From an uncultured Leptospirales bacterium (GTDB lineage Bacteria > Spirochaetota > UBA4802 > JAFGDQ01): a stretch of DNA of 64,000 bases. A program made the position numbers and the translations under genes. The notes under the pieces were generated by a model that saw only the letters and a program-made list of their open reading frames with translations, had not been told where the DNA came from and made no database searches. Shown piece after piece: positions 1 through 64,000 of the stretch. How positions within the stretch are numbered: position 1 is the stretch's first letter; each line of letters opens with the position of its first letter. The stretch spans positions 6,057 to 70,056 of the forward strand of contig CAZVDF010000005.1 in NCBI GenBank assembly GCA_964626055.1. Reading direction: 5' to 3'.

Positions 1-1277
1 AGGTTAATTTTGACGTAAGGCCGGGCAGCAAGGAAGGATTGATGAATCTTATCGTTGACGTTGAAGAGCAGCCGAGCGGTACGATCTCGCTCGGAGGCGG
101 ATACGGCACTCAGTCTGGTTTTTCAATATTCGGCGATATTGCCGAAAACAATCTTATGGGCAACGGCCAGAGGATTGGGCTCAGGCTCCAGTATGGGCCG
201 ACCCAGACCGATATCACGCTGAGCTTTCAGGAGCCGTGGCTTCTGGATAAATATCCGCTCGGATTTTCGACCAGTATTTTTTACAGATTATATACGATTG
301 AAACCGACTCAATGTTCAGCAATACCAATGAGGACGCCGAGTACCAGCTGCAGAAGATCGGTTATACGCTCGGCCTGCATTACCAGTTATTTATATATTA
401 TACGATTGGAGTGATATGGACCCACGCATTTAAAACCACGTTGAATCCGTCCGGGAACAGCACGGACGAAATATTTCTTGAGGAATCATACGGCCGGCAG
501 ACTACCAGGGCAATAGGCTATTACATAGCGCGCAACACAAAAGACAATTATCTCAATCCCACAAGAGGGACTTTCGCAAAGATCAGAGTCGATTTTACGG
601 GCGGCACAGTACTTCGCGGCGATGATCATTTTATTACATATACGCCTGAAACATACGCGTATTTTTCCCCTTTTAATCTTCCTTTTCTTAAGACTCATCC
701 GTGCGTAATTGAAATCAGGGCGAACGGCACGTTCAACTCGGCTCCTTTTGATAAGGATAAGCTTGAAAAAATAAAGCCTCAAAGCAAGAACGCATGGCTT
801 GAGACGGAAGACATGCTTTATCTGGGCGGCGCCGAGACATTGAGAGGCTGGGAGCCGTATGACGACATGTTTCCCAAGTCATGGCAGAACAGGCTGTATC
901 ATCGGATAACGTACGGCGCCGAGTTCAGGGTCCCCGTACATCCGCAAATGCTCTGGCTGGTGCTTTTTTTCGATGCAGGCTCGTTATGGACAGACAAATT
1001 CTGGGAAAAATCAAGGAAGGAAAAGAGTGAGCTCAGAGATATAAAAAACGATAAAGCCAGTAAGCAACTGTATGATATAAGGGATTTCTTTGAAGCGGAT
1101 AAAATGAATTATTTTAAATATTCGTGGGGATTCGGATTCAAGATACAGATCCCAATGATGCCGCTCAGGTTCTGGTTCGGAAGGAAAGTGGAATGGGTCG
1201 GAAAAGACAGGGGATTTTTCCGTGAATTGAACCAGGATTTTAATTTCCAGTTCTCTATCGGGGATTTCAGGTTTTAA
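1..1277 (+). CDS. bamA: Outer membrane protein assembly factor BamA, C-terminal beta-barrel portion (5' partial; the frame is open back to the window start)
   Basis: Translation VDVEEQPSGTISLGGGYGTQSGF... matches the start of the Omp85 barrel and ends in an aromatic-rich C-terminus (FSIGDFRF). skp/lpxD/lpxA lie directly downstream, the canonical context. Confidence 0.8.
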   Translation, partial: VNFDVRPGSKEGLMNLIVDVEEQPSGTISLGGGYGTQSGFSIFGDIAENNLMGNGQRIGLRLQYGPTQTDITLSFQEPWLLDKYPLGFSTSIFYRLYTIETDSMFSNTNEDAEYQLQKIGYTLGLHYQLFIYYTIGVIWTHAFKTTLNPSGNSTDEIFLEESYGRQTTRAIGYYIARNTKDNYLNPTRGTFAKIRVDFTGGTVLRGDDHFITYTPETYAYFSPFNLPFLKTHPCVIEIRANGTFNSAPFDKDKLEKIKPQSKNAWLETEDMLYLGGAETLRGWEPYDDMFPKSWQNRLYHRITYGAEFRVPVHPQMLWLVLFFDAGSLWTDKFWEKSRKEKSELRDIKNDKASKQLYDIRDFFEADKMNYFKYSWGFGFKIQIPMMPLRFWFGRKVEWVGKDRGFFRELNQDFNFQFSIGDFRF

Positions 1278-1280
1278 AAA

Positions 1281-1784
1281 ATGAAATATTTTATTTGTTT
1301 AATATTTCTTTGCATTTTGTCCTGTTCTACTATAGGCGAGAAAAAAGAAAGCGATGTGACCGGGAACCCAGCAGGCAAATTGCGTTATGTTAATCTTAAT
1401 ATAATATTCGAGTATTTGAGCGGCAGGGATATTGAAGCAAGAGAGCTTAAAAAACGCAGAGAGGATATTACGCGGAAAATCGATGATATATCCGCAAAGA
1501 TGGAAAATTTGACCGGAGAAAAGAATAAAAATGAGCTTGCGGAAAAGCATAAACAGTACAGATCCGACCTGGCAAAGATTAAAGCCGATGAAGAACTTTT
1601 AAAAAGCAGGATATACGGACGTATAGACAGGGCGCTGGAAAGCATTGCAAAGAGATCGGATATCGATTTTATTTTCAGTATCGGCGAGGGCGCGGTTTAT
1701 GCCAAAAAGGAATACGATATGACGGAAGAACTGCTGAGAGAAATTTTAAAACAGGCGGAAAGAAGCGTTCCTGTTGTACGGTAA
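1281..1784 (+). CDS. skp: Periplasmic chaperone Skp/OmpH family
   Basis: 167 aa with a signal peptide and a charged coiled-coil-rich body. It sits between bamA and lpxD. Confidence 0.65.
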   Translation: MKYFICLIFLCILSCSTIGEKKESDVTGNPAGKLRYVNLNIIFEYLSGRDIEARELKKRREDITRKIDDISAKMENLTGEKNKNELAEKHKQYRSDLAKIKADEELLKSRIYGRIDRALESIAKRSDIDFIFSIGEGAVYAKKEYDMTEELLREILKQAERSVPVVR

Positions 1785-1930
1785 GATATTATATTTAAAG
1801 TCATCTTATAATTTTATATATTTAATCATTCTGTCGATTCTCAAGTGCTATTTTACTTACGAAAGTCAGTCACAATTATTAAATGAAAAATTAAAAAGAG
1901 ATAAACTCTTTACCGGCAGGTACTTATTTT

Positions 1931-2950
1931 ATGAAACTTTCCCATATTGCTCGTTTAATCGGCGGGCAGCATCATGGAGAAGACGTGAATATCGATAGGA
2001 TCGGCAGCCTGGATGCCGATTTTAAAAATGCAATACTTTACGTAGAAAATGCAAAATATCTCGCGAAAGCAATGTCAAAAAATCCATGCGCTCTTGTAAT
2101 TCCCGGAGGGCTTGACACCGGGGGCGTACCATTTATTGAAGTTGAAGATCCGAAGCTTGCTTTTATCAAACTGCTTGAAATATTCAATCCCGAAAGTGTA
2201 AAACCTGAAAAATCTTATATAGATGAACACGCGGTAATCGGCAGGAAGGTTCATTTGCATTCCGACATTACGGTTATGGCCGGTGCAGTTATAATGGACG
2301 GCGTCAGAATTGAGGCAGGCAGCGTCATATTCCCGAATTGCGTTCTTGAAAATGACTGTGCTGTCGGTGCAGGCACGGTGCTTTATTCGGGCGTTATTGT
2401 TAGAGAAAGATGCGTCATCGGAAATAAATGCATTATTCATCCCGGTACAGTCATCGGCGCGGACGGATACGGATACTATGAAAAGGGTGATAAGATATTC
2501 AAGATACCGCAGATCGGCATTGTGAAGTTAGGCGACAGGGTCGAAATAGGAGCCAACTGCACTATCGACAGAGCGACGGTGGATAAGACTGAGATAGGGA
2601 ATGACACAAAAATTGACAATATGGTGCATATCGCGCATAATGTCAGGATCGGCGAGAGATGCATAATTACCGCGCAGGCAGGAATTTCTGGATCCGTTAC
2701 GGTAGGCAATCATGTTATTATCCTCGGCCAGGCAGGCATTTCGGATCATATTACAATTGCTGACAATACAATCATAATGCCGCAGAGCGGAATTCATAAT
2801 GACATAAAGAAGAGCGATGTTGTATTCGGAACCCCGGCCAGGCCCGTTAAAGAGCATCACAGGATTCACGCAGCGCTTAAATATCTGCCGGATATTTTGA
2901 AAAGATTGAAACATCTTGAAGATATTATTGGGAAAAAACCTGAAAAATAA
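1931..2950 (+). CDS. lpxD: UDP-3-O-acylglucosamine N-acyltransferase
   Basis: 339 aa with extensive left-handed beta-helix hexapeptide repeats (VIGxxVxIG...). Its position next to lpxA supports the call. Confidence 0.85.
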   Translation: MKLSHIARLIGGQHHGEDVNIDRIGSLDADFKNAILYVENAKYLAKAMSKNPCALVIPGGLDTGGVPFIEVEDPKLAFIKLLEIFNPESVKPEKSYIDEHAVIGRKVHLHSDITVMAGAVIMDGVRIEAGSVIFPNCVLENDCAVGAGTVLYSGVIVRERCVIGNKCIIHPGTVIGADGYGYYEKGDKIFKIPQIGIVKLGDRVEIGANCTIDRATVDKTEIGNDTKIDNMVHIAHNVRIGERCIITAQAGISGSVTVGNHVIILGQAGISDHITIADNTIIMPQSGIHNDIKKSDVVFGTPARPVKEHHRIHAALKYLPDILKRLKHLEDIIGKKPEK

Positions 2951-3012
2951 TAAAAGACAATGCAATGTGCGACTTTTTTTGCAGGATAAAATAGAACGGA
3001 GAATAATTCGGG

Positions 3013-3789
3013 ATGAAGGATGGATTGATTCATAAAACCGCTATTATCGAAGGTAATGTTTCCATTGGGAGTAATGTTAAGGTCGGTCCTTATGCGTATT
3101 TGTCCGGGGACATCAGGATAGGAGATGACACAGAGATCGGACATTGCGTCCAGATAGAAGGCGATGTTAAAATCGGGAATGGCAATAAAATAGGCCATAG
3201 CGCCCATATCGGAGCTCCGCCGCAGGATGTAGCGTATAACGGGAGGAAGTCGTTTGTCATTATAGGCAATAACAATATTATCCGGGAGTTCGTGCAGATC
3301 CACAGGGGAACAAAAGAAGGCACTTCTACCGAGCTCGGCAGCGATTGCTTTTTGATGGGCGGAGTGCATCTTGCGCACAATACAAAAGTCGGCAACAATG
3401 TTATTATTGCAAACAATACATTGCTTGGGGGATATGTCGAGATAGGCGATTTCGCTTTTGTATCCGGATTATGCGGATTTCATCAGTTCGTGAGGGTTGG
3501 CAGGTATGCTATGATAGGCGGCCTTGCAAGGATAAGCAAGGATTGTCTTCCTTTCATGATCACCGAAGGAAGCCCTGCAAGGACTATCGGGCCTAATGTT
3601 GTCGGCTTAAGAAGACGGGAATTTACCCTCGAAAGACGGCAATCCATTAAAGAGGCGTACAGGATATTATTCAGATCCAGGCTCAATGTTTCTCAGGCAG
3701 TAGAAGAATTAAATAAAATTAAAAATAACATAGACATTGAAGAAATGATCGGGTTTATAAAATCCTCCGAACGGGGTATTATAAAGTAA
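3013..3789 (+). CDS. lpxA: Acyl-ACP--UDP-N-acetylglucosamine O-acyltransferase
   Basis: 258 aa with an N-terminal hexapeptide beta-helix and a C-terminal helical domain, the length and architecture typical of LpxA. Confidence 0.85.
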   Translation: MKDGLIHKTAIIEGNVSIGSNVKVGPYAYLSGDIRIGDDTEIGHCVQIEGDVKIGNGNKIGHSAHIGAPPQDVAYNGRKSFVIIGNNNIIREFVQIHRGTKEGTSTELGSDCFLMGGVHLAHNTKVGNNVIIANNTLLGGYVEIGDFAFVSGLCGFHQFVRVGRYAMIGGLARISKDCLPFMITEGSPARTIGPNVVGLRRREFTLERRQSIKEAYRILFRSRLNVSQAVEELNKIKNNIDIEEMIGFIKSSERGIIK

Positions 3790-3829
3790 ACGTCGAATTC
3801 CCTGAAATGAACATACAGGATATTTAAAC

Positions 3830-4546
3830 ATGAGAACAATTATTGGCAAAAGAATAATTCCGGTTTTTATATTTTTCTTTTTTTTATTTTTACTGCCCGT
3901 CCCTGGCTCTGAATCAAAAGATAAAATAGAATCCCGAATAAAGAAGCTGTTTTCAGTCTATCAGGGTAAGTATATAATTTATGTAAATAAAAATAATTTT
4001 ATGATGCACGTTTATAACAGAGATATGACCATAGCCAGGAGCTATAAAATAGGATATGGTTTGAATCCGGATAAAAAGGCAAAATTGTATGCCGGGGACA
4101 GCCGCACGCCTGAAGGTGTTTATAAAGTCACGGAAATTTTAAGCCTGGATGCGGATAAAAAATCAGCGGCATATAGGAAATTGCGTGATATGAACAGCGT
4201 ATATTTTAAAGCCAGGGAAGGTCATTACAGGTTCAGCCGTGCGGATGTAGACCTGGGTTACAACGCATACGGTCCTCGTTTTTTCAGAATCGATTATCCT
4301 AATCCCGAAGATGTTAAAAGATATAATGAAGCTCTTACAAAAAAAATGATCCCGAAATACAGGGGAAAGATTCAGTCAGTCGGATCGGGGATTGCCATCC
4401 ACGGGACCTGTGACGAACCTTCAATCGGGCAGCTTGCGTCAAGCGGATGTATAAGAATGCGTAATAGAGATATTGTCACACTGGATAAGTACATCGGAAT
4501 GGGTATTCCTGTAATTATTTCCGGAGATCCAACATTAAAAGATTGA
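3830..4546 (+). CDS. L,D-transpeptidase (YkuD domain) lipoprotein or secreted protein
   Basis: Signal peptide. The motif IHGTCDEPSIGQLASSGCIRM matches the catalytic H...S.GC[IV]R signature. Confidence 0.75.
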   Translation: MRTIIGKRIIPVFIFFFFLFLLPVPGSESKDKIESRIKKLFSVYQGKYIIYVNKNNFMMHVYNRDMTIARSYKIGYGLNPDKKAKLYAGDSRTPEGVYKVTEILSLDADKKSAAYRKLRDMNSVYFKAREGHYRFSRADVDLGYNAYGPRFFRIDYPNPEDVKRYNEALTKKMIPKYRGKIQSVGSGIAIHGTCDEPSIGQLASSGCIRMRNRDIVTLDKYIGMGIPVIISGDPTLKD

Positions 4547-4602
4547 CATATTTATTTTATTTTTAAAAATTTCATATATTAAAAAATTTTCGGAGGACAA
4601 AA

Positions 4603-4926
4603 TTGTTAAATTTAATTTCAAATGCTTATGCTCAGGGCCAGGCAGCTCCTGCAGGACAGTCGGGCGGCGGTCTTACCATGCTTATTTTACCGGCTGCAAT
4701 ACTGATAATATTTTATTTCCTGCTCATCAGACCTAACCAGAAAAAAGAAAAAGACAGGAAAAAGATGATTGAGGCCCTTCAGAAAGGGGATAAGGTATTA
4801 ACAAGCGGCGGAATCTACGGTGTGGTTGTTAATATTAAAAAAGAGGAAGATATTGTTGTCCTCAAGATTGCTGACGGAGCCAAAGTCGATTTTGCCAGGT
4901 CTGCAATTCAGGTCAGGCTTCCATAA
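4603..4926 (+). CDS. yajC: Preprotein translocase subunit YajC
   Basis: 107 aa with a single TM and RPNQKKEKDRKKMIEALQKGDKVLTSGGIYG, which is YajC-like. It lies upstream of secDF. Confidence 0.8.
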   Translation: MLNLISNAYAQGQAAPAGQSGGGLTMLILPAAILIIFYFLLIRPNQKKEKDRKKMIEALQKGDKVLTSGGIYGVVVNIKKEEDIVVLKIADGAKVDFARSAIQVRLP

Positions 4927-5025
4927 TACTGATTTAATGAATTAATATTTTTTGTGAATTTCGATAATTTTTATTTTAAAAATTTTTAATCGGTATGATT
5001 AACAGGCTTCGAATTTACAGTTAAT

Positions 5026-5670
5026 ATGAGAAAAGCGTTTTTAATAGCGATAATCTTTTTTTTATTTTTTATTTCAGGTAGTTTATCCGGGCAGCAGAAT
5101 AGCGTCAGTCCCGGGAATTCTTCTAAAGCCGAATCTATAACTGAAGATCCAAAACCGGTAAATAATAATATTCAGGGTACCGTTCCGAATATCCCGGATA
5201 ATAATAAGAAAGATGACGCGGATCCTGCAAAAAAAATTCAGGATATGCAGAATGAAGATGAAGCAGAAGATGCTAAAAGCGCTGTCAAGATCCATACTGA
5301 TAATAAAAAAGCGGAGCAAAAACCGTCAGCCATTATTAAACCTCCGCCTGAAAAATCGATAATCGGCAATGGCCTTATCGAGGTCAATGAGGGGGATTTT
5401 AAATATAAAAGGATCCCGGGCATCTCACTAAATACCGAAAAACCTGTTGATAGATCTGTGACAGGGAAGTACCCGGAAGGTAGTAATAGTGAGGCAAAGG
5501 ATTTATCGGAACCTGATGATAAAAAGGAAAAAAGGCTTTTTGGAATAAAAAAAAGCACAGCTGTTATAATTTTAATGATAGTGCTGATTGGAATAATAAT
5601 AGTTTTTAAAATCAGATCAAAAACCATGGGCGGCAAAAACGTCCTTAAAAGATTCCCTGGTATGAAATAA
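5026..5670 (+). CDS. Hypothetical secreted, low-complexity protein with a C-terminal TM anchor
   Basis: Signal peptide, an acidic and Pro/Lys-rich body, and a C-terminal hydrophobic helix (AVIILMIVLIGIIIVF). No recognisable domain. Confidence 0.4.
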   Translation: MRKAFLIAIIFFLFFISGSLSGQQNSVSPGNSSKAESITEDPKPVNNNIQGTVPNIPDNNKKDDADPAKKIQDMQNEDEAEDAKSAVKIHTDNKKAEQKPSAIIKPPPEKSIIGNGLIEVNEGDFKYKRIPGISLNTEKPVDRSVTGKYPEGSNSEAKDLSEPDDKKEKRLFGIKKSTAVIILMIVLIGIIIVFKIRSKTMGGKNVLKRFPGMK

Positions 5671-5737
5671 TGAAAAATGTTTGAATAAGGATGCGGGATT
5701 TTTGCCGTTGCTGTTGAATGAATGCTTCAACCATGGG

Positions 5738-5768
5738 AAAGACGCATCCCGATGCGTCTTTATTTTTG
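5738..5768 (+). terminator. Rho-independent terminator hairpin after the 5026-5670 gene
   Basis: aaagacgcatc-ccg-gatgcgtcttt stem followed by tattttt. Confidence 0.5.
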
Positions 5769-5811
5769 GCTTTTATCGAGATTTTGCTGATATGATACAA
5801 ATGAGGAAAAG

Positions 5812-7623
5812 ATGAATAAAGGAATGCTTTATAAGGGAATATTTATTTTAATAATAATAATTTTCGCGGTCATATTGGTTTTGCCGAGTGTCGGCAGTAA
5901 AAAATTGGAGATAATTCTTTCAGATGATGCCGCTTCACAGGCGACTCAGGAAATTCTGAACCGTTTTTCCGCGGACAAATACGATATTGTTAGATCATCC
6001 GGTAAAATTACAATAGAAGCGTCCGGTCTGAAGATTACGGATGCGGTTATGAACGAAGTGAAGACATTTAAAGGCGTAAAAGACGTAAAAATCCTTCCGC
6101 ACTGGGCTGAAAAGGCCGTCCTCGCGAAAAAAATCACATTCGGACTTGACCTGCAGGGCGGGATGGACCTTGTAATGATGGCCAACTTTGAAAAGATCAA
6201 AAAGCAGTACACCCATGAAAGAGATCAACTGCTTGAAAAGAAGAAATCCCTTGAGGCTAGTTTAACCGAAAAGGACAAAATCGATAAAGAAGCGGTTAAA
6301 AAGGAAATAAAAGAAACTGATTATTCTTTAAAAGATATTAATGACAACAGGCTGGACGAAAAAGGAGAATTAAGGGACCATTTCAAGGATGAGATCACCA
6401 AGCAGGCGCTTGAAATGCTTCGCAACAGGGTTGATAAATTCGGCGTAGCGGAGCCTTCGATTCTTCAAAGAGGAAGCGAGCAGATTGAAATACAGCTCCC
6501 CGGAGTAAAGGATCCTGCAGCCGTTAAAAATCTTATTGGAACTACCGGTGCCGTGCAGTACAGGCTTGTCGATGACGCGTTTACTGCTAAGACCGCGGGC
6601 TGGCTTGCGGCGAATTATAAAGAAAAGAATCTGCCGGAAACAGCAGACGCCCAGGATGTCTTATTGTCACAAATTTCAAAGGGGATCAATCTTCCGAAAA
6701 ATCTTGAGCTAATATTTCTGTATAATAGAAATGAAAAAACCAAAAAGATCTTTCCTGCCGATATAATGGCGCTTAACAGGACAGTCGCGTTATCGGGCAA
6801 TGATATTAATAAGGCGTATGTGGGTCACGATGAATATGGGGCATTCATTGTGCAGTTTACAACCACAACGGAAGGAGCTTCCAAGTTCGCGAAAGTCACG
6901 GCGTCGGAAAACAAAGGCAAAAGACTTGCCATTATTATTGATAACAAGATCCGGAGCGCTCCGAGAATAAACGATCCTATTGTAACCGGCAGTGCGCAGA
7001 TAACCGGCGATTTTACGGCAGATGAAGTTAACGCCCTTGCCAGGATCATCCAGGAAGGAGCCCTGCCGGTTGACCTGACCATAGTTCAGGAAACGACGGT
7101 TGGCCCCACTCTCGGGCAGGATTCAATCGAAGCGGGAATATGGGCTGTTATTGTCGGATTGTGTGCAATAATGATATTTATGCTTTTTTACTACAAGACT
7201 TCCGGCTTAATAGCGAATCTCGGCCTGGTATTGAATACAATATTTACCCTTGCTTTACTGTCATGGCTGGGATTCACGCTTTCCTTGCCCGGTATTGCCG
7301 GCCTTTTGCTTAACGTCGGCATGGCTGTAGACTCCAATGTCATCATTTACGAAAGAATGAAAGAGGAAGTCCAGTTCGGCAAGTCGGTAAAAATGGTCAT
7401 CAGTACCGGCTTTGCAAGGGCATTCTGGGCGATTTTCGATGCCAATCTCACTACTCTTATAGCTGCATTTGTTCTTTTTCAGTACGGTTCCGGGCCTATT
7501 AAGGGTTTCGCGGTAACACTCGCTGTAGGGGTTGTTTCGACAATGTTTGTCGCTCTATTTATCACAAAGTATGTGTATGAAGTCATCGGTTCCAAAAAAG
7601 ATATTAAAAAGCTAAGCATATAA
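5812..7623 (+). CDS. secD: Protein translocase subunit SecD
   Basis: 603 aa with a large periplasmic domain and a C-terminal six-TM bundle of SecD type. secF follows immediately. Confidence 0.9.
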   Translation: MNKGMLYKGIFILIIIIFAVILVLPSVGSKKLEIILSDDAASQATQEILNRFSADKYDIVRSSGKITIEASGLKITDAVMNEVKTFKGVKDVKILPHWAEKAVLAKKITFGLDLQGGMDLVMMANFEKIKKQYTHERDQLLEKKKSLEASLTEKDKIDKEAVKKEIKETDYSLKDINDNRLDEKGELRDHFKDEITKQALEMLRNRVDKFGVAEPSILQRGSEQIEIQLPGVKDPAAVKNLIGTTGAVQYRLVDDAFTAKTAGWLAANYKEKNLPETADAQDVLLSQISKGINLPKNLELIFLYNRNEKTKKIFPADIMALNRTVALSGNDINKAYVGHDEYGAFIVQFTTTTEGASKFAKVTASENKGKRLAIIIDNKIRSAPRINDPIVTGSAQITGDFTADEVNALARIIQEGALPVDLTIVQETTVGPTLGQDSIEAGIWAVIVGLCAIMIFMLFYYKTSGLIANLGLVLNTIFTLALLSWLGFTLSLPGIAGLLLNVGMAVDSNVIIYERMKEEVQFGKSVKMVISTGFARAFWAIFDANLTTLIAAFVLFQYGSGPIKGFAVTLAVGVVSTMFVALFITKYVYEVIGSKKDIKKLSI

Positions 7624-7633
7624 GGAGTATACC

Positions 7634-8530
7634 TTGGAAAAAATAATAGATTTTTTAAAATATAGATTTTTCGCGATCGGAATTTCCCTTGCATTATTAT
7701 TAATTTTTTCGTTTGTAACTTACATATACGGCGGATTCAACTGGGGCATCGATTTTAACGGCGGCGTTAAGACAATAGTGAAATTCGAGAAAAGCGTTGA
7801 TATTTCGAAAATCAGAGGCGTTTTGACCCAGAATAAGATCAGCGCGACTGTGCAGCAGATCGGTAAAGAAGAACAAAATAGCTACGTGATTGGGATCAAG
7901 CTTCTGGGCGAAGGCGAGACTTCCGAGAAAAGTTATCAGATGGTTAAAAGCGTCCTGGACAAAAGCTTTAAAAAAATTGAAGTTGTCAGCATTGAAACTG
8001 TCGGGCCTGCAATCGGGGCTTATTTAAGAAAATCCGGTATCCGGGCTACGATAATTGCTCTTCTGCTTATCATGATTTATCTCGCCTTCAGGTTCGAAAT
8101 TAAATACGCTGTAGGAGCAATAGCGGCGCTTGCGCACGATATTTTTCTTTCAGTGGCCTTTATCGGTTTTATGCAAATTGAATTCGATACTCCTGTCCTG
8201 GCAGCCATTCTTACACTGGCGGGATATTCCGTCAATGACACGATAGTCATTTTCGACAGAATAAGAGAAAATAAAAATATTGAATCAAAAGAGACTTTCG
8301 GGGAAGTAATTAATAAATCCGTAAGTCAGACGCTTACCCGGACGATACTTACATCGCTTCTGACCTTATTTGCAGTTATTGCTCTCTTTTTCCTCGGCGG
8401 GGAAACGCTGCACAGCTTTTCACAGGTTTTAATATTCGGTTTTATAATTGGATGTTATTCCACTATTTATATAGCATCTCCGGTAGTTCTCTGGTGGGAG
8501 AAATTAACCGCTAAAAAGATTAAATTGTGA
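7634..8530 (+). CDS. secF: Protein translocase subunit SecF
   Basis: 298 aa. Its TM pattern and conserved stretches are paralogous to the SecD C-terminus (VNDTIVIFDRIRE). Confidence 0.9.
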   Translation: MEKIIDFLKYRFFAIGISLALLLIFSFVTYIYGGFNWGIDFNGGVKTIVKFEKSVDISKIRGVLTQNKISATVQQIGKEEQNSYVIGIKLLGEGETSEKSYQMVKSVLDKSFKKIEVVSIETVGPAIGAYLRKSGIRATIIALLLIMIYLAFRFEIKYAVGAIAALAHDIFLSVAFIGFMQIEFDTPVLAAILTLAGYSVNDTIVIFDRIRENKNIESKETFGEVINKSVSQTLTRTILTSLLTLFAVIALFFLGGETLHSFSQVLIFGFIIGCYSTIYIASPVVLWWEKLTAKKIKL

Positions 8531-9468
8531 TATTTTATATAAGAAAAATTTTTTTTATACTTATATTTTTATTACTGTTCTTTCATACCGCTGTTTATCC
8601 GGACAAGAAGCAAAATATTCATGCATCCATCGATAACGCTTACAGCGCGGATAATATTCTCGGATTTGCGAAGAGCTTAATTTCCCAAAACGAGCACTAC
8701 AGGGCTTTAGTCGAATTAAAAAGGCTCGATTCGTACTATCCGGGATTCATTAACAAAGATATTATTATTACGACTGAGTTTTTTCTGCTGTTTAAAGGCG
8801 GCAGGTATTCTGATATCAAATCATCAGAATTGCGATATCCTTCCCGGAATTTAAAAGCAATTCACAATATTTTCAGAACAGATGTTTTTATTGAGGAAAA
8901 TGATTTTGTGAATGCCGATCTGATTGCCATGTCCGAAAGAATTTCAGGCATTAATAAAGATATTGATTTATTTTTATATAAAAGGACAATACTTTCATAT
9001 CTGCTTTTAAAAAAAATTGAGGAAGCCAGACGCGCAATCGATGATAGAAAAACAGATATGCCCGGACCGGGCCATGGCGAATTAAGGGAACTTATAGAAT
9101 ACAGCGAGAATTGCTTCGGGTATTTAAAAAGACCTTATTGTGCAATGGCTTTCGGAGCAATACCCGGAATGGGTTATGTTTATGCCGATAAGACCGCAAC
9201 AGGCATAATAGCGTTTCTGCTTGTTTCAGCTTTATCTGCGCTTACATATTACTCTTTCAAAACGGACAGCAAACCTGTAGGTGTGTTTGTCGGCACAGCG
9301 GCGACATTTTTTTACGGCGGCAGTATTATAGGCGGTTATCTGGCCGCGAAGAATTATAATGATACGGTCATAAATGATTTGAAAAATTCTCTATGCGGGA
9401 GAATGCATTTAGCCGGGGACAGAGAGGAAATATATAGTACTTATGGCATCGGTAATCTCGGAAAATAA
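8527..9468 (+). CDS. Hypothetical membrane protein
   Basis: N-terminal signal/TM and C-terminal hydrophobic helices. No recognised domain. Confidence 0.4.
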   Translation: MIFYIRKIFFILIFLLLFFHTAVYPDKKQNIHASIDNAYSADNILGFAKSLISQNEHYRALVELKRLDSYYPGFINKDIIITTEFFLLFKGGRYSDIKSSELRYPSRNLKAIHNIFRTDVFIEENDFVNADLIAMSERISGINKDIDLFLYKRTILSYLLLKKIEEARRAIDDRKTDMPGPGHGELRELIEYSENCFGYLKRPYCAMAFGAIPGMGYVYADKTATGIIAFLLVSALSALTYYSFKTDSKPVGVFVGTAATFFYGGSIIGGYLAAKNYNDTVINDLKNSLCGRMHLAGDREEIYSTYGIGNLGK

Positions 9469-10705
9469 CCGGAAGTTCATGGAAATGGCGCTTGAGATCG
9501 GTTTTTCCAGGATGGGCAAAACATCGCCGAATCCTTCTGTGGGTGCCGTTATTGTCAGGAACGGAGAGATAGTATCCACGGGAGGCACATCCCCGTGCGG
9601 GTCCGATCATGCTGAGATATGCGCCATCAAGAATGCGGTCACTGAGCTGGCCGGCGCCGAGATGTATGTTTCTCTCGAACCTTGCTGCCATCACAGCAAG
9701 CGAACGCCTCCCTGCACCGATGCCATCAAGGCATCGAAGATCGGCCGGGTGTATGTTCCGGTGCTCGATCCCAATCCCGAGGTCGCGGGCAGGGGAATAA
9801 GCACTCTGCGTGAAGCAGGAGTCGAAGTAGTCATAATGTCGGACATGTCGGAAAAGGCGTACGACCTCATAAGGCATTTCAGAAAATATTTGTTCAAAAA
9901 GACGCCATATATCATCCATAAGTCTGCGATCAGTCTTGACGGCCGGATAGCAACGAAAACCGGAGATTCGAAGTGGATTTCCTCCGAGTATTCCAGATAC
10001 ATAACTCATAAGCTCAGATCTGTTGTTGATGCCGTGATAGTCGGGAAAAATACCCTTATGATCGATGATCCCGCTTTAAATGTGCGCACTGATTCATTCA
10101 GCGATAATGTCAAGGAATTTTTCCGAAGATCTGATTTTAATACCGCAGGCAGGGAAAGTTTTTTTATCGAAATGCTGTTGAAATCCGCGGAGAATTCGCC
10201 TGCATCTCCTTTACGGGTTGTTGTCGGTGCGCCGGAAAAAATCGATTTTAAAAAAAAGATTTTCGATGACGGGAATTTCGTTCTTTTTATAAATGAATCG
10301 AGAATGGAAAGCCTGTTAAAACAGCACAAAAGCGAAGAAATAAAGAGCCTGGTCAAATCCGGAAATATTGTATTCGTCGGCGGCCATTCAAAAAAAGAAC
10401 GGGTTGATTTAATTTTAAAGGAATTGTATAATCGCGGGAAAATGCTTGTTATGATAGAAGGAGGCGGTGCCGCCGCCGGTTCATTTTTTGATGCCGGCGA
10501 GGTCGATCAGTTTATCTATTTCGTCGCTCCAAGGATACTTGGAGAGGGTACGGCTGTTATTGAAGCGGAAGGGAAACAGACTGTATCCGATTCCAGGACT
10601 CTGTATGATGTCACAACAGTGCTGTTAAAAGAAGACATTTTATATAATGCTTATTCCGAACCCACACTGGGGATTTGCAGGGAAATCGAATGTTTACAGG
10701 ATTGA
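9443..10705 (+). CDS. ribD: Bifunctional riboflavin biosynthesis deaminase/reductase RibD
   Basis: Cytidine-deaminase zinc motif HAE...PCCHHSKRTPPC, then a long RibD-type reductase C-terminal domain. It overlaps the previous ORF by 26 nt. Confidence 0.85.
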   Translation: MASVISENNRKFMEMALEIGFSRMGKTSPNPSVGAVIVRNGEIVSTGGTSPCGSDHAEICAIKNAVTELAGAEMYVSLEPCCHHSKRTPPCTDAIKASKIGRVYVPVLDPNPEVAGRGISTLREAGVEVVIMSDMSEKAYDLIRHFRKYLFKKTPYIIHKSAISLDGRIATKTGDSKWISSEYSRYITHKLRSVVDAVIVGKNTLMIDDPALNVRTDSFSDNVKEFFRRSDFNTAGRESFFIEMLLKSAENSPASPLRVVVGAPEKIDFKKKIFDDGNFVLFINESRMESLLKQHKSEEIKSLVKSGNIVFVGGHSKKERVDLILKELYNRGKMLVMIEGGGAAAGSFFDAGEVDQFIYFVAPRILGEGTAVIEAEGKQTVSDSRTLYDVTTVLLKEDILYNAYSEPTLGICREIECLQD

Positions 10706-11361
10706 TTGAAGAAATCGGGATCGTCAGATCCGTCAAAGCGTCGGAAGGATCCGGGGAATACGGCGGAGGGATATATCTTACCGTATCCGCGAAAAAGGTC
10801 ATTGAAGATATCAGGGCTGGAGATTCGGTTTCGATCGACGGCGCCTGCCAGACCGTGACAGGATTATCGGGCGATTCTTTCACGGTCTTTGCGTCAAAGG
10901 TCACGTGCGAAACCACGACATTTCGTTCTTTCTCGGCCGGCAGAAGAGTGAATCTGGAGAGGGCAATGACTGCCGGTGCGAGGTTCGGCGGGCATATCGT
11001 CCAGGGACATATTGACAGCCGCGGGAAAATAATTAATATTTTGAGGGACGGGAACGGAATACAAATCGAAATATCGGTACCGCGTGAAATATCAAAATAT
11101 ATCGCCGAGAAAGGTTCCGTTGCCGTTGACGGAATATCGCTTACGGTCGTGTCCAAAGCAGAACGCGGTTTTTCGCTTTATATCATTCCGGAAACAATTA
11201 AGAATACCACTCTTCCATTGAAAATGCCTGGCGCTGAAGTAAATATTGAAGTTGACATTCTGGCAAAATATGTTGAACAGATGACCGGCAATAAAAAGAC
11301 TGATGATAATAATGAGAATAAAAATCTAAAACGAATGCTGATGGAAGAAGGATTCATGTAA
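10690..11361 (+). CDS. ribE: Riboflavin synthase alpha subunit
   Basis: Canonical MFTGLIEEIG start and two lumazine-binding repeats. The ORF track starts 15 nt earlier, but I chose the conserved MFTG start. Confidence 0.8.
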   Translation: MFTGLIEEIGIVRSVKASEGSGEYGGGIYLTVSAKKVIEDIRAGDSVSIDGACQTVTGLSGDSFTVFASKVTCETTTFRSFSAGRRVNLERAMTAGARFGGHIVQGHIDSRGKIINILRDGNGIQIEISVPREISKYIAEKGSVAVDGISLTVVSKAERGFSLYIIPETIKNTTLPLKMPGAEVNIEVDILAKYVEQMTGNKKTDDNNENKNLKRMLMEEGFM

Positions 11362-11363
11362 CC

Positions 11364-12467
11364 ATGAAAAAAATATTTTTCGTATTAATTTTTTTTATTA
11401 TGACTGTCTGCTTCTGCGCTACTTCCGAAACCATACGATTATATAATAAGGAAATTTCATATTCATATTCAGATCCTGAAGCGGCTTTTCTTAACGACGT
11501 CATAAAAGGGAAGCTGATAATGGTTATGACTTTTGTGGAAGAAAAGCTTGTCGATATTAACTGCAGGGATTCTTCAGGTAAAACTGCCCTGATATACGCT
11601 TCGCAAAACGGGAATTTGAACATAATGGAATATCTGATTTCAAAAAATGCAGATTTAAACATACAGGACGGGAACGGAGTGACTGCCCTGATGTCTGCCG
11701 TCAAATTCAGAAAACCGGATGTCGTGCAGTATTTGCTTGGCAGGAATGCGGACGTAAAGCTTCTGGATTCGTATGGCTACACTGCGATGAAAATTGCAGT
11801 TGAAGGACAGCTGAATGATATTGTAAAAATATTGAGTTCGAATAGTGAATGCGTTGCCGCGCCTGACGGAGACGGGGAAACGCCTTTGATTTTTGCTGTA
11901 AAGAATAAATTTTACAATGCAGCTCTGATTCTGGCGGCAAGCGATGCGGGAATAAACGCCAGGGATAAAAACGGTCAAAACGCTCTCATACTGGCTGTAT
12001 ACAGGAAGTATTATGACATTGTTCAGCTTTTGCTGCAGAATAAATGCGAATTAAACGAACGGGACAATAACGGCCAGACCGCGCTCATGATTGCCGTATA
12101 TTATAAGTTTTATGATGGTGTTAAGCTCCTGCTGGAAAACAAGTGCGATGTAAAGATAAAGGACAATTCCGGCCAGACGGCACTTATTATTGCGGCATCG
12201 ATCAATAACTACGATGTTATACAGCAATTGCTGGATAACGGAAGCGAAATAGATGCTCAGGATAAAAGCGGGCAGACCGCTCTTATGAAAGCTGCGGATT
12301 ATAATTATTATTATATTGCGGAACTCCTGCTCCAGAACGGGGCCGATATAGATTTAGTTGACAATTTGAAGAAGACTGCGATAACAATAGCTGAGGAGAA
12401 CAGAAGGAAAGAGATTCTCGCTTTGTTGTCTGAACATAGAATAAACAAAATTAATAAAGACAGATAA
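11364..12467 (+). CDS. Ankyrin-repeat protein with signal peptide
   Basis: About nine tandem 33-aa repeats of the form G.TALM.A...G....V..LL..GAD.N. Confidence 0.8.
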   Translation: MKKIFFVLIFFIMTVCFCATSETIRLYNKEISYSYSDPEAAFLNDVIKGKLIMVMTFVEEKLVDINCRDSSGKTALIYASQNGNLNIMEYLISKNADLNIQDGNGVTALMSAVKFRKPDVVQYLLGRNADVKLLDSYGYTAMKIAVEGQLNDIVKILSSNSECVAAPDGDGETPLIFAVKNKFYNAALILAASDAGINARDKNGQNALILAVYRKYYDIVQLLLQNKCELNERDNNGQTALMIAVYYKFYDGVKLLLENKCDVKIKDNSGQTALIIAASINNYDVIQQLLDNGSEIDAQDKSGQTALMKAADYNYYYIAELLLQNGADIDLVDNLKKTAITIAEENRRKEILALLSEHRINKINKDR

Positions 12468-12477
12468 ATCAGCTTCA

Positions 12478-13740
12478 ATGAAGATAAAAATATTATTATT
12501 CTGTTCAGTTTTAATTTGTATTTCGTTTTCATGCGCATTTTTAAGCATTGACGACACGGATTCCATGCGCGTAAAGAACAGTACCGTTATTGACGCAAAG
12601 GACTTCCCGGAAAACAATACTGCGGTAATACTCGGCACTGTAAATTCCGCCCGTTCTCTCGAACAGCCGATCGTCATCGCCGTTTATTCTGCAAATCCGT
12701 TAAAAGATAAAAACGGCAGGTTTGCCGGTTATGTTTTGCTCAATCATACAAAAGAATTTATGCTGTATCTCCCCGAGGGGGAATATTATATATACGCGAT
12801 TCTTGACCTGAATAATGATTATATTTTTGAAGACAAAGAAACCGTAGGATATTACGGGAAACCAGATAAAATATCGCTTAAGATTAATGAAATTAAAACC
12901 GGAATTACGGTTCATGCCGGAGATTTAAGACCTGCGGAAAAAATATTCCCTGAAAAACTATCAATACAATATAAATTTAACAGTATTGAATACACTACCT
13001 GTAACGGCCAGGAAAGGAAGGTATACAGCGAAATTTTTTCTCCGGATAACGCGAAGATAGGATGGTGGCATCCGTCGTTATTTATGAAAGCCTTCGGAGC
13101 GAATATTTATTTAACTGAAAAATACGATCCGGGTAGAATCCCGGTGCTTTTCGTTCACGGTGCCCAGGGCTCGCCGTATGACTGGGGCCATATCTACGTG
13201 CATCTCGACAAAACAAAATTCCAGCCGTTATTTTTTTATTATCCATCAGGCCTTCGTCTGCCGATGCTTGCCGAGCTGCTGTATTTGCAGATAAAAGATC
13301 TTCAGCAAAAATATAAATTCAGGGAAATCCATATTGCGGCTCACAGCATGGGAGGTCTTGTATCGAGATCCATGCTGACGAATTACTATGGTAAAAGCGA
13401 CAATCTTATTAAGCTTTATGTGACTTTTGCCACCCCATGGTCCGGATTCGAATTCGCTGATACGGCGCTCCAGACCGCGCCCTATGTTCTTCCAAGCTGG
13501 ATCGATGTATCTTCGCATAGCATGTTCATAAAAACGACCCTTGACAGGAATATCCCGCCGACGATCGAATATTATTTATTTTTCGGAAAGTACGATAAGA
13601 CATCGAAGAACAGGGCTCTCGACAGCAGGGTATACAAGGATGCGAAAGGAATATTCGGATTCAATACCGATCATGATAGCATCTTGATAGATAAAGATTC
13701 TTTAAATAAGTTTAATGAGATATTAAATAAAAAGATTTAG
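12478..13740 (+). CDS. Secreted alpha/beta-hydrolase (lipase/esterase-like)
   Basis: Signal peptide. The nucleophile-elbow motif is AHSMGG (GxSxG-like, with Ala replacing the first Gly), and an HG oxyanion stretch (LFVHGAQGS) lies upstream. Confidence 0.6.
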   Translation: MKIKILLFCSVLICISFSCAFLSIDDTDSMRVKNSTVIDAKDFPENNTAVILGTVNSARSLEQPIVIAVYSANPLKDKNGRFAGYVLLNHTKEFMLYLPEGEYYIYAILDLNNDYIFEDKETVGYYGKPDKISLKINEIKTGITVHAGDLRPAEKIFPEKLSIQYKFNSIEYTTCNGQERKVYSEIFSPDNAKIGWWHPSLFMKAFGANIYLTEKYDPGRIPVLFVHGAQGSPYDWGHIYVHLDKTKFQPLFFYYPSGLRLPMLAELLYLQIKDLQQKYKFREIHIAAHSMGGLVSRSMLTNYYGKSDNLIKLYVTFATPWSGFEFADTALQTAPYVLPSWIDVSSHSMFIKTTLDRNIPPTIEYYLFFGKYDKTSKNRALDSRVYKDAKGIFGFNTDHDSILIDKDSLNKFNEILNKKI

Positions 13741-13767
13741 AGAGTATTTCTGTGGATAGTTTTTACC

Positions 13768-13824
13768 ATGATCTGGCTGGATAATATCTACTTCGACTCC
13801 ATAGATATTATCCAGCCAGATCAT
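13768..13824. terminator. Perfect 23-bp stem / 11-nt loop hairpin between convergent genes
   Basis: atgatctggctggataatatcta ... tagatattatccagccagatcat are exact reverse complements. The hairpin sits between the + hydrolase stop (13740) and the - oxidoreductase stop (13864). No U-tract follows. Confidence 0.45.
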
Positions 13825-13863
13825 CAGCAAAAATTTCCAGCATTTACTGTAATAGGTTTTTAA

Positions 13864-14952
13864 TCATCCGAATATCCTGCGAAGATTGATCTTTTCCGGT
13901 TTTACTGGAAGGTGTATCTTCTTGCCGTCCATATAAGATGAAAGATAGATCGCATGTATTGCTTCGAGAGCTTTATACCCGTCGTACCCGGATGAGCTGA
14001 TATCTGTATTCTTTTCGTATAACGACTTCTTTGCTTCAAGATATTCCCGCTTAAAGTAATTAACCCCGGGCTTTAACGGGAACGGTTTTTCCGAAAGATC
14101 CCGGAATCCCGTATAATATTTCGATTTTTTATTTAAATAAAGATTCTGGTACCCGTTGCCAATGACTATCTTGCCGGCCGTGCCCGATATCTGCAGTTCG
14201 AAAACGAAATAATTTCTGGACCCGCCGGCTTCGAGAAAGACATCTATGCCGGACCCGGTTTTGATCCATGCAACGGCTCTGTTCTCAAATGCGGTTTTCT
14301 TCTGTCTTTGCATTTCCCCTTTGACCCAGATGATGTCGCCGAAAAAATATCTGATCATGTCTATCATGTGAGTTCCGTCGTGAAGAAGCGGGCCGCCCCC
14401 CTGTTTTATGTCGTCGCCGCTTATCCCGGCCGACAGAACAGACGCGTAAACTGTTTTTACTTCGCCTATTTTTTTTTCTTCCAGAATTCTTTTAACGTTA
14501 TTATATCTCGCGTCGTATCTCCTTTCGTGATTAATAATGAGATTTACATTTTTTTCACGGCATAACGCGATAAGCGTTTTTGCGTCTTTAAGGCCGGATG
14601 CGATGGGTTTTTCACAGATGATTGTCTTCGCTCCTTTTCGGACGGCACTAATTCCTATCTCGGTATGCGTGTCTGTCCATGTGGCAATTATAACCAGATC
14701 GGGTTCCTGTTCCCGGAACAGCTTCCTGTAATCCGTATAAATTTGTTTTTGTGAGAGGCCTGCTGCCCCGGCAAATTTTTCAAGTCTGTCGATGTTGATG
14801 TCGCACGCGAAATTTATTTTAATTCCGGCGGCTTTTGCGCCGCCGTAATGCGTGCATGGCTTGTATCTTAACGGATCATTTTCAAGCAAAAAGCCTATTC
14901 TTCCGCAGCCTATAAGCGCTGTTTCAGTATTTTTCATTGTTTTCCTTGACAA
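13864..14952 (-). CDS. Gfo/Idh/MocA-family NAD(P)-dependent oxidoreductase
   Basis: N-terminal Rossmann motif ALIGCGRIG and a C-terminal alpha/beta domain typical of this family. Confidence 0.75.
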   Translation of the reverse strand: MSRKTMKNTETALIGCGRIGFLLENDPLRYKPCTHYGGAKAAGIKINFACDINIDRLEKFAGAAGLSQKQIYTDYRKLFREQEPDLVIIATWTDTHTEIGISAVRKGAKTIICEKPIASGLKDAKTLIALCREKNVNLIINHERRYDARYNNVKRILEEKKIGEVKTVYASVLSAGISGDDIKQGGGPLLHDGTHMIDMIRYFFGDIIWVKGEMQRQKKTAFENRAVAWIKTGSGIDVFLEAGGSRNYFVFELQISGTAGKIVIGNGYQNLYLNKKSKYYTGFRDLSEKPFPLKPGVNYFKREYLEAKKSLYEKNTDISSSGYDGYKALEAIHAIYLSSYMDGKKIHLPVKPEKINLRRIFG

Positions 14953-15003
14953 ACTAAATCGGTTTTAATTCAGTAAATTACGATGTGTTCATAAATCATT
15001 ATT

Positions 15004-15948
15004 ATGTACAATAATATTCAGACATTATACGGCGAGCTTAAAGAAAAAGTCAACCCTGCCAGATTAAAAGAGATCAGCATAGACATAATCGGCAAATTCA
15101 GGAATAAAGATATTGACTATTTTGTCCATTTCGCAAAATTGATCGGGATCGATTCATTTAACGAAAATCTTAACAGAATATTCGCAAAAATAATACAGAT
15201 ATATCATCCGGATAAATTCGCTGTAATCAAAAAAGAAATTGAAGCCGGTTTTAAAAACAATAATTACGATGACCTGCTCAGGCTGAAAAATCTATATCTT
15301 ATCGATCTGACTGTTTTAAATGTAGCTGCAGGCTATGAGTACATCACGGAAGAAGATCATATTTACAATGAAGATGATTTCGGATATGCCGGGTATGTTT
15401 TTGAGGGCGAAGATATTTTTACGGATGTGGACTTCGATGATAGCGAAGAAGAAGCTTTGTATCGGCACGAATATGGATTCGCGGAAGCCGTTAACCATCT
15501 TTTTTTCGGGAATCTGGATCATACTTTATCCGGATCTGACCTGAAAAATATTGACGGTGAACTCGATCTTTCCGATTACGAGATCAACGATCTGGCAGGC
15601 ATAGAACATTGTATAAATATCGTAATATTAAATCTTTCCGGAAATAATATTATAAAAATATTTCAGCTTTCCGCATTATCCAGATTAAACTCTTTGTATC
15701 TTGCTGATAATATGATAGAAGATATCAGCTGTCTGAATACACTGGCTGAACTCCATGAACTGGATTTATCAAATAATCAGATCGAAGATATTTCTGTTTT
15801 GCTCGAACTGCCAAAATTAAAGTACGTTAATATATTACATAATCCGGTTAAGAATAAGTCAATAATCAAAGCTTTATTGAAAAAAGGCGTAATTGTAATT
15901 TATGGAGATGCGGATTTCCGGGGGAAAAAAGGACGAATAAAGCCTTAA
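15004..15948 (+). CDS. J-domain-like / leucine-rich-repeat fusion protein
   Basis: N-terminal J-domain-like signature (IQIYHPDKF with the HPD motif). The C-terminus has about five LRRs (L.L..N.I.DIS.L..L..L). Confidence 0.6.
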   Translation: MYNNIQTLYGELKEKVNPARLKEISIDIIGKFRNKDIDYFVHFAKLIGIDSFNENLNRIFAKIIQIYHPDKFAVIKKEIEAGFKNNNYDDLLRLKNLYLIDLTVLNVAAGYEYITEEDHIYNEDDFGYAGYVFEGEDIFTDVDFDDSEEEALYRHEYGFAEAVNHLFFGNLDHTLSGSDLKNIDGELDLSDYEINDLAGIEHCINIVILNLSGNNIIKIFQLSALSRLNSLYLADNMIEDISCLNTLAELHELDLSNNQIEDISVLLELPKLKYVNILHNPVKNKSIIKALLKKGVIVIYGDADFRGKKGRIKP

Positions 15949-15963
15949 GGAGCAAAATATAAA

Positions 15964-16764
15964 ATGGCCTCAGAAAATTATTCATGGGATTCCGAGGATT
16001 ACCGGAAACATTCTTCAGCCCAGTTCGAATGGGCAAAGGAATTAATACGGAAACTTGCCCTGAAGGGATCCGAATCTGTCCTCGATATAGGGTGCGGTGA
16101 CGGGAAGATCACAGCAGTATTAAGCTCGTTTGCAAAAAAAGGCCGTGTTACGGGTATTGACAGCTCGGAGGATATGATATCTCTTGCGATCAATAACTAT
16201 CCGTCCTCGCAAAATAATAATCTGAAATTTTTCATTATGGATGCCAGGGAACTGCATTTTGCCGATGAGTTCGACATTGCATTTTCAAATGCCTCTCTGC
16301 ACTGGATAAAAGATCAGTTTTCTGTTCTAAAAGGCGTGAAGAAAGGTTTAAAAAAATCCGGCAGGATACTATTCCAGATGGGCGGAAAAGGAAATGCAAT
16401 GGATATATTGAATACCTTTGATGAAATTTTTACGGATATTAAGTGGCAGACATATTTTAAAAATTTTTCTTTCCCGTATTGTTTTTGTTCTCCCGAGGAA
16501 TATGAAAAATTATTGCGTGAAGCCGGACTTATCCCGAAACGTCTGGAGCTTATCCCGAAAGATATGACTCAAAAAGGAAGAGAGGGGCTTGCAGGATGGA
16601 TCAGGACGACATGGCTGCCGTATACTGAAAGGATACCGGAAGATATGCGCGCTGAATTTATAGATGAGATAATAAACATATATAGTAAAAAATTTCCGCC
16701 TGATAACAATGATTTTTTCCATGTAAAAATGGTCCGGCTGGAAGTCGAAGCGGTTAGCGAGTAA
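15964..16764 (+). CDS. Class I SAM-dependent methyltransferase (trans-aconitate methyltransferase-like)
   Basis: Motif I VLDIGCGDGKIT, post-I acidic residue, then FSNASLHW. Confidence 0.7.
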   Translation: MASENYSWDSEDYRKHSSAQFEWAKELIRKLALKGSESVLDIGCGDGKITAVLSSFAKKGRVTGIDSSEDMISLAINNYPSSQNNNLKFFIMDARELHFADEFDIAFSNASLHWIKDQFSVLKGVKKGLKKSGRILFQMGGKGNAMDILNTFDEIFTDIKWQTYFKNFSFPYCFCSPEEYEKLLREAGLIPKRLELIPKDMTQKGREGLAGWIRTTWLPYTERIPEDMRAEFIDEIINIYSKKFPPDNNDFFHVKMVRLEVEAVSE

Positions 16765-16884
16765 CAAAAGTAATAAATTAAAATTTTTAGTAAGGCAGTA
16801 TTAAATAATAAAATTGTTTGACGCCGGTGTTCTGTTCAATAGTAGAATAATTTTTAAAATTAAATTTCATTCTCGAGGTAATTA

Positions 16885-18270
16885 GTGAAACGTTCAATGA
16901 TAGTCGATCTTCTGAAATCGGGTTCCTCCGGTTTTGATGTGCTGGTCAAAGGCTGGGTAAGGACAAAACGCGTTTCCAAGGGTATATGCTTTATCGAAAT
17001 AAACGACGGCTCATGCCTGAGGAATATACAGGTCGTAGCGGATGAACAAACGCCGAAATACGCTTTGTTTGCCGATCTTACTACAGGCACCAGCCTAGCA
17101 GTAACGGGCAGGCTTATAGATTCTCCGGCGAAGGGGCAGAAATTCGAAATTCAGGCAAATGATATAGAGATCTACGGGAAAGCCGATGCCGGAGAATTTC
17201 CTTTGCAGAAGAAAGGGCATTCATTCGAATTTTTGCGGGAGATAGCTCACCTGCGGCCGCGCACGAACACGTTCGGAGCGGTATTCAGACTGAGGAACGC
17301 GCTCGCTTTCGCCGTTCATAGATTTTTTCAGGAACGCGGGTTCCTGTACATTCATACTCCCATAATCACAGGCAATGACTGCGAGGGCGCCGGGCAGATG
17401 TTCAGGGTCACGACTCTCGATCCGCAGCCCGCGGAGGCTGCGGGGAAAGCGCCGGATTTCTCCGGCGACTTTTTCGGAAAAAGAACGGCTCTTACTGTAA
17501 GCGGGCAGCTTGAGGGCGAACTGCTGGCGACGGCTCTGGGCAATATATACACATTCGGTCCCACCTTCCGCGCGGAAAATTCCAATACCACGCGGCATCT
17601 TTCCGAATTCTGGATGATTGAACCGGAAATGGCATTCGCAACTCTTGAAGACGATATCGAACTGGCTGAAGATTTTTTAAAATATATTTTTAAATATTGT
17701 CTTGATAACTGCAAAGAAGACATGGAATTTTTTGACCAGAGGATACAGAAGGGAGCAATTGCAAATCTCGATGGAATCATACAGTCGGAATTTGCTACAA
17801 TATCATATACCGAGGCAGTCGAAATACTCATGAAATCCGGAGAAAAATTCGAGTTTCCCGTGAAATGGGGAATTGATATGCAGTCTGAGCATGAGAGATA
17901 TTTGACTGAAAAGAAATTCAGAAAGCCGGTGATAGTTATTGATTTTCCAAGGGAAATAAAGGCTTTTTACATGAAGGTCAATGCCGACAACAAGACAGTA
18001 AGGGCAATGGATGTTCTGGTCCCTGGAATTGGAGAGATAATCGGCGGAAGCGAACGCGAGGACAATTACGACGTGCTTAAAGGGAGAATGATTGAGCTCG
18101 GGCTTAACCCTGACGAATACTGGTGGTATCTTGATACAAGGAAATACGGCTCCGTCCCGCACGCGGGATTCGGCATGGGATTCGAAAGGACAATACAGTT
18201 CATTACCGGCATGCAGAACATACGCGATGTTATTCCTTTCCCGAGAACTCCTAAAAGCGCGGACTTCTAA
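16885..18270 (+). CDS. asnS: Asparagine--tRNA ligase
   Basis: N-terminal OB fold and class II motifs ([29 protein letters not shown]). The start may be the downstream ATG (MIVDLL). Confidence 0.9.
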
Positions 18271-18354
18271 TTCTTTTTTTTTAAAATAAAAATGCCGATA
18301 TTGAATTATAAGTCTGTCTATTTAAAAATTATCTTAAAATAAGTACTTAATAGT

Positions 18355-18480
18355 GATAAACCGAAATACATTACAAAATTTATTGCGGAATGCCTTCCAG
18401 GTCAGTTTTTTATTTTTCCGAAAGCTGTTGCAACAGGTCTGAAAGACGTCCTCATAAATTATGTAATATATTTCGGTTTA
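18355..18480. repeat. Palindromic MITE-like element, copy A (~125 bp), with imperfect terminal inverted repeats
   Basis: Termini aaaccgaaatacattacaaaattt / aaattatgtaatatatttcggttt. About 80% identical to copy B at 20360-20490. Confidence 0.55.
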
Positions 18481-18582
18481 CAGCTAATTACTGAACTAAT
18501 ATATAAATTGTAAGATAGATTCTGTATAAACTGGCTGACACAATGGATCTCTGTTCCGAATTAGTAAATACACCGAGTAATA

Positions 18583-20244
18583 ATGCAAAAAAATAAAATT
18601 ATAATTTTGATCATATCATTTTTAATCATTTCCGCAAAGAACGATATTACAAATATCGTAAAAATGCCTTCGGCCGAATATCCTTCAGCCAATATAGAGA
18701 AACAGAACGCGATTGTTACATCCGATCCTGCAGGCAAAGAAGTATTTACAGTTAAAGATTTATCATACAGGGGAGAGAGCGATCCTTTGATCACAGATGT
18801 CTTATTATCATTCAATACTCCTTCTCCCTATCTTAAAAAAGACGATACCGGAAAATATATTATTCAGCAGGCACTTTATAAATTCATAAAAGAGAACGGC
18901 GTTCTCGGCGGGGGAGGGGCGGGATTTTCGCAAAGGGATCATAAAGTCGAAATCGAACCATCCAGGAATTTATGGCTCGGAAGCGCCGGCGATCTCGGAT
19001 CTTTTACGCTTGAATTCAGATTATTGCCGGTCGCTTTTAATAATGAAAGCGTTTTATTTTCCAGGGTGGGTTATTTTTCCGGCAGGAAGAACGGCATAGA
19101 AGTTAAAATAAAAGATAAAAGAATAATAGTAAATCTTTACCGAATATTTAAAGACTCCAGAGGAATAAGGTATGATGTCAGTCTTATTAAAGGCAGAGAC
19201 CTTGAGCTTAAAAAATGGCATCATTTCATATTCAGTTTCGACCGTATTTCAGGCAAGCTCGCGAAATACCTGAACGGACATGAAGAAGATGCAATATTTG
19301 TCACCGAAACGGACAGGCCTTTTGAAGATGTGTATGAACCGTCTTTTGAATCTGTAGATATGCCTGCCGCGGTAATAGGAAAAAAGTACTACGGTTATCT
19401 TGATGAATTCAGGATAACATATCGGCATATTGAAGATTTGAAGAAGGAAACGGATATTGCGTATAAAAATTATAAAAAACTCGGGACTCTCGGCAGGCAG
19501 CCCGTGAATCAGGTCGGGATTGTGACCAGCCCGGTATATGCTTTCGCTTCAACAGGGACATCCGTTTCGTTATTAAAATGGAATGAGCTGTTAAAAGAGA
19601 ATACATATATCTGGATGGAATTCAGAATAAGCGATAATCTGTTCGATAAAAATGACAAAGCGCTTAAGTGGTACCGGATAACGAACAGTCAGAAAAATAT
19701 TTATTTGATGAAAGAAGCGGGTGAATACCTGAGAGGCAAATATTACCAGTGGAAAGCTTATCTTGTCCCGTCGCCTGAGGGGAAAAATTCGCCTTATCTT
19801 TACGATGTCGAACTGACCTATCGGCTCGATCCTCCTCCGGCGGTTCCTCAATTTGTCTCATCAGCAAATGCGGGCGATAAGATCGTTCGAATCAAATGGA
19901 ATAAGAATGTAGAACACGATATTCTGGGCTACAGAATTTATTACGGCGTTATGCCGAATAAATATGAAGGCATCATAGGATATATAAACGGGAAAAGGAT
20001 AACGAATGAATTCAATAGCGGCAGAAAATATATTGAATTGGAATTGACCAATGACATAATTGAAGAAAATAAGCAGAAAGACCCGGCAGGCGTACTGGAG
20101 TACCCGTTTTTGGAAAACACTGTCCTTTACTTTTTTGCTGTCAGTGCATACGATTCGTACAGACCGGACACCCCCTATAATCATGAATCTTCATTATCGG
20201 AAGCTGTTAAAGCCCGCCCCTTCGCAGGGTCTGAAATAAAATAG
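18583..20244 (+). CDS. Hypothetical secreted protein, possibly a lectin/LamG-like domain plus an FN3-like C-terminal domain
   Basis: Signal peptide. The C-terminal segment PPPAVPQFVSSANAGDKIVRIKWNKNVEHDILGYRIYYG has an FN3-like pattern. The gene is bracketed by MITE-like copies A and B. Confidence 0.45.
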   Translation: MQKNKIIILIISFLIISAKNDITNIVKMPSAEYPSANIEKQNAIVTSDPAGKEVFTVKDLSYRGESDPLITDVLLSFNTPSPYLKKDDTGKYIIQQALYKFIKENGVLGGGGAGFSQRDHKVEIEPSRNLWLGSAGDLGSFTLEFRLLPVAFNNESVLFSRVGYFSGRKNGIEVKIKDKRIIVNLYRIFKDSRGIRYDVSLIKGRDLELKKWHHFIFSFDRISGKLAKYLNGHEEDAIFVTETDRPFEDVYEPSFESVDMPAAVIGKKYYGYLDEFRITYRHIEDLKKETDIAYKNYKKLGTLGRQPVNQVGIVTSPVYAFASTGTSVSLLKWNELLKENTYIWMEFRISDNLFDKNDKALKWYRITNSQKNIYLMKEAGEYLRGKYYQWKAYLVPSPEGKNSPYLYDVELTYRLDPPPAVPQFVSSANAGDKIVRIKWNKNVEHDILGYRIYYGVMPNKYEGIIGYINGKRITNEFNSGRKYIELELTNDIIEENKQKDPAGVLEYPFLENTVLYFFAVSAYDSYRPDTPYNHESSLSEAVKARPFAGSEIK

Positions 20245-20359
20245 CCGGGAATAATCTCAAAAATACTTTACTATAAATCCCGCAATAAGATAATATTGAA
20301 TTAATATATCTTATAATCAGAAGTCATCTCAGAATTATATTTTCACATAAATGATTAAT

Positions 20360-20490
20360 GATAAGTTGGAATACATTACAAAATTTTCTGCGGAATCAGA
20401 CCTTCCGGGTCAATCTTTTATGCTTTTGAACGCTATTGCATCAGGTCTGAAAGGCGTCCTCAAAAATTTTGTAATGTATTCCAACTTATC
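20360..20490. repeat. Palindromic MITE-like element, copy B (131 bp), with perfect 28-bp terminal inverted repeats
   Basis: gataagttggaatacattacaaaatttt (20360-20387) is the exact reverse complement of 20463-20490. The 64-aa ORF 20351-20545 inside it is very likely spurious. Confidence 0.6.
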
Positions 20491-20545
20491 AACAGATAGA
20501 TTACTATTTATAAACGACTTCTATTATTATTTTATCAATATTTAA

Positions 20546-21940
20546 ATGAAAAAGAACAGTTCGAAAATATTAAATAAAAGGCTTCAAATACCTCTTCTTG
20601 TCAGTAAGGAGATTAAAGAAATAGTTAATAAATTAACTGACAAAGGATATGAATGCTATCTTGTGGGCGGGTCGGTACGGGATCTTGTTCTCGGGCATGA
20701 AGTTCTCGATTATGATTTCGCAACCAATGCCCTCCCTGAAGATGTAATTAGGATTTTCCGCAGAACTGTGCCCACGGGTATCAAACACGGCACTGTAACT
20801 GTTCTGATGAAAAACAGGCAGTATGAAGTCACGACATACAGGGCGGACGGCAAATACATCGACGGCCGGAGACCCGAGAGCGTTTCGTTCTCGGAAACAC
20901 TGGAACAGGATGTCAGGAGGCGCGACTTTACTATAAACGGCCTTGCCTATGATATTGCAAATGAAAATGTAATAGATTATGTCAACGGGCTTGATGATAT
21001 CGATAAAAGGATCATAAGAACTATAGGCGATCCGCTTGAAAGATTCGGCGAGGACGGGCTCAGGCCTTACAGGGCCTGCAGATTCGCAGCCAGGCTTTAT
21101 TTCAGCATAGATCCGGATACTTTGGCTGCTATGTCTAAAACTCTGGATACTGCAAAGGCGGTATCCGCTGAAAGAGTACGAGACGAACTTTTAAAAATTA
21201 TGGATACCGAAAAGCCTTCAATAGGCCTTGAGTATATGCGGGAGACCGGTTTAATGAACCTTGCTCTGCCCGAGCTTCTTGAGGGATATAACGTAAGACA
21301 AAACAAATATCATATTTACGATATTTATTATCACAGTTTGTATTCCTGTGACGCCATACCGGATGCCGACCGCATCATCAAATTCGCCGCATTGCTACAT
21401 GATATAGGCAAGGCTGCGACAAGGAAGGAAGATGAGAACGGCGAAGGCACCTTTTATAATCATGAAGTGGTCGGCGCAAAGATTGCCAGGCGCATAATGA
21501 GAAGGCTTAAATTCTCCAATGAAGAGATCATTAAAGTAACAAACCTGATTATAAATCATATGTTTCACTATGTAAATGACTGGACCGACGGTGCGGTGAG
21601 AAGATTTATGAGGAAGGTCGGGCTCGAGAATCTGAATGACCTCTTAGTTCTTCGTCTCGCAGACAGAAGAGGAAACGGACAACGGGACGGTCTCCCGGCG
21701 CCGATCATACAGCTGCAGAAAAGAATCGATAAAGTAATAGAAGAAGACAGCGCGCTTACAGTCAGGGACCTTGATATCGACGGCCATGTAATTATGAGCG
21801 AATTTAATGTTGAACCCGGGCCGGTGATAGGGAAAATTCTTAACGAACTTCTGGAAATGGTTCTTGACGATCCGGAAACAAATAAAAGGGATATTTTGCT
21901 TTCCAGAGCGAGGGAGATATATAAAGGATTGTATCAATAG
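20546..21940 (+). CDS. cca: CCA-adding tRNA nucleotidyltransferase with HD domain
   Basis: N-terminal polymerase-beta motif LVGGSVRDLVLG, a central HD motif (LLHDIGK) and a C-terminal extension. Confidence 0.8.
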   Translation: MKKNSSKILNKRLQIPLLVSKEIKEIVNKLTDKGYECYLVGGSVRDLVLGHEVLDYDFATNALPEDVIRIFRRTVPTGIKHGTVTVLMKNRQYEVTTYRADGKYIDGRRPESVSFSETLEQDVRRRDFTINGLAYDIANENVIDYVNGLDDIDKRIIRTIGDPLERFGEDGLRPYRACRFAARLYFSIDPDTLAAMSKTLDTAKAVSAERVRDELLKIMDTEKPSIGLEYMRETGLMNLALPELLEGYNVRQNKYHIYDIYYHSLYSCDAIPDADRIIKFAALLHDIGKAATRKEDENGEGTFYNHEVVGAKIARRIMRRLKFSNEEIIKVTNLIINHMFHYVNDWTDGAVRRFMRKVGLENLNDLLVLRLADRRGNGQRDGLPAPIIQLQKRIDKVIEEDSALTVRDLDIDGHVIMSEFNVEPGPVIGKILNELLEMVLDDPETNKRDILLSRAREIYKGLYQ

Positions 21941-21992
21941 CAATATGAAATAGTGTAATTTAAATTAATATTAATTCATTTTATTAAAAATT

Positions 21993-23942
21993 ATGAAAAC
22001 AAATACCGCAGAAAAATATCCCAACATTTTTCAGCCGGGCCGAATAGGTAAATTCGAAACAAAGAACAGAATAAAATACGCGGCTACGGAAACAAATTTT
22101 CCTTACGGCGACGGTTTTGTCAGCGACAAAGAAGTCGCATATATGGAAGCGCAGGCAAGGGGAGGCGCCGGAATTATAACCACTCAGGGAGCATATCCCG
22201 ACAGTAAAGGCGAAGGCAAAGGCTTTAAAGGCTCCATGGCTATTTACGACGACAGGTTCATACCCGGTCTTGCCCGCATAGCGGATGTTATACGCAGACA
22301 CAATGCCCTTTCGTGTCTGCAGATATTGCACTGCGGCAGGGAAGGCGGTGTTGAGCTCGATTATTGCCTTATGCCTTCCGTTGTCCCTCAGAAGCTGTCG
22401 TATTTCAAATCTCCGCGCGAAATTTCGAAAGACGGAATAAAACAGGCCGTAAATGACCATATCGAAGCTGCGAGGCGCGCTAAGGATGCCGGTTTCGACA
22501 TGGTGGAACTTTCCGGAATTGTTGGTTATCTTATCTCGACATTTATTTCCAGATACACGAATAAAAGAAGCGATGAATACGGAGGCGATCTGCGCGCCAG
22601 ATGCAGATTGATGATCGAGATCCTTCAGGGGATTAAAGATCGCGTAGGAGATATGCCAGTCGGCATAAGGCTTTGCGGCCACGAATTGCTGGACGACCGC
22701 GGAGGCAATTCGATGGATGAGAGCATAGAGAGTTTCGCAATAGCGGAAGAAGCAGGGGCCGACTTTTTAAGCGTTACGATCGGGTGGCATGAGTCGTCCC
22801 GGTCGGTCATTACAAGGGATGTGCCTATGGGACACTGGCTTCCCGTAGCCCAGGCTGTGAGGAAGAAAGTCAATGTTCCGGTAATGATGGCTTTCAGGCA
22901 GTTTCTTCCGGATATTCCGGAAAAAGCGATAGCCGGAAAACAGATTGATTTCTGGGAAATGTGCAGGCCGATGATAGCAGATCCTGAGCTCCCTCTTAAG
23001 GCAAGGGAAGGCCGGGAAGACGAGATTATACCGTGCGTTGCCTGCAATCTTTGTTTTTCCAGGTTATATTATCATCAGCCCATAATGTGCACGGTGAGGC
23101 CTAGCCTCGGGCGTGAAGGAGAAAAAGACTGGGGTTATTACGGATTCTCTCCAGCCGAAAAGAGAAAGAAAGTCGTAATTGTCGGCGGCGGGCCGTCCGG
23201 GCTTCAATGCGCAGTCGTTGCGGCAGGCCGGGGTCACAGAGTTACGGTATATGAAAAAGAAAACAGCCTCGGCGGCAGTTTATTGCTTGCATCGAAGGTC
23301 GATGATGGAGCCGTCGAACTGTTAAGGCCGGTGAAAACTCTGGAAGCTCTTTGCAGAAAGGCGGGCGTCGATATCCGAACCGGCACAGAATTTACTGTAG
23401 ATATGTTAAAACAAATGCATAAAAATAAAGAAGTCGATGCAGTCGTAATTGCTTCCGGCCCGTCAATTAAAAAAGTTACGGATGTTTTTACTCCTTACGA
23501 AATTATTGGCGAAGGGAAAAAACCCGGACGCAATGTAGTTATAATCGGAGGCAGCGGGGCAGGTCTTGGCGCGGTCGTGTTTCTATTAAGAAATAATGAA
23601 TATCAGATAACGATAATAGAAGAGGGATTGAAGATCGGCCGTGATGTGAACCCGTTTTATTTATGGCAGTATTTGGCGCAGATGAAAAAAAGAAAAGTGA
23701 TTTTCCATACTCGGTCAAAGATAATTGAAATTAAAGATAAAAGAGTTTATTTTACCGGCCCTAAAGGCGATGTTGTTTTGAATCCCGACAGCATAATTAT
23801 GTCAGAGCTCCAGCCAGACACTATCTGGCATAAAGCGGTCAGGAGCATAAATATGGATATATACTTCATAGGAGATGCGAAAAAACCGAGACGACTTCAG
23901 AATGCAATACACGACGGATATCGTGTAGGGATGGCGCTATGA
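21993..23942 (+). CDS. NADH:flavin oxidoreductase (Old Yellow Enzyme TIM barrel) fused to an FAD/NAD(P)-binding domain; 2,4-dienoyl-CoA reductase-like
   Basis: OYE-family N-terminal region (LQILHCGREGG), a Cys cluster (CVACNLC) and a C-terminal GGGPSGLQCA Rossmann motif. Confidence 0.8.
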   Translation: MKTNTAEKYPNIFQPGRIGKFETKNRIKYAATETNFPYGDGFVSDKEVAYMEAQARGGAGIITTQGAYPDSKGEGKGFKGSMAIYDDRFIPGLARIADVIRRHNALSCLQILHCGREGGVELDYCLMPSVVPQKLSYFKSPREISKDGIKQAVNDHIEAARRAKDAGFDMVELSGIVGYLISTFISRYTNKRSDEYGGDLRARCRLMIEILQGIKDRVGDMPVGIRLCGHELLDDRGGNSMDESIESFAIAEEAGADFLSVTIGWHESSRSVITRDVPMGHWLPVAQAVRKKVNVPVMMAFRQFLPDIPEKAIAGKQIDFWEMCRPMIADPELPLKAREGREDEIIPCVACNLCFSRLYYHQPIMCTVRPSLGREGEKDWGYYGFSPAEKRKKVVIVGGGPSGLQCAVVAAGRGHRVTVYEKENSLGGSLLLASKVDDGAVELLRPVKTLEALCRKAGVDIRTGTEFTVDMLKQMHKNKEVDAVVIASGPSIKKVTDVFTPYEIIGEGKKPGRNVVIIGGSGAGLGAVVFLLRNNEYQITIIEEGLKIGRDVNPFYLWQYLAQMKKRKVIFHTRSKIIEIKDKRVYFTGPKGDVVLNPDSIIMSELQPDTIWHKAVRSINMDIYFIGDAKKPRRLQNAIHDGYRVGMAL

Positions 23943-24130
23943 TACCGGTGATTAAAGAAAATGCGTGCACAGGCTGCGGCAGCTGCGTTGAGGTCTGCCC
24001 TCCGCAGGCTATATTTCTCAAGGACGATGTCGCTTTTATTGAAAGCGATCTTTGCGAGGAGTGCGGCTTTTGTGCTGCGGAATGTCCTGTCGACGCCATC
24101 CTGATACCGTTTCCGATGTCCGGGAAATGA
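23939..24130 (+). CDS. 4Fe-4S dicluster ferredoxin
   Basis: 63 aa with two motifs, CTGCGSCVEVCP and CEECGFCAAECP. Its start overlaps the stop of the upstream reductase. Confidence 0.7.
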   Translation: MIPVIKENACTGCGSCVEVCPPQAIFLKDDVAFIESDLCEECGFCAAECPVDAILIPFPMSGK

Positions 24131-24140
24131 AAAATTTTTT

Positions 24141-24896
24141 CTATTTCTTTTTAAAGAATCCTTCAATTCTTTCCTTGAATTCTTTTTTACCCGAAAGTTC
24201 CGTTACAAACTGCCGTTCTTTATCCAGTTGAGATTCAAGCCCGGAATAGAGCGATATATTTACCAGCTCTTTAAATTGCCCGATAGTTTCCATCGGCAGG
24301 GCTTTTAGCTCGTCAATAAGTTTCTGAAGACTTGTTTCAAGTTCATTCTCCTCAACTACAAAATTAACGAGACCAAGTTCCAGCGCTTGATCCGCAGAAA
24401 TATTTTTTGATAACAAATACAGTTCGTTGAATCTTTTTGCGCCAACTATCCGCGATATTAAAATGCTTCCCCCGCCGTCGGGCGTAAGGCCTATTCTTCG
24501 ATAGCCGAGATTCATGATCGATTTCGATGCGGCAATTGAAAGATCACATGCAGCCGCGAGACCGGCGCCAGCGCCTATGGCAAGGCCTTCAATAACGGCA
24601 ATGACAATGGAGCCGCTATACCTGATGATTTTTATAATTTTATTAAAGAGTTCAGCTTCTTCATCCACAAGCGCTTCCTTGTCCTTTGCATCTTTGAAGT
24701 CGAACAGATCTCCGCCTGAACAAAATACTTTGCCGGAGCCTCTTAAAACAATAACAGAGGGCTTTTTTTCTTCGACATTCTTTAATGCTTCGTGAAGCGC
24801 CTTAAATAAAGCGAGGTTGAGAGCGTTTTTTTTATCCGGTCTGTTAAGAGTAATTGTGCAAACGTCGTCTCTAAACGATGTAAATACATTATCCAT
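24141..24896 (-). CDS. Enoyl-CoA hydratase/isomerase (crotonase fold)
   Basis: 251 aa. The oxyanion-hole segments VIVLRGSGKVFCSGGDL and IAVIEGLAIGAGAGLA are crotonase-type. Confidence 0.75.
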   Translation of the reverse strand: MDNVFTSFRDDVCTITLNRPDKKNALNLALFKALHEALKNVEEKKPSVIVLRGSGKVFCSGGDLFDFKDAKDKEALVDEEAELFNKIIKIIRYSGSIVIAVIEGLAIGAGAGLAAACDLSIAASKSIMNLGYRRIGLTPDGGGSILISRIVGAKRFNELYLLSKNISADQALELGLVNFVVEENELETSLQKLIDELKALPMETIGQFKELVNISLYSGLESQLDKERQFVTELSGKKEFKERIEGFFKKK

Positions 24897-24920
24897 ATAG
24901 TATCTCCTTTGAGTGTTCTT

Positions 24921-25460
24921 TCAGCCGCGTTTTGGCTTCAGTTTTTCTTCAAGCTTTTGTTTCAGCTTTTTTACCGCAATGCTGAAATTTTTTGGAAATA
25001 TCTCAGAAATTCTGATGTCGTCAGGCAACGATTCATAATAATTTATTGCTGTCATCTGGACTTTGGGATCGGTGCTGTTTACTGCTGATTTGATGGGCCC
25101 TCCGATGAACGCGTTAGGCAGCAGTTTAATTGCTTCGGCTGCCTCCACAGGTTCTCTCGGTGTTTCATAATTGTAAGACTCCGTTCTGTCGTGAATGCCT
25201 TTATAATTGGATTCGATAATATGCATAATCGCTTTCGCGGAAGCTATATGGAGTTTTTTGAGGACATCATTCGTTTCCTTATATATTTTCAGCTTTTTGC
25301 TTTCGCTGTCCCTAGGTATTTGAGGTAATTCCTGCAGCATCTTAAGCGCATTAAGTTTTGTATTTATATCTTCCTTCTGTAAAAATCCGATAATTTTCTC
25401 AGCTGCAGATATTATTTCCCTAAAAAATTCGATATTGTGTTGAGTTGCTTTACCCGGCAT
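24921..25460 (-). CDS. Hypothetical protein
   Basis: 179-aa ORF with no recognisable motif. Its coding-strand arrangement matches the neighbouring genes. Confidence 0.35.
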   Translation of the reverse strand: MPGKATQHNIEFFREIISAAEKIIGFLQKEDINTKLNALKMLQELPQIPRDSESKKLKIYKETNDVLKKLHIASAKAIMHIIESNYKGIHDRTESYNYETPREPVEAAEAIKLLPNAFIGGPIKSAVNSTDPKVQMTAINYYESLPDDIRISEIFPKNFSIAVKKLKQKLEEKLKPKRG

Positions 25461-25475
25461 TTTTTCCTCCTTAAA

Positions 25476-25964
25476 TTAAAACTTTTTGCTTAAATAAAGA
25501 AAATAGCCTCCTTCATTTGATGATCGTTCCTTTCTTTTATTGTTCTCTTCCATTGTCATCCATGCTTCGCGTGCCGCAATCGCAGAACTGATGCCGAAAG
25601 TGCTTATCAGGAGAGCAGGTTTGTAATCCTTCCAGACATTTTGATCCGGATCCTGTTTTTTGATAACACTATAAGTATGCAGCGTGGCGAATGTTAAAAT
25701 GAAAACAAACGGCGCTGAAATAAAAAAAGTGATCTCGAATCTGCGAAGGGGGCTTTCCAATTCCGTTTTACCGGCGGGCTTGTCTTCAAAAATATCCGGT
25801 TCTTTTTTGCCGGCCTTTTTTCTATTGGCAGCAAGATAGTCCGATCCGGCATACCGGAGATTTTCATCTGAAGTATATGTAAAATACCGGCCTTGTCCGT
25901 ACCCGGGATTCCTTAATTGCAAAATAATAAAGATAATACTTAAAGTTAAATTAATTACTTTCAA
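25476..25964 (-). CDS. Hypothetical membrane protein
   Basis: 162 aa with an N-terminal signal/TM and one internal TM. Confidence 0.35.
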   Translation of the reverse strand: MKVINLTLSIIFIILQLRNPGYGQGRYFTYTSDENLRYAGSDYLAANRKKAGKKEPDIFEDKPAGKTELESPLRRFEITFFISAPFVFILTFATLHTYSVIKKQDPDQNVWKDYKPALLISTFGISSAIAAREAWMTMEENNKRKERSSNEGGYFLYLSKKF

Positions 25965-25992
25965 GAATATTGTATTCCCCCGACTATATGTA

Positions 25993-26871
25993 TTAAAAAT
26001 ACTCCGGGAATAATATTTTAAGTTTTTTTCGCTGTCTTGGATCCATCTTTTCCGGAGCTGTAAGAATTGAATTTTTTACAGCTTCTTTACATTCGCATGT
26101 TCTTTCTTTTCCCAGGTGAGGCAGCATCGCCTTTAAAAGTTTTTTTGCATTGTCTGCATTTTTATTAAGGTTGCTTATCAGCATCTCCACGCTTACGTGC
26201 TCTTCGTCTTCTTTCCAGCAGTCGTAATCCGTACTCATGCAGATAATTGTGTAGCAGATTTCAGCTTCGCGCGCAAGTTTCGCTTCGGGCAGCGTGCTCA
26301 TATTTATTATGCCCGCGCCCCATGACCTGTACATATTGCTTTCCGCTCTTGTGGAAAACGCCGGTCCTTCCATGCATACGACGGTTTCATTTGCATGAAG
26401 TTTAAGGCCCTTTGCTTTGGCTACAGGTCTGATTATTTCCTGAAGCCTGGAACAGAACGGATGAGCGAAAGCTATATGTGCCGCGATACCGTTCCCAAAG
26501 AAAGTACTCGGCCTTGATTTTGTCCTGTCGATTACCTGGGAAGGGAGTACGAAATCCAGCGGCCTGATTTTTTCTTTAAGGCTGCCGACAGCGGAGAAAG
26601 CCAGAATTTCTTCAACGCCCAGCATCTTTAAAGCCGCAATATTTGCCCTTGAATTTACTTCATGAGGAAGAATGGAATGCCCTCTGCCGTGCCTTGGAAG
26701 GAATGCAGTTAAATTCCCTTCTACCCTGGCAATAACGATCGAATCCGAAGGTTTTCCCCACGGAGTTTTCAAATTTAATTCTTTTATAATTTCAACTCCT
26801 TCTATTTCGTAAATACCCGAACCGCCTATGACTGCAGAGTTTATTTTTTCCATTGAGTTGTTTTTCTCCAC
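25993..26871 (-). CDS. mtnP: S-methyl-5'-thioadenosine phosphorylase (PNP family)
   Basis: N-terminal AVIGGSGIYEIEG and the PNP/MTAP fold pattern. The length is about 290 aa. Confidence 0.8.
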   Translation of the reverse strand: MEKNNSMEKINSAVIGGSGIYEIEGVEIIKELNLKTPWGKPSDSIVIARVEGNLTAFLPRHGRGHSILPHEVNSRANIAALKMLGVEEILAFSAVGSLKEKIRPLDFVLPSQVIDRTKSRPSTFFGNGIAAHIAFAHPFCSRLQEIIRPVAKAKGLKLHANETVVCMEGPAFSTRAESNMYRSWGAGIINMSTLPEAKLAREAEICYTIICMSTDYDCWKEDEEHVSVEMLISNLNKNADNAKKLLKAMLPHLGKERTCECKEAVKNSILTAPEKMDPRQRKKLKILFPEYF

Positions 26872-27085
26872 TTAGATTATTTCAAAATTTAATATTATAC
26901 GTTTACATTCATGTCAAGATAAAATAAATTTTAGGTGTTAATGCAGGAAAATGCTCTATATACTTATTTTTTAAAAATTTGAAGTTTTAATAAATAGATC
27001 GATGTAGCGTTCATTACACTTCATGTAGCATTCATCACATCTCACATAACGTTTGTGACAATCCGGTTTACATAAAAAATCCATA

Positions 27086-27931
27086 ATGATATCTTCAATT
27101 TTATTCTATAAAGTTATACGGGACAGTCACGTGAGATTAGAAGTTGAGATTGGCTTTAAAAGTAAACCGCCTTTTTTAATTCCTGCTACTTATAGAAGGA
27201 ATATAGTAAGCCTCATAAGAGAATCCGTAAGATCGACGGATACAACCATGGATATTTACACCAAATATTGGGGCGAGGGCAATGCCCAAAGCATAAAACC
27301 GTACACATTTTTTTTGTCTATCCCGGGTGTAAATTATATAAATCTTAAACGAAAAAGATATATAGAAGCCCATGAAGATTCGGTAAAGCTGCATATTTCA
27401 TCGAGCGATTCTATTCTTCTTTCAATCTTTCATAAATGGCTTAACAATAATAAGCTGTTTAATTTATTTAATATTAATGTTGAAGTAGCGGGAATAAGTT
27501 TAAAAAACATTAAAACAATAAACTCGAGCTCCGTCACTTTTAAGATTTTATCCCCTGTGATTGTAAGGGATACGGAAATCGAAGGAAGAAAGAGGAAGGG
27601 AACCGGATACTTATCCTGCAATGACCACGATTTTGAAGATTCCCTGTCGCATTCGATTCTGAATCTTTGCAGGCGTTTTTTATATAATAAAAGGATAAGC
27701 AGAAACGATATCGAGATCGATGCTTCTCTCTGCGCGCACTCGGTAATTTACCATTACATGGAGACAATCCCGGTTACCATAGGCCTGATAAAAATTAAAG
27801 CGGATGAAGATGTACTTGAGCTGGTATATAATACCGGTCTTGGAGCCAGGCGCAGCCAGGGATTCGGCATGGTCGAACTGGTGTCTGAATCCGGATTTGC
27901 GCCGGTGCCGGCAATGAAGGAACTCGCCTAG
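27086..27931 (+). CDS. cas6: Cas6-family endoribonuclease homolog (solitary)
   Basis: The N-terminal ferredoxin-like domain has the Cas6 KPF/YTFS-type motif (IKPYTFFLSIP). The C-terminus has the diagnostic glycine-rich loop G-h-G-x5-G-h-G followed by hydrophobic residues (GLGARRSQGFGMVELV). Confidence 0.7.
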   Translation: MISSILFYKVIRDSHVRLEVEIGFKSKPPFLIPATYRRNIVSLIRESVRSTDTTMDIYTKYWGEGNAQSIKPYTFFLSIPGVNYINLKRKRYIEAHEDSVKLHISSSDSILLSIFHKWLNNNKLFNLFNINVEVAGISLKNIKTINSSSVTFKILSPVIVRDTEIEGRKRKGTGYLSCNDHDFEDSLSHSILNLCRRFLYNKRISRNDIEIDASLCAHSVIYHYMETIPVTIGLIKIKADEDVLELVYNTGLGARRSQGFGMVELVSESGFAPVPAMKELA

Positions 27932-28097
27932 AAAAATTAATTTTGTTCTTTGATTTTAATACCATCCTGAAAACCTGATTTGGAGTTCGTCCCAAAATCT
28001 ATTCCCGAAACCTGATTAAATATTATTTGACAAAATTAATTTTTATTATTAGGGTTTTGGGCGTCATTTTAAAGAAATTTTTTAACAGGGGGGCTAT

Positions 28098-29414
28098 ATG
28101 TTTGAAAAACTTTTCAGGCTTAAGGAGAGAAATACAAGCGTAAAAATTGAAGTGCTGGCCGGTATTACGACTTTTATGACAATGGCATATATTATTGCGG
28201 CTAATCCGATGATCCTATCTGCTGCAGGGATGGACAAGGGCGCAGTAGTGCTGGCTACATGCATCGTGAGCGGCATCATTACTATTGTAATGGGATTGTT
28301 CTCGAACTACCCCATAGCGCTGGCGCCCGGAATGGGTATAAATGCGTTCTTTGCCTTCGCGATCTGCAAGGGAATGGGGATAGACTGGCGTGTTGGTCTT
28401 GGTTTCTTTTTTATTGAAGGTATAATAATTCTTATAGTCACAATGACCAAGCTTCGGGAAACGGTAATCAATTCAATTCCGATGTCTTTAAAATGCGCAG
28501 TAAGCGTCGGTATCGGACTTTTCCTGGCTTTTATCGGATTCGAGAATGCCGGTTTTATCGCGAAATCCGATGCCACATTTATTACAATAGCCCAGATCGG
28601 GAATCCTGATATTTATCCGAAAATAATTCTTGTTGCAATAGTTCTGATATTTACTACGATCCTGCTGTTCAAGAAAATTAAGGGCGCAATTCTTATCGGA
28701 ATAATTGTCGGCACCCTGCTGAGCTTTATACCGTTTTTTAATGCGAAAGGAGAGGCATTGCAGATACTTTCTCCGACTCTTGCTCCGACGTTTTTTCAAC
28801 TCGATATACTCGGCGCTCTGCAATGGTCTTTTGCGGCGTTGATCGTTACCCTGCTGTTCGTGGATTTTTTTGATACTGCCGGTACCGTCATAGGTCTGGC
28901 TGTTAAAGCGAAAGTCGTTGATAGCAAGGGCAGGATCCCGGGGATAGGGAGAGTACTCATCTCGGATTCTTTCGGACCGATCCTTGGCGCGCTGTTCGGA
29001 ACATCGACTGTTACTTCATACATTGAAAGTGCTGCCGGCATAGAAGAGGGAGGAAAGACCGGTTTGACTGCAGTTGTTACAGGTGTCCTGTTCTTAATCG
29101 CTATCGTGGCTGCGCCGCTTATCGGCTTTGTCCCGTCTGCGGCAGTAGCCCCTGCGTTGATAATAGTCGGTATAATGATGATGGAATCGGTGACCAGAAT
29201 AAATTTCTCCGATTACTCTGAAGCGGTGCCGGCGTTTATTACCATAGCAGTCATGCCGTTTACTTACAGCATATCAAACGGTATCTTTATGGGATTTTTA
29301 TCCTATGTTCTGATCAAATTGCTTTCAGGTAAGGCAAAAGAAATTTCAATAATAATGTATATACTTGCAGTTTTCTTTTTGTTGTTCTTTATATTTAGCC
29401 CTGTATATAAATGA
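28098..29414 (+). CDS. NCS2-family purine permease (AzgA/PbuG-like)
   Basis: 438 aa with about 12 TM helices. The N-terminal FRLKERNTSVKIEVLAGITTFMTMAYII is typical of adenine/guanine/hypoxanthine permeases. Confidence 0.8.
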   Translation: MFEKLFRLKERNTSVKIEVLAGITTFMTMAYIIAANPMILSAAGMDKGAVVLATCIVSGIITIVMGLFSNYPIALAPGMGINAFFAFAICKGMGIDWRVGLGFFFIEGIIILIVTMTKLRETVINSIPMSLKCAVSVGIGLFLAFIGFENAGFIAKSDATFITIAQIGNPDIYPKIILVAIVLIFTTILLFKKIKGAILIGIIVGTLLSFIPFFNAKGEALQILSPTLAPTFFQLDILGALQWSFAALIVTLLFVDFFDTAGTVIGLAVKAKVVDSKGRIPGIGRVLISDSFGPILGALFGTSTVTSYIESAAGIEEGGKTGLTAVVTGVLFLIAIVAAPLIGFVPSAAVAPALIIVGIMMMESVTRINFSDYSEAVPAFITIAVMPFTYSISNGIFMGFLSYVLIKLLSGKAKEISIIMYILAVFFLLFFIFSPVYK

Positions 29415-29448
29415 AAAGATATATTTTAATAAAGCTGTTCTTTCAAAT

Positions 29449-29480
29449 AAAACCGCGCATTAATGCGCGGTTTTTTTAAT
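29449..29480 (+). terminator. Rho-independent terminator after the permease gene
   Basis: aaaccgcgcat-taat-gcgcggttt stem plus a ttttttt tract. Confidence 0.6.
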
Positions 29481-29624
29481 TTTTGACTTGATTTCTCCGG
29501 TTATTGTGACCGATGATATTCGGATGTCCATTTTTCGTATACCGGTATTTGATCACGGTTTTTATATCGACGGCAATATTTGAAATTCAATACTTAATAT
29601 TATTAACCTGCGGGGATAAATGAA

Positions 29625-30983
29625 ATGTTCTCCAAATTAAAAGCAGTATTGGTAATTTTTATAATATCCTTTACAGCAGTAAACGGCAATGCCGCCGCGG
29701 ATGGTACAGACGTACCCGGCTATAAACAGAAAGGCAACTTCGAACTGGGAGGCGCTTTCGGCACCCCGTCCGGATTAAATTCCAGATACTGGTTCACCGA
29801 AAGGTTCGGTCTTGATGTTAACGCAGGCGTTTCTCTCGAAAAAAGACCTGTGTTTACAATGGATTTTTTGGTGGAAGACTATAAGCTTTACAGATCAAGC
29901 ACGTTCGAGGCCAGGTTTTTTTACGGCCTGGGCGGTATGGTTGTAAAAGAGAAACACGACTATGAAAATAATTTAAGGATTCCTTTAGGATTTTCTTTCC
30001 CGATGATGCAATATCCTATTAATTTTTCCGTTTATGTCGCACCCGCTCTCATCGTGCATCCGAAGTCGGAATTCGACATTAACTGGGGTATAGGCGTCAG
30101 ATATAATTTCTCAAGGGCTTCCGAGATCATGGAAAAGCAGCATCATCTTGAAAGGGAAGTGGAGAGTCTTAAATACGGTCTCGATACTACAAAGGGAAAA
30201 CTTGCCGAGACTGAAGGAGAGCTCAGTAAAACAAAAGGCAAAGTAGATGAGCTGAACCATAGACTCTGGAATTTGAAAACCAAACTTGATAAAACGGAAA
30301 GCGAGCTTGATACCACGAAGACAAAATTAGTTCTGACGACCAGACAGCTTGATGACACGAAGAACCAGCTTGATGAGGTTAAGACTGAACTGCGGAACAC
30401 GAAAAAAAATCTGGACGACAAGCAGCTTGAACTTACAAAAAAGCAGTCTGAACTGGATAACGCGAAGATAATTATTGAAAATGCGTATACCGGGAAAATG
30501 AAAGAAGATGAAGAAGAAAAAATATCCAGGAAGCAGAAAGAACTTGATGATCAGAAAGCGGAATTAAATAATCAAAAAAAAGCCTGGGAACAGATAAAAG
30601 TCAAGGAGGCTCAAAAGAGAGAGGATTTAAAGAAGAAGTGCCAGGACAGAGGAGGAATCATAGATGAGAACGGATACTGCACGTGCCCGGAAAATCAGGA
30701 ATGGGATCCGAAGACAGATAAATGCGTCTGCGTAAAAGGATATTACAGGAACGGACCGGCAGAGAGATGCAAGCCGTGTGAAATAATAAAAGAAAGCGGA
30801 GAATGCGCAGGCGGCTGCGCGGATTTCGAGGAAAAAGTACGGTTGAAAAAGGGTCCGCATAAATTCGTTTGCGTGAAGAGATGCCGGAAAGCCAATGAGG
30901 TGTGGTCCAGACATAAAGGAGCATGTGTCTGCAGGGACGGTTATTACAGGAACGATGCCGGCGAATGCATAAAGAGGCAGTAA
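29625..30983 (+). CDS. Outer-membrane beta-barrel / long coiled-coil / Cys-rich C-terminal domain protein
   Basis: Signal peptide. The ~160-aa N-terminal region alternates hydrophobic residues and ends in an aromatic YNF (OmpA/OmpW-like 8-strand barrel). A ~180-aa heptad-like repeat region follows (LDTTKGKL, LDKTESEL, LDDTKNQL ...). The C-terminus carries about 12 Cys in EGF-like spacing (CTCPENQEWDPKTDKCVCVKGYY ... CVCRDGYY). Confidence 0.5.
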   Translation: MFSKLKAVLVIFIISFTAVNGNAAADGTDVPGYKQKGNFELGGAFGTPSGLNSRYWFTERFGLDVNAGVSLEKRPVFTMDFLVEDYKLYRSSTFEARFFYGLGGMVVKEKHDYENNLRIPLGFSFPMMQYPINFSVYVAPALIVHPKSEFDINWGIGVRYNFSRASEIMEKQHHLEREVESLKYGLDTTKGKLAETEGELSKTKGKVDELNHRLWNLKTKLDKTESELDTTKTKLVLTTRQLDDTKNQLDEVKTELRNTKKNLDDKQLELTKKQSELDNAKIIIENAYTGKMKEDEEEKISRKQKELDDQKAELNNQKKAWEQIKVKEAQKREDLKKKCQDRGGIIDENGYCTCPENQEWDPKTDKCVCVKGYYRNGPAERCKPCEIIKESGECAGGCADFEEKVRLKKGPHKFVCVKRCRKANEVWSRHKGACVCRDGYYRNDAGECIKRQ

Positions 30984-31002
30984 CATAATTATTTTAGTAT
31001 AA

Positions 31003-31092
31003 GGAGATAATGATAGTATCCCTAATTTCCTGCGGAACTCGGCCTTTGGCCTCAGACAGTCCTCGGAAATTTGGGATACTATCATTATCTCC
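31003..31092. other. Perfect 20-bp inverted-repeat stem enclosing a conserved 42-nt core, copy 1 (candidate structured RNA or REP-like element)
   Basis: ggagataatgatagtatccc (31003-31022) is the exact reverse complement of 31073-31092. The core ttcctgcggaactcggcct-ttg-gcctcagacagtcctcggaa (31027-31068) recurs at 60041-60082. Confidence 0.5.
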
Positions 31093-31154
31093 AATGGTAT
31101 TTATAAATTAATCTAAAGACAAGAAATTCAATTTTTTTATCCGGAGGAATAAAA

Positions 31155-31937
31155 ATGAGTTTTGCGAGAAGGGAATGGATCGCTCTCGGGATATCCGCGA
31201 TTGTTGCATTTGTTTTTATAGCGCTAATGACTGTCTTTCTCGGGAAGGGCCAGATGGGCATAATGCTCTTCGGGACGGACTCGGCCTACTATCCTTTTAC
31301 CCTTTACAATTTAATGCACCTGTTCTTTTTTATCGGACTTGGCCAGCTCTGGGTAAGATGGCTCAGCACATATGAAGAGAAAGTTTTTTTAAAAAAGTCC
31401 GGATTCCTTCCCGAAGACGAACATGCAATGTTAAAAACCGATGATGAAATCGAGAAAATAAGGATTAATGCAGCCAATGCGGCGGTAAGGGGAGAGGCTT
31501 TTCTTCCAGGGCTTATAAACAACTGCATAAATCAATATTTTAAATCTCATTCTGTAAGCGATACGATTTCCGTCTTAAACAGCGATCTTGAGCTGAATAT
31601 ACACAGGCTGGACCTGCGGTATTCCATGTGCAGATATATCGTCTGGGCTATCCCGACATTCGGATTTATCGGAACAGTGGTGGGGATCGCCGGGGCTCTT
31701 ACTAAACTTGATATTGTTAAATTCATGGGGTCGCAAACCGACAAGGTAGCGCAGTTCAGGATGCTGGCGTCCGATCTCGGATTCGCATTCGATACGACAA
31801 TAGTCGCGCTGGTTTTGAGCTCGATATTCGTATTTCTTATGCATATAGTCCAGAGCGGCGAGGAGGAAGTACTGAACAGATCCGGCAAATACGTACTGAC
31901 CAATCTGATAAATAAACTTGCCATAAAAAATAAATAA
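31155..31937 (+). CDS. MotA/TolQ/ExbB-family proton-channel protein
   Basis: Three TM segments. The conserved C-terminal helices (AIPTFGFIGTVVGIAGAL ... DLGFAFDTTIVALVLSSIFVF) match the MotA/TolQ/ExbB signature. Confidence 0.65.
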   Translation: MSFARREWIALGISAIVAFVFIALMTVFLGKGQMGIMLFGTDSAYYPFTLYNLMHLFFFIGLGQLWVRWLSTYEEKVFLKKSGFLPEDEHAMLKTDDEIEKIRINAANAAVRGEAFLPGLINNCINQYFKSHSVSDTISVLNSDLELNIHRLDLRYSMCRYIVWAIPTFGFIGTVVGIAGALTKLDIVKFMGSQTDKVAQFRMLASDLGFAFDTTIVALVLSSIFVFLMHIVQSGEEEVLNRSGKYVLTNLINKLAIKNK

Positions 31938-31942
31938 TTGAT

Positions 31943-32986
31943 ATGAGACGTCCCAATAGAGAATATAACATCTTCAATATATCGATGCTCGATACCATAT
32001 CGGGGGCGCTGGGCGCTGTCATGATCATTATGATAGTGCTGCTGACGCAGAAGATAGGTATTGAATCCATGTCGTGCCAGGATATCAAGGAAGAGCTGGC
32101 GACAACTTCAAGCAAACTGAGCGAAACAACCGAAGAACTCAGACAGACAAGAACGGAGCTTATAAAAAAAACATCGCGGGAAATTGCGGATGCTGAAAAA
32201 GTATTCAGCATCACCAGGATCATGGATAATACCGTGGGTAAAATAAAGCAGACTATCAATAAAATATATGAAATCAATAAAGAACTGTTTGAAAAGTCTC
32301 CGAGCAGGGGAATGTCGTTCAACATCCCGAAGAAAATCGTTATGCTTATCGATCTTTCCGGAAGCATGGCGGCGGAAAATAATAAGTACAAAGAAGACAG
32401 GCTGTCCCAGCTTAAAGCCGCTTTAAAAATGTTTATTGCAGGCATGGACCCGGATTATTATATTGACATAGTTTATTTTCCCGCTTTTCCTGAAAATATT
32501 GACAGAAAGCTGTACCCGGATTTTATTATTAAGCCTGTACTTGACGCAAAATGCAAGAATTTTGAGATGAGGGACGAAGCTTACGACAATCCGGGACTGA
32601 GCTGCTATAAATACGGATATTTTGAAGGATCGCTTAAAAAGATCCATTCCGAAGATGACAAATCCAATTTTTACAGAAAGATTGAATGTCTTAAAGCCTA
32701 TCACGATACGCCGACGGAAATTGCGCTTGATTTTGTACTATCGGATAATAGATATAGGGATGCGGAGGGAATAATACTGTTCAGCGACGGCCAGCCGGAC
32801 GCTCTAAGAAAGAAAAAAATGACAACAGAGACGTTGCTCAAGCATATTAAAAACAGGAATAAATCAAATAAAAAGATATTCACAGTCGGAGTTGGAACCG
32901 AATTCAGGAACAGAGAGGACAGCCTTGCCGTCGATTTTTCGAAAAAGCTTGCTGAGCAGAATGAAGGATTTTATATCGGCTTTTAA
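31943..32986 (+). CDS. ExbD/TolR/MotB-like membrane anchor fused to a coiled coil and a von Willebrand factor A (VWA) domain
   Basis: N-terminal single TM with a conserved Asp (NISMLDTISGALGAVMIIMIVLL), a charged coiled-coil linker, then a VWA domain with MIDAS DxSxS (IVMLIDLSGSMAAEN) and a downstream DG motif (ILFSDGQPD). It follows the MotA-like gene with a 5-nt gap. Confidence 0.6.
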   Translation: MRRPNREYNIFNISMLDTISGALGAVMIIMIVLLTQKIGIESMSCQDIKEELATTSSKLSETTEELRQTRTELIKKTSREIADAEKVFSITRIMDNTVGKIKQTINKIYEINKELFEKSPSRGMSFNIPKKIVMLIDLSGSMAAENNKYKEDRLSQLKAALKMFIAGMDPDYYIDIVYFPAFPENIDRKLYPDFIIKPVLDAKCKNFEMRDEAYDNPGLSCYKYGYFEGSLKKIHSEDDKSNFYRKIECLKAYHDTPTEIALDFVLSDNRYRDAEGIILFSDGQPDALRKKKMTTETLLKHIKNRNKSNKKIFTVGVGTEFRNREDSLAVDFSKKLAEQNEGFYIGF

Positions 32987-33108
32987 TCAGTTCATAGCGA
33001 GAGTTTCATTTCTCCCGGCTGCAGGATCGAGAAAAACGGTCCGTACGCGTTTTTAAAAGAGATAATCTGCAAAATATTATTTTTTAAATAAACTATGGAG
33101 TATTTTTT

Positions 33109-33888
33109 ATGAGCTATAAAACAATCAAGTATGAAGTAAAAGACGGGATAGCTACTATTACTGTTAATCGTCCGGATGTTTTAAACGCTTTGAACCAGGA
33201 TGTGCTGAATGATTTGCTTTCAGCCGGTAAAGAAGCTGAGAAAGATGCAAATGTCAAAGTTGTAATTTTAACGGGCGAAGGCCGTTCATTTGTCGCCGGC
33301 GCCGATATAGCTTCCATGCAAAATATGACTACCAGGGAAGCTCTTGCGTTTTCCAGGCTCGGTCACACTGTAATGAGTTCCTTCGAAGCCATGTCAAAAG
33401 CAGTGCTTGCAGCCGTTAACGGCTTCGCGCTGGGAGGGGGGATGGAGCTGTGTCTTGCCAGCGATTTTATTTACGCTTCAAAGAAGGCGAAATTCGGCCA
33501 GCCGGAAATGAATCTTGGCATTATCCCGGGCTTCGGCGCGACTCAAAGGCTTGCGCATGTAGTTGGTATAAATAAAGCGCGCGAGCTTATATATACATGC
33601 GATATGATAGACGCTGACGAAGCAAAACGAATAGGACTGGTTGCGGAAGTTTACGAGGCAGAGGATCTATTGAATAAAGTTGTCGAAAAAGCAAAACTTA
33701 TCATGTCAAAAGGCCCGTGCGGCATCGCAACAGCAAAGCGTGTTATGAACAAAGGGCTCGGGATGGGTATGGATTCCGCGCTCGAACTTGAGCAGCAGGG
33801 ATTCAGCTCGCTTTTCGGCACACAGGATAAGCTGGAAGGCATAACCGCGTTCCTTGCAAAACGCAAAGCTGAATTTAAGAACAAATAA
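33109..33888 (+). CDS. Enoyl-CoA hydratase (crotonase)
   Basis: 259 aa. VVILTGEGRSFVAGADI and GFALGGGMELCLASD are crotonase oxyanion-hole motifs. Confidence 0.8.
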   Translation: MSYKTIKYEVKDGIATITVNRPDVLNALNQDVLNDLLSAGKEAEKDANVKVVILTGEGRSFVAGADIASMQNMTTREALAFSRLGHTVMSSFEAMSKAVLAAVNGFALGGGMELCLASDFIYASKKAKFGQPEMNLGIIPGFGATQRLAHVVGINKARELIYTCDMIDADEAKRIGLVAEVYEAEDLLNKVVEKAKLIMSKGPCGIATAKRVMNKGLGMGMDSALELEQQGFSSLFGTQDKLEGITAFLAKRKAEFKNK

Positions 33889-33990
33889 CATATCTGCAGG
33901 GGCTGTTTTAAAATAAAGCCTGTTTAATATGTAATATCGAATTTCTTGGAATTAAGACATTTTGGGACAACCCCTGCAGAATAAAATTTG

Positions 33991-35379
33991 TTAAAATATT
34001 TTCCCGGGATTTAAAATCATATGAGGATCGAACGCCGCCTTGATCCTTTTTGACAGCTCAATTCCTTCTTTAGAAACGGCGAGATCGAGATAATTTTTTT
34101 TCGTGAGTCCTATGCCGTGCTCGCCAGTAAGCGTGCCTCCGCAGGCAATTGCTTTTTCAAATATGTATTTTTTAATAACAGGCATCAGCTTTTTCCATTT
34201 GCCGTCATCCATACTGCCTTTTAAAATGTTGATGTGCACGTTGCCGTCCCCCGCATGACCGTAGATGATCGACTGGAGCGATCTGGAATTTAAAAATATT
34301 TTAATATCTTTAATGAAGGCCGCTATCCTGGATCTGGGCACAACCGTATCTTCTCCGAAAAACACGCTGCTTGCGTTTTTTATTGAGTCCCTGATGGATC
34401 TTCTTGTCTTCCACAGTCTTTCTTTCTGGCTTTTTGAGCCTGCGGCAATAATCTCGTATCCGGTTTTGATCAGCTTGTTTATACGTTCAGCATCTTTCAT
34501 CACAATCTCCTCTGAAGCCCCGTCTATCTGTATCAACAAATGAGCTCCGGCATTGCCGAAAGGTATCTCTTCCTGAAGGAAATTTTTAACAAGTTTGATC
34601 GCGTCTTCTTCCATGAATTCTATTGTGGAAGGGATTATCCTGTTCTGTAATATTACGGGAACGGCATCGAGCGCTTCTTCTATGGAATCGAAGGGAATAA
34701 GAAGGTCAATGACTGCGCGAGGCGCCGGAACCAGTTTCAAGTAAATCTTTGTAATAACGGCAAGCGTGCCTTCGGAACCGACAAGTATGCCTATCAGGTT
34801 ATATCCTGTCGCGTTTTTCACTATTTTCCCGCCGGTATTTATTATGGAGCCGTCCGACAGGACGAATTCGAGCCCTGTGACATAATCTTTGGTTGTACCG
34901 TATTTAACGGCTCTTGGCCCTCCCGCGCTTTCGGCCAGGTTGCCTCCGATTGAGCACGAATCGAGGCTTGCCGGATCCGGCGGATACATGAGTCCATGTT
35001 CAAGAACGGCATCCTGAAGTGTTCTTGTGATTACTCCCGGTTCAACAACAGCGAACATGTTTTCCCTGTCGATTTCGATAATTTTATTCATTTGCTCAAG
35101 AGAAAGAACGAGCCCGCCCTTGACCGGTATTGCTCCTCCCGTAACCCCGGTGCCTGCTCCGCGCGGTATCACCGGGACGCCGAATTTACTGCATATAGCA
35201 AGAGTTTTACTTACGTCCTCAGCAGATTTTGCTCTGACTACTGCTGTCGGTACTTGTGAAATATCCGAAGTTTCGTCTTTTGAATATTTTTCAAGAATAT
35301 CCGGATCAGTGATGAGTTTATCTTTCCCGATGGATTTTTGCAGAGACAGGATTGATTTATTTAAAGTGCTTTTTTTCAT
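33991..35379 (-). CDS. FAD-linked oxidase (GlcD / D-lactate dehydrogenase family)
   Basis: N-terminal FAD-binding PCMH domain (VVRAKSAEDVSKTLAICSKFGVPVIPRGAGTG) and a C-terminal FAD-oxidase domain (TGEHGIG). Confidence 0.8.
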   Translation of the reverse strand: MKKSTLNKSILSLQKSIGKDKLITDPDILEKYSKDETSDISQVPTAVVRAKSAEDVSKTLAICSKFGVPVIPRGAGTGVTGGAIPVKGGLVLSLEQMNKIIEIDRENMFAVVEPGVITRTLQDAVLEHGLMYPPDPASLDSCSIGGNLAESAGGPRAVKYGTTKDYVTGLEFVLSDGSIINTGGKIVKNATGYNLIGILVGSEGTLAVITKIYLKLVPAPRAVIDLLIPFDSIEEALDAVPVILQNRIIPSTIEFMEEDAIKLVKNFLQEEIPFGNAGAHLLIQIDGASEEIVMKDAERINKLIKTGYEIIAAGSKSQKERLWKTRRSIRDSIKNASSVFFGEDTVVPRSRIAAFIKDIKIFLNSRSLQSIIYGHAGDGNVHINILKGSMDDGKWKKLMPVIKKYIFEKAIACGGTLTGEHGIGLTKKNYLDLAVSKEGIELSKRIKAAFDPHMILNPGKIF

Positions 35380-35464
35380 GATTATAGTATATATAGCTTC
35401 ACCAGTAAGATCGGATTTCCCTGCCAGCGGGCGTGGAAATCTGCACGAATTTTATGGTTAAGCG

Positions 35465-35581
35465 TGAAATATTCAACAAGAACTAAGTAGTTTAAGCTAA
35501 AGAATAGATTTTCCCCGCCGGCGGCGGGGAAAATCTTATGTATTTATTGCTGAAACATGAAATATTCATTTAAGAACTAAG
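35465..35581. promoter_or_regulatory. Divergent intergenic region with two ~26-bp direct repeats flanking a perfect GC-rich palindrome
   Basis: tgaaatattca-acaagaactaagta (35465-35490) and tgaaatattcatttaagaactaagta (35555-35581) flank gattttccccgccggcggcggggaaaatc (35517-35545). Confidence 0.3.
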
Positions 35582-35649
35582 TAAAGAGCCATAATATTAA
35601 TCAATTCTTTTTTTAATTGCATTTTTTACTACTTGTTTGGAAATAAATT

Positions 35650-36318
35650 ATGGAAGATCTGTTAAAGATTTATCATTCCTTATTTATAATGTACGGCCCG
35701 CAGGGATGGTGGCCTCTGCTTTCTTTCAAAAGAAGAAGGAGAGAAGAAGAATTCTTTAGAGGATATCATTGCGGTGATTACTCATTTCCAAAAAATGCGA
35801 AGCAAAGATTTGAAATTTGCACAGGAGCCTTGCTTACGCAGAATACGGCATGGACAAATGTTGAAAAAGCGCTGCTTAATCTTCATAAAATGAAACTGTT
35901 GAGCGCTGAAGCCATCGAAGCGGTAAAAATTGAGACATTAAAAAATGCGATCACTCCTGCCGGGTATTATAATCAAAAAGCCGTATACCTGAAAAATTTT
36001 ACCCAGTTTTATTTATCGACGAAAGGCAAAATCCCTACAAGAAAAGAACTTCTCTCCGTTAAAGGTATTGGACCCGAGACAGCGGATTCAATCCTGCTGT
36101 ATGCTTATAATCAGCCTGAATTCGTAGTCGATGCCTATACCAGAAGGATGTTCTCTCATCTGGGATTTTTCGATGCTAATGCAAAATACCAGGATATAAA
36201 AGAAATCTTTGAAAGTGCTCTGCCGGAAAATATTGTAATATACCAGGAATTTCATGCTTTGATCGTGCAGCATTCCAAGAAAAGCTATTCACGAAAACTG
36301 AATAAGAATAAATATTAG
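35650..36318 (+). CDS. HhH-GPD superfamily base-excision DNA glycosylase (endonuclease III-related, COG2231-like)
   Basis: YGPQGWWP, ALLTQNTAWTNV and helix-hairpin-helix LLSVKGIGPETADSILLYAY. No C-terminal Fe-S Cys cluster. Confidence 0.7.
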   Translation: MEDLLKIYHSLFIMYGPQGWWPLLSFKRRRREEEFFRGYHCGDYSFPKNAKQRFEICTGALLTQNTAWTNVEKALLNLHKMKLLSAEAIEAVKIETLKNAITPAGYYNQKAVYLKNFTQFYLSTKGKIPTRKELLSVKGIGPETADSILLYAYNQPEFVVDAYTRRMFSHLGFFDANAKYQDIKEIFESALPENIVIYQEFHALIVQHSKKSYSRKLNKNKY

Positions 36319-36409
36319 TACAGAAAATTCATTTAACATTTCTTATAGGATTGACTAATTTAAAATAATATTCTATGCTTGATTAAAATTTCCGTAAAAG
36401 CATTAAAAT

Positions 36410-38098
36410 ATGAGCAATGAAATTAAAATACTTATTGTTGATGATGACAGGCTCATCAGAACGGCCGTAAAGCGCATACTTTTAAAGAGCGGCAGGAATT
36501 TTGATGTTGATGAAATCCCGAACATTTCAACATTGTTTGAAAAATTGAAAATAAAAAAGTATGACTGCATAATACTTGATTACGTGCTGTCCGAAGCAAC
36601 AGGCATCGATGTTCTCAAAGAGCTGACAAATTTTAAAATAAATATCCCGGTTATTATGATGACCGGGCAGGGAGATGAACTGATCGCGGTCAAGGCTTTA
36701 AAAGCCGGTGCCAGCGATTACCTGCCGAAATCGATTCTCACACATAACGATGTGCAGGAAATACTTACCTATACAATACAAAATGCCATCAATTTATCCC
36801 GGATTAAGTCTGAAAGAGAAAGAACCGCGAATGCTTTACGTAAGAGCGAAGAAAGATACCGCAGCCTTGTTGAGCATTCTCCGATGCTTATAATGCGTTT
36901 TTTCCCTGATGATAAATCCGTCTCTTTCGTCAATGACGGATTCTGTAAATATTTCAATACAAGAAGGGATAACGTGATCGGCGAAAGTGTTAATCCTTAT
37001 ATCTTTGATGACGAAAATAACAGTTCGGACAGTATTTTTAAATTGTTAACACCTGAAAACCCTGCGGTCAGTTTTGATCATTATTCCAGAATAGGGAAGG
37101 AGATGAGGTGGCAGCTCTGGACATTGCAGGCTTTTTTCGACAGCCAGGGGAAGATTCTCGAATTTCAGTGCATGGGAGAGGATATTACACCTCTGAAGAA
37201 AGCTGAGAAAGAGCTAAACAATCAAAAAGTATTTTTTCAATCTATTCTTGATTCACAGGAGAATATAATTATAGTTACTGATAAAAATGAAATACTGGAG
37301 ATCAATCACAGTTTTTTAATTTTTTTCGGATACAGGAACCTGGAAGAATTCAAAAAGGAGCATGCCGATATAATAGAACTGGCGCTTGATATACCGGGCT
37401 ACATTTCTAAGAAGATCAAAGGTCACTGGATAGACGCTGTTTTAAACGGTTCCGGGACTGAGAGATTGATTTCATTTAAACCCGAAGGAGCCCGCAGCGC
37501 AAAGATATTTTCCGTGAACATAAATTTGCTTTCCCTTGAACGGGAAGTTTACGTAGTGACTTTTTCCGATGTTACCGCGCTGGAGCAGAAGAGCAAAACA
37601 TTTGAGGAAAAAGCCTCAATTGACGCTCTGACGGGCATATTCAACAAAGATAAATTTTATGAAATGATCAGCAATGATATTGAAGCCGCAAAAAAACATA
37701 AGACTAATTTATCATTGATCTTTTTTGATATAGATCATTTCAAAAATATAAATGATACTTACGGCCATCAGACGGGAGACGACGTATTACAGCAGCTTGT
37801 CGATGTGATCAGGGGAAGCATCAGGGAACCGGATATCTTCGCCAGATGGGGCGGAGAGGAATTTGTTGTGCTTCTGCCCAGGACTGATATGAATAACGCA
37901 TTAAAGGCAGCTGAAAAATTCCGCAGGCAGGTAATGAACGCAGATTTTAAAGATGCCGGACGTGTAACATGCAGTTTCGGTGTCACTAATTTGAACTTGA
38001 ACGATGATATCGACACATTTGTGAACAGGGCGGACAGGGGGCTTTATAAGGCCAAGGAGAGCGGACGAAACCGCGTCGTCGGCATTAAGTCGAAATAA
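36410..38098 (+). CDS. Response-regulator receiver / PAS / GGDEF diguanylate cyclase
   Basis: REC domain (ILIVDDD ... phospho-acceptor D in IILDYVL), two PAS-like segments, and a GGDEF domain with an intact RWGGEEF active site. Confidence 0.8.
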   Translation: MSNEIKILIVDDDRLIRTAVKRILLKSGRNFDVDEIPNISTLFEKLKIKKYDCIILDYVLSEATGIDVLKELTNFKINIPVIMMTGQGDELIAVKALKAGASDYLPKSILTHNDVQEILTYTIQNAINLSRIKSERERTANALRKSEERYRSLVEHSPMLIMRFFPDDKSVSFVNDGFCKYFNTRRDNVIGESVNPYIFDDENNSSDSIFKLLTPENPAVSFDHYSRIGKEMRWQLWTLQAFFDSQGKILEFQCMGEDITPLKKAEKELNNQKVFFQSILDSQENIIIVTDKNEILEINHSFLIFFGYRNLEEFKKEHADIIELALDIPGYISKKIKGHWIDAVLNGSGTERLISFKPEGARSAKIFSVNINLLSLEREVYVVTFSDVTALEQKSKTFEEKASIDALTGIFNKDKFYEMISNDIEAAKKHKTNLSLIFFDIDHFKNINDTYGHQTGDDVLQQLVDVIRGSIREPDIFARWGGEEFVVLLPRTDMNNALKAAEKFRRQVMNADFKDAGRVTCSFGVTNLNLNDDIDTFVNRADRGLYKAKESGRNRVVGIKSK

Positions 38099-38320
38099 CC
38101 ATGCTATTCAGGTAAATTTTAAGAATATGATCATTTTATCGCCGATATTTGCAATTTAAATAAAAAGCTCAGACAGGATGAGTAATTAACTCTAAATTAT
38201 TATTAATTATTTTTTCTCAGTATTCATTAAAATTTCTTTTTAAGAATGATAACTGGCGCCTAACAGGATATTTTTTAATATCATAGCCAATCGTTGAAAT
38301 TTAATTGTCCGGGAAATTGG

Positions 38321-39094
38321 ATGCCTGTAAAAAAAATTCTATCATGGAACGTAAACGGCATAAGAGCGGTGCATAAGAAAGGAATGCTTCTGCCTTTATT
38401 CGAAAGTAAGCCGTACATATTGTGCCTCCAGGAAACAAAGGCTGCCGAGGACCAGCTAACAAAAGAACTGCGATATATCAACGGATATCGCTCCTATTTT
38501 TCTTCTGCACAAAAGAAAGGATACAGCGGAGTATGTCTGTATTCAGAAGAAGAGCCGAATAAAATTGAGACCGGATTCGGTAATAAAGAGTTTGACAGTG
38601 AAGGCAGAATTCTTATCGCACATTATGATGAATTTATACTTTTCAATATTTACTTTCCTAACGGTAAAGCATCCCCTGACAGGCTTGATTTTAAAATGAG
38701 TTTTTATAATGCCTTTATGGAATTTTGCGACAGGCTTAAAGATTCAGGGAAAAACATAATTATCTGCGGCGATGTAAATACTGCGCATGCGGAGATTGAC
38801 CTGGCAAGGCCGAAAGAGAATGAAGATACGTCCGGTTTTTTGCCTCAGGAAAGAGCATGGATCGATAAATTTATTTCGCACGGATATACCGACACTTTCA
38901 GAATGTTCGTTAAAGAAGGGGGCCATTATTCGTGGTGGGATTACAAAACCGCCGCAAGAGAACGGAACATCGGCTGGAGGATCGATTATTTTTTTGTGAG
39001 CGACACATTTAAAGATAAAATAAAGTCGGCCTTTATATTAAAAGATGTTATGGGCTCGGATCATTGCCCCATAGGGATTGAAATTACAGAGTAG
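38321..39094 (+). CDS. xth: Exodeoxyribonuclease III (AP endonuclease, EEP fold)
   Basis: Xth-like [18 protein letters not shown] and C-terminal SDHCPI. I chose the internal start MPVKK; the ORF track starts 27 nt upstream. Confidence 0.8.
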
Positions 39095-39196
39095 CTTTTA
39101 AATATGGCCGTTTTATATATAGAGGTCAGTCAAGATTCGAAAAAAATGCAGAAAATTTAATTTAGCGGCAGGTCACTTGGTAAGGATTAAATTGCG

Positions 39197-39850
39197 ATGA
39201 TTGAAAATAAAGCATGGGATACTCATTATACCAGAGCCAAGTCTGTTTTACTTTATCCCGACGAAAATCTCATAAGAATACTCAGAAGCTTTCTTTCCGA
39301 TAAAACGCGGGAAGAGATCGAATCGCTGGTTTCAATTGATCTCGGATGCGGTACAGGCCGTCATCTTAAACTCCTTCATGAATCCGGCATCAAAGATATA
39401 ATCGGGCTTGATACAAGTTCGAACGCGCTGAAAATCTGTAAAGAACTCTATCCTTTTAAACTTGTTCGGGCAAGCAATAATTCAATGCCATTCAGGGATT
39501 CCTGTTTTGATATTGCAATAACCTGGGGATCTCTTCATTACTGCGCCAAAGATATGCTGCCGGCACAGTTTGTGGAAATACATCGCGTCCTTAAAAATGG
39601 CGGCTGCCTGTTCGGAACGCTTCGTTCGGAAATGGATACATATTTAAAAAAAGGCAGACATATGGGAAATGATACGTGGATCACCGATCTTGAAGATATT
39701 AAAAATTCAGTAGTTTCTTTTTATAGTGAGAATGAACTAATATCCATGATGGAAATTTTCAGCAGGTTTCAATACGGTATAATAGAAAGAACTCTGATCG
39801 GCGATATAAAGAAAAGAATTTCGCACTGGATTTTTCGGGCCGAGAAATAG
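39197..39850 (+). CDS. Class I SAM-dependent methyltransferase
   Basis: Motif I IDLGCGTGRH. Size and fold pattern are consistent with a small-molecule or RNA methyltransferase. Confidence 0.6.
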   Translation: MIENKAWDTHYTRAKSVLLYPDENLIRILRSFLSDKTREEIESLVSIDLGCGTGRHLKLLHESGIKDIIGLDTSSNALKICKELYPFKLVRASNNSMPFRDSCFDIAITWGSLHYCAKDMLPAQFVEIHRVLKNGGCLFGTLRSEMDTYLKKGRHMGNDTWITDLEDIKNSVVSFYSENELISMMEIFSRFQYGIIERTLIGDIKKRISHWIFRAEK

Positions 39851-39853
39851 ATA

Positions 39854-40759
39854 ATGAATAAACGGTTTGATCCAAAATTATTTAATAAACCACTGACCGG
39901 ATGCCCGCTTTGCAGAAGCAGAAATATCAGGAATCACTTTATTATAGAAAAATACATACCGAATTTTAAAATCGATATATGCTCGGACTGCGGATTTATT
40001 TTTATGAATCCGCGGTTCAAAGACAGTATCATTAAAGAAATGTACGATGAAGCTTATTACAGCGGCAATGCGGAATATTCATATTATGACGAAAGGCAAG
40101 CTATTAAATATTCAGAGTACGTCTGGAAAAAGAGAATAAATAAAATCAGGCATTATGCGGCAGGCGGAAATTTCCTGGATATCGGCTGCGCTTTCGGCGG
40201 ATTTATAAAATGTGCGTCGGAATATTATATCCCATTCGGAATCGAGTTTTCCGGGTATTCCGGCAATTATGCTAAAACCTTATTCGGCAATAACATACAT
40301 ATCGGAACACTCAACGATCATCCATTTAAATCCGGTTTTTTTTCGGTTATTACGATGATCGAACTTCTTGAACATTTAAGCGATCCGTCTGCGGCGGTTT
40401 CGGAATGTTTTCGTCTTTTAAAAGCCGGCGGTCTGCTGGTTATCCAGACGGCGAATATGGACGGGCTACAGGCAAGCCTTTTAAAGAATAGATATGCGTA
40501 TTTTATGCCGGGGCATGTATCATATTTCACAAAAAAAAATCTTATAAATTTGCTTGCAAGAGCCGGTTTTAAAAAAATAGAAATATTTTATCCGGTAGAA
40601 TTCGGATTACTGCCTAAGCTGAAAAAATCCAGGCACGGGTTTAAATGCCGAAAGGATTATCTTAAATGGCTTAGAATAACATATTATCACCTGATAAGCA
40701 AGGTGAGATTCTGTAATTTCGCCATGACAAGCTCCATGGTGATTTATGCGGTAAAATAA
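39854..40759 (+). CDS. SAM-dependent methyltransferase with an N-terminal Cys4 zinc ribbon
   Basis: CPLC...CSDC pairs at the N-terminus, motif I FLDIGCAFGGF and an acidic post-II MIELLEH. It follows the previous methyltransferase with a 3-nt gap. Confidence 0.6.
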   Translation: MNKRFDPKLFNKPLTGCPLCRSRNIRNHFIIEKYIPNFKIDICSDCGFIFMNPRFKDSIIKEMYDEAYYSGNAEYSYYDERQAIKYSEYVWKKRINKIRHYAAGGNFLDIGCAFGGFIKCASEYYIPFGIEFSGYSGNYAKTLFGNNIHIGTLNDHPFKSGFFSVITMIELLEHLSDPSAAVSECFRLLKAGGLLVIQTANMDGLQASLLKNRYAYFMPGHVSYFTKKNLINLLARAGFKKIEIFYPVEFGLLPKLKKSRHGFKCRKDYLKWLRITYYHLISKVRFCNFAMTSSMVIYAVK

Positions 40760-40857
40760 CTGCCTTGACTAAATATAAAAATGAAATTATAATAATAATT
40801 ATTCTGCTGATAACGCGCGTGCTAAGATTTTTCAAACCGGGGGTAGAATAAAAGAAT

Positions 40858-41517
40858 ATGATAAATATCATGGAAGATAGGATAAAGGCTGCCGTGAATG
40901 AGATTTTAGAGCTCAGGGAAGACAGGTTTAATTTAGTAAAATATACAGATGATATAATCGCTTATGTTCTCAACCGGGTCCCGCCAAGATATATTACCAG
41001 CGAAAGAGGCTTCGTCCATAATGAGATCGATTACTCGATGAATACCCAGTTGCAGGCGGACATTCGTTTTTGTGTGAACGATGCGATCAGGACATTATCC
41101 CAGAGGCGCGAGCCGGATCAGCATTCCGGATTATCGGTAGAAAAAATACTCGGAAAGCATTATTATTTCCCCTATATTGTCGGGGAGGTGCTGGAAGAAT
41201 CGACTTTCAGTGTAATTCCCGATGTAGAAGTTCAGCTGATATATAATGATTTCCCGGTACCTATGATCGATCCGGGATGGTCTAATCCGTATTATACATC
41301 AAAATCGACCAAGGGCTTTTTCCTATTCTGGCCGGATTATCTTACCGGCGAAATGAGCCCGTCTGCAGATAATATTTTTAAACTGATCTTTCGCCATAGA
41401 AAATTTTACAAGAAGGAACTGTCATTTCCGCTGAGAGCACTCGATAAATTTAATTATAACAAATCGCATATAGTGCCGTTAGCGCTCTTAACTCTTCAGG
41501 TCGGAGAAAATATATAA
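40858..41517 (+). CDS. Hypothetical protein with an N-terminal ComFB-like domain
   Basis: DDIIAYVLNRVPPRYITSERG resembles the ComFB core (ALALN.LPP.Y). The remaining ~120 aa are unassigned. Confidence 0.4.
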   Translation: MINIMEDRIKAAVNEILELREDRFNLVKYTDDIIAYVLNRVPPRYITSERGFVHNEIDYSMNTQLQADIRFCVNDAIRTLSQRREPDQHSGLSVEKILGKHYYFPYIVGEVLEESTFSVIPDVEVQLIYNDFPVPMIDPGWSNPYYTSKSTKGFFLFWPDYLTGEMSPSADNIFKLIFRHRKFYKKELSFPLRALDKFNYNKSHIVPLALLTLQVGENI

Positions 41518-41661
41518 CCGGTTAATTATCCTTTGCACTTGACTTTTACATTTATATTTTCTATATAGGTATACAAATACTTTTTACAAACGCTGAATCC
41601 GAAGAAAAACTGCGAAATATCGAACCGGTGATCCGGGCAGGGATGACACAAGAACAAGTTT

Positions 41662-42747
41662 ATGGATAAAAAAAATATTTCAAGCCTGAGCGAAGAAATT
41701 ATTAATAATTTTCCTACCGGAATTTTTGTAATTAATCCATCCGGCGACGTTTTAATTGAAAATCCGGCATTAAATAATATTTTTGGTTATGAAGCGAAAC
41801 ATTCAAATATAGCTGTTGAGATCTACAACTATATCAAGTCGGATCCCGGCCTGCTGCAGCATATGGATAATGCGATAAACAATAAAAAAGCGGTTAAAAT
41901 TGACAGCATTAAATATCTGCTGCATGATAAAAAAACCGAAAGGATACTGGATATCAGGATTGTTCCGATTCTGGATCAGGAAAAGAAAATTAAATATTTT
42001 TTCTTTTTAGTCGAAGATATGACAGAACATAAGTTACTGGACAATAAACTCCATCGCGCTGAAAGACTTTCTGCTATGGGGATTTTGGCTTCCGGGATAG
42101 CGGAAGAAATAAAATGGCCGCTAAGCCATATCATGATGAATCTGGATTTCGTTGAAAGAAATACAAGCGAAGACAGCCATGTAAAATCCTATTTGCAGGC
42201 AATTAAAGACGACCTGAGCAGGATAAAATTCGTCTCCAAGCAGATCATGGATCTCTCATTACCCAACCGGGAGGATGACAGGGACGTTTACGAGATAAAT
42301 AAGCTGTTTTCGTCTCAGCCTATAAAAGTAAAGTTAAAAGTGCTGAAAGAAAGAGGAATCAGCATGAAAACAGTCCTCCCTGAAATTTCACCGAAAATCA
42401 GAGCAAGCGAAAATCAGCTTATACAGGCAATGACCCATATTATTCAAAATGCCGCGGAAGCAATGCCTGATGAAGGCGCCCTTCTGCTTTCCGTTCATCT
42501 GGATAAAGAGAACGGCAATGAAATGGTGGTAATTACAATTGCAGATACCGGTTTTGGTATTTCCGAAGAGAATTTTGCAAATATTTTTAAACCGTTTTTT
42601 ACGACAAAAGGACAGGGCGCTACCGGGTTGGGACTGATGGTGGCATATTCCATTATAGATAATCTCGGCGGAGCTATCGGGATTAAAAGCAAACCAGGCG
42701 TTGGAACAACAGTAAGGATAGTACTGCCTGCGTATACTGCCGGCTAA
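41662..42747 (+). CDS. PAS-domain sensor histidine kinase (cytoplasmic)
   Basis: PAS segment, a HisKA helix with the phospho-His (RAERLSAMGILASGIAEEIKWPLSH), and an HATPase_c with G-boxes (DTGFGI, GTGLGL). Confidence 0.75.
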   Translation: MDKKNISSLSEEIINNFPTGIFVINPSGDVLIENPALNNIFGYEAKHSNIAVEIYNYIKSDPGLLQHMDNAINNKKAVKIDSIKYLLHDKKTERILDIRIVPILDQEKKIKYFFFLVEDMTEHKLLDNKLHRAERLSAMGILASGIAEEIKWPLSHIMMNLDFVERNTSEDSHVKSYLQAIKDDLSRIKFVSKQIMDLSLPNREDDRDVYEINKLFSSQPIKVKLKVLKERGISMKTVLPEISPKIRASENQLIQAMTHIIQNAAEAMPDEGALLLSVHLDKENGNEMVVITIADTGFGISEENFANIFKPFFTTKGQGATGLGLMVAYSIIDNLGGAIGIKSKPGVGTTVRIVLPAYTAG

Positions 42748-42852
42748 GAATTACTTTTAGGTTTTTCCGTCTTTTCGGGCGGGATCGGCAGATACATTAT
42801 TATACGGAAGTTTCGGAACGCACTTTGAGCAAATAAATAAGAATATATATAT

Positions 42853-44418
42853 ATGAGCGATAAAGAAAACAATTCACATCCTGATGATATGTATTATACT
42901 ATCGAATCCAGACTTAAAAATGACGGATACTTTGTGTTCTCGCACGATGAAATAAAAAGTCAGGGGAACAATAATATTTTCAAGCGAATGCCGTATATTT
43001 CGGAACAGATTATTGAGCCGAAATTGTTTGAAAATCAGGAAATGCCGGAGAGAAGAATTCCGGAAAATAAGAGCGCAGAAACGGAACCTTCCGACCGTGC
43101 GCAGAATTTAATACTCGGGTATATTAAAGACCATGCCAAGCCGGAAAGAAAGATAGATGACGCTCAATACGATGTACTGACAATCATATCCAACTTGCAG
43201 TATCATATGCAGAGGATTTCGCGCAATGTAGTAGGACGCGAAGAAATAATACAGCAGCTGATGTATGCCGTACTCACCGGCGAGCATATGCTTCTTATGT
43301 CAAGGACGGGGATGGCTAAATCCTATCTCGCAAATGAAGTATTTAACTCATTCGAGAATATAAGAATATTTTCCGCGCAGGCCAGCAAGGACCAGACGCC
43401 GGATAACTATTTCGGTCCTTATGATATCGAACAATTTAAGAGGGGTATAATAAGGCATAATATAAAAGGATCGATTATCGAGGCGAACCTTGTGCTCCTG
43501 GACGAATTCTTCGATGCAAGCGACGTTGTTCTGAGGTCACTGCTTTCAGTATTGAATGAAAGAAAGTTTATCAACGGTTCCGAGCAGATAGATGTGGCAA
43601 TTCATACCGCTATTGCGACGGCCAACTATCTGAGACTCAACGAAGTAACGGAAGCGGTACTTGACCGATTTTTATACAAAGCAATTATTCCCGAAGACAA
43701 CGACATGTACAATAGTCTGCTCATAGACAAAGCGTATTCCTCAAGAAAAGGAAAACCTGAAGACCCGGGCAGGAAGATCCCGTTCGATCAGATCTTATTT
43801 GTCCAGAATATAATTAGAAATAACTATAAGCAGATAAAAATTAATTATCCCGATTCCGTCAAATTTATGAAAAATGTGGTTATCAACAAATTTACTTCGG
43901 AAATCAGAAAAAGCGAACCGGAATTTTTTATAAGCCCCAGGAAACAGGCAAAGATGTCGGATTTCCTCAGGGCGTCCGCCATGCTTGATAACCGCAGCGA
44001 GGTTACTTTGCAGGATTTAAGAAATATGTATTTTGCGCTTGTTACGCTTAACAGGTATATTTCAGTAAAACAGAAGGAAAAACAGTTTAAAGATGTTTTT
44101 ATAGACGCATATGAACAGACAATGTCCCATTTTAAGGCCACTAACGCCTTTCAGCAGATCGATTTCCTGCTGAATATAAAAAGTATATTCCAGGTTTTGA
44201 GAGAGGACCCGGGGAAAAAGGAAAGATTGCACGAAGAAAAAGGACTGCTCCAGGGAGTGAAAGCCCTTTTCATGAAAATTTTCCCGCTTAAGAGGGATGA
44301 TGAAAATATAACGACAGTCGATTCGCTGAAAAAAAGCGTTATTGATCTAAATCCGGCTGTTGAAGAAGTAAGGGATTTAAAGCAGGGGATTCTTCGCGAT
44401 TATAAAGATATTTATTGA
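42853..44418 (+). CDS. MoxR/RavA-like AAA+ ATPase with a ~130-aa N-terminal extension
   Basis: VVGREEIIQQLMYAVLTGEHMLLMSRTGMAKS (a RavA-type P-loop whose first Gly is replaced), Walker B LVLLDEFFDAS, and the MoxR hallmark AVLDRFL. Confidence 0.7.
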   Translation: MSDKENNSHPDDMYYTIESRLKNDGYFVFSHDEIKSQGNNNIFKRMPYISEQIIEPKLFENQEMPERRIPENKSAETEPSDRAQNLILGYIKDHAKPERKIDDAQYDVLTIISNLQYHMQRISRNVVGREEIIQQLMYAVLTGEHMLLMSRTGMAKSYLANEVFNSFENIRIFSAQASKDQTPDNYFGPYDIEQFKRGIIRHNIKGSIIEANLVLLDEFFDASDVVLRSLLSVLNERKFINGSEQIDVAIHTAIATANYLRLNEVTEAVLDRFLYKAIIPEDNDMYNSLLIDKAYSSRKGKPEDPGRKIPFDQILFVQNIIRNNYKQIKINYPDSVKFMKNVVINKFTSEIRKSEPEFFISPRKQAKMSDFLRASAMLDNRSEVTLQDLRNMYFALVTLNRYISVKQKEKQFKDVFIDAYEQTMSHFKATNAFQQIDFLLNIKSIFQVLREDPGKKERLHEEKGLLQGVKALFMKIFPLKRDDENITTVDSLKKSVIDLNPAVEEVRDLKQGILRDYKDIY

Positions 44419-44527
44419 TTCATACACCGTTATGTTTTTCCGGCTGATAATTCTAAAAATTTAATGCGACGGTACAGCAACCGATTTTAAAACAATATTT
44501 AACCTTGCAGTCTTTTTATATATTTCA

Positions 44528-46165
44528 ATGACAACTCATATCCGTACTCCGAATTTTTTTGAATATTGGGAAACGCTCGGTTTCTTCGATAATTTACAGA
44601 TGACGCTGCCGCGTGAGTTTTTTCTTCTTTTCGATATCGCCCGCCTGATAGCGTCGCAGGCTGAATCCTCGGAAGCCACCGATGCAATCGATGAATTATC
44701 AAAAACGCACGTCGTTGAACCTTATGATAAAACTAAGAGCATTGCGATAAACAGATTGGAAAAGAATGTCGCATTAGGCGATAAGATGGAAATTGAGAAT
44801 TATAAAACTATTTACGATCTGAAAAAAGCGCTTCCGCGAGAGCTTTTTCTGGAAAAGCAGGTATTCAATATCAAGCTCTTTACTAAAACACTCCAGGTGC
44901 AGAAACATTTCGATACGGATACCGATAAATTTATTCATATATCCCCGATAAAGAACGACAGGGGAAGGAATAAGACCAGATTCGATCAGAAATTTTTTCT
45001 ACTACTGGATAGATCCCGTTCAATGGACAACAGAATGAGATCTTTTTTTTCGAAAAGTATTGTTGTTGAATTTTTGCGAAGAAAACTGAACAGCAACGCC
45101 AAATTATTCTACAGGGCATTTGATTCAAAGCCTGGATCCTTAATGAAAATAGAGGACAAAGAAGATTTCCCGGCTCTGATAGAAAAAGTACTATTCACTA
45201 CGACCGGCGGAACAAGCACAAATATGCAGGCAGCGATATTCCAGGCTATTGACGATATAAGTTATGACAAGGAGATGGCGGATGCGGAAATCCTGGTTGT
45301 CACGGACGGGCTTGTGCACGATCTGGACATAGAAAGAATGAAGGAAGAATTGAAGGATATTAAACTAAATATTTTAAAGATCGGGCGTGATCTGGCAGAA
45401 CCGGATAATTATCAGATTAAGAAATTGTTAACTGATGCCGGATACGATTTCGATCCGTTCTCGGTAAGTATTAAGGAAATAAAGAAAAAACTTTCAAACG
45501 ACGGCGGTAGAGAAAATATCAAACCTCTGACCAATGTTGAACAGAGAATATTTAAATATATGCTGGAATGTTCTGAAAAGATCATCAGTGATATAAAAAA
45601 AATTTCATTCAGATTTATCGAGATTGACGATATTAATTCTTCTTCTCTTATTGAGCTGAGCGAAGAAACGGCTAAATTTATCGAAACAGCGGTAAAGGAA
45701 TTAAAAAATACCGATCTAAGCGATAAAACCATTCAGGAACGTTCGATAATTTACAAGAAGGTCTATTTCTTAAGCCAGTACATTGAATTCCTTTTGAAAT
45801 CCGGCAAAGATAAAAATAATCCTCTTCTTGAAAACTCGGCAAAAGAACTTTTTTTGATGAAAGAGGCAATGTTAAGCGATCCCAGCCTCTTCGATATTAT
45901 TATGAGAACAAAAGGATTTGAAGAAGATAAAAAAATATTAAAATCAGTAAAAAAAACGGCCAGGAAAAATCTCAAAGAAATGAATCTTAAAAAGAAAAAT
46001 TTAACCAGGGATGAGATTAAGAATGCGCAGATGGTTTTTTCCATGGGTTCTGTCGGAGATTCGGGTAATTTCGGGCAATTGATCCGTATTTTAATTATAA
46101 AATTATGGGAGTTCCTGAAGGCATCAATAAAAAAACTTCTCGATCATATCGGACATCATGATTAA
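44528..46165 (+). CDS. VWA-domain protein (ViaA-like partner of the MoxR ATPase)
   Basis: MIDAS DxSxS in FFLLLDRSRSMDN, a downstream T (TTTGGTST) and DG (VVTDGLVHD). Long Lys/Glu-rich C-terminal extension. Confidence 0.65.
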   Translation: MTTHIRTPNFFEYWETLGFFDNLQMTLPREFFLLFDIARLIASQAESSEATDAIDELSKTHVVEPYDKTKSIAINRLEKNVALGDKMEIENYKTIYDLKKALPRELFLEKQVFNIKLFTKTLQVQKHFDTDTDKFIHISPIKNDRGRNKTRFDQKFFLLLDRSRSMDNRMRSFFSKSIVVEFLRRKLNSNAKLFYRAFDSKPGSLMKIEDKEDFPALIEKVLFTTTGGTSTNMQAAIFQAIDDISYDKEMADAEILVVTDGLVHDLDIERMKEELKDIKLNILKIGRDLAEPDNYQIKKLLTDAGYDFDPFSVSIKEIKKKLSNDGGRENIKPLTNVEQRIFKYMLECSEKIISDIKKISFRFIEIDDINSSSLIELSEETAKFIETAVKELKNTDLSDKTIQERSIIYKKVYFLSQYIEFLLKSGKDKNNPLLENSAKELFLMKEAMLSDPSLFDIIMRTKGFEEDKKILKSVKKTARKNLKEMNLKKKNLTRDEIKNAQMVFSMGSVGDSGNFGQLIRILIIKLWEFLKASIKKLLDHIGHHD

Positions 46166-46225
46166 TTCGAATATTATTAACTTATCTGCTTCTTCGCAAT
46201 CAACTCATTATCCGATAAGCTTTAT

Positions 46226-46370
46226 TTCAAGGCGTAATACCTCGACGCTTGCGTCGAGGATGTAAGCCTATCGATTTGCGGAGCAAATCGATAACGCCTT
46301 GAAACATAATACCCCGCCGACACCGAAGGTGGCGGCCGGTACGTCAGTACCGGGGGCTTGCCCCGGGGAA
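46226..46370. other. GC-rich multi-hairpin intergenic element (candidate structured ncRNA)
   Basis: The outer 10-bp stem ttcaaggcgt/acgccttgaa (46226-46303) encloses hairpins cctcgacg-cttg-cgtcgagg and atcgatttgc-gga-gcaaatcgat. Further hairpins follow: ccggtac-gtca-gtaccgg and cggggg-cttg-ccccgg. The GC content is far above the local background. Confidence 0.35.
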
Positions 46371-46433
46371 TTTCATTGAAATAGTATTTAAAATTTAGTA
46401 TATTAAAAATAGCTAAAATAAAACATTATTTAA

Positions 46434-46877
46434 TTGATATTTTTAATGATAAAAAAATATATTTTCTTAATTATACTTCTACAGCTATTTTTAATAGAAT
46501 GTTCCGCACCTGTAACAACACAGAAAAAAGCCGACAAAGCCCCGGGTATTGTATACGGATGCGTAGAAGGCAATTGTACTGACGGCATCGGAACATTTAC
46601 ATGGGAGAACGGCAGCAGGTATGCGGGAGAGTTTAAAAATGGGAATATGCACGGGCAGGGGACGTTTTTCTTCGGCGGAAGCCGGATCGGAATAAAATAT
46701 ATCGGAGAATTTAAGAACGGATTTATTGACGGTATAGGCACCTGGACATGGCCGAATGGCGATAAATACGTTGGCGAGAGCAAATTTAACAATATGCATG
46801 GGAATGGAACTTATTATTTCAATGACGGCACAGTTAAAAAAGGGAAATGGTTTAATGATAAATATATTGAAGAATGA
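46434..46877 (+). CDS. MORN-repeat secreted protein
   Basis: Signal peptide, then about five MORN repeats (Y.GE.KNG..HG.GT...NG..Y.G.F). Confidence 0.7.
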   Translation: MIFLMIKKYIFLIILLQLFLIECSAPVTTQKKADKAPGIVYGCVEGNCTDGIGTFTWENGSRYAGEFKNGNMHGQGTFFFGGSRIGIKYIGEFKNGFIDGIGTWTWPNGDKYVGESKFNNMHGNGTYYFNDGTVKKGKWFNDKYIEE

Positions 46878-46940
46878 TATTTTTTATTTCTGTATTCCTG
46901 TTTTTTAGCTATATCCGAACTTCTCGGGAAGTTTTTATAA

Positions 46941-46978
46941 AAAAACGGGGCTTAAATACAAGCCCCGTTTTTGTTTTC
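46941..46978. terminator. Bidirectional Rho-independent terminator between the MORN gene (+) and acs (-)
   Basis: aaaaacggggctt-aaatac-aagccccgttttt with A/T tracts on both sides. Confidence 0.6.
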
Positions 46979-47010
46979 AAAGATTAATGGAGATTGTCAG
47001 TTGTAGTTAC

Positions 47011-49008
47011 TTATTTGCTACCCTGAACTTCTTTTGCGCCGCTGATCATCGTGTCGACCACAGTCGGATCGGCAAGAGTTGAAGTGTCGCCCATGCCTTT
47101 CCTGTCGAAATCGCCTGCTGCGACTTTCTTTAAAATCCTTCTCATGATCTTTCCTGAACGTGTCTTCGGCAGAACGTCCGCCCACTGAATAAGTTCTGGA
47201 GTCGCGATCGGGCCGATCTCTTTTCTGACAGTAGCAATGAGATCTTTTTTAAGCTGATCGGTTTTCTCCACGCCTGTCTTTAAGGTAACGAATGCGTATA
47301 TCGACTGGCCTTTGATCGCATGCGGGTAGCCTACTACAGCAGCTTCCGCAACGCTTGTATGAGCGACAAGAGCGGATTCGATTTCAGCTGTTCCCATTCT
47401 GTGACCGGATACGTTGATAACATCGTCGACGCGGCCCGTGATCTGATAGTATCCGTCTTTGTCTCTCTTGGAACCGTCGCCTGTGAAGTAATTGCCCGGG
47501 AACTGGGCAAAGTAAGTATTGAAGAATCTTTCATTGCCTTTATCTCCGTAAACGCCTATCATCTGTCCAGGCCATGATTGACCTATGCAAAGATTGCCTG
47601 TGCAAACTCCCTGTAGTTCTTTACCGTCGTCATCGACAATCAGCGGTTTAACGCCCATGAATGGGACTGTCGCCATCGCCGGTTTTATGTCAATTGCGCC
47701 CGGGAGCGGAGTGATAAGAATTCCGCCGGTTTCTGTCTGCCACCATGTATCTACGATCGGGCACTCGCCTCTTCCTATTTTATTGTAATACCAGTTCCAT
47801 GCTTCGGGATTGAGAGGCTCGCCAACCGATCCCATACATTTTATTGAAGATATATCGTGTTTTTCGACCCATGAGTCGCCTTCTTTCGCAATAGCTCTAA
47901 TAGCTGTAGGAGCAGTGTAGAAAATATTTACTTTATATTTCTCGACGACTGCCCAGAACCTGTCCGGGCTCGGATAGTTCGGAACGCCTTCGAACATGAG
48001 TGTCGTTGCGCCGTTGCATAGAGGGCCGTATACTATGTATGAGTGTCCGGTTACCCAGCCGACGTCTGCCGTGCACCAGTATATGTCTCCATCGTGATAA
48101 TCAAATATCAATTTATGCGTATAGGCTACGAATGTGAGATAGCCGCCTGTCCCGTGCATAACTCCTTTCGGCTTTCCTGTCGATCCCGATGTATAAAGAA
48201 TGAATAGCGGGTCTTCCGCGTCCATCTGTTCTGGTTCGCATTTGGCGTCAACCTTTGCCATTTCTTCATGCCACCATTTGTCTGTTTTGGAATTCCATTT
48301 GCATTCAACGCCTTTCCCTTTACCGACTCTTTCCACAACAAAGTGAACTTTAACGTTCGGGCACTCTTTTAAAGCTTTATCCGCATTGTCCTTCTGAGGA
48401 ACAGCTTTTGCTCCCCTGAAAGTACCGTCGCATGATACCAGGTATCTGCTGTCGCTATCCAGAATCCTGTCCCTTAATGCTTCGGCTGAGAATCCGCCGA
48501 ATACAACAGTATGTATTGCTCCTATTCTTGTACATGCCAGAATACCTATTGCAAGTTCGGGGATCATGGGGAGGAAGAAAGAAACTCTATCTCCTTTTTT
48601 TACACCGTTTGCTTTTAAAACATTGGCAAATTTGCATACTTGCTCATGAAGCTGTTTGTAGGTGAATTTTTTATCTTCGCCTGGCTCATTGCCTTCCCAG
48701 ATCAAAGCTACCTGATTTCCTCTTTTCTCTAAATGTCTGTCGAGGCAGTTGTAAGATACATTCAATTTGCCTTTCGAAAACCAGCTTACTTTCAGGTCTT
48801 TGGGAGTTTTGCCAAATTTGCAATCATATACTTTGTCCCATTTTTTGAACCATGTTACGTATTCTTCCGCGATTTTAGCCCAGAAAGCGTTCGGATCCTT
48901 CATTGATTCATTCCATATCTTTTCGTAATCCGCGCGGCTTTTTATATATGCCTTATTTCTGAACTTTTCCGGAACTTTGTAAATTTCCTTAAGAGTAACT
49001 TCGGCCAT
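47011..49008 (-). CDS. acs: Acetyl-CoA synthetase
   Basis: 665 aa with the AMP-binding motif [11 protein letters not shown], the Acs signature WWQTETG and a C-terminal lid with the catalytic Lys (SGKIMRR). Confidence 0.9.
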
Positions 49009-49038
49009 AACACTTCTCCTTGAAATTTTTTATTATAT

Positions 49039-49059
49039 AAATATTGAAGTTCAATATTT
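49039..49059. promoter_or_regulatory. Perfect 9-1-9 palindrome about 30-50 nt upstream of the acs start codon (candidate operator)
   Basis: aatattgaa-g-ttcaatatt lies inside the AT-rich acs promoter region. Confidence 0.3.
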
Positions 49060-49324
49060 GCGTAATTAATATCTGGCGTAATTTTGCCATTTCTAAAATG
49101 AATAAGGATGCAAAGTCAAATGAAATCAAAATAATAGTTGATTTAATATAGTTTTTCATTAAAAAACGAAACCGATTTTATATAAGGCCTGCTAAAAGGT
49201 GATGGGGATATCCTTTTTATAAGAAAAAGCCGCATTTATACAAAAAATAATTAGAGTGCTGAAAAAGTCAAGGTGAAAATCAAAAAAATAAATAAATTGA
49301 TTTTATATTATTTATTATTAACAT

Positions 49325-50188
49325 TTGAAATTTGTAAAGTCGATATACTATTATACAGAGATTTGTGAGGTTTGTATGCATATGCTTTATAAATTTTTAG
49401 CTTTTTTATGTATTTCTGGATTTATTCTATCATGTACCAGCGTAGAATACATAAAAACAGGCAGCGAATTCCCCTCTCTCACAGAAAATGAGGAAATTAA
49501 AGTATTTACATCATCCCTGCCTGATCAAAAATACGAAAAAATAGGTTTAATACGCATAAGAGGCGGTAAAACTGAAAAGAGAATAGAAGAAGCAAAGGAA
49601 TATGCAAGGGAAAAAGGCGGTAATGCCGTAATTGCGAGAGAAATCGGAATTTTAACAGACCCTAAATCGGATGATATTGTTGAGAAGGTCGGGGCTTCGA
49701 CATATGAAACCCAGGAATTCGTAATAATTAAGCTGGAAGGGGGCAGGGCGATAGCTAAAGGAGAAAAGCCCGAAGGAAAAGAGGACAGTGAAAGGATATC
49801 CGGGGAGAAAGCTCCTGATGAAAACCTACTTTCGCTTCTGGATCTAAATTCAATACCGAGGGCATCCTATAGCCAATTAGTCAATAATTATAAATCATTA
49901 CAGGGCAAGATGTTCCGCGGTACTCTGTACCCGAAAAAAATTTATAAAATACCGGCTTCACTCAAGGAGGGAACGGAAATCGGGGACAGGCTTGTGCTGC
50001 TGACAACAAGAAGCGGGAAAAACAATATATATTTGATTGTCGGCAGAGAAAAGGTCACGGCTTTTCAGAACAAGATTAAATCGGGTGATATTCTTGATTT
50101 TGTGTATTCGCCTTTCAACGTGTATAAAAGTAAATCAGGCAGACATCCTGTAATTAAGTTTGTTGAAGAAGTAGTTGAAGCCAAATAA
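49325..50188 (+). CDS. Hypothetical lipoprotein
   Basis: Signal peptide with a lipobox-like LSC. No recognised domain. Confidence 0.4.
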   Translation: MKFVKSIYYYTEICEVCMHMLYKFLAFLCISGFILSCTSVEYIKTGSEFPSLTENEEIKVFTSSLPDQKYEKIGLIRIRGGKTEKRIEEAKEYAREKGGNAVIAREIGILTDPKSDDIVEKVGASTYETQEFVIIKLEGGRAIAKGEKPEGKEDSERISGEKAPDENLLSLLDLNSIPRASYSQLVNNYKSLQGKMFRGTLYPKKIYKIPASLKEGTEIGDRLVLLTTRSGKNNIYLIVGREKVTAFQNKIKSGDILDFVYSPFNVYKSKSGRHPVIKFVEEVVEAK

Positions 50189-50216
50189 TATTTCCAAAAT
50201 GACTTTTTATTTTTTT

Positions 50217-50250
50217 AAAAGGCGGGCAAAATCCCGCCTTTTTTTTGGAT
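50217..50250. terminator. Bidirectional Rho-independent terminator
   Basis: aaaaggcgggc-aaaat-cccgcctttttttt sits between convergent genes. Confidence 0.6.
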
Positions 50251-50258
50251 TAAAACAA

Positions 50259-50696
50259 TCAGCAGTCGCCTTTTCGCTGGCCTTTTATTTTGTAATTTAT
50301 GGAAGACTTATTGCCTTTTTTATCGATCGTTTCCATTTTCATTGTTCCCGTGTACGAGTCGCCTTTATAGGTTATTTTACCGCTGCTTTTAGTGCCATCC
50401 TTACAAACTGTTTCCCATGTAACTGTGTTGCCGCTTACTTTATAATTTGTTACTTTGCAGTCTTCGTTTTTACCGGCCGAAGGGAGAGTTTTTTTATTAT
50501 CTTCAAGGTCTTTTTTTGTAATGCACTGAGTATGGATAACTGCCGGCATTTTGAACGGCATTCCCTTCATTTCCATATCCATAGCGATTTCCCATTTACC
50601 TTCTCTCATTTTATTTGATGCAGCAAATATTGCGGCAATAAATAAGAAGAGCGCGGCAAAAGTAATGATGATTCTCTTCATAAATATTAACTCCAT
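50259..50696 (-). CDS. Hypothetical small lipoprotein (DUF3617-like pattern)
   Basis: Signal peptide, then a Lys/Thr-rich beta-rich body with conserved Cys pairs. Confidence 0.4.
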   Translation of the reverse strand: MELIFMKRIIITFAALFLFIAAIFAASNKMREGKWEIAMDMEMKGMPFKMPAVIHTQCITKKDLEDNKKTLPSAGKNEDCKVTNYKVSGNTVTWETVCKDGTKSSGKITYKGDSYTGTMKMETIDKKGNKSSINYKIKGQRKGDC

Positions 50697-50945
50697 ATAA
50701 ATTAATTAATTTTTATTTTAACAAGTTGAATAATGAGCTTTAAAAAGTCAATTAAAAGCTATTAATATTGAAGTAATTTCTTTTCATGACATTTTTCATG
50801 AAAATTATGACATTTCCTTAAGGAAATATTCTTACGTATCTGATAGAAAGTCGCACATAACGATAATTATTAACATTTCTGATTGACAATTTATTACTGA
50901 GTTGAATCAACTTAAAGCAATAATTTTAAATTATAGCAAAATTAT

Positions 50946-52388
50946 ATGTTTAAAAACCTGAAAAAATTTATCACAGAACTCGAGTTACAGGGTGAGCTTC
51001 GAAGGATTAAAACGGAAACCGATCCGTACCTTGAAATTACGGAAATTACCGACCGCGTGAGTAAAGCGAACGGGCCCGCGCTTTTATTCGAGAAAGTAAA
51101 AGGGGCCGCCTTCCCGCTCCTTATAAACGCTTTCGGAAGTTATAAACGAATGCAGATCGCGTTGAATTGCGGTTCATTTGATGAAATCGCTAAAAAAATA
51201 GAGTCTTACATGAAAATAGAGCCGCCTTCAGGACTCGGCAATAAAATTAAAATGCTTTTCACTTTAAAGGAAGTGGCGGATTATATCCCGAAGACTGTTA
51301 GGCATGCTCCGTGCCAGGAAAACACATTGAACGCGGAGACATCCCTGCTTGATTTGCTTCCCATTATTACCTGCTGGCCGGGAGACGGAGGCCCTTTCAT
51401 TACGTTACCTGTAGTGATCACGAAAGATCCCGATAACGGGATACAGAATGCCGGTATGTACCGGATGCATAAATACGATCGGGCAACGACCGGAATGCAC
51501 TGGCAGTACAACAAGGACGGAGCAAATCATTTTTCCAAATATAAAAACGCGGGTAAGCGCATGGAAGTCGCTGTTGCCCTCGGCGGACCGCCTGCAGTAA
51601 CGTATTCCGCGACCGCGCCTCTTCCGCCGAATATAGACGAGTTTATGTTCGCGGGTTTTATTAATGGCAGGGCAGTGGAGCTTGTCAAGGCAAGGACAGT
51701 CGATCTTCTTGTGCCTGCAGAATCGGATTTTATTATCGAAGGTTATGTCGATACTGAAGAATCGCGCATTGAAGGCCCGTTCGGCGACCATACCGGTTTT
51801 TATTCGGCGAGCGATACATATCCTGTATTTCATGTTAACTGTATTACCTATAGAAACGATGCAATATATCCTGCCACTATCGTGGGCAAGCCCCCGATGG
51901 AGGATTGCTACATGGCAAAGGCGACTGAGCGTATATTTCTTCCAATGATTAAAATGATCGTTCCCGAACTTGTCGATATGGAGCTTCCGATCGAGGGAGT
52001 GTTCCATAACTGCGCGCTTATTTCGATCGATAAAAAATTTCCGGGACAGGCCAAGAAAGTGATAAATGCATTATGGGGGCTTGGACAGATGTCTTCGACC
52101 AAATTCATAGCCGTGTTTGATAAAGACATCGATCTTCGCGATCCGTCTGCTGTCGTGTGGAAACTTTTGAACAATGTTGATCCGAAGAGGGACCTGATAT
52201 TTTCGGAAGGGCCGCTTGACGCTCTGGATCATTCCGCGCCTTACCCGAATTTCGGCGGCAAAATGGGAATAGACGCAACCCGCAAGACGAGAGAAGAGGG
52301 AATGGGCAGGGAATGGCCGGATGAAATTAAAATGTCAGATGATATAATTCAAAAAGTCAGCAAAAGATGGAAGGATTATGGATTTTAA
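50946..52388 (+). CDS. UbiD-family decarboxylase (menaquinone/futalosine-pathway decarboxylase-like)
   Basis: 480 aa with the UbiD fold pattern (GGPFITLPVVITKDPDNGIQNAGMYRM) and C-terminal prFMN-binding region. It lies next to a UbiA homolog and mqn genes. Confidence 0.8.
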   Translation: MFKNLKKFITELELQGELRRIKTETDPYLEITEITDRVSKANGPALLFEKVKGAAFPLLINAFGSYKRMQIALNCGSFDEIAKKIESYMKIEPPSGLGNKIKMLFTLKEVADYIPKTVRHAPCQENTLNAETSLLDLLPIITCWPGDGGPFITLPVVITKDPDNGIQNAGMYRMHKYDRATTGMHWQYNKDGANHFSKYKNAGKRMEVAVALGGPPAVTYSATAPLPPNIDEFMFAGFINGRAVELVKARTVDLLVPAESDFIIEGYVDTEESRIEGPFGDHTGFYSASDTYPVFHVNCITYRNDAIYPATIVGKPPMEDCYMAKATERIFLPMIKMIVPELVDMELPIEGVFHNCALISIDKKFPGQAKKVINALWGLGQMSSTKFIAVFDKDIDLRDPSAVVWKLLNNVDPKRDLIFSEGPLDALDHSAPYPNFGGKMGIDATRKTREEGMGREWPDEIKMSDDIIQKVSKRWKDYGF

Positions 52389-53220
52389 AACATTCGGCAG
52401 GCTGATCCTGATTGAGCAGACCCTTTTTGCTTTGCCTTTTGCTTATCTTGGAATACTATTTGCCGGAAAGGCTTCAATCGGGATATGGGTATGGGTGACT
52501 CTGGCTTTGGCCGCAGCCAGAACCGCCGGCATGTCTTTTAACCGTGTTATTGATGTCGATTTTGACTCAAAAAATCCAAGAACAAAAGACAGGCTGCTGC
52601 CTCAGGGAAAAGTATCGAAAAAATCAGTATGGCTCATAGCAGCTTTTTCCTGTCTGGTTTTGATAGGCTCTTCATTCATGCTGAATATGCTGTGCTTTTA
52701 TCTTTCTTTTATCGCTGTAATCCTGTTGTTTACATATTCCTATTTCAAACGGTTTTCATCGTCTTCGCATTTTTATCTTGGATTTGTGGAGGCAGCCGCG
52801 CCTGTCGGAGGTTATCTCGCAGTAACCGGCGCGTTCGATGTGTTGCCTTTTGTACTCGGTATAGTTATCATGACCTGGATAGCGGGGCTTGATATTGTTT
52901 ATGCCATTCAGGATGTCGACTTCGACAGAGTTGAAAAGCTCCATTCTTTGCCCCTGGCTATCGGCAGGAACAGGGCGCTTTTTATTTCAGCATGCTGTTA
53001 TATTGTTGCCGTTATCGGGCTTGTATATGCCGGTATATCGGCCGGAAGAAATATTCCATACTGGATCGCGGTAATTTGCACGACTTTAATATTTATTTAT
53101 CAGCAGAAGCTCGCTCGTAGCAGCGATATAGCAAATGCGGTAAGGAAGTTTTTTAAAGTAAATACATTTATTTCTCCTGTTCTGTTAATAGGTACTTTTA
53201 TAGATGTGTATTTTATGTGA
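52378..53220 (+). CDS. UbiA-family prenyltransferase (menaquinone-specific, futalosine-pathway type)
   Basis: Eight to nine TM helices. Asp-rich motifs NRVIDVDFD and DIVYAIQDVDFD. It overlaps the UbiD-like gene by 11 nt. Confidence 0.8.
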   Translation: MDFKTFGRLILIEQTLFALPFAYLGILFAGKASIGIWVWVTLALAAARTAGMSFNRVIDVDFDSKNPRTKDRLLPQGKVSKKSVWLIAAFSCLVLIGSSFMLNMLCFYLSFIAVILLFTYSYFKRFSSSSHFYLGFVEAAAPVGGYLAVTGAFDVLPFVLGIVIMTWIAGLDIVYAIQDVDFDRVEKLHSLPLAIGRNRALFISACCYIVAVIGLVYAGISAGRNIPYWIAVICTTLIFIYQQKLARSSDIANAVRKFFKVNTFISPVLLIGTFIDVYFM

Positions 53221-53285
53221 AAGTTATAAAATTATATTTTGGACTACAAATTGTTATAAGAGAGAAAAGTCATTGCTTCTGCGGA

Positions 53286-53426
53286 CCCCCTAACCCCCAG
53301 AGGGGGCACCGGCTTGGAAGGATTTAGCCAACGTGTCTTTATATTGTATACGGTTAATAAACAAAGCGGGAATTAAATTTAATTATTTTTTTGATAGTTA
53401 TTGTGCCCCCTCCGGGGGTTAGGGGG
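53286..53426. repeat. GC-rich inverted-repeat element 1 (24-bp IR arms, ~93-bp AT-rich interior)
   Basis: ccccctaacccccagagggggcac (53286-53309) versus gtgccccctccgggggttaggggg (53403-53426) has one mismatch as a reverse complement. Confidence 0.5.
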
Positions 53427-53564
53427 AACATGGAAGGCATATTTTAATAATCAACATTGCTTACTTAATGTTTAAATAAATGTGGGTAGATGTCAGTTTA
53501 AAGGGGAAAGTGGTGAGGGCATTTGTCTCCAAAATTTTTTAAAAGATGGAAAAGTTAAAAAATC

Positions 53565-54653
53565 ATGAATCTTCCAGATAAAATAAAAGATACAAAGCTT
53601 CGCGCTATCGCTGAAAAGGTGCAAGCAAAAATTCCGGTCGATGAAGCCGACACCCGTTTTATGCTTACAACAAACGATATTCTGGATCTGGGCGCAATTG
53701 CTAACTTTGTCAGGATGGAGCGCTACGGTAAAAGTACGTATTACAGCGTTAACATGAATCTCAATTATAGCAATATCTGCGAGCTGAGATGTCCGCTATG
53801 CGCTTATTCATGCGATAAAGGCGATAAGAATGCATTTCTTCTGTCTCTCGATGATATAGGGCAGCGTGTACAAAAGGCTGTTAATGCCGGAATTGACGAA
53901 GTTCATATAGTCGGAGGACTTAATCCGGAACTTAAACTCGATTATTTTGAGTCAATGCTCAGAAGGATAAAAAAGGTAAAGAAGGATATTGTTATTGTAG
54001 CTTTCACAGCAGTTGAATACGACTACTTTGCAAAACTTAACAATCTTTCACTTGAGGATGTTTTTAAAAGACTGATAGATGCAGGCCTTGATGCTATACC
54101 CGGAGGTGGAGCTGAAATATTCTCTTCAAATGTGAGGAACATCATTTCTCCTAAAAAGATTTCCGGCGACAGATGGCTTGAAGTAATGAGGACGGCTCAT
54201 GATTTCGGATTAAAGACCAATGCGACAATGCTGTATAACCAGCTTGAAGAAACTGACGATATTATAGATCATCTGTTCAGGATACGCGCGCTTCAGGAGG
54301 AGACAAGCGGATTTAAAACATTTGTGCCCCTCCTTTTCCACGGCGAAAATACGCAGATAAGATCAAAGCGCTCAACTTCAACGGGATACGACGACATCAG
54401 AATTTATGCGACAGCAAGAATTGTGCTACATAATGTTCCGCATATCAAGGCTTTGTGGATGTATCTCGGCGAGAAAATGGCGCAGCTATTGCTTAACTTC
54501 GGAGTTGACGAGCTCGGCGGGACATACGAAAACGAGAAGGTCGTTCATGCTGCCGGAGCAGGGACTCCGGATTATGGTACGGAGAGTTTTCTTGTACGCT
54601 TGATTAAAGAAGCGGGACTTAAGCCTGTCAGGTCGACGGCGCTGTATAGATAG
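53565..54653 (+). CDS. Radical SAM menaquinone biosynthesis enzyme, MqnC/MqnE family
   Basis: CELRCPLCAY (CxxxCxxC), the TIM-barrel radical SAM pattern, and a C-terminal region typical of futalosine-pathway MqnC/MqnE. The paralog cannot be resolved by eye. Confidence 0.75.
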   Translation: MNLPDKIKDTKLRAIAEKVQAKIPVDEADTRFMLTTNDILDLGAIANFVRMERYGKSTYYSVNMNLNYSNICELRCPLCAYSCDKGDKNAFLLSLDDIGQRVQKAVNAGIDEVHIVGGLNPELKLDYFESMLRRIKKVKKDIVIVAFTAVEYDYFAKLNNLSLEDVFKRLIDAGLDAIPGGGAEIFSSNVRNIISPKKISGDRWLEVMRTAHDFGLKTNATMLYNQLEETDDIIDHLFRIRALQEETSGFKTFVPLLFHGENTQIRSKRSTSTGYDDIRIYATARIVLHNVPHIKALWMYLGEKMAQLLLNFGVDELGGTYENEKVVHAAGAGTPDYGTESFLVRLIKEAGLKPVRSTALYR

Positions 54654-54731
54654 TCTCTGTTTGGTAGCTTTCCTTTCTAAGGGGCTGAGCCGTAACTTAC
54701 TAAAAGAATATATTACTGGTTTTCTGCTTTC

Positions 54732-54915
54732 GGCCCCCTAAATCCCCTTAAAGGGGGACTTAAAAGATTAGTTTTGGTATATAATGGAAAATTGTTTTAG
54801 TATATCAGATTGGATTTATTTTAGTCACTTATCTCGAAATGTGAATGGTATTATCGACTCAAATTTGAGGTCAGGTTGCAAATAAAAGTCCCCCTTTAGG
54901 GGGATTTAGGGGGCC
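54732..54915. repeat. GC-rich inverted-repeat element 2 (30-bp IR arms, ~125-bp AT-rich interior)
   Basis: ggccccctaaatccccttaaagggggactt (54732-54761) versus aagtccccctttagggggatttagggggcc (54886-54915) has one mismatch as a reverse complement. It shares the ccccctaa / ttaggggg motif with element 1. Confidence 0.5.
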
Positions 54916-54952
54916 TTTAATACTGAATTAACAGTTTTCTCGGGTAAAATTT

Positions 54953-55756
54953 ATGAAACTCGGTTATATTGATTATCTAAACTGCTATCCGTTTTATTAT
55001 CATATGTTCGAGAAGAAATCCGTCCCGGATATAAAAGTATTCCCGGATTATCCGAGCAGTCTGAACAGGATGATGCAAAACGGCGACCTCGACATGAGCC
55101 CCATATCCGCAGGCGCATACCCGGATATCGCCGACCGCGCGGTGCTTCTCCCTGATTTCTGCTTAAGCTCCGTAGGCTACGTCGGTTCCGTTAATCTTGT
55201 AAGCAAGGTGCCCATAGAAGAGCTTAGCGGCAAAGCTATTGGTGTTACGAACGCGTCCGCGACTTCCGTTGCGTTAATGAAAGTTCTGCTTGAAAAGTTC
55301 TACGGTCTTATACCTGAGTATATTCCTTCGCCGCCGCTGCCCGACATGAATAAATTCGACGCTGCCCTTTTGATCGGCAACGAGGCAATGATGACGCTTC
55401 CTCTGCCCGTATCTTTCAAATACGACCTTGGTGAGCTATGGTACAGGAAAACGGGCTATCCTGTTGTGTTCGCTGTTTTCGCAGTTCAAAAATCGGCAAT
55501 AGAGAAATATAAATTACAAATTGGCAATGTCGTAGATTCGTATAAAAGATCCCTCGAATGCATGAAAACCGAAAAGGATAAAGTCGTCCGCAAAGCAATG
55601 AAGCGTTATCCGGACATTGTTTATAACGTCGATTTTTACTATAGCTTATTTAAGTTTGAGTTCACAAAGGAACTTAAAGAAGCGCTGCTTTATTACTTTA
55701 AGCTTGCGGGCGAGATGGGGCTTTTAAAGAAAATAGATAGAATTGAGACTCTGTAA
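54953..55756 (+). CDS. Menaquinone biosynthesis protein, MqnA/MqnD family (periplasmic-binding-protein-like fold)
   Basis: N-terminal MKLGYIDYLNCYPFYY and an overall ~270-aa pattern typical of chorismate dehydratase MqnA / MqnD. Confidence 0.7.
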   Translation: MKLGYIDYLNCYPFYYHMFEKKSVPDIKVFPDYPSSLNRMMQNGDLDMSPISAGAYPDIADRAVLLPDFCLSSVGYVGSVNLVSKVPIEELSGKAIGVTNASATSVALMKVLLEKFYGLIPEYIPSPPLPDMNKFDAALLIGNEAMMTLPLPVSFKYDLGELWYRKTGYPVVFAVFAVQKSAIEKYKLQIGNVVDSYKRSLECMKTEKDKVVRKAMKRYPDIVYNVDFYYSLFKFEFTKELKEALLYYFKLAGEMGLLKKIDRIETL

Positions 55757-56143
55757 AAATATTTTTAAATTATATATCTATTTGTAAGCATATTTAATAA
55801 ACAATAGCCGCCGTAAAACCGGCCGTTCCTAGTTCCGAAAAATTATTTTCATCAACTATAAATTCGTTAAAGAGTAATATTGAATTTTGTCTTTCATCCT
55901 TTTCGTTTCCTCAAGATGAGTGGATCAGTTTAAGAACAACAAACGTTATTGAAAGAGTAAATAATGAATTTAAACGTTGTATAAGGTCAATGGAAATATT
56001 GGCGGATTCAGAATCGACATACAGATTATTATATTTTGTAGCTCTGAAAATGGAATTAACTTGGTGATCAGCACCATTGAGAAGGAATAATCTTCTAGCT
56101 AATGAAAAATTTACACAAAAAATTTGATTCTACTCAGAAAGTC

Positions 56144-56290
56144 TGTGCATAAAGACTGACAAATCATATAAAGATTTAAATGCAGATTATTACGAAATTA
56201 TGTATTATAAACGTGTCTTGAAAAATTTTAAGTATTAGGCACCCCAATTGGAATTCTCTTTATTGCCTTTACAGGCTAAGTATCCCAGAA
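56144..56290. repeat. Direct repeat DR1 (~147 bp), upstream copy
   Basis: tgtgcataaagactgacaaatcatataaagatttaaatgcagattattacgaaattatgtatt ... tatcccagaa is about 90% identical to 57465-57610. Confidence 0.65.
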
Positions 56291-56360
56291 GAAGAAAATA
56301 GCATTTACATAAAAAATTTTATTCTGAAAATTTCATAAAAATAATAGGAGGTAATGTATA

Positions 56361-57437
56361 TTGACAAATGATATTTATGAAAGGTTAGCTAATTATTTGG
56401 ATAAACTCCCGGGAGGATTTCCACACACCGAAAGCCAAGTGGAAATACGAATTTTACATCAACTTTTTACACCTCATGAAGCTGAACTTGCAATCCATTT
56501 AAAACTTTTTCCTGAAAAGCCTCAGGTAATTGCTCAACGTGCCGGGATTCCAGTCGACGAAGCTTTACGGCGATTGAAAGAAATGGAAGCCAAAGGACTT
56601 ATCATGAGTTTTAGCCCTGATAATAAAGTATTCTTATATATGGCATTACAGTACATCGTAGGCATTTGGGAAGCACAGCTTAATAAGTTGAACGCTAAGC
56701 TAATCCAAGATCATGAGGAATATTTAGAAACCGTAATGAAACAGTCGTTTTGGCATGGAACTCCTCAAATGAGGACAATTCCGATAAATAGAAGTATCAA
56801 TATCCAAAATGCCGTGATGACTTATGAAAATGCAGAAGACTTGGTAAACAGTCAAAAATCCTTTGCTGTATCTCATTGTATTTGCAGGAAAAGCATGCGT
56901 ATAATTGGTAAAGGCTGTAATAAACCTGAAGAGAGCTGTTTGACTTTTGGACATGTTGCTGATTCTTCTGTAAATGATGGTCGGGCTCGTGCTATAAATA
57001 AGGAAGAAGCCCTATCAATACTTCAGATAGCTGATGAAGCCGGGTTTGTACTCCAACCTAATAATGCTAAAGATCCTCTGTTCATTTGTACATGTTGCGG
57101 TTGCTGCTGTGGAGTGCTAAAAACTCTTAAGCACTATCCTGAACCAGCTAGTATGGTCGTCAGTGCTTTTGCAGCTACTATGAGAAGCGATACTTGCAAA
57201 GGATGTGGCCTTTGCGTTAAACGATGTCAGATGGAAGCAATTCGCATAAATAACAAGAAGGCAGTACTAGATGTGAAACGTTGTATTGGATGTGGGCTAT
57301 GTGTCAGTACATGCCCAACCAATTCTGTTTCTCTTGTACGTAAACCTGACACGGAGCAACCTTATGTACCGAAAGACTTCATTGAAACTAATATGATATT
57401 GGCAAAGAATCGTGGAAAACATAACCTAAACAGATAG
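56361..57437 (+). CDS. 4Fe-4S dicluster domain protein of unknown function (probably horizontally acquired)
   Basis: TTG start 9 nt after aggagg. Two C-terminal ferredoxin motifs (CKGCGLCVKRCQ, CIGCGLCVSTCP) plus extra Cys clusters (HCICRKS, CTCCGCCCG). Codon usage is NCG-poor (cct/gct/gga/aca), unlike the NCG-rich neighbouring genes. Confidence 0.6.
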   Translation: MTNDIYERLANYLDKLPGGFPHTESQVEIRILHQLFTPHEAELAIHLKLFPEKPQVIAQRAGIPVDEALRRLKEMEAKGLIMSFSPDNKVFLYMALQYIVGIWEAQLNKLNAKLIQDHEEYLETVMKQSFWHGTPQMRTIPINRSINIQNAVMTYENAEDLVNSQKSFAVSHCICRKSMRIIGKGCNKPEESCLTFGHVADSSVNDGRARAINKEEALSILQIADEAGFVLQPNNAKDPLFICTCCGCCCGVLKTLKHYPEPASMVVSAFAATMRSDTCKGCGLCVKRCQMEAIRINNKKAVLDVKRCIGCGLCVSTCPTNSVSLVRKPDTEQPYVPKDFIETNMILAKNRGKHNLNR

Positions 57438-57464
57438 ATCGCAAATTAATGTAAGGTAGGTATA

Positions 57465-57610
57465 TGTGCATAAAGACTGACAAATTATATAAAGATTTAA
57501 ATGCAGATTATCACGAAATTATGTATTGAAAACGTGTCTTGAGAAATTTTAAGTATAAGGCACCCAATTGGAATTTTCGTTATTGCCTTTACAGACTTAG
57601 TATCCCAGAA
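57465..57610. repeat. Direct repeat DR2 (~146 bp), downstream copy
   Basis: See DR1. Together the two copies bracket only the 4Fe-4S gene. Confidence 0.65.
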
Positions 57611-57683
57611 TCTTTTCATATTTTCGAGAGTTATCGAATCAGTTCCGGAAGTCGTTCTTAAAAATTTTATAATGTATTTTAAT

Positions 57684-59093
57684 CTATAAATTATATTTTC
57701 TTCTTATATATCTTCCATAGTTTTTCGCATCTCTCCATTGCGGGCGCGTGCCCATGCGATTGACCAATGCCTGTATGATTCTCATGGACATCCGTCTCCA
57801 GTCTGCAGGAGTTGACCATTCCGGACGTCGGCGGGCTACGGAATCCAGCACAGCAAGAGGATTTTTTCCGAGAGCCGGGGAAACATAATAGCGCGGCAGA
57901 AAAAGGTCTGCGTTGCCGGGTATCATTTTTTCTCTGATAGCGATTTTTTCGATCTCAGTATCCGGGTAGATGCGAAGTCCGAGCGATGCGAATACTGCAT
58001 TAGGTGTCTTACATGAGTCCAGAAATCGCTGTACTTCATCTATGTCGCCGGCATTCTCTTCGGGCCCTCCGAAAAGCATTTGTACGACAGCCGGCAGCTT
58101 CGCATTATGTACTGCATTTAAAGATTTGCGGATGTCAGCCTGATCGAATGGTTTTTTCATTACATTAAGCATTTTATCCGTGGCAGCGTCGACGCTCATC
58201 TCTATTCCTATACATCCGGATGCTTTCATAGCTTTCGCCAGCTCATCATCAAATCCTGCCGGATTGCAGTAAGCCATCCATGACACGGAAGAGCCCCGGC
58301 GGATCAGCTCACGGCAGATTTCAAGAGCGTGCTCGGGCGAACTGTTGAAGACATTATCTGTTATGAAAACATAACAGCCTTTGTTATTACTTGAAACATA
58401 TTCGAACTCATCTGCGATAAGGCCGGGATCGCGCAGACGCAGCCTGTGTCCTTCGAGATTCGGATAATTGCAGTAAATGCACTTGAACGGGCATCCGCGC
58501 TTGGTTTGAATGCCTATAAATCCTCCATGTGAAAGATATTTCGTGTATCTGCATAAATGGTGAGCGGGCCGGTGAAGATCATTGACTTCCGGTCGGTCGG
58601 CGGGCGATCCGTAATTACTACGGTAATTAGCCGGTGTTATGATCCCGGCTATGCCGTTCGCCCGTCTGTTTTCTGATATACATTTGAGCAATGAAACAAA
58701 GGCTTTTTCGCCTTCTCCGATCACGCCATAGTCAGGCTTCAAGCGCTCCATCCATCCGGCCGGGGAAATGGAAAAACCGCTTCCGCCGAGTATAAGAGGC
58801 GCATTGGTTAAACGTCGTATATCATCAAAGATTTCTTTTACTCCGTCTAAATATAATTCCTGGAACGCCCATGAACAGCTGTCGAGATTCCGGATTCCTA
58901 TGCCGATTGCAATATAATCACAGGATTTCAGAGCTTTTTTCAGTGCTCTTGCCGGAGACCGGACAAAGGACATATCGATAATATCCGCTTCGTAGCCTGC
59001 CTTTTCAGCAGCCGCAGCCACATATAGCACTCCGAGAGGAGCAACCGGGAAAGGCGACCTGTTCCTGTTCGATGCAACAAGCAGAATCCTCAC
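57684..59093 (-). CDS. B12-binding-domain radical SAM protein
   Basis: N-terminal cobalamin-binding Rossmann region (MRILLVASNRNRSPFPVAPLGVLYVAAAAEKAGYEADIID) and radical SAM CPFKCIYCNYP. Confidence 0.8.
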   Translation of the reverse strand: MRILLVASNRNRSPFPVAPLGVLYVAAAAEKAGYEADIIDMSFVRSPARALKKALKSCDYIAIGIGIRNLDSCSWAFQELYLDGVKEIFDDIRRLTNAPLILGGSGFSISPAGWMERLKPDYGVIGEGEKAFVSLLKCISENRRANGIAGIITPANYRSNYGSPADRPEVNDLHRPAHHLCRYTKYLSHGGFIGIQTKRGCPFKCIYCNYPNLEGHRLRLRDPGLIADEFEYVSSNNKGCYVFITDNVFNSSPEHALEICRELIRRGSSVSWMAYCNPAGFDDELAKAMKASGCIGIEMSVDAATDKMLNVMKKPFDQADIRKSLNAVHNAKLPAVVQMLFGGPEENAGDIDEVQRFLDSCKTPNAVFASLGLRIYPDTEIEKIAIREKMIPGNADLFLPRYYVSPALGKNPLAVLDSVARRRPEWSTPADWRRMSMRIIQALVNRMGTRPQWRDAKNYGRYIRRKYNL

Positions 59094-59319
59094 GCTTTAT
59101 TCTCCTTAAAATGTAAATTATGACAATATTGATTTATTTAAAAAATTATTTACAAGGAATTAATCAATTTGATTTGTTTCACCATAAAATTTGTTGCAAT
59201 TTGAATTGAAATACTACAACCCGTCCTTAAAATAATAATTTACATAAGTAACTGAAAATCATCTCGAAATTATTGATTCAATAAATGATTAACGATAAAT
59301 CGGAATATATAATAAATTT

Positions 59320-59916
59320 ATGAATCTGGCACTTTTTGATTTCGACGGGACAATAACCCGGAAAGATACTTTTACGGATTTTTTATTTTTTGCAGCAAAT
59401 TGGAAAAGACTCGTATCCGGATTTATCCTTCTGGCTCCTGTATTTTTGTGTTATAAGCTGGGAATAATTTCAGCTTCCAGAGCGCGGCAAATCGCCTACT
59501 TTTATGCTTTTAAAGGCCAAACTTTTGAGTATATCCGGTCTATGGGATTAAAATATGCGGAGTCGGTAATTCCGAAGTATGTAAAATCTGAAGCATTAAA
59601 AAGAATTGAATGGCATAGATCGCAGGGACATAATATTGTTGTTGTCTCAGCATCTATTGATGTATATCTGAAACCATGGTGCGATAAGAACAGGCTGGAT
59701 CTTATTTGTACAAGCTTCGAAGTTGATAAAGGTATTCTTACAGGAAAATATTTACACGGCGACTGCAGCGGAAAAGAAAAAGCAAAGAGAATAAAAGAGA
59801 AGTATGATACTAAATCCTATAAAATCATATACGCCTATGGCGACTCTTCTGATGACAGTGAGATGCTGGATATGGCAGATATTAAGTATTTTCGTGGTAA
59901 ACAGATAGATAATTAA
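59320..59916 (+). CDS. HAD-superfamily hydrolase (subfamily IB-like)
   Basis: Motif I LFDFDGTIT, motif II VVVSAS and motif IV GDSSDD. Confidence 0.7.
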   Translation: MNLALFDFDGTITRKDTFTDFLFFAANWKRLVSGFILLAPVFLCYKLGIISASRARQIAYFYAFKGQTFEYIRSMGLKYAESVIPKYVKSEALKRIEWHRSQGHNIVVVSASIDVYLKPWCDKNRLDLICTSFEVDKGILTGKYLHGDCSGKEKAKRIKEKYDTKSYKIIYAYGDSSDDSEMLDMADIKYFRGKQIDN

Positions 59917-60015
59917 AATCTTATCATTTTATCGTGGTGTTAAATATTAACTTAGAGTGCGTCCTAAAATTCTTATACTTTTTTATGCTGTATATAAGCA
60001 ACAATCGTTGGCAAA

Positions 60016-60095
60016 GGGATATATCATAAATCAATTTAAATTCCTGCGGAACTCGGCCTAGAGCCTCAGACAGTCCTCGGAACTATGATATGTCC
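60016..60095. other. Conserved 42-nt core, copy 2, inside an imperfect inverted repeat
   Basis: The core ttcctgcggaactcggcct-aga-gcctcagacagtcctcggaa (60041-60082) matches copy 1 in 39 of 42 positions, the three differences being the central trinucleotide. It is flanked by gggatatatcata / tatgatatgtcc. Confidence 0.45.
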
Positions 60096-60185
60096 AAATA
60101 TCGCTAATTGCCTTTTAGAGGTTTTGGATGCATTCTTAGTAAAAGTCAATCACCATGAGTTATTAAGTATAAATTTGGATGATAA

Positions 60186-61979
60186 ATGGCGCTTATAAAT
60201 TTTCAAAATATCTCTCTTGCCTTCGGTGATATATCAATACTCGATAGTGTGGATATTCAGATCCATAAGGATGAAAAAATATGCCTGCTCGGAAGGAACG
60301 GTTCCGGAAAATCCACAATGATGAAACTCATTAACGGCGATCTGGATCCTGATTCCGGAACGATTTTCCGCGAGAAAGGATTGAAAACCGCTCTTCTGCC
60401 GCAGGAAGTCCCGCGCGGGATATCGGGCTCCGTATACTCCATTATTGCATCCGGAACTGTCGATCACGATTCAATGCTTCATCATCTCGATAAATTTGAG
60501 GAGCAGAAAATCAGGATGCAGATTGAAAAAACAATATCCCTTATGAATCTTGATCCGGAACTTCTTTTTGAAAATCTTTCAGCTGGAATGAAGAGAAGGG
60601 TAATGCTGGGTCGCGCGCTTGCGATTGAACCCGATGTTATTCTTCTCGATGAACCGACGAATCATCTTGATATCGGTTCAATAAGATGGCTTGAAGATTC
60701 CCTCTCGAGATATGATAAAACAATATTTTTTGTAACTCATGACCGCGCTTTTCTGCAAAAGATAGCCGATCGCATAATCGAGCTCGACAGGGGCAAGATC
60801 TTCGACTGGAAATGCGACTACCGGACATTTCTGCAAAGAAAGGACGCATGGCTGGAATCCGAAGAGATACGCAATGCCGGGTTCGATAAAAAGCTCGCGC
60901 AGGAAGAAGCATGGATAAGACGCGGCGTAAAGGCGCGCCGCAGGAGGAATGAGGGCAGGGTAAGGGAACTCATGAAGATGAGGGAAGAGAGAGCCGCCCG
61001 CAAAGAGAGAGCAGGGAGTGTTCGCATGGAAATGCAGAAAGCGGAAAATTCCGGCAGGATGATAATAGAAGCAACAGATATTTCTTTCGGATACACCGAT
61101 GTAAAGCTTTTCTCGAAATTTTCAGCCAGAATAATGAGGGGCGACCGCATAGGAATTGTCGGGCCTAACGGATGCGGCAAAAGCACGCTCATGAAAACTC
61201 TGCTGAGTGAACTTGAGCCTCAGACCGGTAATGTGCGTATCGGCACGGGAATTCAAAAAGCGTATTTTGATCAGCTGCGAAACCAGCTCGACGATGACCT
61301 CTCAATAAAAGAGAATGTTCTGGATGGAGGGGATGTAATTGAATTCAACGGCAGGAAGAGACATGTGATAGGATATCTCGAAGATTTTCTTTTCCCACCC
61401 GACAGGGTTGACATGCCGGTAAAGGTTCTGTCCGGAGGCGAAAAGAACAGGCTTCTGCTCGCAAAACTTTTTACAAGACCCTCTAATTTTCTTGTCATGG
61501 ATGAACCGACAAATGATCTTGACATCGAAACGATTGAACTTCTGGAAGAAATCCTTCTTGAATACGACGGGACTCTGCTTCTGGTAAGCCATGACAGGGC
61601 ATTCCTTAATAATGTCGTTACAGGAATATTTGCATTCGAGGGTAAGTCCGTTGTCAGGGAATATGCCGGAGGCTACGACGACTGGCTTTCCCAAAAGGCT
61701 AATGAAACAGTAAAGGGAGTAAAACAAAAAAAGAATTTTGCAGCAAAAAAGACAAACGAAAAGACAAAACTGACTTTCAAAGAAAAAAAAGAGCTGGAGT
61801 CTATTCCGCAGGAAATAGAAGAAAAAGAAAAAAGAAAGCATGAGATATTTGCTTTAATGGCTGATCCTGTATTTTATCAGGAAAGCGGTTCAAAGATTGC
61901 TGAAATAAAAGAGGAACTGGAAGAGCTTGAGAAAGACCTCGTGTTTCTTTTTGCCAGATGGGAAGAACTGGAGTCGTGA
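60186..61979 (+). CDS. ABC-F family ATPase (Uup/EttA-like, two ABC domains, no TMD)
   Basis: Two Walker A motifs (GRNGSGKST, GPNGCGKST), two LSGGEK/LSAGMK signatures, an inter-domain linker and a C-terminal coiled-coil tail. Confidence 0.85.
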   Translation: MALINFQNISLAFGDISILDSVDIQIHKDEKICLLGRNGSGKSTMMKLINGDLDPDSGTIFREKGLKTALLPQEVPRGISGSVYSIIASGTVDHDSMLHHLDKFEEQKIRMQIEKTISLMNLDPELLFENLSAGMKRRVMLGRALAIEPDVILLDEPTNHLDIGSIRWLEDSLSRYDKTIFFVTHDRAFLQKIADRIIELDRGKIFDWKCDYRTFLQRKDAWLESEEIRNAGFDKKLAQEEAWIRRGVKARRRRNEGRVRELMKMREERAARKERAGSVRMEMQKAENSGRMIIEATDISFGYTDVKLFSKFSARIMRGDRIGIVGPNGCGKSTLMKTLLSELEPQTGNVRIGTGIQKAYFDQLRNQLDDDLSIKENVLDGGDVIEFNGRKRHVIGYLEDFLFPPDRVDMPVKVLSGGEKNRLLLAKLFTRPSNFLVMDEPTNDLDIETIELLEEILLEYDGTLLLVSHDRAFLNNVVTGIFAFEGKSVVREYAGGYDDWLSQKANETVKGVKQKKNFAAKKTNEKTKLTFKEKKELESIPQEIEEKEKRKHEIFALMADPVFYQESGSKIAEIKEELEELEKDLVFLFARWEELES

Positions 61980-62073
61980 GTTCAGCCGGTTAAGCTTCTA
62001 TAATAAATTTAATTTTAAGATGACTTATAAAGAAAATAGGTTGACAAAACGTATCCCATAGAATACATTTAAT

Positions 62074-62364
62074 ATGATAGAGATCAGACAAACAGAAACA
62101 TATAAGAAATGGTTCTCTTCCTTAAGAGACAGAAATGCAAAAATTCGGATTGATATTAGAATTAGAAGACTTTCTCTGGGTAATTATGGAAACGCAAAGC
62201 CTGTAGGAGCTGGAATATCGGAATTAAGAATTAATTACGGCCCGGGTTATAGAATATATTATATAAGAACGGATAATGAAATAATAATTCTGCTGGCAGG
62301 CGGCGATAAATCGACCCAATCAAGGGATATAAAGAAAGCGAAAGAGATTAGAGGTGTGATATGA
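62074..62364 (+). CDS. Type II toxin, RelE/ParE superfamily (HigB-like, COG3657 addiction-module killer)
   Basis: 96 aa. Pattern FSSLRDRNAKIRIDIRIRRLSLGNYGNAKPVGAGISELRINYGPGYRIYY. It overlaps the downstream gene by 4 nt. Confidence 0.7.
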   Translation: MIEIRQTETYKKWFSSLRDRNAKIRIDIRIRRLSLGNYGNAKPVGAGISELRINYGPGYRIYYIRTDNEIIILLAGGDKSTQSRDIKKAKEIRGVI

Positions 62365-62666
62365 AAAAAGAAAAAATAAGCATATGGGATGCTGCAGAGC
62401 ACCTTGAAACTGAAAAAGATATGGCCGCATATTTAGAAGCAGCATTGGAAGAAAATGACCCTTCACTAATTGCAGCTGCGTTGGGTGACATCGCGAGGGC
62501 TAAAGGAATGTCACGAATATCGAAGCGGACAGGACTTGGCAGGGAAAGCCTGTACAAAGCATTATCACCGGAGGGAAATCCTGAATTTTCTACAATACTA
62601 AAAGTTGTCAATGCTTTGGGATTAAAATTTCAGGCTGTTCCTGGAAAAATTAAATCTGCGGTTTAA
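62361..62666 (+). CDS. Cognate antitoxin (HigA-like / COG3636 addiction-module antidote, HTH)
   Basis: 101 aa. WDAAEHLETEKDMAAYLEAALEE...IAAALGDIARAKGMSRISKRTGLGRESLYKAL is the HTH core of this antidote family. Confidence 0.7.
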   Translation: MKKEKISIWDAAEHLETEKDMAAYLEAALEENDPSLIAAALGDIARAKGMSRISKRTGLGRESLYKALSPEGNPEFSTILKVVNALGLKFQAVPGKIKSAV

Positions 62667-62680
62667 CATGCTTTAATATC

Positions 62681-63742
62681 ATGAAAGACTCTCTAAAACA
62701 GAAAATATACAATAATAAGCGCATAAACCCAAAAGAAGCGCTTAAGCTTTTAAGCTGGGACATACTTGAACTCGGCAAAGCTGCGGATTACAGGCGACGC
62801 ATTATTTTCCCTGAAGAGGATGTAGGATTTATAATAGACCGCATTATCAACTACAGCAATATCTGCGAGGCTAAGTGCAACTTCTGCGCATTCCATGCAA
62901 AGGCAGGCAGAATGGATCCGTACGAGCTAACCATAGAAGAGATCCTTCGTAAAGCAGAAGAACTTGCCAATGCCGGCGGTAGTCAGATTATGCTCCAGGG
63001 CGGCCTGCATCCGGACTATATACTCGATAATTATATCGAAATGGTAAAAGCCGTCAAGTCCCGCTTCCCGAATATCAAGCTGCATTCTTTTTCTCCGTCG
63101 GAGCTTTTGCATATTGCGAAAAAGTCAAAACTTGATGTGGATGAAGTTCTTTATGTTTTACAATCGGCCGGGCTCGATTCAGTACCCGGGGCCTCGGATC
63201 TTCTGGTGGATAAAATCCGTAAAAAAGCGTGCCCGAAAAAGATAAAAACATCCGAATGGAAGAATGTAATGCTGGCTCTAAAAAAGCATAACATGTTCTC
63301 TTCCGCTACTATGACTTACGGCATGGGAGAAAGTCTTGCAGACAGGGTGGAACATTTAAATATCGTACGAAATGTCCAGGACAGCACAGGGATAATACGC
63401 GCGTTCATTCCGTGGTCGTTTTCTCCTGCGCATACGCAAATGGAGAATATTACGCCTGCTACAGGAGTCGATTATCTTAAAATCGTAGCTGTATCAAGAA
63501 TATTCCTGGATAACGTCGTTTACATACAGGCAGGCTGGCTGACCGAAGGTTTAAAGATTGCTCAGGTTGCCCTTGCTATGGGAGCGAATGACATGGGAGG
63601 AGTACTTACGGAAGAGGTTGTCGTAAAGTCAACCGGGATTGAGACCCGTGCCGGCAAACAGGAATTTATTGACTTAATCAGGAACGCGGGTAAAGTGCCT
63701 GTCGAAAGAAACTCGGCCTATGAAGTTATAAAAAAATACTAG
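62681..63742 (+). CDS. Radical SAM menaquinone biosynthesis enzyme, MqnE/MqnC family (second paralog)
   Basis: CEAKCNFCAF CxxxCxxC motif. Same architecture as the 53565-54653 gene (NYSNICE, YIQAGW). Confidence 0.75.
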   Translation: MKDSLKQKIYNNKRINPKEALKLLSWDILELGKAADYRRRIIFPEEDVGFIIDRIINYSNICEAKCNFCAFHAKAGRMDPYELTIEEILRKAEELANAGGSQIMLQGGLHPDYILDNYIEMVKAVKSRFPNIKLHSFSPSELLHIAKKSKLDVDEVLYVLQSAGLDSVPGASDLLVDKIRKKACPKKIKTSEWKNVMLALKKHNMFSSATMTYGMGESLADRVEHLNIVRNVQDSTGIIRAFIPWSFSPAHTQMENITPATGVDYLKIVAVSRIFLDNVVYIQAGWLTEGLKIAQVALAMGANDMGGVLTEEVVVKSTGIETRAGKQEFIDLIRNAGKVPVERNSAYEVIKKY

Positions 63743-64000
63743 AAGCCATTTTAAAATTTTTTTTTGCTGATCAATCGGGATATATCATAAAATTTTTGAG
63801 GAGCCTTTCAGACCTGATGGAAATGCGCTCGAAAACATCAAAGACTGGCCAGGAAGATCTGATTCCGCAGAAAATTTTTGATATATCCCGATTGATCGAT
63901 AAACATTAAAATGTATCAAAAATTTGGAGATGGCTTTTAGTAACCATTTAAAAGGTTTTTAGCTACATTCTTAATTTTTAATTTCAAAGATAATATCAGA

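Follow-up and report, generated by a model that had tools for sequence, protein, structure and literature searches.

A GC-rich multi-hairpin element between a VWA-type and a MORN-repeat gene of an uncultured spirochaete: very probably a mobile, non-autonomous repeat and perhaps a derivative of the IS200/IS605 type

What is the GC-rich, multi-hairpin stretch that lies in the spacer between a VWA-type gene and a MORN-repeat gene of an uncultured spirochaete? The window, i.e. the whole stretch of 64,000 nt that was analysed, is housekeeping DNA of a MAG assigned to an uncultured member of the Spirochaetota. The stretch is situated between the stop codon of the VWA-type gene (44528-46165), which itself lies downstream of a bpMoxR AAA+ gene, and the ATG of the MORN-repeat gene at position 46447. 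The gene order ComFB, PAS kinase, bpMoxR, VWA, MORN and, on the opposite strand, acs is kept in relatives. A preliminary description of this DNA had reported a three-way junction followed by further GC-rich hairpins at 46226-46370 and had offered three options, namely that the stretch acts as riboswitch or leader for MORN, that it encodes a small RNA or that it is of the REP type. On re-reading, the letters of 46226-46370 agreed with this description, and the three-way junction as well as the additional hairpins were found both in the sequence and in the computed folds.

The region 46215-46385 folds as RNA with a minimum free energy of -77.4 kcal/mol, compared to -49.3 +/- 4.1 kcal/mol for dinucleotide shuffles (z = -6.9). 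As RNA, the minus strand folds as strongly as the plus strand (z = -7.7), and with parameters for single-stranded DNA a z-score of -7.3 was obtained. In a GC-corrected sliding scan with 100-nt segments the element was among the three most over-structured spots of the window. The multi-hairpin fold is real. The parts of the element and its immediate surroundings are the following; L010 and L015 designate the other two full copies, which are described below.

46221-46225, plus strand: TTTAT, which precedes all three full copies and is presumed to be either the target-adjacent motif (TAM) or the left one of two 5-bp direct repeats.
46226-46376, plus strand: the whole repeated unit of 151 nt, beyond which the similarity among the copies ends; the plus strand is the presumed active 'top' strand.
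46226-46303, plus strand: domain A, a three-way junction in the RNA and single-stranded DNA folds.
46226-46235 and 46294-46303, plus strand: closing helix of domain A, in which TTCAAGGCGT pairs with ACGCCTTGAA over 10 bp according to the folds.
46236-46239, plus strand: AATA, candidate left-end DNA guide, just 5' of the foot of hairpin 1.
46240-46259, plus strand: hairpin 1, CCTCGACGC-TT-GCGTCGAGG, candidate left-end subterminal palindrome.
46270-46292, plus strand: hairpin 2, ATCGATTTGC-GGA-GCAAATCGAT, whose stem is the best-conserved part of the family.
46308-46311, plus strand: AATA, candidate right-end DNA guide, just 5' of the foot of domain B.
46312-46368, plus strand: domain B, candidate right-end structure, in which a CCCC/GGGG stem encloses three short GC hairpins.
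46316-46336, 46337-46352 and 46353-46364, plus strand: the hairpins of domain B, the first of them imperfect because of an A.G mismatch, from the folds and pair counts.
46372-46376, plus strand: TTCAT, presumed transposon-encoded cleavage motif (TEM) or right copy of the direct repeat with one mutation; TTTAT in L010 and L015.
46376-46404, plus strand: TTGAAA-17-TATATT in front of the MORN gene, a consensus match to a sigma-70-like promoter that does not belong to the element.

The closing helix of domain A is extended to 11 bp by an additional T-A pair (46225/46304). Directly beside the feet of the structures a short sequence recurs: the heptamer TAATACC is present twice in the element, at 46235-46241, where it abuts the foot of hairpin 1, and at 46307-46313, where it abuts the foot of domain B. 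The whole window contains this heptamer only 12 times on both strands. Comparison of the two ends of the element gave no terminal inverted repeats; once reverse-complemented, the right end matches the left end, TTCAAGGCG, at few bases, and only TTC is common to both.

If the element is a repeat, further copies should share its ends. We scanned 185,579 species-representative genomes for a hairpin 2 pattern with exact stems and a free loop. Three related loci were found, all of them solitary and all in one MAG, 'Spirochaetes bacterium Zod_Metabat.878'; since the pattern required exact stems, this number is a lower bound for that genome. Two of the loci are full copies in intergenic positions, L010 (2371-2527) between a dapB-like and an acyltransferase-like gene and L015 (3402-3558) between ispG and asd. 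The third, L006, is a shorter, degenerate variant between convergent genes which retains hairpin 2 and its flanks. Consequently, the family is known from three full copies and one degenerate variant. In the window and in L015 the top strand runs in the sense of the flanking genes, and in L010 it is antisense to them. The three full copies have common junctions, TTTAT|TTCAAGG...GGGGAAT-TT(T/C)AT|, beyond which the flanks are unrelated. From this comparison the right limit of the repeat is position 46376 (...GGGGAAT TTCAT), slightly beyond the 46370 given before.

The copies also show which parts of the structure are retained. The closing helix of domain A is invariant in all three full copies, and the stems of hairpin 2 are identical in these and in the short L006 variant, while its loop reads GGA, GAA or TTC. 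Hairpin 1 is free of mismatches in the window copy and carries an A.G mismatch in both L010 and L015. Altogether the window copy has the most perfect fold (-77 kcal/mol versus -61 and -63 kcal/mol for the other two full copies), as would be expected of a young copy compared with decaying older ones. L010 and L015 are identical to the window copy at 139 and 141 of 151 positions, respectively, and to each other at 141 of 151 positions. The copies are thus 92-93% identical whether they are compared between genomes or within one. In contrast, coding DNA of the window and of the Zod_Metabat.878 genome is only 76% identical, and the spacers are unalignable. Being more alike than their hosts, the copies must be far younger than the split of the two lineages, and the family has either been recently active in both lineages or been exchanged between them.

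Beyond this genome, 15 other matches to hairpin 2 (in Lachnospiraceae, Saccharibacteria and others) share that hairpin alone and were set aside as unrelated. Some of the matching Lachnospiraceae MAGs contain tandem arrays with a period of about 116-120 nt (L009 200-470, L013 920-1080, L019 2710-2860, and L018). These arrays adjoin gene starts or ends and consist of several different short hairpins, nearly all with a TGC-GRA-GCA apex; one array hairpin is identical to the spirochaete hairpin 2, and nothing else is in common. Within the 64-kb window no further copy was detected by exact patterns, patterns with three mismatches, a repeat finder, blastn-short or nhmmer. Scans of metagenome and viral collections and blastn searches of the PLSDB plasmids (n = 72,556) and of phages gave no match either. 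In a third genome, a sequence directly after a radical-SAM gene (L022 19507-19533, AGGCTTGCCCCCGGGAATTTTATT) is similar to the final 27 nt of the element (nhmmer E = 0.01) and could be what is left of a solo right end; L023 has no such sequence at the orthologous position.

Orthologous spacers of relatives were then compared with the occupied sites. In L001 and L002, whose VWA proteins are 78% and 69% identical to that of the window, the VWA-MORN spacer is AT-rich and shows no trace of the element. L002 comes from the Zod_Metabat.878 assembly, i.e. from the very genome that carries the other copies. According to the gene tables, this spacer measures 281 nt in the window and 130-144 nt in two further relatives, and the difference approximately equals the size of the element. 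In L021 (VWA 81% identical) a canonical terminator directly follows the VWA gene, and neither MORN nor the element is found there. This is a bidirectional intrinsic terminator at 11634-11680 (AAAAAAAGCGGAACTT...AAGTCCCGCTTTTTT), placed right after a VWA gene that is split by a frameshift; with its succession of A-tract, hairpin and T-tract it demonstrates that the lineage uses canonical terminators.

The site of the L015 copy gave the same picture. In L022 and L023 the ispG-asd spacer is empty and measures only 95 and 113 nt, respectively, and both flanks can be aligned. The two empty-site comparisons yielded GCTTTAT in L001 and, for the site of the L015 copy, TATTAT in L023, indicating that the left pentanucleotide belongs to the target. 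A relative from a JGI sample has an ispG-asd spacer of 353 nt, which may hold another copy. Upstream of asd a conserved block, TTGCAAAA(N17-18)TTTTTTTAAGGTATGT, is present in three genomes (L015 3559-3640 on the reverse strand, L022 9925-9965 and L023 9910-9955). The L015 element is located between this block and the start codon of asd and may accordingly lie in the asd 5' untranslated region; a simple promoter scan called no promoter at the block in L015.

The copies have precise common boundaries, are scattered over unrelated loci and resemble each other much more than their host genomes do, and orthologous sites are occupied in one genome and empty in another. On these findings we regard the element as very probably a mobile, non-autonomous repeat. 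It is an ordinary genomic parasite that carries no gene. The family is new and previously undescribed and resides in uncultured Spirochaetota; the kind of small mobile repeat to which it belongs is already known.

How could such an element move? Elements of the IS200/IS605 family lack terminal inverted repeats, do not duplicate their target and insert 3' of a short specific motif; their right end is formed by a related motif, and each cut site is identified by base pairing with a guide of four nucleotides, which is situated 5' of a subterminal hairpin at its foot (PMC3201880, PMC3597680). Geobacillus elements of this family, the ISGst elements, have gene-less relatives termed PATEs. Their TAM and TEM pentanucleotides are TTTAT, TTCAT and TTCAC; the TAM of ISGst2 is TTTAT and that of ISGst5 is TTCAT, and the TEM differs at 1-2 positions (bioRxiv 10.1101/2023.03.14.532601). 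The ends, the candidate guides and the TTTAT motif of our element fit this 'peel and paste' family, and it can be read as a PATE whose top strand is the plus strand of the window. That it is a non-autonomous IS200/IS605-type derivative which moves by that mechanism is the most likely of the explanations considered, with chances that we put at about even.

On this reading, the 151-bp gene-less element would have entered the AT-rich DNA that separates the bpMoxR-VWA pair from the MORN gene. A Y1 (HUH) TnpA encoded elsewhere would bind the hairpins of the single-stranded top strand, here the plus strand, and would cut after the left flanking TTTAT and after the right terminal TT(T/C)AT, with the nearby AATA, next to a stem foot on its 5' side, pairing with each cut site and so setting its position. 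Excision would yield a single-stranded circle, which would then be inserted 3' of another TTTAT. Effects on adjacent genes, if there are any, would be a by-product.

The proposed guides were compared with those of IS608, which is cut at TTAC on the left and at TCAA on the right, with 19 and 10 nt, respectively, between cut site and hairpin (PMC3201880). From the contacts in IS608 a pairing rule was derived (c-1:g4, c-3:g1 and c-4:g2, together with a contact between T(-4) and A(-2); PMC3201880), which holds for both ends of IS608; it stems from this one element only, which has tetranucleotide sites. Applied to TTAT, the rule predicts the guide AA.A. AATA is present at both ends and fits at three of three positions; the right motif of the window copy, TCAT, fits the AATA guide at two of three positions. 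The T at -4 and the A at -2, which are in contact in IS608, are both present in the cut-site motif of the element. The distance from the cut site to the structure is 14 nt on the left (hairpin 1) and 8 nt on the right (domain B).

By its anatomy the element comes closest to the PATEs related to ISGst1 and ISGst5 of Geobacillus stearothermophilus, for which IS608 serves as the mechanistic model. Like these, it is short, contains no coding gene, lacks terminal inverted repeats and has subterminal hairpins at both ends. A pentanucleotide identical to the TAM of ISGst2 precedes its left end, and a near-identical one terminates its right end. The short motif 5' of each stem foot conforms to the guide rule of IS608, and the element is present or absent at orthologous sites. 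Unlike the PATEs, it has no known cognate TnpA or full-length parent, its right end is a three-hairpin domain instead of a single imperfect palindrome, and it possesses an additional central hairpin as well as a 10-11-bp helix that closes its left two-thirds.

From these similarities we infer which type of transposase acts, what the guide and cleavage motifs do and that movement proceeds through single strands; several observations speak against this. A tblastn search with the TnpA sequences of IS200 and IS608 detected no tnpA in the window and the 24 loci, 269 kb in total, and Pfam scans of 57 ORFs of the window gave no transposase or recombinase domain. The right end reads TTTAT in two copies and TTCAT in the window, so that a target duplication of 5 bp, TTTAT, would explain the junctions just as well. 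The presumed end structures are dissimilar, a simple hairpin on the left and a three-hairpin domain on the right, which is atypical for IS200/IS605. Furthermore, conservation is highest in the central hairpin 2 and in the long closing helix, neither of which is required by the IS200/IS605 model. For this family the top strand is expected to lie preferentially on the lagging-strand template; here it lies on the G-rich strand in two of the three copies (the window and L015, not L010), and this bias is confounded with gene orientation.

Other explanations of the same structure have to be weighed against this. That the element is a functional structured RNA, be it a riboswitch or leader of MORN, a small RNA or a structure that has evolved to stabilise or terminate the VWA operon at its 3' end, appears very improbable, even though its fold is very stable and two loops of the plus strand read G(CUUG)C. 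At the gathering thresholds of Rfam 15 the whole window gave no match, and at the locus only weak, AT-rich chance matches appeared with E-values up to 10. A role as leader of MORN, as proposed in the preliminary description, is not borne out: the spacers of L001 and L002 lack the element, and the sole sigma-70-like match for the MORN gene lies downstream of it. The small RNA is not supported either. Against any such RNA function also speak the Rfam result, the equally strong folding of both strands and the location of the copies, whose neighbouring genes are unrelated and to which they are oriented either way, one of them being antisense. The statement that the stretch has neither a U-tract nor tRNA features was confirmed, as the terminator scan detected no plus-strand U-tract terminator in the element and no tRNA or tmRNA gene was found in the window; the relative L021, in contrast, has its canonical terminator at the equivalent place. 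Since no terminator separates it from VWA, the VWA message probably includes the element as a very stable structure at its 3' end, where it may stabilise or attenuate this message as a REP-like side-effect. L015 has one compensatory change from C-G to U-A and two changes to G-U, but most substitutions break pairs (8 of 165 pair cells over the three copies), and covariation, uninformative with three copies, is not above that of shuffles, 149 of 500 scoring as high. The conservation of structure upstream of MORN orthologues that had been suggested as a check was not found in L001 and L002.

The REP-type element, which the preliminary description had also named as a refuting outcome (many copies, like a REP sequence), is the nearest of its three options: the element is a dispersed repeat which is present or absent at orthologous sites. 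Its length of 151 nt exceeds that of a REP, however, and an unpaired GTAG or CGTC tag is missing, so that it is not a REP in the strict sense. REPs often lie 3' of genes and can stabilise the 3' ends of mRNAs. A cluster of REP/BIME-type palindromes spread by a domesticated RAYT, with host roles such as protection of mRNA 3' ends, would account for GC-rich palindromes in an intergenic spacer downstream of a gene and for dispersed copies in a related genome, and REPs are likewise thought to be mobilised by HUH enzymes (PMC3733652). We nevertheless judge it very unlikely. REPs measure 20-40 nt, carry the unpaired tag and number in the hundreds, arranged as dimers or arrays (PMC3733652), whereas here one fixed 151-nt composite with precise ends was found instead of 20-40-nt units in variable head-to-head or tail-to-tail arrays. 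No tag is present at the hairpin ends (the bases beside the hairpin feet are TAATA and ATGTAAG, and CGTC occurs only within a stem and a loop), the 64-kb window holds a single copy, and no RAYT was found in the window and the loci (269 kb). A further alternative, possible but on the unlikely side, is a miniature element similar to bcr1 of Bacillus cereus that is moved by another route, by a site-specific recombinase or a transposase which duplicates TTTAT. The TTTAT pair would then be a true 5-bp repeat, and the hairpins would serve folding or stability and not recognition by an HUH enzyme. TTTAT on both sides of L010 and L015, and TTTAT together with TTCAT in the window, agree with this alternative, as does the failure to find a TnpA here; moreover bcr1, with a length of about 155 bp, is an example of a family whose mobilisation is unexplained (PMC3184786, PMC6542083, PMC6199540). 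On the other hand, the terminal inverted repeats expected for a DDE enzyme are absent, the window is without a recombinase or transposase, and the AATA that is repeated beside the two stem feet is left unexplained. In addition, bcr1 itself may be an IS605-type PATE, in which case the two explanations may not be distinct.

By description, bcr1 is the closest of the known families. [quoted passage not shown] Size, TTTAT flanks, intergenic location, variable presence and a fold stability that differs among copies are the same in our element, and the two stem-loops resemble domain A. The differences are that our element is found in Spirochaetota and has a second, GC-rich domain with three hairpins. 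The bcr1 family has been described as confined to the B. cereus group of the Firmicutes, and some plasmids are reported to carry it (PMC6542083). Our element had no blastn match among the 72,556 PLSDB plasmids and was compared with bcr1 by description; sequence comparison with described elements comprised the plasmid and phage searches, both negative. A more daring proposal, to which we give a small probability, is that the element and bcr1 form one cross-phylum class of gene-less, TTTAT-targeting hairpin elements which are moved in trans by an IS605-type TnpA. The GC-rich right-hand domain would further perhaps be a retained guide-RNA scaffold that borrows TnpB in trans for homing, or a co-opted stabiliser of the RNA 3' end of the bpMoxR-VWA operon.

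Two further groups of repeats share features with the element. MITEs are defined by terminal inverted repeats that match a DDE insertion sequence and by target duplications. The classical MITEs (Correia/NEMIS, RUP, ERIC) and our element are alike in being intergenic, non-autonomous, 100-200 bp long and strongly folded as RNA or DNA. Unlike MITEs, the element has only TTC in common between its ends, and a classical MITE was rejected because of the missing terminal inverted repeats. In the comparison for target duplications, TTTAT on both sides consisted of the same letters in every copy, with TTCAT on the right in the window. With the REP, BIME and REPIN sequences and their RAYT transposases it has in common GC-rich extragenic palindromes on which an HUH enzyme probably acts while they form single-stranded hairpins; it differs from REPs as a single composite of low density that lacks the tag. 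Integron attC sites, group II intron domains and retron ncRNAs were considered and dropped as no defining motif or neighbouring gene was seen.

For annotation, a false lead is removed: 46226-46376 is neither a riboswitch nor a small-RNA gene. Elements of this kind inflate predictions of structured RNAs in AT-rich genomes, and masking them is advisable. Their insertions adjoin host genes, the window copy being probably co-transcribed with the MoxR-VWA operon and the L015 copy lying just upstream of asd. If the IS605-type reading is true, the pair of AATA guide and TTTAT target is a directly testable prediction. The parallel with bcr1 suggests a mechanism for that family as well, and a common cross-phylum class, if it exists, would settle how bcr1 moves.

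Several other repeats were noticed in the window. A separate family is represented at 18357-18480, 20359-20491 and 63769-63897 and by a partial copy at 57599-57708. It has near-perfect inverted arms of 27-34 nt (e.g. TGATAAGTTGGAATACATTACAAAATTTT) and a core that starts with CTGCGGAA and ends with GTCCTC; with its inverted-repeat ends it is MITE-like, and it has no TTTAT flanks. A fragment of such an arm is present in the VWA-MORN spacer of L002 at about 5755-5790. At 31003-31092 and 60037-60087 a 51-nt core (TTCCTGCGGAACTCGGCC...CCTCAGACAGTCCTCGGAA) is repeated with 88% identity, just upstream of a MotA/ExbB-like and an ABC-F gene. At 31003-31092 this core is enclosed by inverted arms of 28 nt and folds at -51 kcal/mol in 100 nt; it bears the same CTGCGGAA...GTCCTC signature as the family at 18357-18480. 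Between two menaquinone (futalosine-pathway) genes, at 54732-54915, GC-rich inverted arms of 30 nt (GGCCCCCTAAATCCCCTTAAAGGGGGACTT) are 97% complementary and 124 nt apart. An inverted repeat with 38-nt arms (84% complementary, 11-nt loop) is situated between convergent genes at 13753-13839 and likewise belongs to the three most structured spots of the window.

Among the genes of the window, a lone Cas6-like gene was identified at 27086-27931 (PF01881, E = 4e-22); the window contains no CRISPR-like array, and no other cas gene was among the ORFs scanned. A toxin-antitoxin-like pair, a Gp49/HigB-like gene followed by a gene for an antidote of the HI1420 type, is located at 62074-62666.

Follow-up and report, generated by a model that had tools for sequence, protein, structure and literature searches.

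The two palindromic elements, E1 and E2, that flank a radical-SAM gene of the mqn row in the 64-kb stretch of DNA analysed here (the window) were probably (roughly 0.7) two non-coding copies, with two arm sub-types, of a widespread palindromic intergenic repeat family, that is, REP/REPIN- or MITE-like passenger DNA that is not specific to the futalosine genes. The family was dispersed across phyla, with no target-site duplications (TSDs) and no gene specificity. Same-genome copies could share cores, one copy was nested, and one arm was swapped at one site. E1 and E2 are not a futalosine-specific device, switch or cassette boundary. The motif fails the defining tests of REPs, having no GTAG foot, and of MITEs, having no duplication. 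The result chiefly guards against over-reading E1 and E2, which would be generic repeat DNA.

Structure of the elements

An inverted-repeat search bore out what an earlier note on this DNA gives for E1 and E2, namely their coordinates, the lengths of the arms, the one mismatch in each element and the common motif (Table 1). It returned 24-nt arms for E1 (96% complementary, 1 mismatch, 93 nt apart) and 30-nt arms for E2 (97% complementary, 1 mismatch, 124 nt apart). Small hairpins of their own were contained within the arms, C5-AGA-G5 and C5-TCC-G5 in E1, and C4-TTAAA-G5 and C5-TTTA-G5 in E2. The arms of the two elements could be aligned and had the motif CCCCCTAA(C/AT)CCCC...GGGG(G/AT)TTAGGGGG in common; the interiors could not be aligned (interior alignment z = -1.9). 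E1 and E2 were placed 65 and 78 nt past the preceding stops, and 138 and 37 nt ahead of the next starts, respectively. From the end of E1 to the ATG of the radical-SAM gene at 53565 there were ~138 nt, and from the stop of this gene at 54653 to E2 there were 78-80 nt, close to the 140 and 80 bp of the earlier note.

Table 1. Features of the mqn locus, positions in the window
Feature	Position	Strand	Remarks
UbiD-like gene	50946-52388		Co-directional with the radical-SAM gene
UbiA/MqnP-like gene	52378-53220		Co-directional with the radical-SAM gene
E1, complete, TAAC-type arms	53286-53426	.	141 bp; core 93 nt, 27% GC
E1 left arm module	53286-53309	+	CCCCCTAACCCCCAGAGGGGGCAC; C5-TAA-C5 motif on the outside, C5-AGA-G5 hairpin (53294-53306) on the inside
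E1 interior	53310-53402	.	AT-rich; unlike the E2 core and every other copy examined
E1 right arm module	53403-53426	-	Reverse complement CCCCCTAACCCCCGGAGGGGGCAC; inner hairpin 53406-53418
Radical-SAM gene (MqnE/MqnC/CofH family)	53565-54653	+	Flanked by E1 and E2
E2, complete, TAAAT-type arms	54732-54915	.	184 bp including GG/CC extension; core 124 nt, 28% GC
E2 left arm module	54732-54761	+	GGCCCCCTAAATCCCCTTAAAGGGGGACTT; inner hairpin 54744-54757
E2 interior	54762-54885	.	AT-rich; no significant similarity to other copies
E2 right arm module	54886-54915	-	Reverse complement GGCCCCCTAAATCCCCCTAAAGGGGGACTT; inner hairpin 54890-54903
MqnA/D-like ORF	54953-55756		Co-directional, next after the radical-SAM gene

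Within the window, the paired pattern CCCCCTAANNCCC-N(101-161)-GGGNNTTAGGGGG matched E1 and E2 alone, and it was matched in 0 of 100 dinucleotide shuffles. The 64 kb contained two copies (four extragenic modules of ~24-30 nt), and 11 of its 33 runs of ≥5 C or G fell in the 325 bp of E1 and E2. The elements were folded, as had been proposed, and the predicted single-strand structures reached -68 kcal/mol for E1 (z = -5.95 vs. shuffles) and -83.5 kcal/mol for E2 (z = -8.06 vs. shuffles). Against Rfam at a permissive E-value, the best match of E1 and E2 was a plant miRNA model (18.5 bits vs. a gathering score of 117). Repeat DNA of this type also raised the number of spurious ORFs called, with PLNPP and GDLGG among their peptides.

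GC-rich stems downstream of genes, together with a terminator-like site inside E2 on the minus strand only, would speak for ordinary intrinsic terminators, possibly bidirectional and unusually long. A terminator scan, however, called nothing on the plus strand of E1 or E2, no gene-strand T-tract followed either element (GGGGGAACATGG; GGGGGCCTTTAATAC), the 93-124-nt loops were far beyond terminator geometry, and the motif common to different genomes would be left unexplained. Terminators were considered highly improbable, and the fallback of the earlier note, local palindromic terminators only, was abandoned on the missing T-tract and on the recurrence of the motif in many genomes.

Gene neighbourhood in the window and in relatives

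The ORFs at 47-59 kb of the window were metabolic, and the neighbours of E1 and E2 belong to core metabolism. Among named homologues, the one nearest to the flanked radical-SAM (rSAM) gene (80% identity) was in a Spirochaetota MAG, and a Leptospira-family match was also obtained; from these two the source was tentatively placed as Spirochaetota-like. In close relatives the UbiA-rSAM-mqnA order was kept, with spacers of 98-234 and 119-352 bp around the rSAM gene; on the JGI 3300075153 contigs with the 83-85% homologues, compared by gene coordinates, the spacer pairs were 98/119, 192/200 and 201/352 bp. The corresponding spacers of the window measured 344 and 299 bp, or 203 and 115 bp with E1 and E2 subtracted. 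In the closest relative with DNA, which is syntenic, different repeats occupied the spacers corresponding to the E1 and E2 sites. An unoccupied version of the E1 or E2 site could not be derived cleanly, since the spacers of the 76% and 80% relatives did not align. As a control, the surroundings of 80 orthologous mqnE genes (773 kb) were scanned, and one loose module was found.

With that single loose module at 80 orthologues, the regulatory or insulating role for the radical-SAM gene suggested in the earlier note was unsupported. The comparison with mqn clusters of relatives, also suggested there, showed no tie to the futalosine genes, given the other repeats in the spacers of the closest relative with DNA. 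A role specific to this gene was not favoured by its flanking on both sides either: two-sided flanking of one gene was common in the repeat family, and the Spirochaetota copies adjoined unrelated genes.

The bracketing of a gene by inverted palindromic sites would also suit recombination sites, attC-like or dif-module-like, that bound the radical-SAM gene as an exchangeable cassette. Integron attC sites are, like E1 and E2, imperfect palindromes; they measure 57-141 bp, their ends are conserved while their centres vary, and single genes lie between them. The sequence ...CCTAAC / GTTAGG... of E1 resembles their core sites. The attC core consensus is RYYYAAC ... GTTRRRY; E1 (cCCTAAC/GTTAGGg) was a near match to it, whereas E2 (CCCTAAAT/ATTTAGGG) has ATTTAGG and no GTT core, and the attachment or recombination sites put forward in the earlier note lost their attC-type core there. 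No integron integrase was identified among the ORFs at 47-59 kb, and the conserved UbiA-rSAM-mqnA order was found in relatives without modules. Unlike attC sites, the elements adjoined housekeeping genes and filled operon spacers in many genomes; the genes bracketed elsewhere were ordinary operon members, and those at the mqn locus are core metabolism. A cassette boundary was considered extremely improbable.

Distribution of the repeat family

The strict paired arm pattern was scanned over one genome per species. At least 120 matches were obtained, against ~2 expected by chance (our estimate). Among the matches listed, record titles assigned ~45 to Cyanobacteria, ~58 to Bacteroidota, 6 to Armatimonadota and 3 to Spirochaetota, with singles in other phyla. 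The same 13-nt stem motif was present between genes in ~ten phyla, and in some viral contigs. A single-module pattern was tried as a probe for the family and rejected as too loose, being swamped by viral contigs, and the paired pattern was used instead. Part of the single-module matches lay in Klebsiella phage CDS, and these we take to be unrelated lambdoid replication-origin iterons. The earlier note had asked whether the motif was unique to the two sites. It is not, and the suggestion of dispersed MITE-like elements made there was broadly right, as numerous genomes, two Spirochaetota MAGs among them, had the motif.

In these two MAGs, one of them a likely relative, arms of the E1 and E2 types were found at loci unrelated to this one. 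At such a locus of the MAG with the 80% radical-SAM homologue (L160, 1666-2009), an E1-type copy (arms ending GGGGGCAC) was nested in a further copy. In the other MAG, two E2-type copies (L204 and L221, with the arm type of the E2 left arm) had homologous cores (z 9.3). The genes beside the Spirochaetota copies were unrelated, and the spacers were of all three kinds, divergent, convergent and co-directional.

Several loci per genome were found elsewhere, for example 6 in an Alloprevotella MAG, and by eye the interiors looked alike between copies of that MAG and between two Flavobacterium-group genomes. Core and right arm were both kept at one orthologous site in Paludibacter where the left arm had been exchanged for the other type. 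Of 105 spacers with elements, 73 were co-directional and 23 convergent. In the fetched loci, single housekeeping genes within operons frequently had an element on either side, and 123 adjacent +/- module pairs ≤200 nt apart were counted, a number biased upward by the choice of loci for pairing. The genes enclosed by module pairs 250-3500 bp apart in these loci were all housekeeping, with no transposase-like ORF among them. Modules were solitary, paired as inverted doublets or clustered in tandem, some of them in frame inside ORFs. Cyanobacterial copies were nested, tandem, or adjoined heptamer repeats, and in many copies the inverted repeat ran 5-21 nt past the C5/G5 motif. In the literature, no description was found of the motif strings, of DUF559 with repeats, or of such MITEs in these phyla.

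Target-site duplications and likeness to MITEs

TSDs, which the earlier note had proposed to look for at the element borders, were searched at k = 2-8 across 127 elements. None were identified beyond a GAT/ATC excess, an artefact that stemmed from the GATC palindrome of cyanobacteria, and the flanks of E1 (gga/aac) and E2 (ttc/ttt) held no TSD.

Classical MITEs are internally deleted insertion sequences that move by cut and paste, a DDE transposase supplied from another locus acting on their terminal inverted repeats. E1 and E2 (141-184 bp) resemble them as non-coding elements of less than ~300 bp that are bounded by terminal inverted repeats and have an AT-rich non-coding core and a dispersed, intergenic position, and same-genome copies had cores in common. 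The bacterial MITEs Correia/NEMIS, ERIC, RUP and Nezha (list in PMC3733652) are like the present family in their non-coding size of 130-185 bp, terminal inverted repeats and AT-rich cores; both are intergenic, likely co-transcribed, and form within-genome families with conserved cores. In contrast to these MITEs, the present family had no TSD and, in the loci fetched, no parent insertion sequence, its inverted repeat often continued past the motif, and its arms were exchangeable independently of the core. The conserved C5/G5 motif was not the terminus in many copies, no transposase-like ORF lay between the more widely spaced module pairs, and one 13-nt motif spanned ~ten phyla on arms otherwise unrelated, unlike insertion-sequence ends. 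An origin of E1 and E2 as classical MITEs was judged very unlikely.

Likeness to REPs and related repeats

As in the REP, BIME and REPIN sequences of E. coli and Pseudomonas, the units of the family were short GC-rich hairpins, single, doublet or clustered, extragenic and often within operons or by stop codons, near 3' ends, with no TSD; in-frame cases in ORFs are also described for REPs (PMC6006769). E1 and E2 are themselves inverted doublets able to form one hairpin. RAYTs of subclass 2.4 / group 4 are reported to be frequent in Cyanobacteria and Bacteroidetes and to turn up sporadically in many phyla (PMC6006769; PMC5581495), a distribution resembling that of the modules. A canonical REP/REPIN mobilised by a RAYT (TnpA-REP, HuH-Y1) transposase was nevertheless considered unlikely. 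REP hairpins are defined by a conserved GT[AG]G at their 5' foot (PMC6006769), whereas the modules of E1 and E2 were preceded by GGA, GTT, CGG and AGG, and GTAG stood before the module in a few Flavobacteriia copies only. The REP lists for subclasses 2.2-2.6 (PMC6006769 supplement) contained no C5-TAA-C5 unit, and the supplements of two REP surveys no motif of the E1/E2 type. The unit stem of the modules, unlike that of REPs, consists of 4-5 G:C pairs after an extra C5-TAA, the arms of E1 and E2 are spaced widely (93-124 nt) around an unconserved AT-rich core, and the 13-nt motif crosses phyla, whereas REPs are described as species-specific. A motif search of all ORFs in the window and in ~2 Mb of fetched loci identified no ORF with HuH and Y1 (RAYT) motifs.

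The small dispersed repeats (SDRs) of Nostoc were reportedly characterised by Elhai et al. in 2008 (cited in PMC3733652) as hairpin units of 21-27 nt that are nested, in tandem repeats and in minitransposons. In arrangement the cyanobacterial module copies, likewise nested, tandem and next to heptamer repeats, resemble these SDRs of Nostoc and other cyanobacteria. SDRs were reportedly described for cyanobacteria only, while the motif of E1 and E2 covers ~ten phyla.

Placement in Flavobacteriia operons

In six Flavobacteriia species, the fadB-thiolase-acdh operon had an element in both spacers. The 5' arm started 0-2 nt past the stop and the 3' arm stopped ~4-7 nt short of the ATG; the cores varied. 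Of the 124 stop codons that flanked elements in the whole set of hits, 37 were within -8 to +9 nt of an element end, and 9 used the element's own TAA. This tight stop-to-start fit, the very stable predicted stems and the position of E1 and E2 between co-directional genes would agree with selected intercistronic RNA hairpins that control mRNA processing or stability, or couple neighbouring cistrons, in the mqn operon. At the mqn locus, however, the geometry was loose on the stop and the start side of both elements, the closest relative with DNA had no such elements in those spacers, and the spacers of the relatives known by genes only were shorter. There was no Rfam match, and the Spirochaetota MAG copies also sat in divergent and convergent spacers. 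Arm mismatches showed no sense-strand G.U excess (39 vs. 42), which speaks for a DNA-level repeat. Selected RNA hairpins were considered quite unlikely for E1 and E2. In Flavobacteriia, persistence at orthologous intercistronic sites is explained by a selected function no less well than by selfish spread, a point against the repeat-family reading. The conserved stop-to-start placement there would open a possible role in translational coupling or mRNA processing to direct testing.

Proposed spread of the family and candidate enzymes

Under the preferred reading, of E1 and E2 as copies of a dispersed repeat family, an element would consist of two inverted end modules of ~25-30 nt (C5-TAA(C/AT)-C4-5, short loop, G5) around an AT-rich, lineage- or copy-specific core. 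An enzyme that recognises the hairpin-forming modules would spread and renew the elements at the DNA level, leaving no TSD. A hairpin- or single-strand-directed nuclease may do the copying, the candidates being of RAYT type or, from the cyanobacteria, a DUF559 Vsr-like endonuclease. Elements would build up in intergenic spacers, also inside operons, and two neighbouring spacers of the mqn row would have been occupied by chance. E1 and E2 are probably co-transcribed with the mqn operon; once transcribed they would form a long RNA stem, and such very stable hairpins could alter mRNA processing or stability.

Several observations weigh against the repeat-family reading. Two copies in 64 kb are few, and the cores of E1 and E2 matched no other copy, so that these two can only tentatively be read as having been copied as whole units. 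No mobilising gene was identified, whether as a HuH/Y1 ORF in the fetched loci or as a DUF559 ORF in the window, and the REP catalogues checked were without such a motif.

An unexpected association of modules with DUF559 endonuclease cassettes was observed in cyanobacteria. Among 24 DUF559 homologues from viral contigs, none had a module within 400 nt, and module-like tails were present on ~5 of 120 homologues of a Flavisolibacter (Bacteroidota) DUF559 domain. As a general partner of the modules, DUF559 was rejected on these two sets, the link being solid for the cyanobacterial subfamily alone. A bolder version of the repeat-family reading, which we hold to be doubtful, would make the C5-TAA-C5 modules a single, formally undescribed REP-like superfamily across phyla, with a small DUF559 (Vsr-like PD-(D/E)XK) cassette as its partner and not RAYT or DDE. 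The Flavobacteriia elements would then be domesticated as stop-to-start hairpin bridges that couple cistrons, and E1 and E2 would be ORF-less derivatives in a Spirochaetota genome. If one enzyme family or host process accounts for the motif, a new class would be added to the few mechanisms that spread short bacterial palindromes.

A second, unrelated palindromic repeat family was also present in the window, flanking another gene on both sides (18357-20491).

Architecture of E1 and E2

The two GC-rich inverted-repeat elements E1 and E2 probably (about 0.7) belong to a widespread family of palindromic repeats carried as passengers; a putative hairpin-recognising enzyme would spread them at the DNA level, and they would be transcribed along with the operon, with possible effects on the mRNA. 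Among the interpretations offered in the earlier note, that of MITEs stood in part, as dispersed MITE/REP-like elements, and that of attachment sites did not. The finding is ordinary for the menaquinone (mqn) locus. The repeat family is of more interest: its stem motif is shared across phyla, it fits neither the definition of REPs nor that of MITEs, it is associated with DUF559 in cyanobacteria, and in Flavobacteriia its position between cistrons is conserved.

That the paired GC-rich inverted repeats with AT-rich interiors are real was established from the sequence and with a repeat finder, by which the coordinates, arm lengths and single mismatch per element were reproduced. Arms are composite: in each, the second C-run of an outer CCCCCTAA(C/AT)CCCC(C) motif pairs with a G5 run across a loop of 3-5 nt to make a small hairpin; one such unit is termed a module (TAAC type in E1, TAAAT type in E2). 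All 4 arms were mutually alignable; the interiors showed no similarity (interior alignment z = -1.9), and their GC content was 27-28% vs. ~41% for the window. When the ends common to both elements were searched for as a paired pattern, E1 and E2 were the only matches in the window (0/100 shuffles matched), and 11 of the 33 C or G runs of at least 5 nt in the window fall within them. Folding as single strands, proposed as a check, gave stable stems for E1 (-68 kcal/mol, z = -5.95) and E2 (-83.5 kcal/mol, z = -8.06) relative to shuffles.

Features of the window and of loci fetched from other genomes (L-numbers). Coordinates without an L-number are window positions; (-), minus strand.
Feature	Position	Details
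UbiD-family menaquinone decarboxylase	50946-52388	TIGR03701, 635 bits
UbiA/MqnP-like prenyltransferase	52378-53220	5' of E1
E1 arms	53286-53309 and 53403-53426	24 nt, one mismatch, 93 nt between; sequence and repeat finder
CofH/MqnE/MqnC-family radical-SAM gene	53565-54653	between E1 and E2
E2 arms	54732-54761 and 54886-54915	30 nt, one mismatch, 124 nt between; sequence and repeat finder
267-aa ORF	54953-55756	after E2; counterpart in relatives has PF02621 (MqnA/D family)
Second palindromic family	18357-18480 and 20359-20491	arms ...GAATACATTACAAAATTT...; ORF 18583-20244 between; co-directional row
Second-family sequence	57662-57677	
Second-family arm motif, 76% relative	L244 4122-4230	inverted pair
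Long inverted repeat, other type	63769-63897	arms 34 nt
Long inverted repeat, other type	31003-31092	arms 28 nt
Long inverted repeat, other type	13753-13839	arms 38 nt
DUF559 ORF, modules on both sides	L206 6527-6913	
DUF559 ORF, modules on both sides	L226 2471-2875 (-)	
DUF559 ORF, modules on both sides	L135 4893-5276	
DUF559 ORF, modules on both sides	L164 1451-1850 (-)	
DUF559 ORF, modules on both sides	L146 4461-4811	

The mqn locus and its relatives

E1 and E2 lie in two consecutive spacers of a co-directional gene row. No terminator-like site was found on the plus strand at either element, which argues against plain terminators, and promoter-like sites were not in excess; co-transcription with the mqn row is therefore plausible. 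An Rfam search returned no meaningful match. By homology the organism is probably one of the Spirochaetota: among named homologues, the closest to the radical-SAM protein (80% identity) was from a Spirochaetota MAG, and an ORF neighbouring the gene matched a Leptospira family. The minus-strand ORF at 57684-59093, adjoining the mqn genes, scored 330.8 bits against TIGR04072 (B12-binding radical-SAM 'lipid biosynthesis' family), below the cutoff of 360; we take this family to be associated with ladderane-producing anammox bacteria.

The UbiA-radical-SAM-mqnA order was kept in the closest radical-SAM relatives (83-85% identity), with spacers of 98/119, 192/200 and 201/352 bp, and a 76% relative had spacers of 234/307 bp occupied by other repeats. 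The window spacers measure 344/299 bp, or 203/115 bp after subtraction of E1 and E2. These lengths are consistent with independent gain and loss of inserts; alignment with the relatives' spacers gave no clean empty site for E1 or E2. A tandem array of ~20-nt units (atcggcacccatgagaggct-like), an inverted repeat with 19-nt arms and a different C-run/G-run hairpin were seen in the corresponding two mqn spacers of relatives (L244 8740-8930 and 7425-7519; L121 11160-11230). No module was present at the mqn locus of L121, from the Spirochaetota MAG with the 80% homologue. Metagenomic DNA totalling 773 kb, taken around 80 orthologous mqnE genes as a control, contained a single loose module, so the proposed link of the elements to the futalosine cluster was not borne out.

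Occurrence in other genomes

The arm motif, whose genome-wide count had been suggested as a check, is not unique to E1 and E2. Two viral contigs matched a strict paired pattern (22 bases specified, gap 101-161), and in a one-genome-per-species collection the pattern had at least 120 matches, where ~2 were expected by chance from base frequencies (up to ~20 if every genome were 70% GC). By record titles, the matches listed included ~45 cyanobacterial loci, ~58 Bacteroidota, 6 Armatimonadota and 3 Spirochaetota, with single matches in Nitrospirota, Desantisbacteria, Hydrogenedentota, Gemmataceae, Anaerolineales, Thermoanaerobaculia and a 'delta proteobacterium'. Conservation across phyla was confined to the outer 13-15 nt, the subterminal arm and core being lineage-specific. 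Both arm types of the window are common elsewhere: 127 elements (L124-L243) included 56 TAAC/TAAC, 21 TAAAT/TAAAT and 42 mixed, the last mainly cyanobacterial.

Another contig of the MAG with the 80% homologue carries an element with perfect 25-nt arms (CCCCCTAACCCCCAGGGATGCCTCA; L160 1666-2009). Nested in its core is a second, complete E1-type element (1761-1945) with arms ending GGGGGCAC as in E1; the outer element has different subterminal arms. In a second Spirochaetota MAG, two elements (L204 and L221) have E2-type arms (GGCCCCCTAAATCCCC-loop-GGGGGACTT) and cores homologous to each other (z = 9.3), not to the E2 core. The L160, L204 and L221 copies occupy one co-directional, one divergent and one convergent spacer, beside unrelated genes.

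A loose single-module pattern matched very many viral contigs; many of the matches listed had a longer common consensus, (A/T)G-CCCCCTAACCCCC-(A/G)AA-GGGGGAA, in several intergenic copies per contig, and one viral contig had inverted pairs with E1 architecture. In a subset of the matches, GATCCCCCTAAATCCCCCAAGGGGGAAAACTC lies within a CDS, at L122 2501-2546 (Klebsiella phage RCIP0114) and in ~20 IMG/VR prophage contigs. This is presumably the lambdoid replication-origin iteron, an unrelated look-alike of the module, and such mimics are a source of false positives in single-module searches.

Class of repeat

Target-site duplications, sought at the element borders as the earlier note had proposed, were absent; the sole excess of flanking direct repeats was GAT/ATC, an artefact of the GATC palindrome that adjoins cyanobacterial modules. 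The conserved C5/G5 motif is a stem motif and need not be the terminus, since the inverted repeat runs 5-21 nt past it in many copies. Module pairs 250-3500 bp apart enclosed ordinary genes and never a transposase, and a search of the window and the fetched loci for ORFs combining HuH with Y1 motifs (RAYT, the transposase linked to REP repeats) found none. Canonical REPs are defined by a GT[AG]G foot (PMC6006769), which the window modules lack, and the C5-TAA-C5 unit is absent from the REP lists of that paper. On these features E1 and E2 belong to a palindromic repeat family akin to REPs and MITEs, which lacks one defining feature of each class and is filed under neither.

At an orthologous Paludibacter site (L145 3866-3998 vs. 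L157 ~3480-3620) the core and right arm were homologous and the left arm had switched from TAAAT to TGAC type (TGA replacing TAA); modules thus turn over independently of the core. Arm mismatches on the sense strand were G.U no more often than A.C (39 vs. 42), giving no sign of RNA-level upkeep of the stem.

DUF559 endonucleases

A cyanobacterial DUF559/Vsr-like endonuclease ORF of ~125 aa (PF04480) had modules on both sides at five loci, forming a cassette of ~550 bp common to otherwise unrelated loci; only 4 of 247 ORFs in 45 cyanobacterial loci had modules at both ends. The C-terminal tail was IPPNPP, IPPSPP, IPPTPLKKGG or IPP in ~100 of the best 120 homologues (P0121-P0240). These tails are the translation of gATCCCCCCTAACCCCCCttaa, so the DUF559 gene runs into a module. 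The cyanobacterial cassette may be an autonomous partner of the repeats. No paper linking DUF559 with repeats was found in the literature searched, and the window holds no DUF559 ORF.

In Flavisolibacter (L142 4875-6173, minus strand) the DUF559 domain lies in frame inside a larger ORF, with module-encoded junction peptides, and in the Bacteroidota proteins P0273, P0280 and P0335 it is within larger ORFs or fused in frame to MetH-like sequence (apparent fusions). Junction peptides from GC-run modules (PPPGDLGG, PPLGVRG, PLGEDLGG) occurred in at least L142, P0273 and P0335; the in-frame Bacteroidota domains are intein-like insertions. The DUF559 link is not a general one, as 24 viral-contig homologues had no nearby module and module-like tails occurred in only ~5 of the best 120 homologues of the Flavisolibacter domain.

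Placement relative to genes

Among 105 classifiable elements, 73 were in co-directional, 23 in convergent and 9 in divergent spacers (background at the same loci: 70%, 16% and 14%). A neighbouring stop codon lay at -8 to +9 nt from the element end in 37/124 cases: for 9 flanking genes it was the element's own TAA (inside CCCCCTAA), and 28 more stopped 0-9 nt before the element. Start-extended ORFs near elements gain spurious peptides (PLRGLGG, PPNPLKGE, GDLGG).

In six Flavobacteriia species (L155, L161, L173, L197, L217, L225; flanking-gene nucleotide identity 71-86%) an element occupies both spacers of fadB-thiolase-acyl-CoA dehydrogenase (acdh). The 5' arm starts 0-2 nt past the stop and the 3' arm ends ~4-7 nt ahead of the ATG; arms and a second hairpin (CCCTACTTACCCCTAGTAGG) are conserved, and cores are variable. 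Five further species pairs had elements at orthologous sites. The Flavobacteriia pattern resembles what would be left by selection for, or constant renewal of, a hairpin bridge from stop to start; E1 and E2 are placed much more loosely.

Gene-specific regulation within the futalosine cluster had been proposed from the position of E1 and E2 on either side of the radical-SAM gene. Single genes between two elements or modules are common, for example thiolase (fad operons), E3 of a 2-oxoacid dehydrogenase operon, ilvN, gltD-like genes, leu genes and ctaE, and a second palindromic family, unrelated to E1 and E2, brackets an ORF in the window likewise, its two copies being homologous over their full length (~125-135 bp). 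Bracketing is therefore expected when several neighbouring spacers are occupied, and is no evidence for a gene-specific device. Three further long inverted repeats of other sequence types were recorded, and palindromic intergenic elements are abundant across the window generally.

Follow-up and report, generated by a model that had tools for sequence, protein, structure and literature searches.

A horizontally acquired, 3'-truncated iron-sulfur protein gene beside an IS256-family remnant in the futalosine-pathway cluster of an uncultured Leptospirales bacterium

Results

Organization of the locus

The DNA analysed here, called the window throughout, is a 64-kb stretch from an uncultured Leptospirales bacterium. 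In it, the mqnD gene of the futalosine pathway and a convergent gene for a B12-binding radical SAM (B12-rSAM) enzyme are separated by a region that contains a gene for an Fe-S protein, two direct repeats (DR1 and DR2) and the remains of an insertion sequence (IS). The features are, in their order along the forward strand:

54953-55756, plus strand: mqnD (chorismate dehydratase, futalosine pathway), left native flank; PF02621, E = 1e-58
55846-56133, plus strand: decayed 3' remnant of an IS256-family (Mutator-type) transposase gene with the IS right end; PF00872
56109-56131, plus strand: IS-end 23-mer, copy a, ATTTACACAAAAAATTTGATTCT, the terminal 23 nt of the IS remnant
56144-56290, plus strand: DR1, 147 nt, 30% GC
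56303-56325, plus strand: solo IS right-end 23-mer, copy b, ATTTACATAAAAAATTTTATTCT, directly against the 5' leader of the Fe-S gene
56346-56351, plus strand: AGGAGG ribosome-binding site, 9 nt before the TTG start, read from the sequence
56361-57437, plus strand: foreign Fe-S protein gene, 358 aa, identified by its ORF, Fer4 matches, homologues and composition
57421-57464, plus strand: right junction, 44 nt, consisting of five unrelated codons, the stop codon and a 27-nt spacer before DR2
57465-57610, plus strand: DR2, 146 nt, 30% GC
57611-57683, no strand: AT-rich spacer, 73 nt, 26% GC, between DR2 and the stop codon of the B12-rSAM gene
57684-59093, minus strand: B12-binding radical SAM gene, right native flank; PF02310 and PF04055

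The direct repeats

DR1 and DR2 are sharp-edged direct repeats, and on this a repeat finder, MAFFT and blastn/nhmmer agree. Their alignment has 147 columns with 10 substitutions and one 1-nt indel (blastn E = 1.6e-47). The ~147-bp repeats reported in the first-pass annotation are thus real, but their identity is 92.5% instead of the ~90% given there. Both copies extend from TGTGCATAAAG to TATCCCAGAA, and the four flanks are mutually unrelated according to MAFFT. The 11 mismatched positions are evenly scattered, the longest identical run is 25 nt, and no conserved core stands out. From DR1 to DR2 the period is 1321 nt, and the layout corresponds to exactly 1.11 copies of a 1321-nt unit.

A motif search with up to 3 mismatches recovered only DR1 and DR2 in the 64-kb window, with 0 hits in 100 shuffles. 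GTDB genomes, JGI metagenomes and IMG/VR, scanned with exact 21-mers from two parts of the repeat, gave chance matches of 21-37 nt and no repeat copy; copies diverged at the seed sites would be missed by this procedure. Plasmid sequences showed no similarity to the 147-nt repeat. An apparent third copy at 59234-59281 was discarded, as it reaches 71% over 48 nt only and is not recovered by nhmmer; it also resembles several other AT-rich spacers, which have no motif in common.

The repeat has no terminal inverted repeats (TIRs), and no internal inverted repeats beyond A/T runs. Its predicted RNA fold is unremarkable on both strands (MFE -16.5 to -20.1 kcal/mol, z = +0.4 to +1.3 against shuffles), and Rfam gave no match in the window at the gathering threshold and none inside the repeats at E values up to 1. 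For lack of an Rfam match and of excess folding energy, a structured RNA or riboswitch was rejected. An attC site was rejected for want of a palindrome, hairpin or fold, and a MITE because there are no TIRs, no target-site duplication (the flanks being unrelated), only two copies, and none in the collections by exact 21-mer seeds. When the start of the repeat was compared by eye with the reverse-complemented IS end, 10-12 matches in 22-26 positions were counted, too few to make an IS left end convincing. We also dropped an attL/attR-type genomic islet: the window has no tRNA gene, no integrase or tyrosine recombinase was seen among the ~30 ORFs scanned, and there is no identical core, the longest identical run being the one of 25 nt.

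The IS256-family remnant

The IS remnant adjoins DR1. Its match to PF00872 covers positions 322-376 of 379 (E = 1.1e-8; 34.9 bits, above the gathering score). An in-frame TGA at 56065-56067 stands in place of an Arg found in homologues; beyond it, the frame continues to a TGA at 56125-56127 (...KFTQKI-stop). Homologues of the fragment are 62-78% identical, and its tblastn matches are annotated as IS256 family transposase. Since the transposase gene is truncated and has an in-frame stop, the element is a remnant and not an active IS. Over 55846-56133, it is 72.6% identical at the nucleotide level to a homologous locus (L043); this similarity ends at ...CTAC, which places the IS right end at ~56133.

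DR1 sits between two copies of this right end. Copies a and b are identical in 21 of 23 positions, a score reached by 0 of 1000 shuffles; they are the only two matches of the 23-mer in the window, and no inverted partner was found there. The 23-mer is probably the inverted-repeat (IRR) region of the IS: the start of copy a seems to resemble the inner part of the IS256 IRR (TTTTACACAA). At the 3' junction of the Fe-S gene, neither a second IS end nor a target duplication was found. Searches for a full-length IS or its left end gave only fragments of 47-94 aa and plasmid matches of <47% identity, and nothing in viral contigs. Because the full-length IS and the left end were not found, some chance remains that the repeat itself stems from the IS.

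The Fe-S gene and its missing 3' end

The Fe-S gene was described earlier as having a TTG start with a strong ribosome-binding site, and both assignments are sound. The TTG aligns with the Met of all homologues, and the homologue loci carry AGGAG(G) at the position equivalent to 56346-56351. Also correct is the description of a Cys-rich protein with two ferredoxin motifs and CTCCGCCCG. The N-terminal region of the protein is helical (wHTH-like). It is followed by a Cys-rich central part, with C173-x-C175, C186, C193 and CTCCGCCCG (residues 243-251), and the C-terminus is formed by a 2x[4Fe-4S] ferredoxin domain, in which PF00037, PF14697 and PF12838 match residues 272-323 with two CxxCxxCxxxC(P) motifs. 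In the alignment with its homologues, every family-invariant Cys is retained. A search of the PDB with the protein's profile matched the ferredoxin domain only, so that ~260 residues are without a solved relative, and the predicted structure (mean pLDDT 50.5, pTM 0.37) was too poor for a fold search.

The protein has 7243 homologues, the best of them 69% identical, and nearly all of the matches listed are 373-376 aa or longer. Those with an organism name come from Thermodesulfobacteriota and Syntrophales MAGs. Compared with 32 aligned members (58-69% identity over 353 residues), the window protein departs from the others at 10 of the 112 columns in which these do not vary, the median for members being 1. 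It also lacks the conserved C-terminal tail ...GMQVRSKLDRLLA of ~17-22 aa, present in 32/32 of them. Similarity to a homologue locus (L010) begins at nucleotide 56328, and family homology ends at ~57420, as judged by blastn (the matches to L009 and L011 stop at 57420), the protein alignment and hmmsearch of the reading frames. Downstream of DR2, the family HMM finds nothing of the lost tail. A candidate tail peptide in frame 3 at 57631 (LSNQFRKSFLKIL followed by a stop) ranked 168 of 72,919 in a profile scan, which is not significant.

The gene had been called "bracketed exactly" by the repeats. This does not apply to either side: between DR1 and the start codon lie 70 nt, part of which is an IS-end fragment, and at its 3' end the gene has been cut short. 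As the conserved C-terminal tail is missing, the locus is not an intact, exactly bracketed cassette. The proposal of a clean single-gene cassette fails as well, given that the IS256-family remnant and a second 23-nt end copy flank DR1. The IS256 remnant, the second IS-end copy and the missing tail are three features that the first-pass annotation did not contain.

Composition and comparison with relatives

Atypical codon usage of the Fe-S gene was also claimed at the outset, and the comparison with the ORFs of >=150 aa in the window, 51 in number, bears this out. The gene has the lowest GC3 (0.30; others 0.33-0.55), the lowest CpG o/e (0.73; others 1.00-1.66) and the lowest share of NCG codons in the Ser/Pro/Thr/Ala boxes, 5/69 (0.07) against 1023/3450 (Fisher p = 1e-5). 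In counts, its GC3 is 106/357 as against 7927/17851 (p = 2e-8). By leave-one-out synonymous-codon likelihood, it is only third lowest (z = -2.1). Its CpG o/e matches that of the homologues at L009-L011 (0.66-0.71), unlike host genes with their 1.0-1.66, whereas the GC3 of family homologues is 0.57-0.62.

A relative with ~80% nucleotide identity (L002) provides the comparison of gene order. Its mqnD is 82.7% identical to that of the window at the nucleotide level and its B12-rSAM gene 77%; the latter protein in the window reaches 330.8 bits against TIGR04072 (cut-off 360), and the only named organism among its nearest homologues is a Spirochaetes MAG (68% identity). A spacer of 105 bp separates mqnD from the convergent B12-rSAM gene in L002, and it holds no Fe-S gene, no IS and no repeat. 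A second contig, which encodes the same MqnD protein as L002, has the same 105-nt spacing. It follows from this empty site that ~1.9 kb has been inserted in the window. The comparison rests on one lineage, ~20% diverged, and its 105-nt spacer is not alignable with the window (scores below the shuffle mean, no significant similarity to 57611-57683), so that the insertion borders given here are approximate and the repeats may stem from the host or from the donor. An insertion with duplicated target flanks, as suggested in the first-pass annotation, would predict an empty site with one repeat copy in related genomes. The empty site is there in L002, but without a single repeat copy, which does not support the suggestion.

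Discussion

Origin of the insert and its repeats

The locus contains horizontally acquired DNA: atypical composition, a relative's empty site and mobile-element remains are all present. Neither host-like codon statistics nor the same gene with the same flanks in relatives was found, and both would have spoken against acquisition. Of the "recently acquired cassette" proposed earlier, the acquisition therefore stands on composition, the empty site in L002 and a best homologue of only 69% identity; "recent" is doubtful in view of the 7.5% divergence between the repeats and the state of the IS, which has decayed (truncated, with an in-frame stop). It is an ordinary case of gene acquisition.

We consider it reasonably probable that the insert is an IS-associated foreign fragment and that the repeats are the scar of a tandem duplication followed by a deletion. 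On this reading, 55757-57683 would be ~1.9 kb of horizontally acquired DNA in the mqnD/B12-rSAM spacer of the chromosomal futalosine-pathway cluster. The fragment would have arrived attached to an IS256-family IS with its right end ~35 nt upstream of the Fe-S gene, and the gene would already have been without its last 17-22 or so codons. The repeats would date from a subsequent rearrangement, which affected a segment made up of the IS right end, the leader, the gene, 27 nt and R, where R denotes the 147-nt repeat. A tandem duplication of ~1.32 kb may have been the first step, and the deletion of leader and gene from the first copy the second. This would result in the order IS remnant, IS-end(a), 12 nt, R, 12 nt, IS-end(b), leader, gene, 27 nt, R' and spacer, after which the IS would have decayed and the repeats drifted apart by 7.5%.

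The two pairs are in collinear order (IS-end a at 56109, R at 56144, IS-end b at 56303, R' at 57465) and have diverged to a similar extent, by 2/23 (8.7%) for the IS ends and 11/147 (7.5%) for the repeats. Such similar divergence of both pairs fits one duplication of a unit containing both. Against a simple duplication plus deletion, the 12-nt stretches 56132-56143 and 56291-56302 are unaccounted for, and the duplicated unit would have to begin, on its left, suspiciously near the inner edge of the IS terminal repeat. As to intermediates, neither a single R nor an IS-gene-R arrangement without duplication was found. Duplication and deletion would still seem the most economical path, and the 147-nt repeats look like a rearrangement scar and not like the termini of a novel mobile cassette. 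Whereas the repeats, the foreign composition, the relative's empty site, the IS remnant with its second end copy and the missing C-terminal tail are observed, the kind and sequence of the rearrangements, the expression of the gene and the donor of the DNA are inferred.

The same structure could also result from a Campbell-type integration, in which a 1321-nt circle (R, IS-end, leader, truncated gene, 27 nt) undergoes a single crossover with an R beside the IS remnant to yield R-insert-R', or from a variant of it, homology-facilitated illegitimate recombination anchored in the IS. The 1.11-unit layout agrees with it, the same IS end is found on both partners, and the even spread of the repeat differences is as expected for recombination between diverged homologues. 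We nevertheless hold it to be unlikely, since it needs a pre-existing R with identical borders in both partners. No R is present at the L002 empty site, no other copy turned up in the window or the collections searched, and 147 nt with perfect runs of <=25 nt would serve recombination poorly as an anchor. Quite improbable, in our estimation, is that the repeats delimit a discrete unit that moves or recombines, be it as two small non-autonomous elements or as attL/attR-like sites of a trans-mobilised (integron- or CIME-like) cassette. In its favour, both copies have identical sharp borders amid four unrelated flanks; one copy may interrupt the 3' end of the Fe-S gene, and the peptide after DR2 gives a weak hint of a displaced tail (rank 168/72,919, roughly p = 0.13 allowing for ~60 windows). 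However, the repeat has neither TIRs nor a conserved core, and it does not fold into a hairpin or an attC-like structure. The ORFs scanned include no integrase, the window contains no tRNA, and to its two repeat copies the two 21-mer seeds added none from the three collections. The specific case of a small integrase-less single-gene cassette, with the repeats as recognition or recombination sites, mobilised in trans or by host recombination, and with only incidental IS fragments, we judge to be extremely unlikely; if true, the Fe-S gene could be shuttled or amplified by way of an excised circle of 1.3 kb.

The Fe-S gene could also be ancestral at the site and lost in the L002 lineage, its odd composition being due to constraints of its own; that the empty site is known from one lineage, ~20% diverged and with non-alignable spacers, leaves room for this. 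But had the gene been lost through recombination of the two repeats, a single copy should have stayed behind, and L002 shows no such copy in its 105-nt spacer. The junction carries an IS remnant, the gene is truncated, its CpG depletion is like that of distant homologues and unlike the host, and with a best homologue at 69% and named homologues in other phyla we find an ancestral gene very hard to credit. An assembly artefact, in which the metagenome-assembled genome would owe its repeat-gene-repeat layout to a chimera of strain variants, is hardly conceivable. The contig is of the MAG type, and a contig of an independent Logan assembly stops inside DR2 at 57558; yet this second assembly equals 54154-57558 at 100% identity and so reproduces DR1, the gene and 94 nt of DR2. 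Collapse of k-mers or end overlap is inapplicable, because the repeats have 11 differences and exact runs of <=25 nt.

Comparison with known systems

IS256-family elements can form hybrid promoters with neighbouring genes, and a single IS copy can mobilise a gene. The locus resembles IS-associated gene capture, or the collapse of IS-linked tandem segments, in that its foreign DNA is bordered by a Mutator/IS256-type transposase remnant, the leader of the cargo directly adjoins an IS end, the cargo is cut at its far end, and the geometry of the direct repeats is that of a partly collapsed tandem duplication. It differs in being a fossil, without an intact transposase, a recognisable left end or an identifiable 8-9 bp target duplication. 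Chromosomal integrons occur in spirochaetes, and a single foreign gene between similar repeats of ~100-150 nt recalls their gene cassettes. However, the repeat of the window has no imperfect palindrome or hairpin, no intI was seen, there is no cassette array, and the gene is truncated. With MITEs the repeat shares that it is short, AT-rich, non-coding, sharply bordered and repeated, but TIRs and a target duplication are missing, there are two copies, and no database relatives were found. The Fe-S protein itself belongs to a family of ~375 aa that is common in Syntrophales/Thermodesulfobacteriota metagenomes and whose annotation varies with the source (RnfB-like, ferredoxin, PreA/Lrp-type). It keeps the invariant cysteines and the ferredoxin domain of this family, and departs from it in the lost C-terminal tail, the TTG start and a much lower GC3.

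Function and annotation of the Fe-S gene

Because the ORF is intact, the ribosome-binding site strong and all cluster-binding cysteines are kept, the Fe-S gene may be expressed, possibly from the junction of IS end and leader. A promoter-like TTTACA-16-GAAAAT at 56304-56331 is weak and not above shuffle expectation.

Its position next to the B12-rSAM gene led to the suggestion that the Fe-S protein could be the redox partner of that enzyme. B12-rSAM enzymes need a reductant, the genes are adjacent, and a 2x[4Fe-4S] ferredoxin domain is present. We think it very improbable, however, that the protein was recruited as a dedicated electron donor. The genes are convergent and not co-transcribed, DR2 lies between them, and the Fe-S protein is without its conserved tail. 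Relatives retain the B12-rSAM gene without the Fe-S gene, in L042 together with HAD and in L002 together with mqnD, and three Fe-S homologues stand alone in unrelated contexts with no B12-rSAM neighbour. We take the gene for an accessory passenger, outside menaquinone and B12-rSAM function; neither a role in menaquinone synthesis nor a partnership with the B12-rSAM enzyme should be read into it. For its annotation, we suggest "3'-truncated, IS-linked acquisition".

The locus offers one dated example (7.5% repeat divergence) of IS256-type capture in an uncultured lineage. It adds no functional clue to the Fe-S family and matters little beyond annotation; the family, abundant, of undescribed function and with ~260 residues lacking a solved relative, poses the more interesting question. 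The futalosine-pathway cluster has taken in accessory DNA in the form of this insert, a toxin-antitoxin pair and a MITE-like element. The latter, with 30-nt TIRs, is located at 54732-54915, 1.2 kb upstream, and is quite unlike the 147-nt repeat.

Structure of the locus

The two direct repeats described in the first-pass annotation are real: a repeat search, MAFFT and blastn/nhmmer all pair 56144-56290 (DR1) with 57465-57610 (DR2; blastn E-value 1.6e-47). Over 147 alignment columns, the copies differ by 10 substitutions (6 transitions and 4 transversions) and one 1-nt indel, which corresponds to 92.5% identity. The mismatches are evenly distributed, with no identical run longer than 25 nt. The edges of the repeat are sharp (TGTGCATAAAG ... 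TATCCCAGAA), and the four flanks of DR1 and DR2 share no similarity with one another when aligned with MAFFT. When the 64-kb window was searched with two distinct sub-patterns (21 to 37 nt, up to 3 mismatches), only these 2 copies came up. A candidate third copy at 59234-59281 (71% over 48 nt) was rejected; it was missed by nhmmer and resembles several AT-rich spacers that have no motif in common. The left border of DR1 (56135-56158) overlaps a local imperfect tandem, CAGAAAGTCTG(TG) and then CATAAAGACTG(AC) with 9/13 matches, which is not present at DR2. This tandem may be a trace of junction formation, or it may be due to chance in purine-/AT-rich DNA.

Order of features between mqnD and the B12-radical SAM (B12-rSAM) gene
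54953-55756 (+): mqnD
55846-56133: IS256-family remnant, followed by ~10 nt
56144-56290: DR1, followed by 12 nt
56303-56325: second copy of the IS end, followed by a 35-nt leader with the ribosome-binding site
56361-57437 (+): Fe-S gene, minus its last ~17-22 codons; 44 unrelated nt separate the end of homology from DR2
57465-57610: DR2, followed by 73 nt up to the B12-rSAM stop codon
57684-59093 (-): B12-rSAM gene

There is no evidence that the repeat represents a repeat family, an attC site, a MITE or an att site, because it has no stable fold (MFE -16.5 to -20.1 kcal/mol, z +0.4 to +1.3, both strands), no Rfam match, no terminal or internal inverted repeats and no visible target duplication at its flanks, and because no tRNA genes were found in the window, no integrase among the ~30 window ORFs scanned and no further copies in the collections searched. 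Exact 21-mers from two parts of the repeat were used as seeds against 185,579 GTDB genomes, JGI metagenome contigs and IMG/VR; the matches returned, 21-37 nt long, were all attributable to chance. A plasmid search found nothing. As read from the sequence, an ORF is not maintained across both copies.

Most of the spacer to the left of DR1 is taken up by a decayed element of the IS256 family. When translated, 55900-56064 aligns with positions 322-376 of the 379 in PF00872, with a score above the gathering threshold (E 1.1e-8), and the nearest relatives are transposase fragments with 62-78% identity. The reading frame carries a TGA at 56065-56067 in place of the Arg of its homologues and runs on to ...KFTQKI and a stop at 56125-56127; nucleotide similarity to a related element (L043) extends from 55846 to 56133, ending ...CTAC. 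The end of the frame and of this similarity would place the right end of the IS ~10 nt before DR1. Its terminal 23 nt (56109-56131) are repeated at 56303-56325 with 21/23 identity, a score that was reached in 0/1000 shuffles, and have no further match in the window. This second copy lies 12 nt 3' of DR1, directly before 56328, where similarity to the leader of a homologue begins. DR1 is thus enclosed by two copies of the IS right end in one orientation, the second of which touches the Fe-S gene. In the collections searched, this IS256 clade was seen only as fragments. All eight database relatives (P0244-P0251) are short (47-94 aa), and L043 (295-582) is likewise a truncated 3' IS remnant, which abuts a large gene at its end.

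The Fe-S gene

The ORF starts with a TTG codon, which lies 9 nt 3' of AGGAGG and lines up with the initiator Met in every aligned homologue. A conserved C-terminal tail (...GKLIGMQVRSKLDRLLA..) ends 32/32 aligned homologues, and nearly all of the 120 matches listed have a length of 373-376 aa or more; the protein in the window is 358 aa long, and its last five residues, following ...RGK, are unrelated. Nucleotide similarity to homologous genes stops at 57420. The gene is thus 3'-truncated. The description of the gene as exactly bracketed by the repeats is inaccurate, because of the IS remnant, the second IS end, which together with the leader separates DR1 from the gene, and the lost 3' end. 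For a truncated gene next to a repeat that adjoins an IS remnant and is flanked by IS-end copies, the term cassette is not supported either.

The reported contrast in codon usage was confirmed. In a comparison of 51 non-overlapping window ORFs, each of at least 150 aa, the Fe-S gene has the lowest GC3 (0.30; remaining ORFs 0.33-0.55; Fisher test, p = 2e-8), the lowest CpG observed/expected ratio (0.73; remaining ORFs 1.00-1.66) and the lowest share of NCG codons in the four-fold Ser/Pro/Thr/Ala boxes (0.07; next 0.15, median 0.28; p = 1e-5). Its leave-one-out synonymous-codon likelihood is less extreme, being only the third lowest (z = -2.1). The CpG depletion is like that of homologues in other genomes (0.66-0.71 at three loci, L009-L011) and unlike that of host genes. 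The best database homologue is 69% identical, and homologues with an organism name come from Thermodesulfobacteriota and Syntrophales MAGs.

Pfam and NCBIfam match the protein only at a C-terminal 2x[4Fe-4S] ferredoxin domain (residues 272-323), and this domain alone was matched in sequence and profile searches of the PDB (MvhB, RnfB, HdrA and others). An AlphaFold model built from a 33-sequence alignment has a mean pLDDT of 50.5 and is confident in the N-terminal helical region only. All family-invariant cysteines are present: C173, C175, C186, C193, six in CTCCGCCCG and the eight ferredoxin ligands. The protein departs from the others at 10/112 columns that are invariant among them (median 1) and is thus the most deviant member, in a comparison biased by the selection of the other sequences for similarity to it. 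That it might be a redox partner of the B12-rSAM enzyme is not supported: the two genes are convergent with DR2 between them, the Fe-S gene is missing from relatives that carry the B12-rSAM gene, and three Fe-S homologues sit alone among unrelated genes with no B12-rSAM gene nearby.

Empty site and origin of the arrangement

An MqnD more than 90% identical to that of the window is encoded on two JGI contigs. In one of them, L002, the relative with the empty site, whose flanking genes are 77-83% identical in nucleotide sequence, the mqnD stop codon is followed by 105 bp and the convergent B12-rSAM gene, and this spacer lacks the Fe-S gene, the IS and any repeat-like sequence. The second contig (84.7 kb) has the same 105-nt spacing according to its gene table, and the more distant L042 (~72-74% identity) retains the HAD / B12-rSAM pair. 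In the window, the same interval measures 1927 bp (55757-57683). The nearest B12-rSAM homologues carry a single organism name, that of a Spirochaetes MAG (68% identity). The anticipated empty site exists, but without the single repeat copy expected there. Had L002 lost the segment through recombination between the repeats, one such copy would have stayed behind, and the simplest reading of the comparison is an insertion in the window's lineage. Foreign acquisition is supported by the atypical composition, the empty site and the IS remnant at DR1. A recent date is not. The locus is best read as the relic of an IS-mediated gene capture that was later scarred by rearrangement; the phenomenon is ordinary, and the present case is previously undescribed.

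The repeat pairs are collinear (IS end 56109, R 56144, IS end 56303, R' 57465) and about equally diverged (2/23 for the IS ends, 11/147 for R), so that one duplication of a unit holding both would produce the pattern. We infer that capture, tandem duplication and then deletion is the most likely history. An IS256-type element with an adjoining, distally cut Fe-S gene would have lodged in the mqnD / B12-rSAM spacer in the order IS, leader, gene, 27 nt, R, spacer; ~1.32 kb, from the IS end through R, would have been duplicated in tandem, and leader and gene would have been lost from the first copy. Tandem amplification and subsequent collapse of IS-linked genes are well known. No intermediate of this path was found, the 12-nt pieces on each side of DR1 do not follow from it and are unexplained, and the left edge of the unit would fall beside the IS terminal repeat. 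Campbell-type integration of a 1321-nt circle at a pre-existing copy of R fits the geometry of the R-insert-R' layout equally well, but it needs R in two places beforehand. The repeats could still recombine today and excise the Fe-S gene, but such events should be uncommon, because perfect runs do not exceed 25 nt.

Assembly and neighbouring features

A contig from an independent Logan assembly of SRR8925802 (L001) matches 54154-57558 at 100% identity, and the 11 differences between DR1 and DR2 rule out a k-mer overlap artefact. L001 breaks off halfway through DR2. Because the exact runs are short (<=25 nt), a k-mer repeat is unlikely to be the reason; the population may be heterogeneous here.

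A 184-nt MITE-like element (54732-54915) lies in the spacer that separates mqnD from the first CofH_C radical SAM gene (mqnC/E-like). Its terminal inverted repeats are 30 nt long (29/30, GGCCCCCTAAATCCCCTTAAAGGGGGACTT), no other pair of this kind occurs in the window, and each arm has a CCCC/GGGG hairpin. The element has no blastn match in L002. The B12-rSAM protein scores 330.8 bits against TIGR04072 ('lipid biosynthesis B12-binding/radical SAM protein', rSAM_ladder_B12), just below the 360-bit cut-off. Its gene is divergent with a HAD-IB hydrolase gene in the window, in L042 and on a contig of JGI 3300075153; its placement inside the futalosine cluster could be meaningful or coincidental. 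Another accessory insert in the menaquinone cluster is a toxin-antitoxin pair at 62074-62666, with the ABC-F gene on one side and the second CofH_C radical SAM (mqn) gene on the other; its members are a Gp49/HigB-like protein (PF05973) and, as antidote, a protein of the HI1420 type (PF21716).
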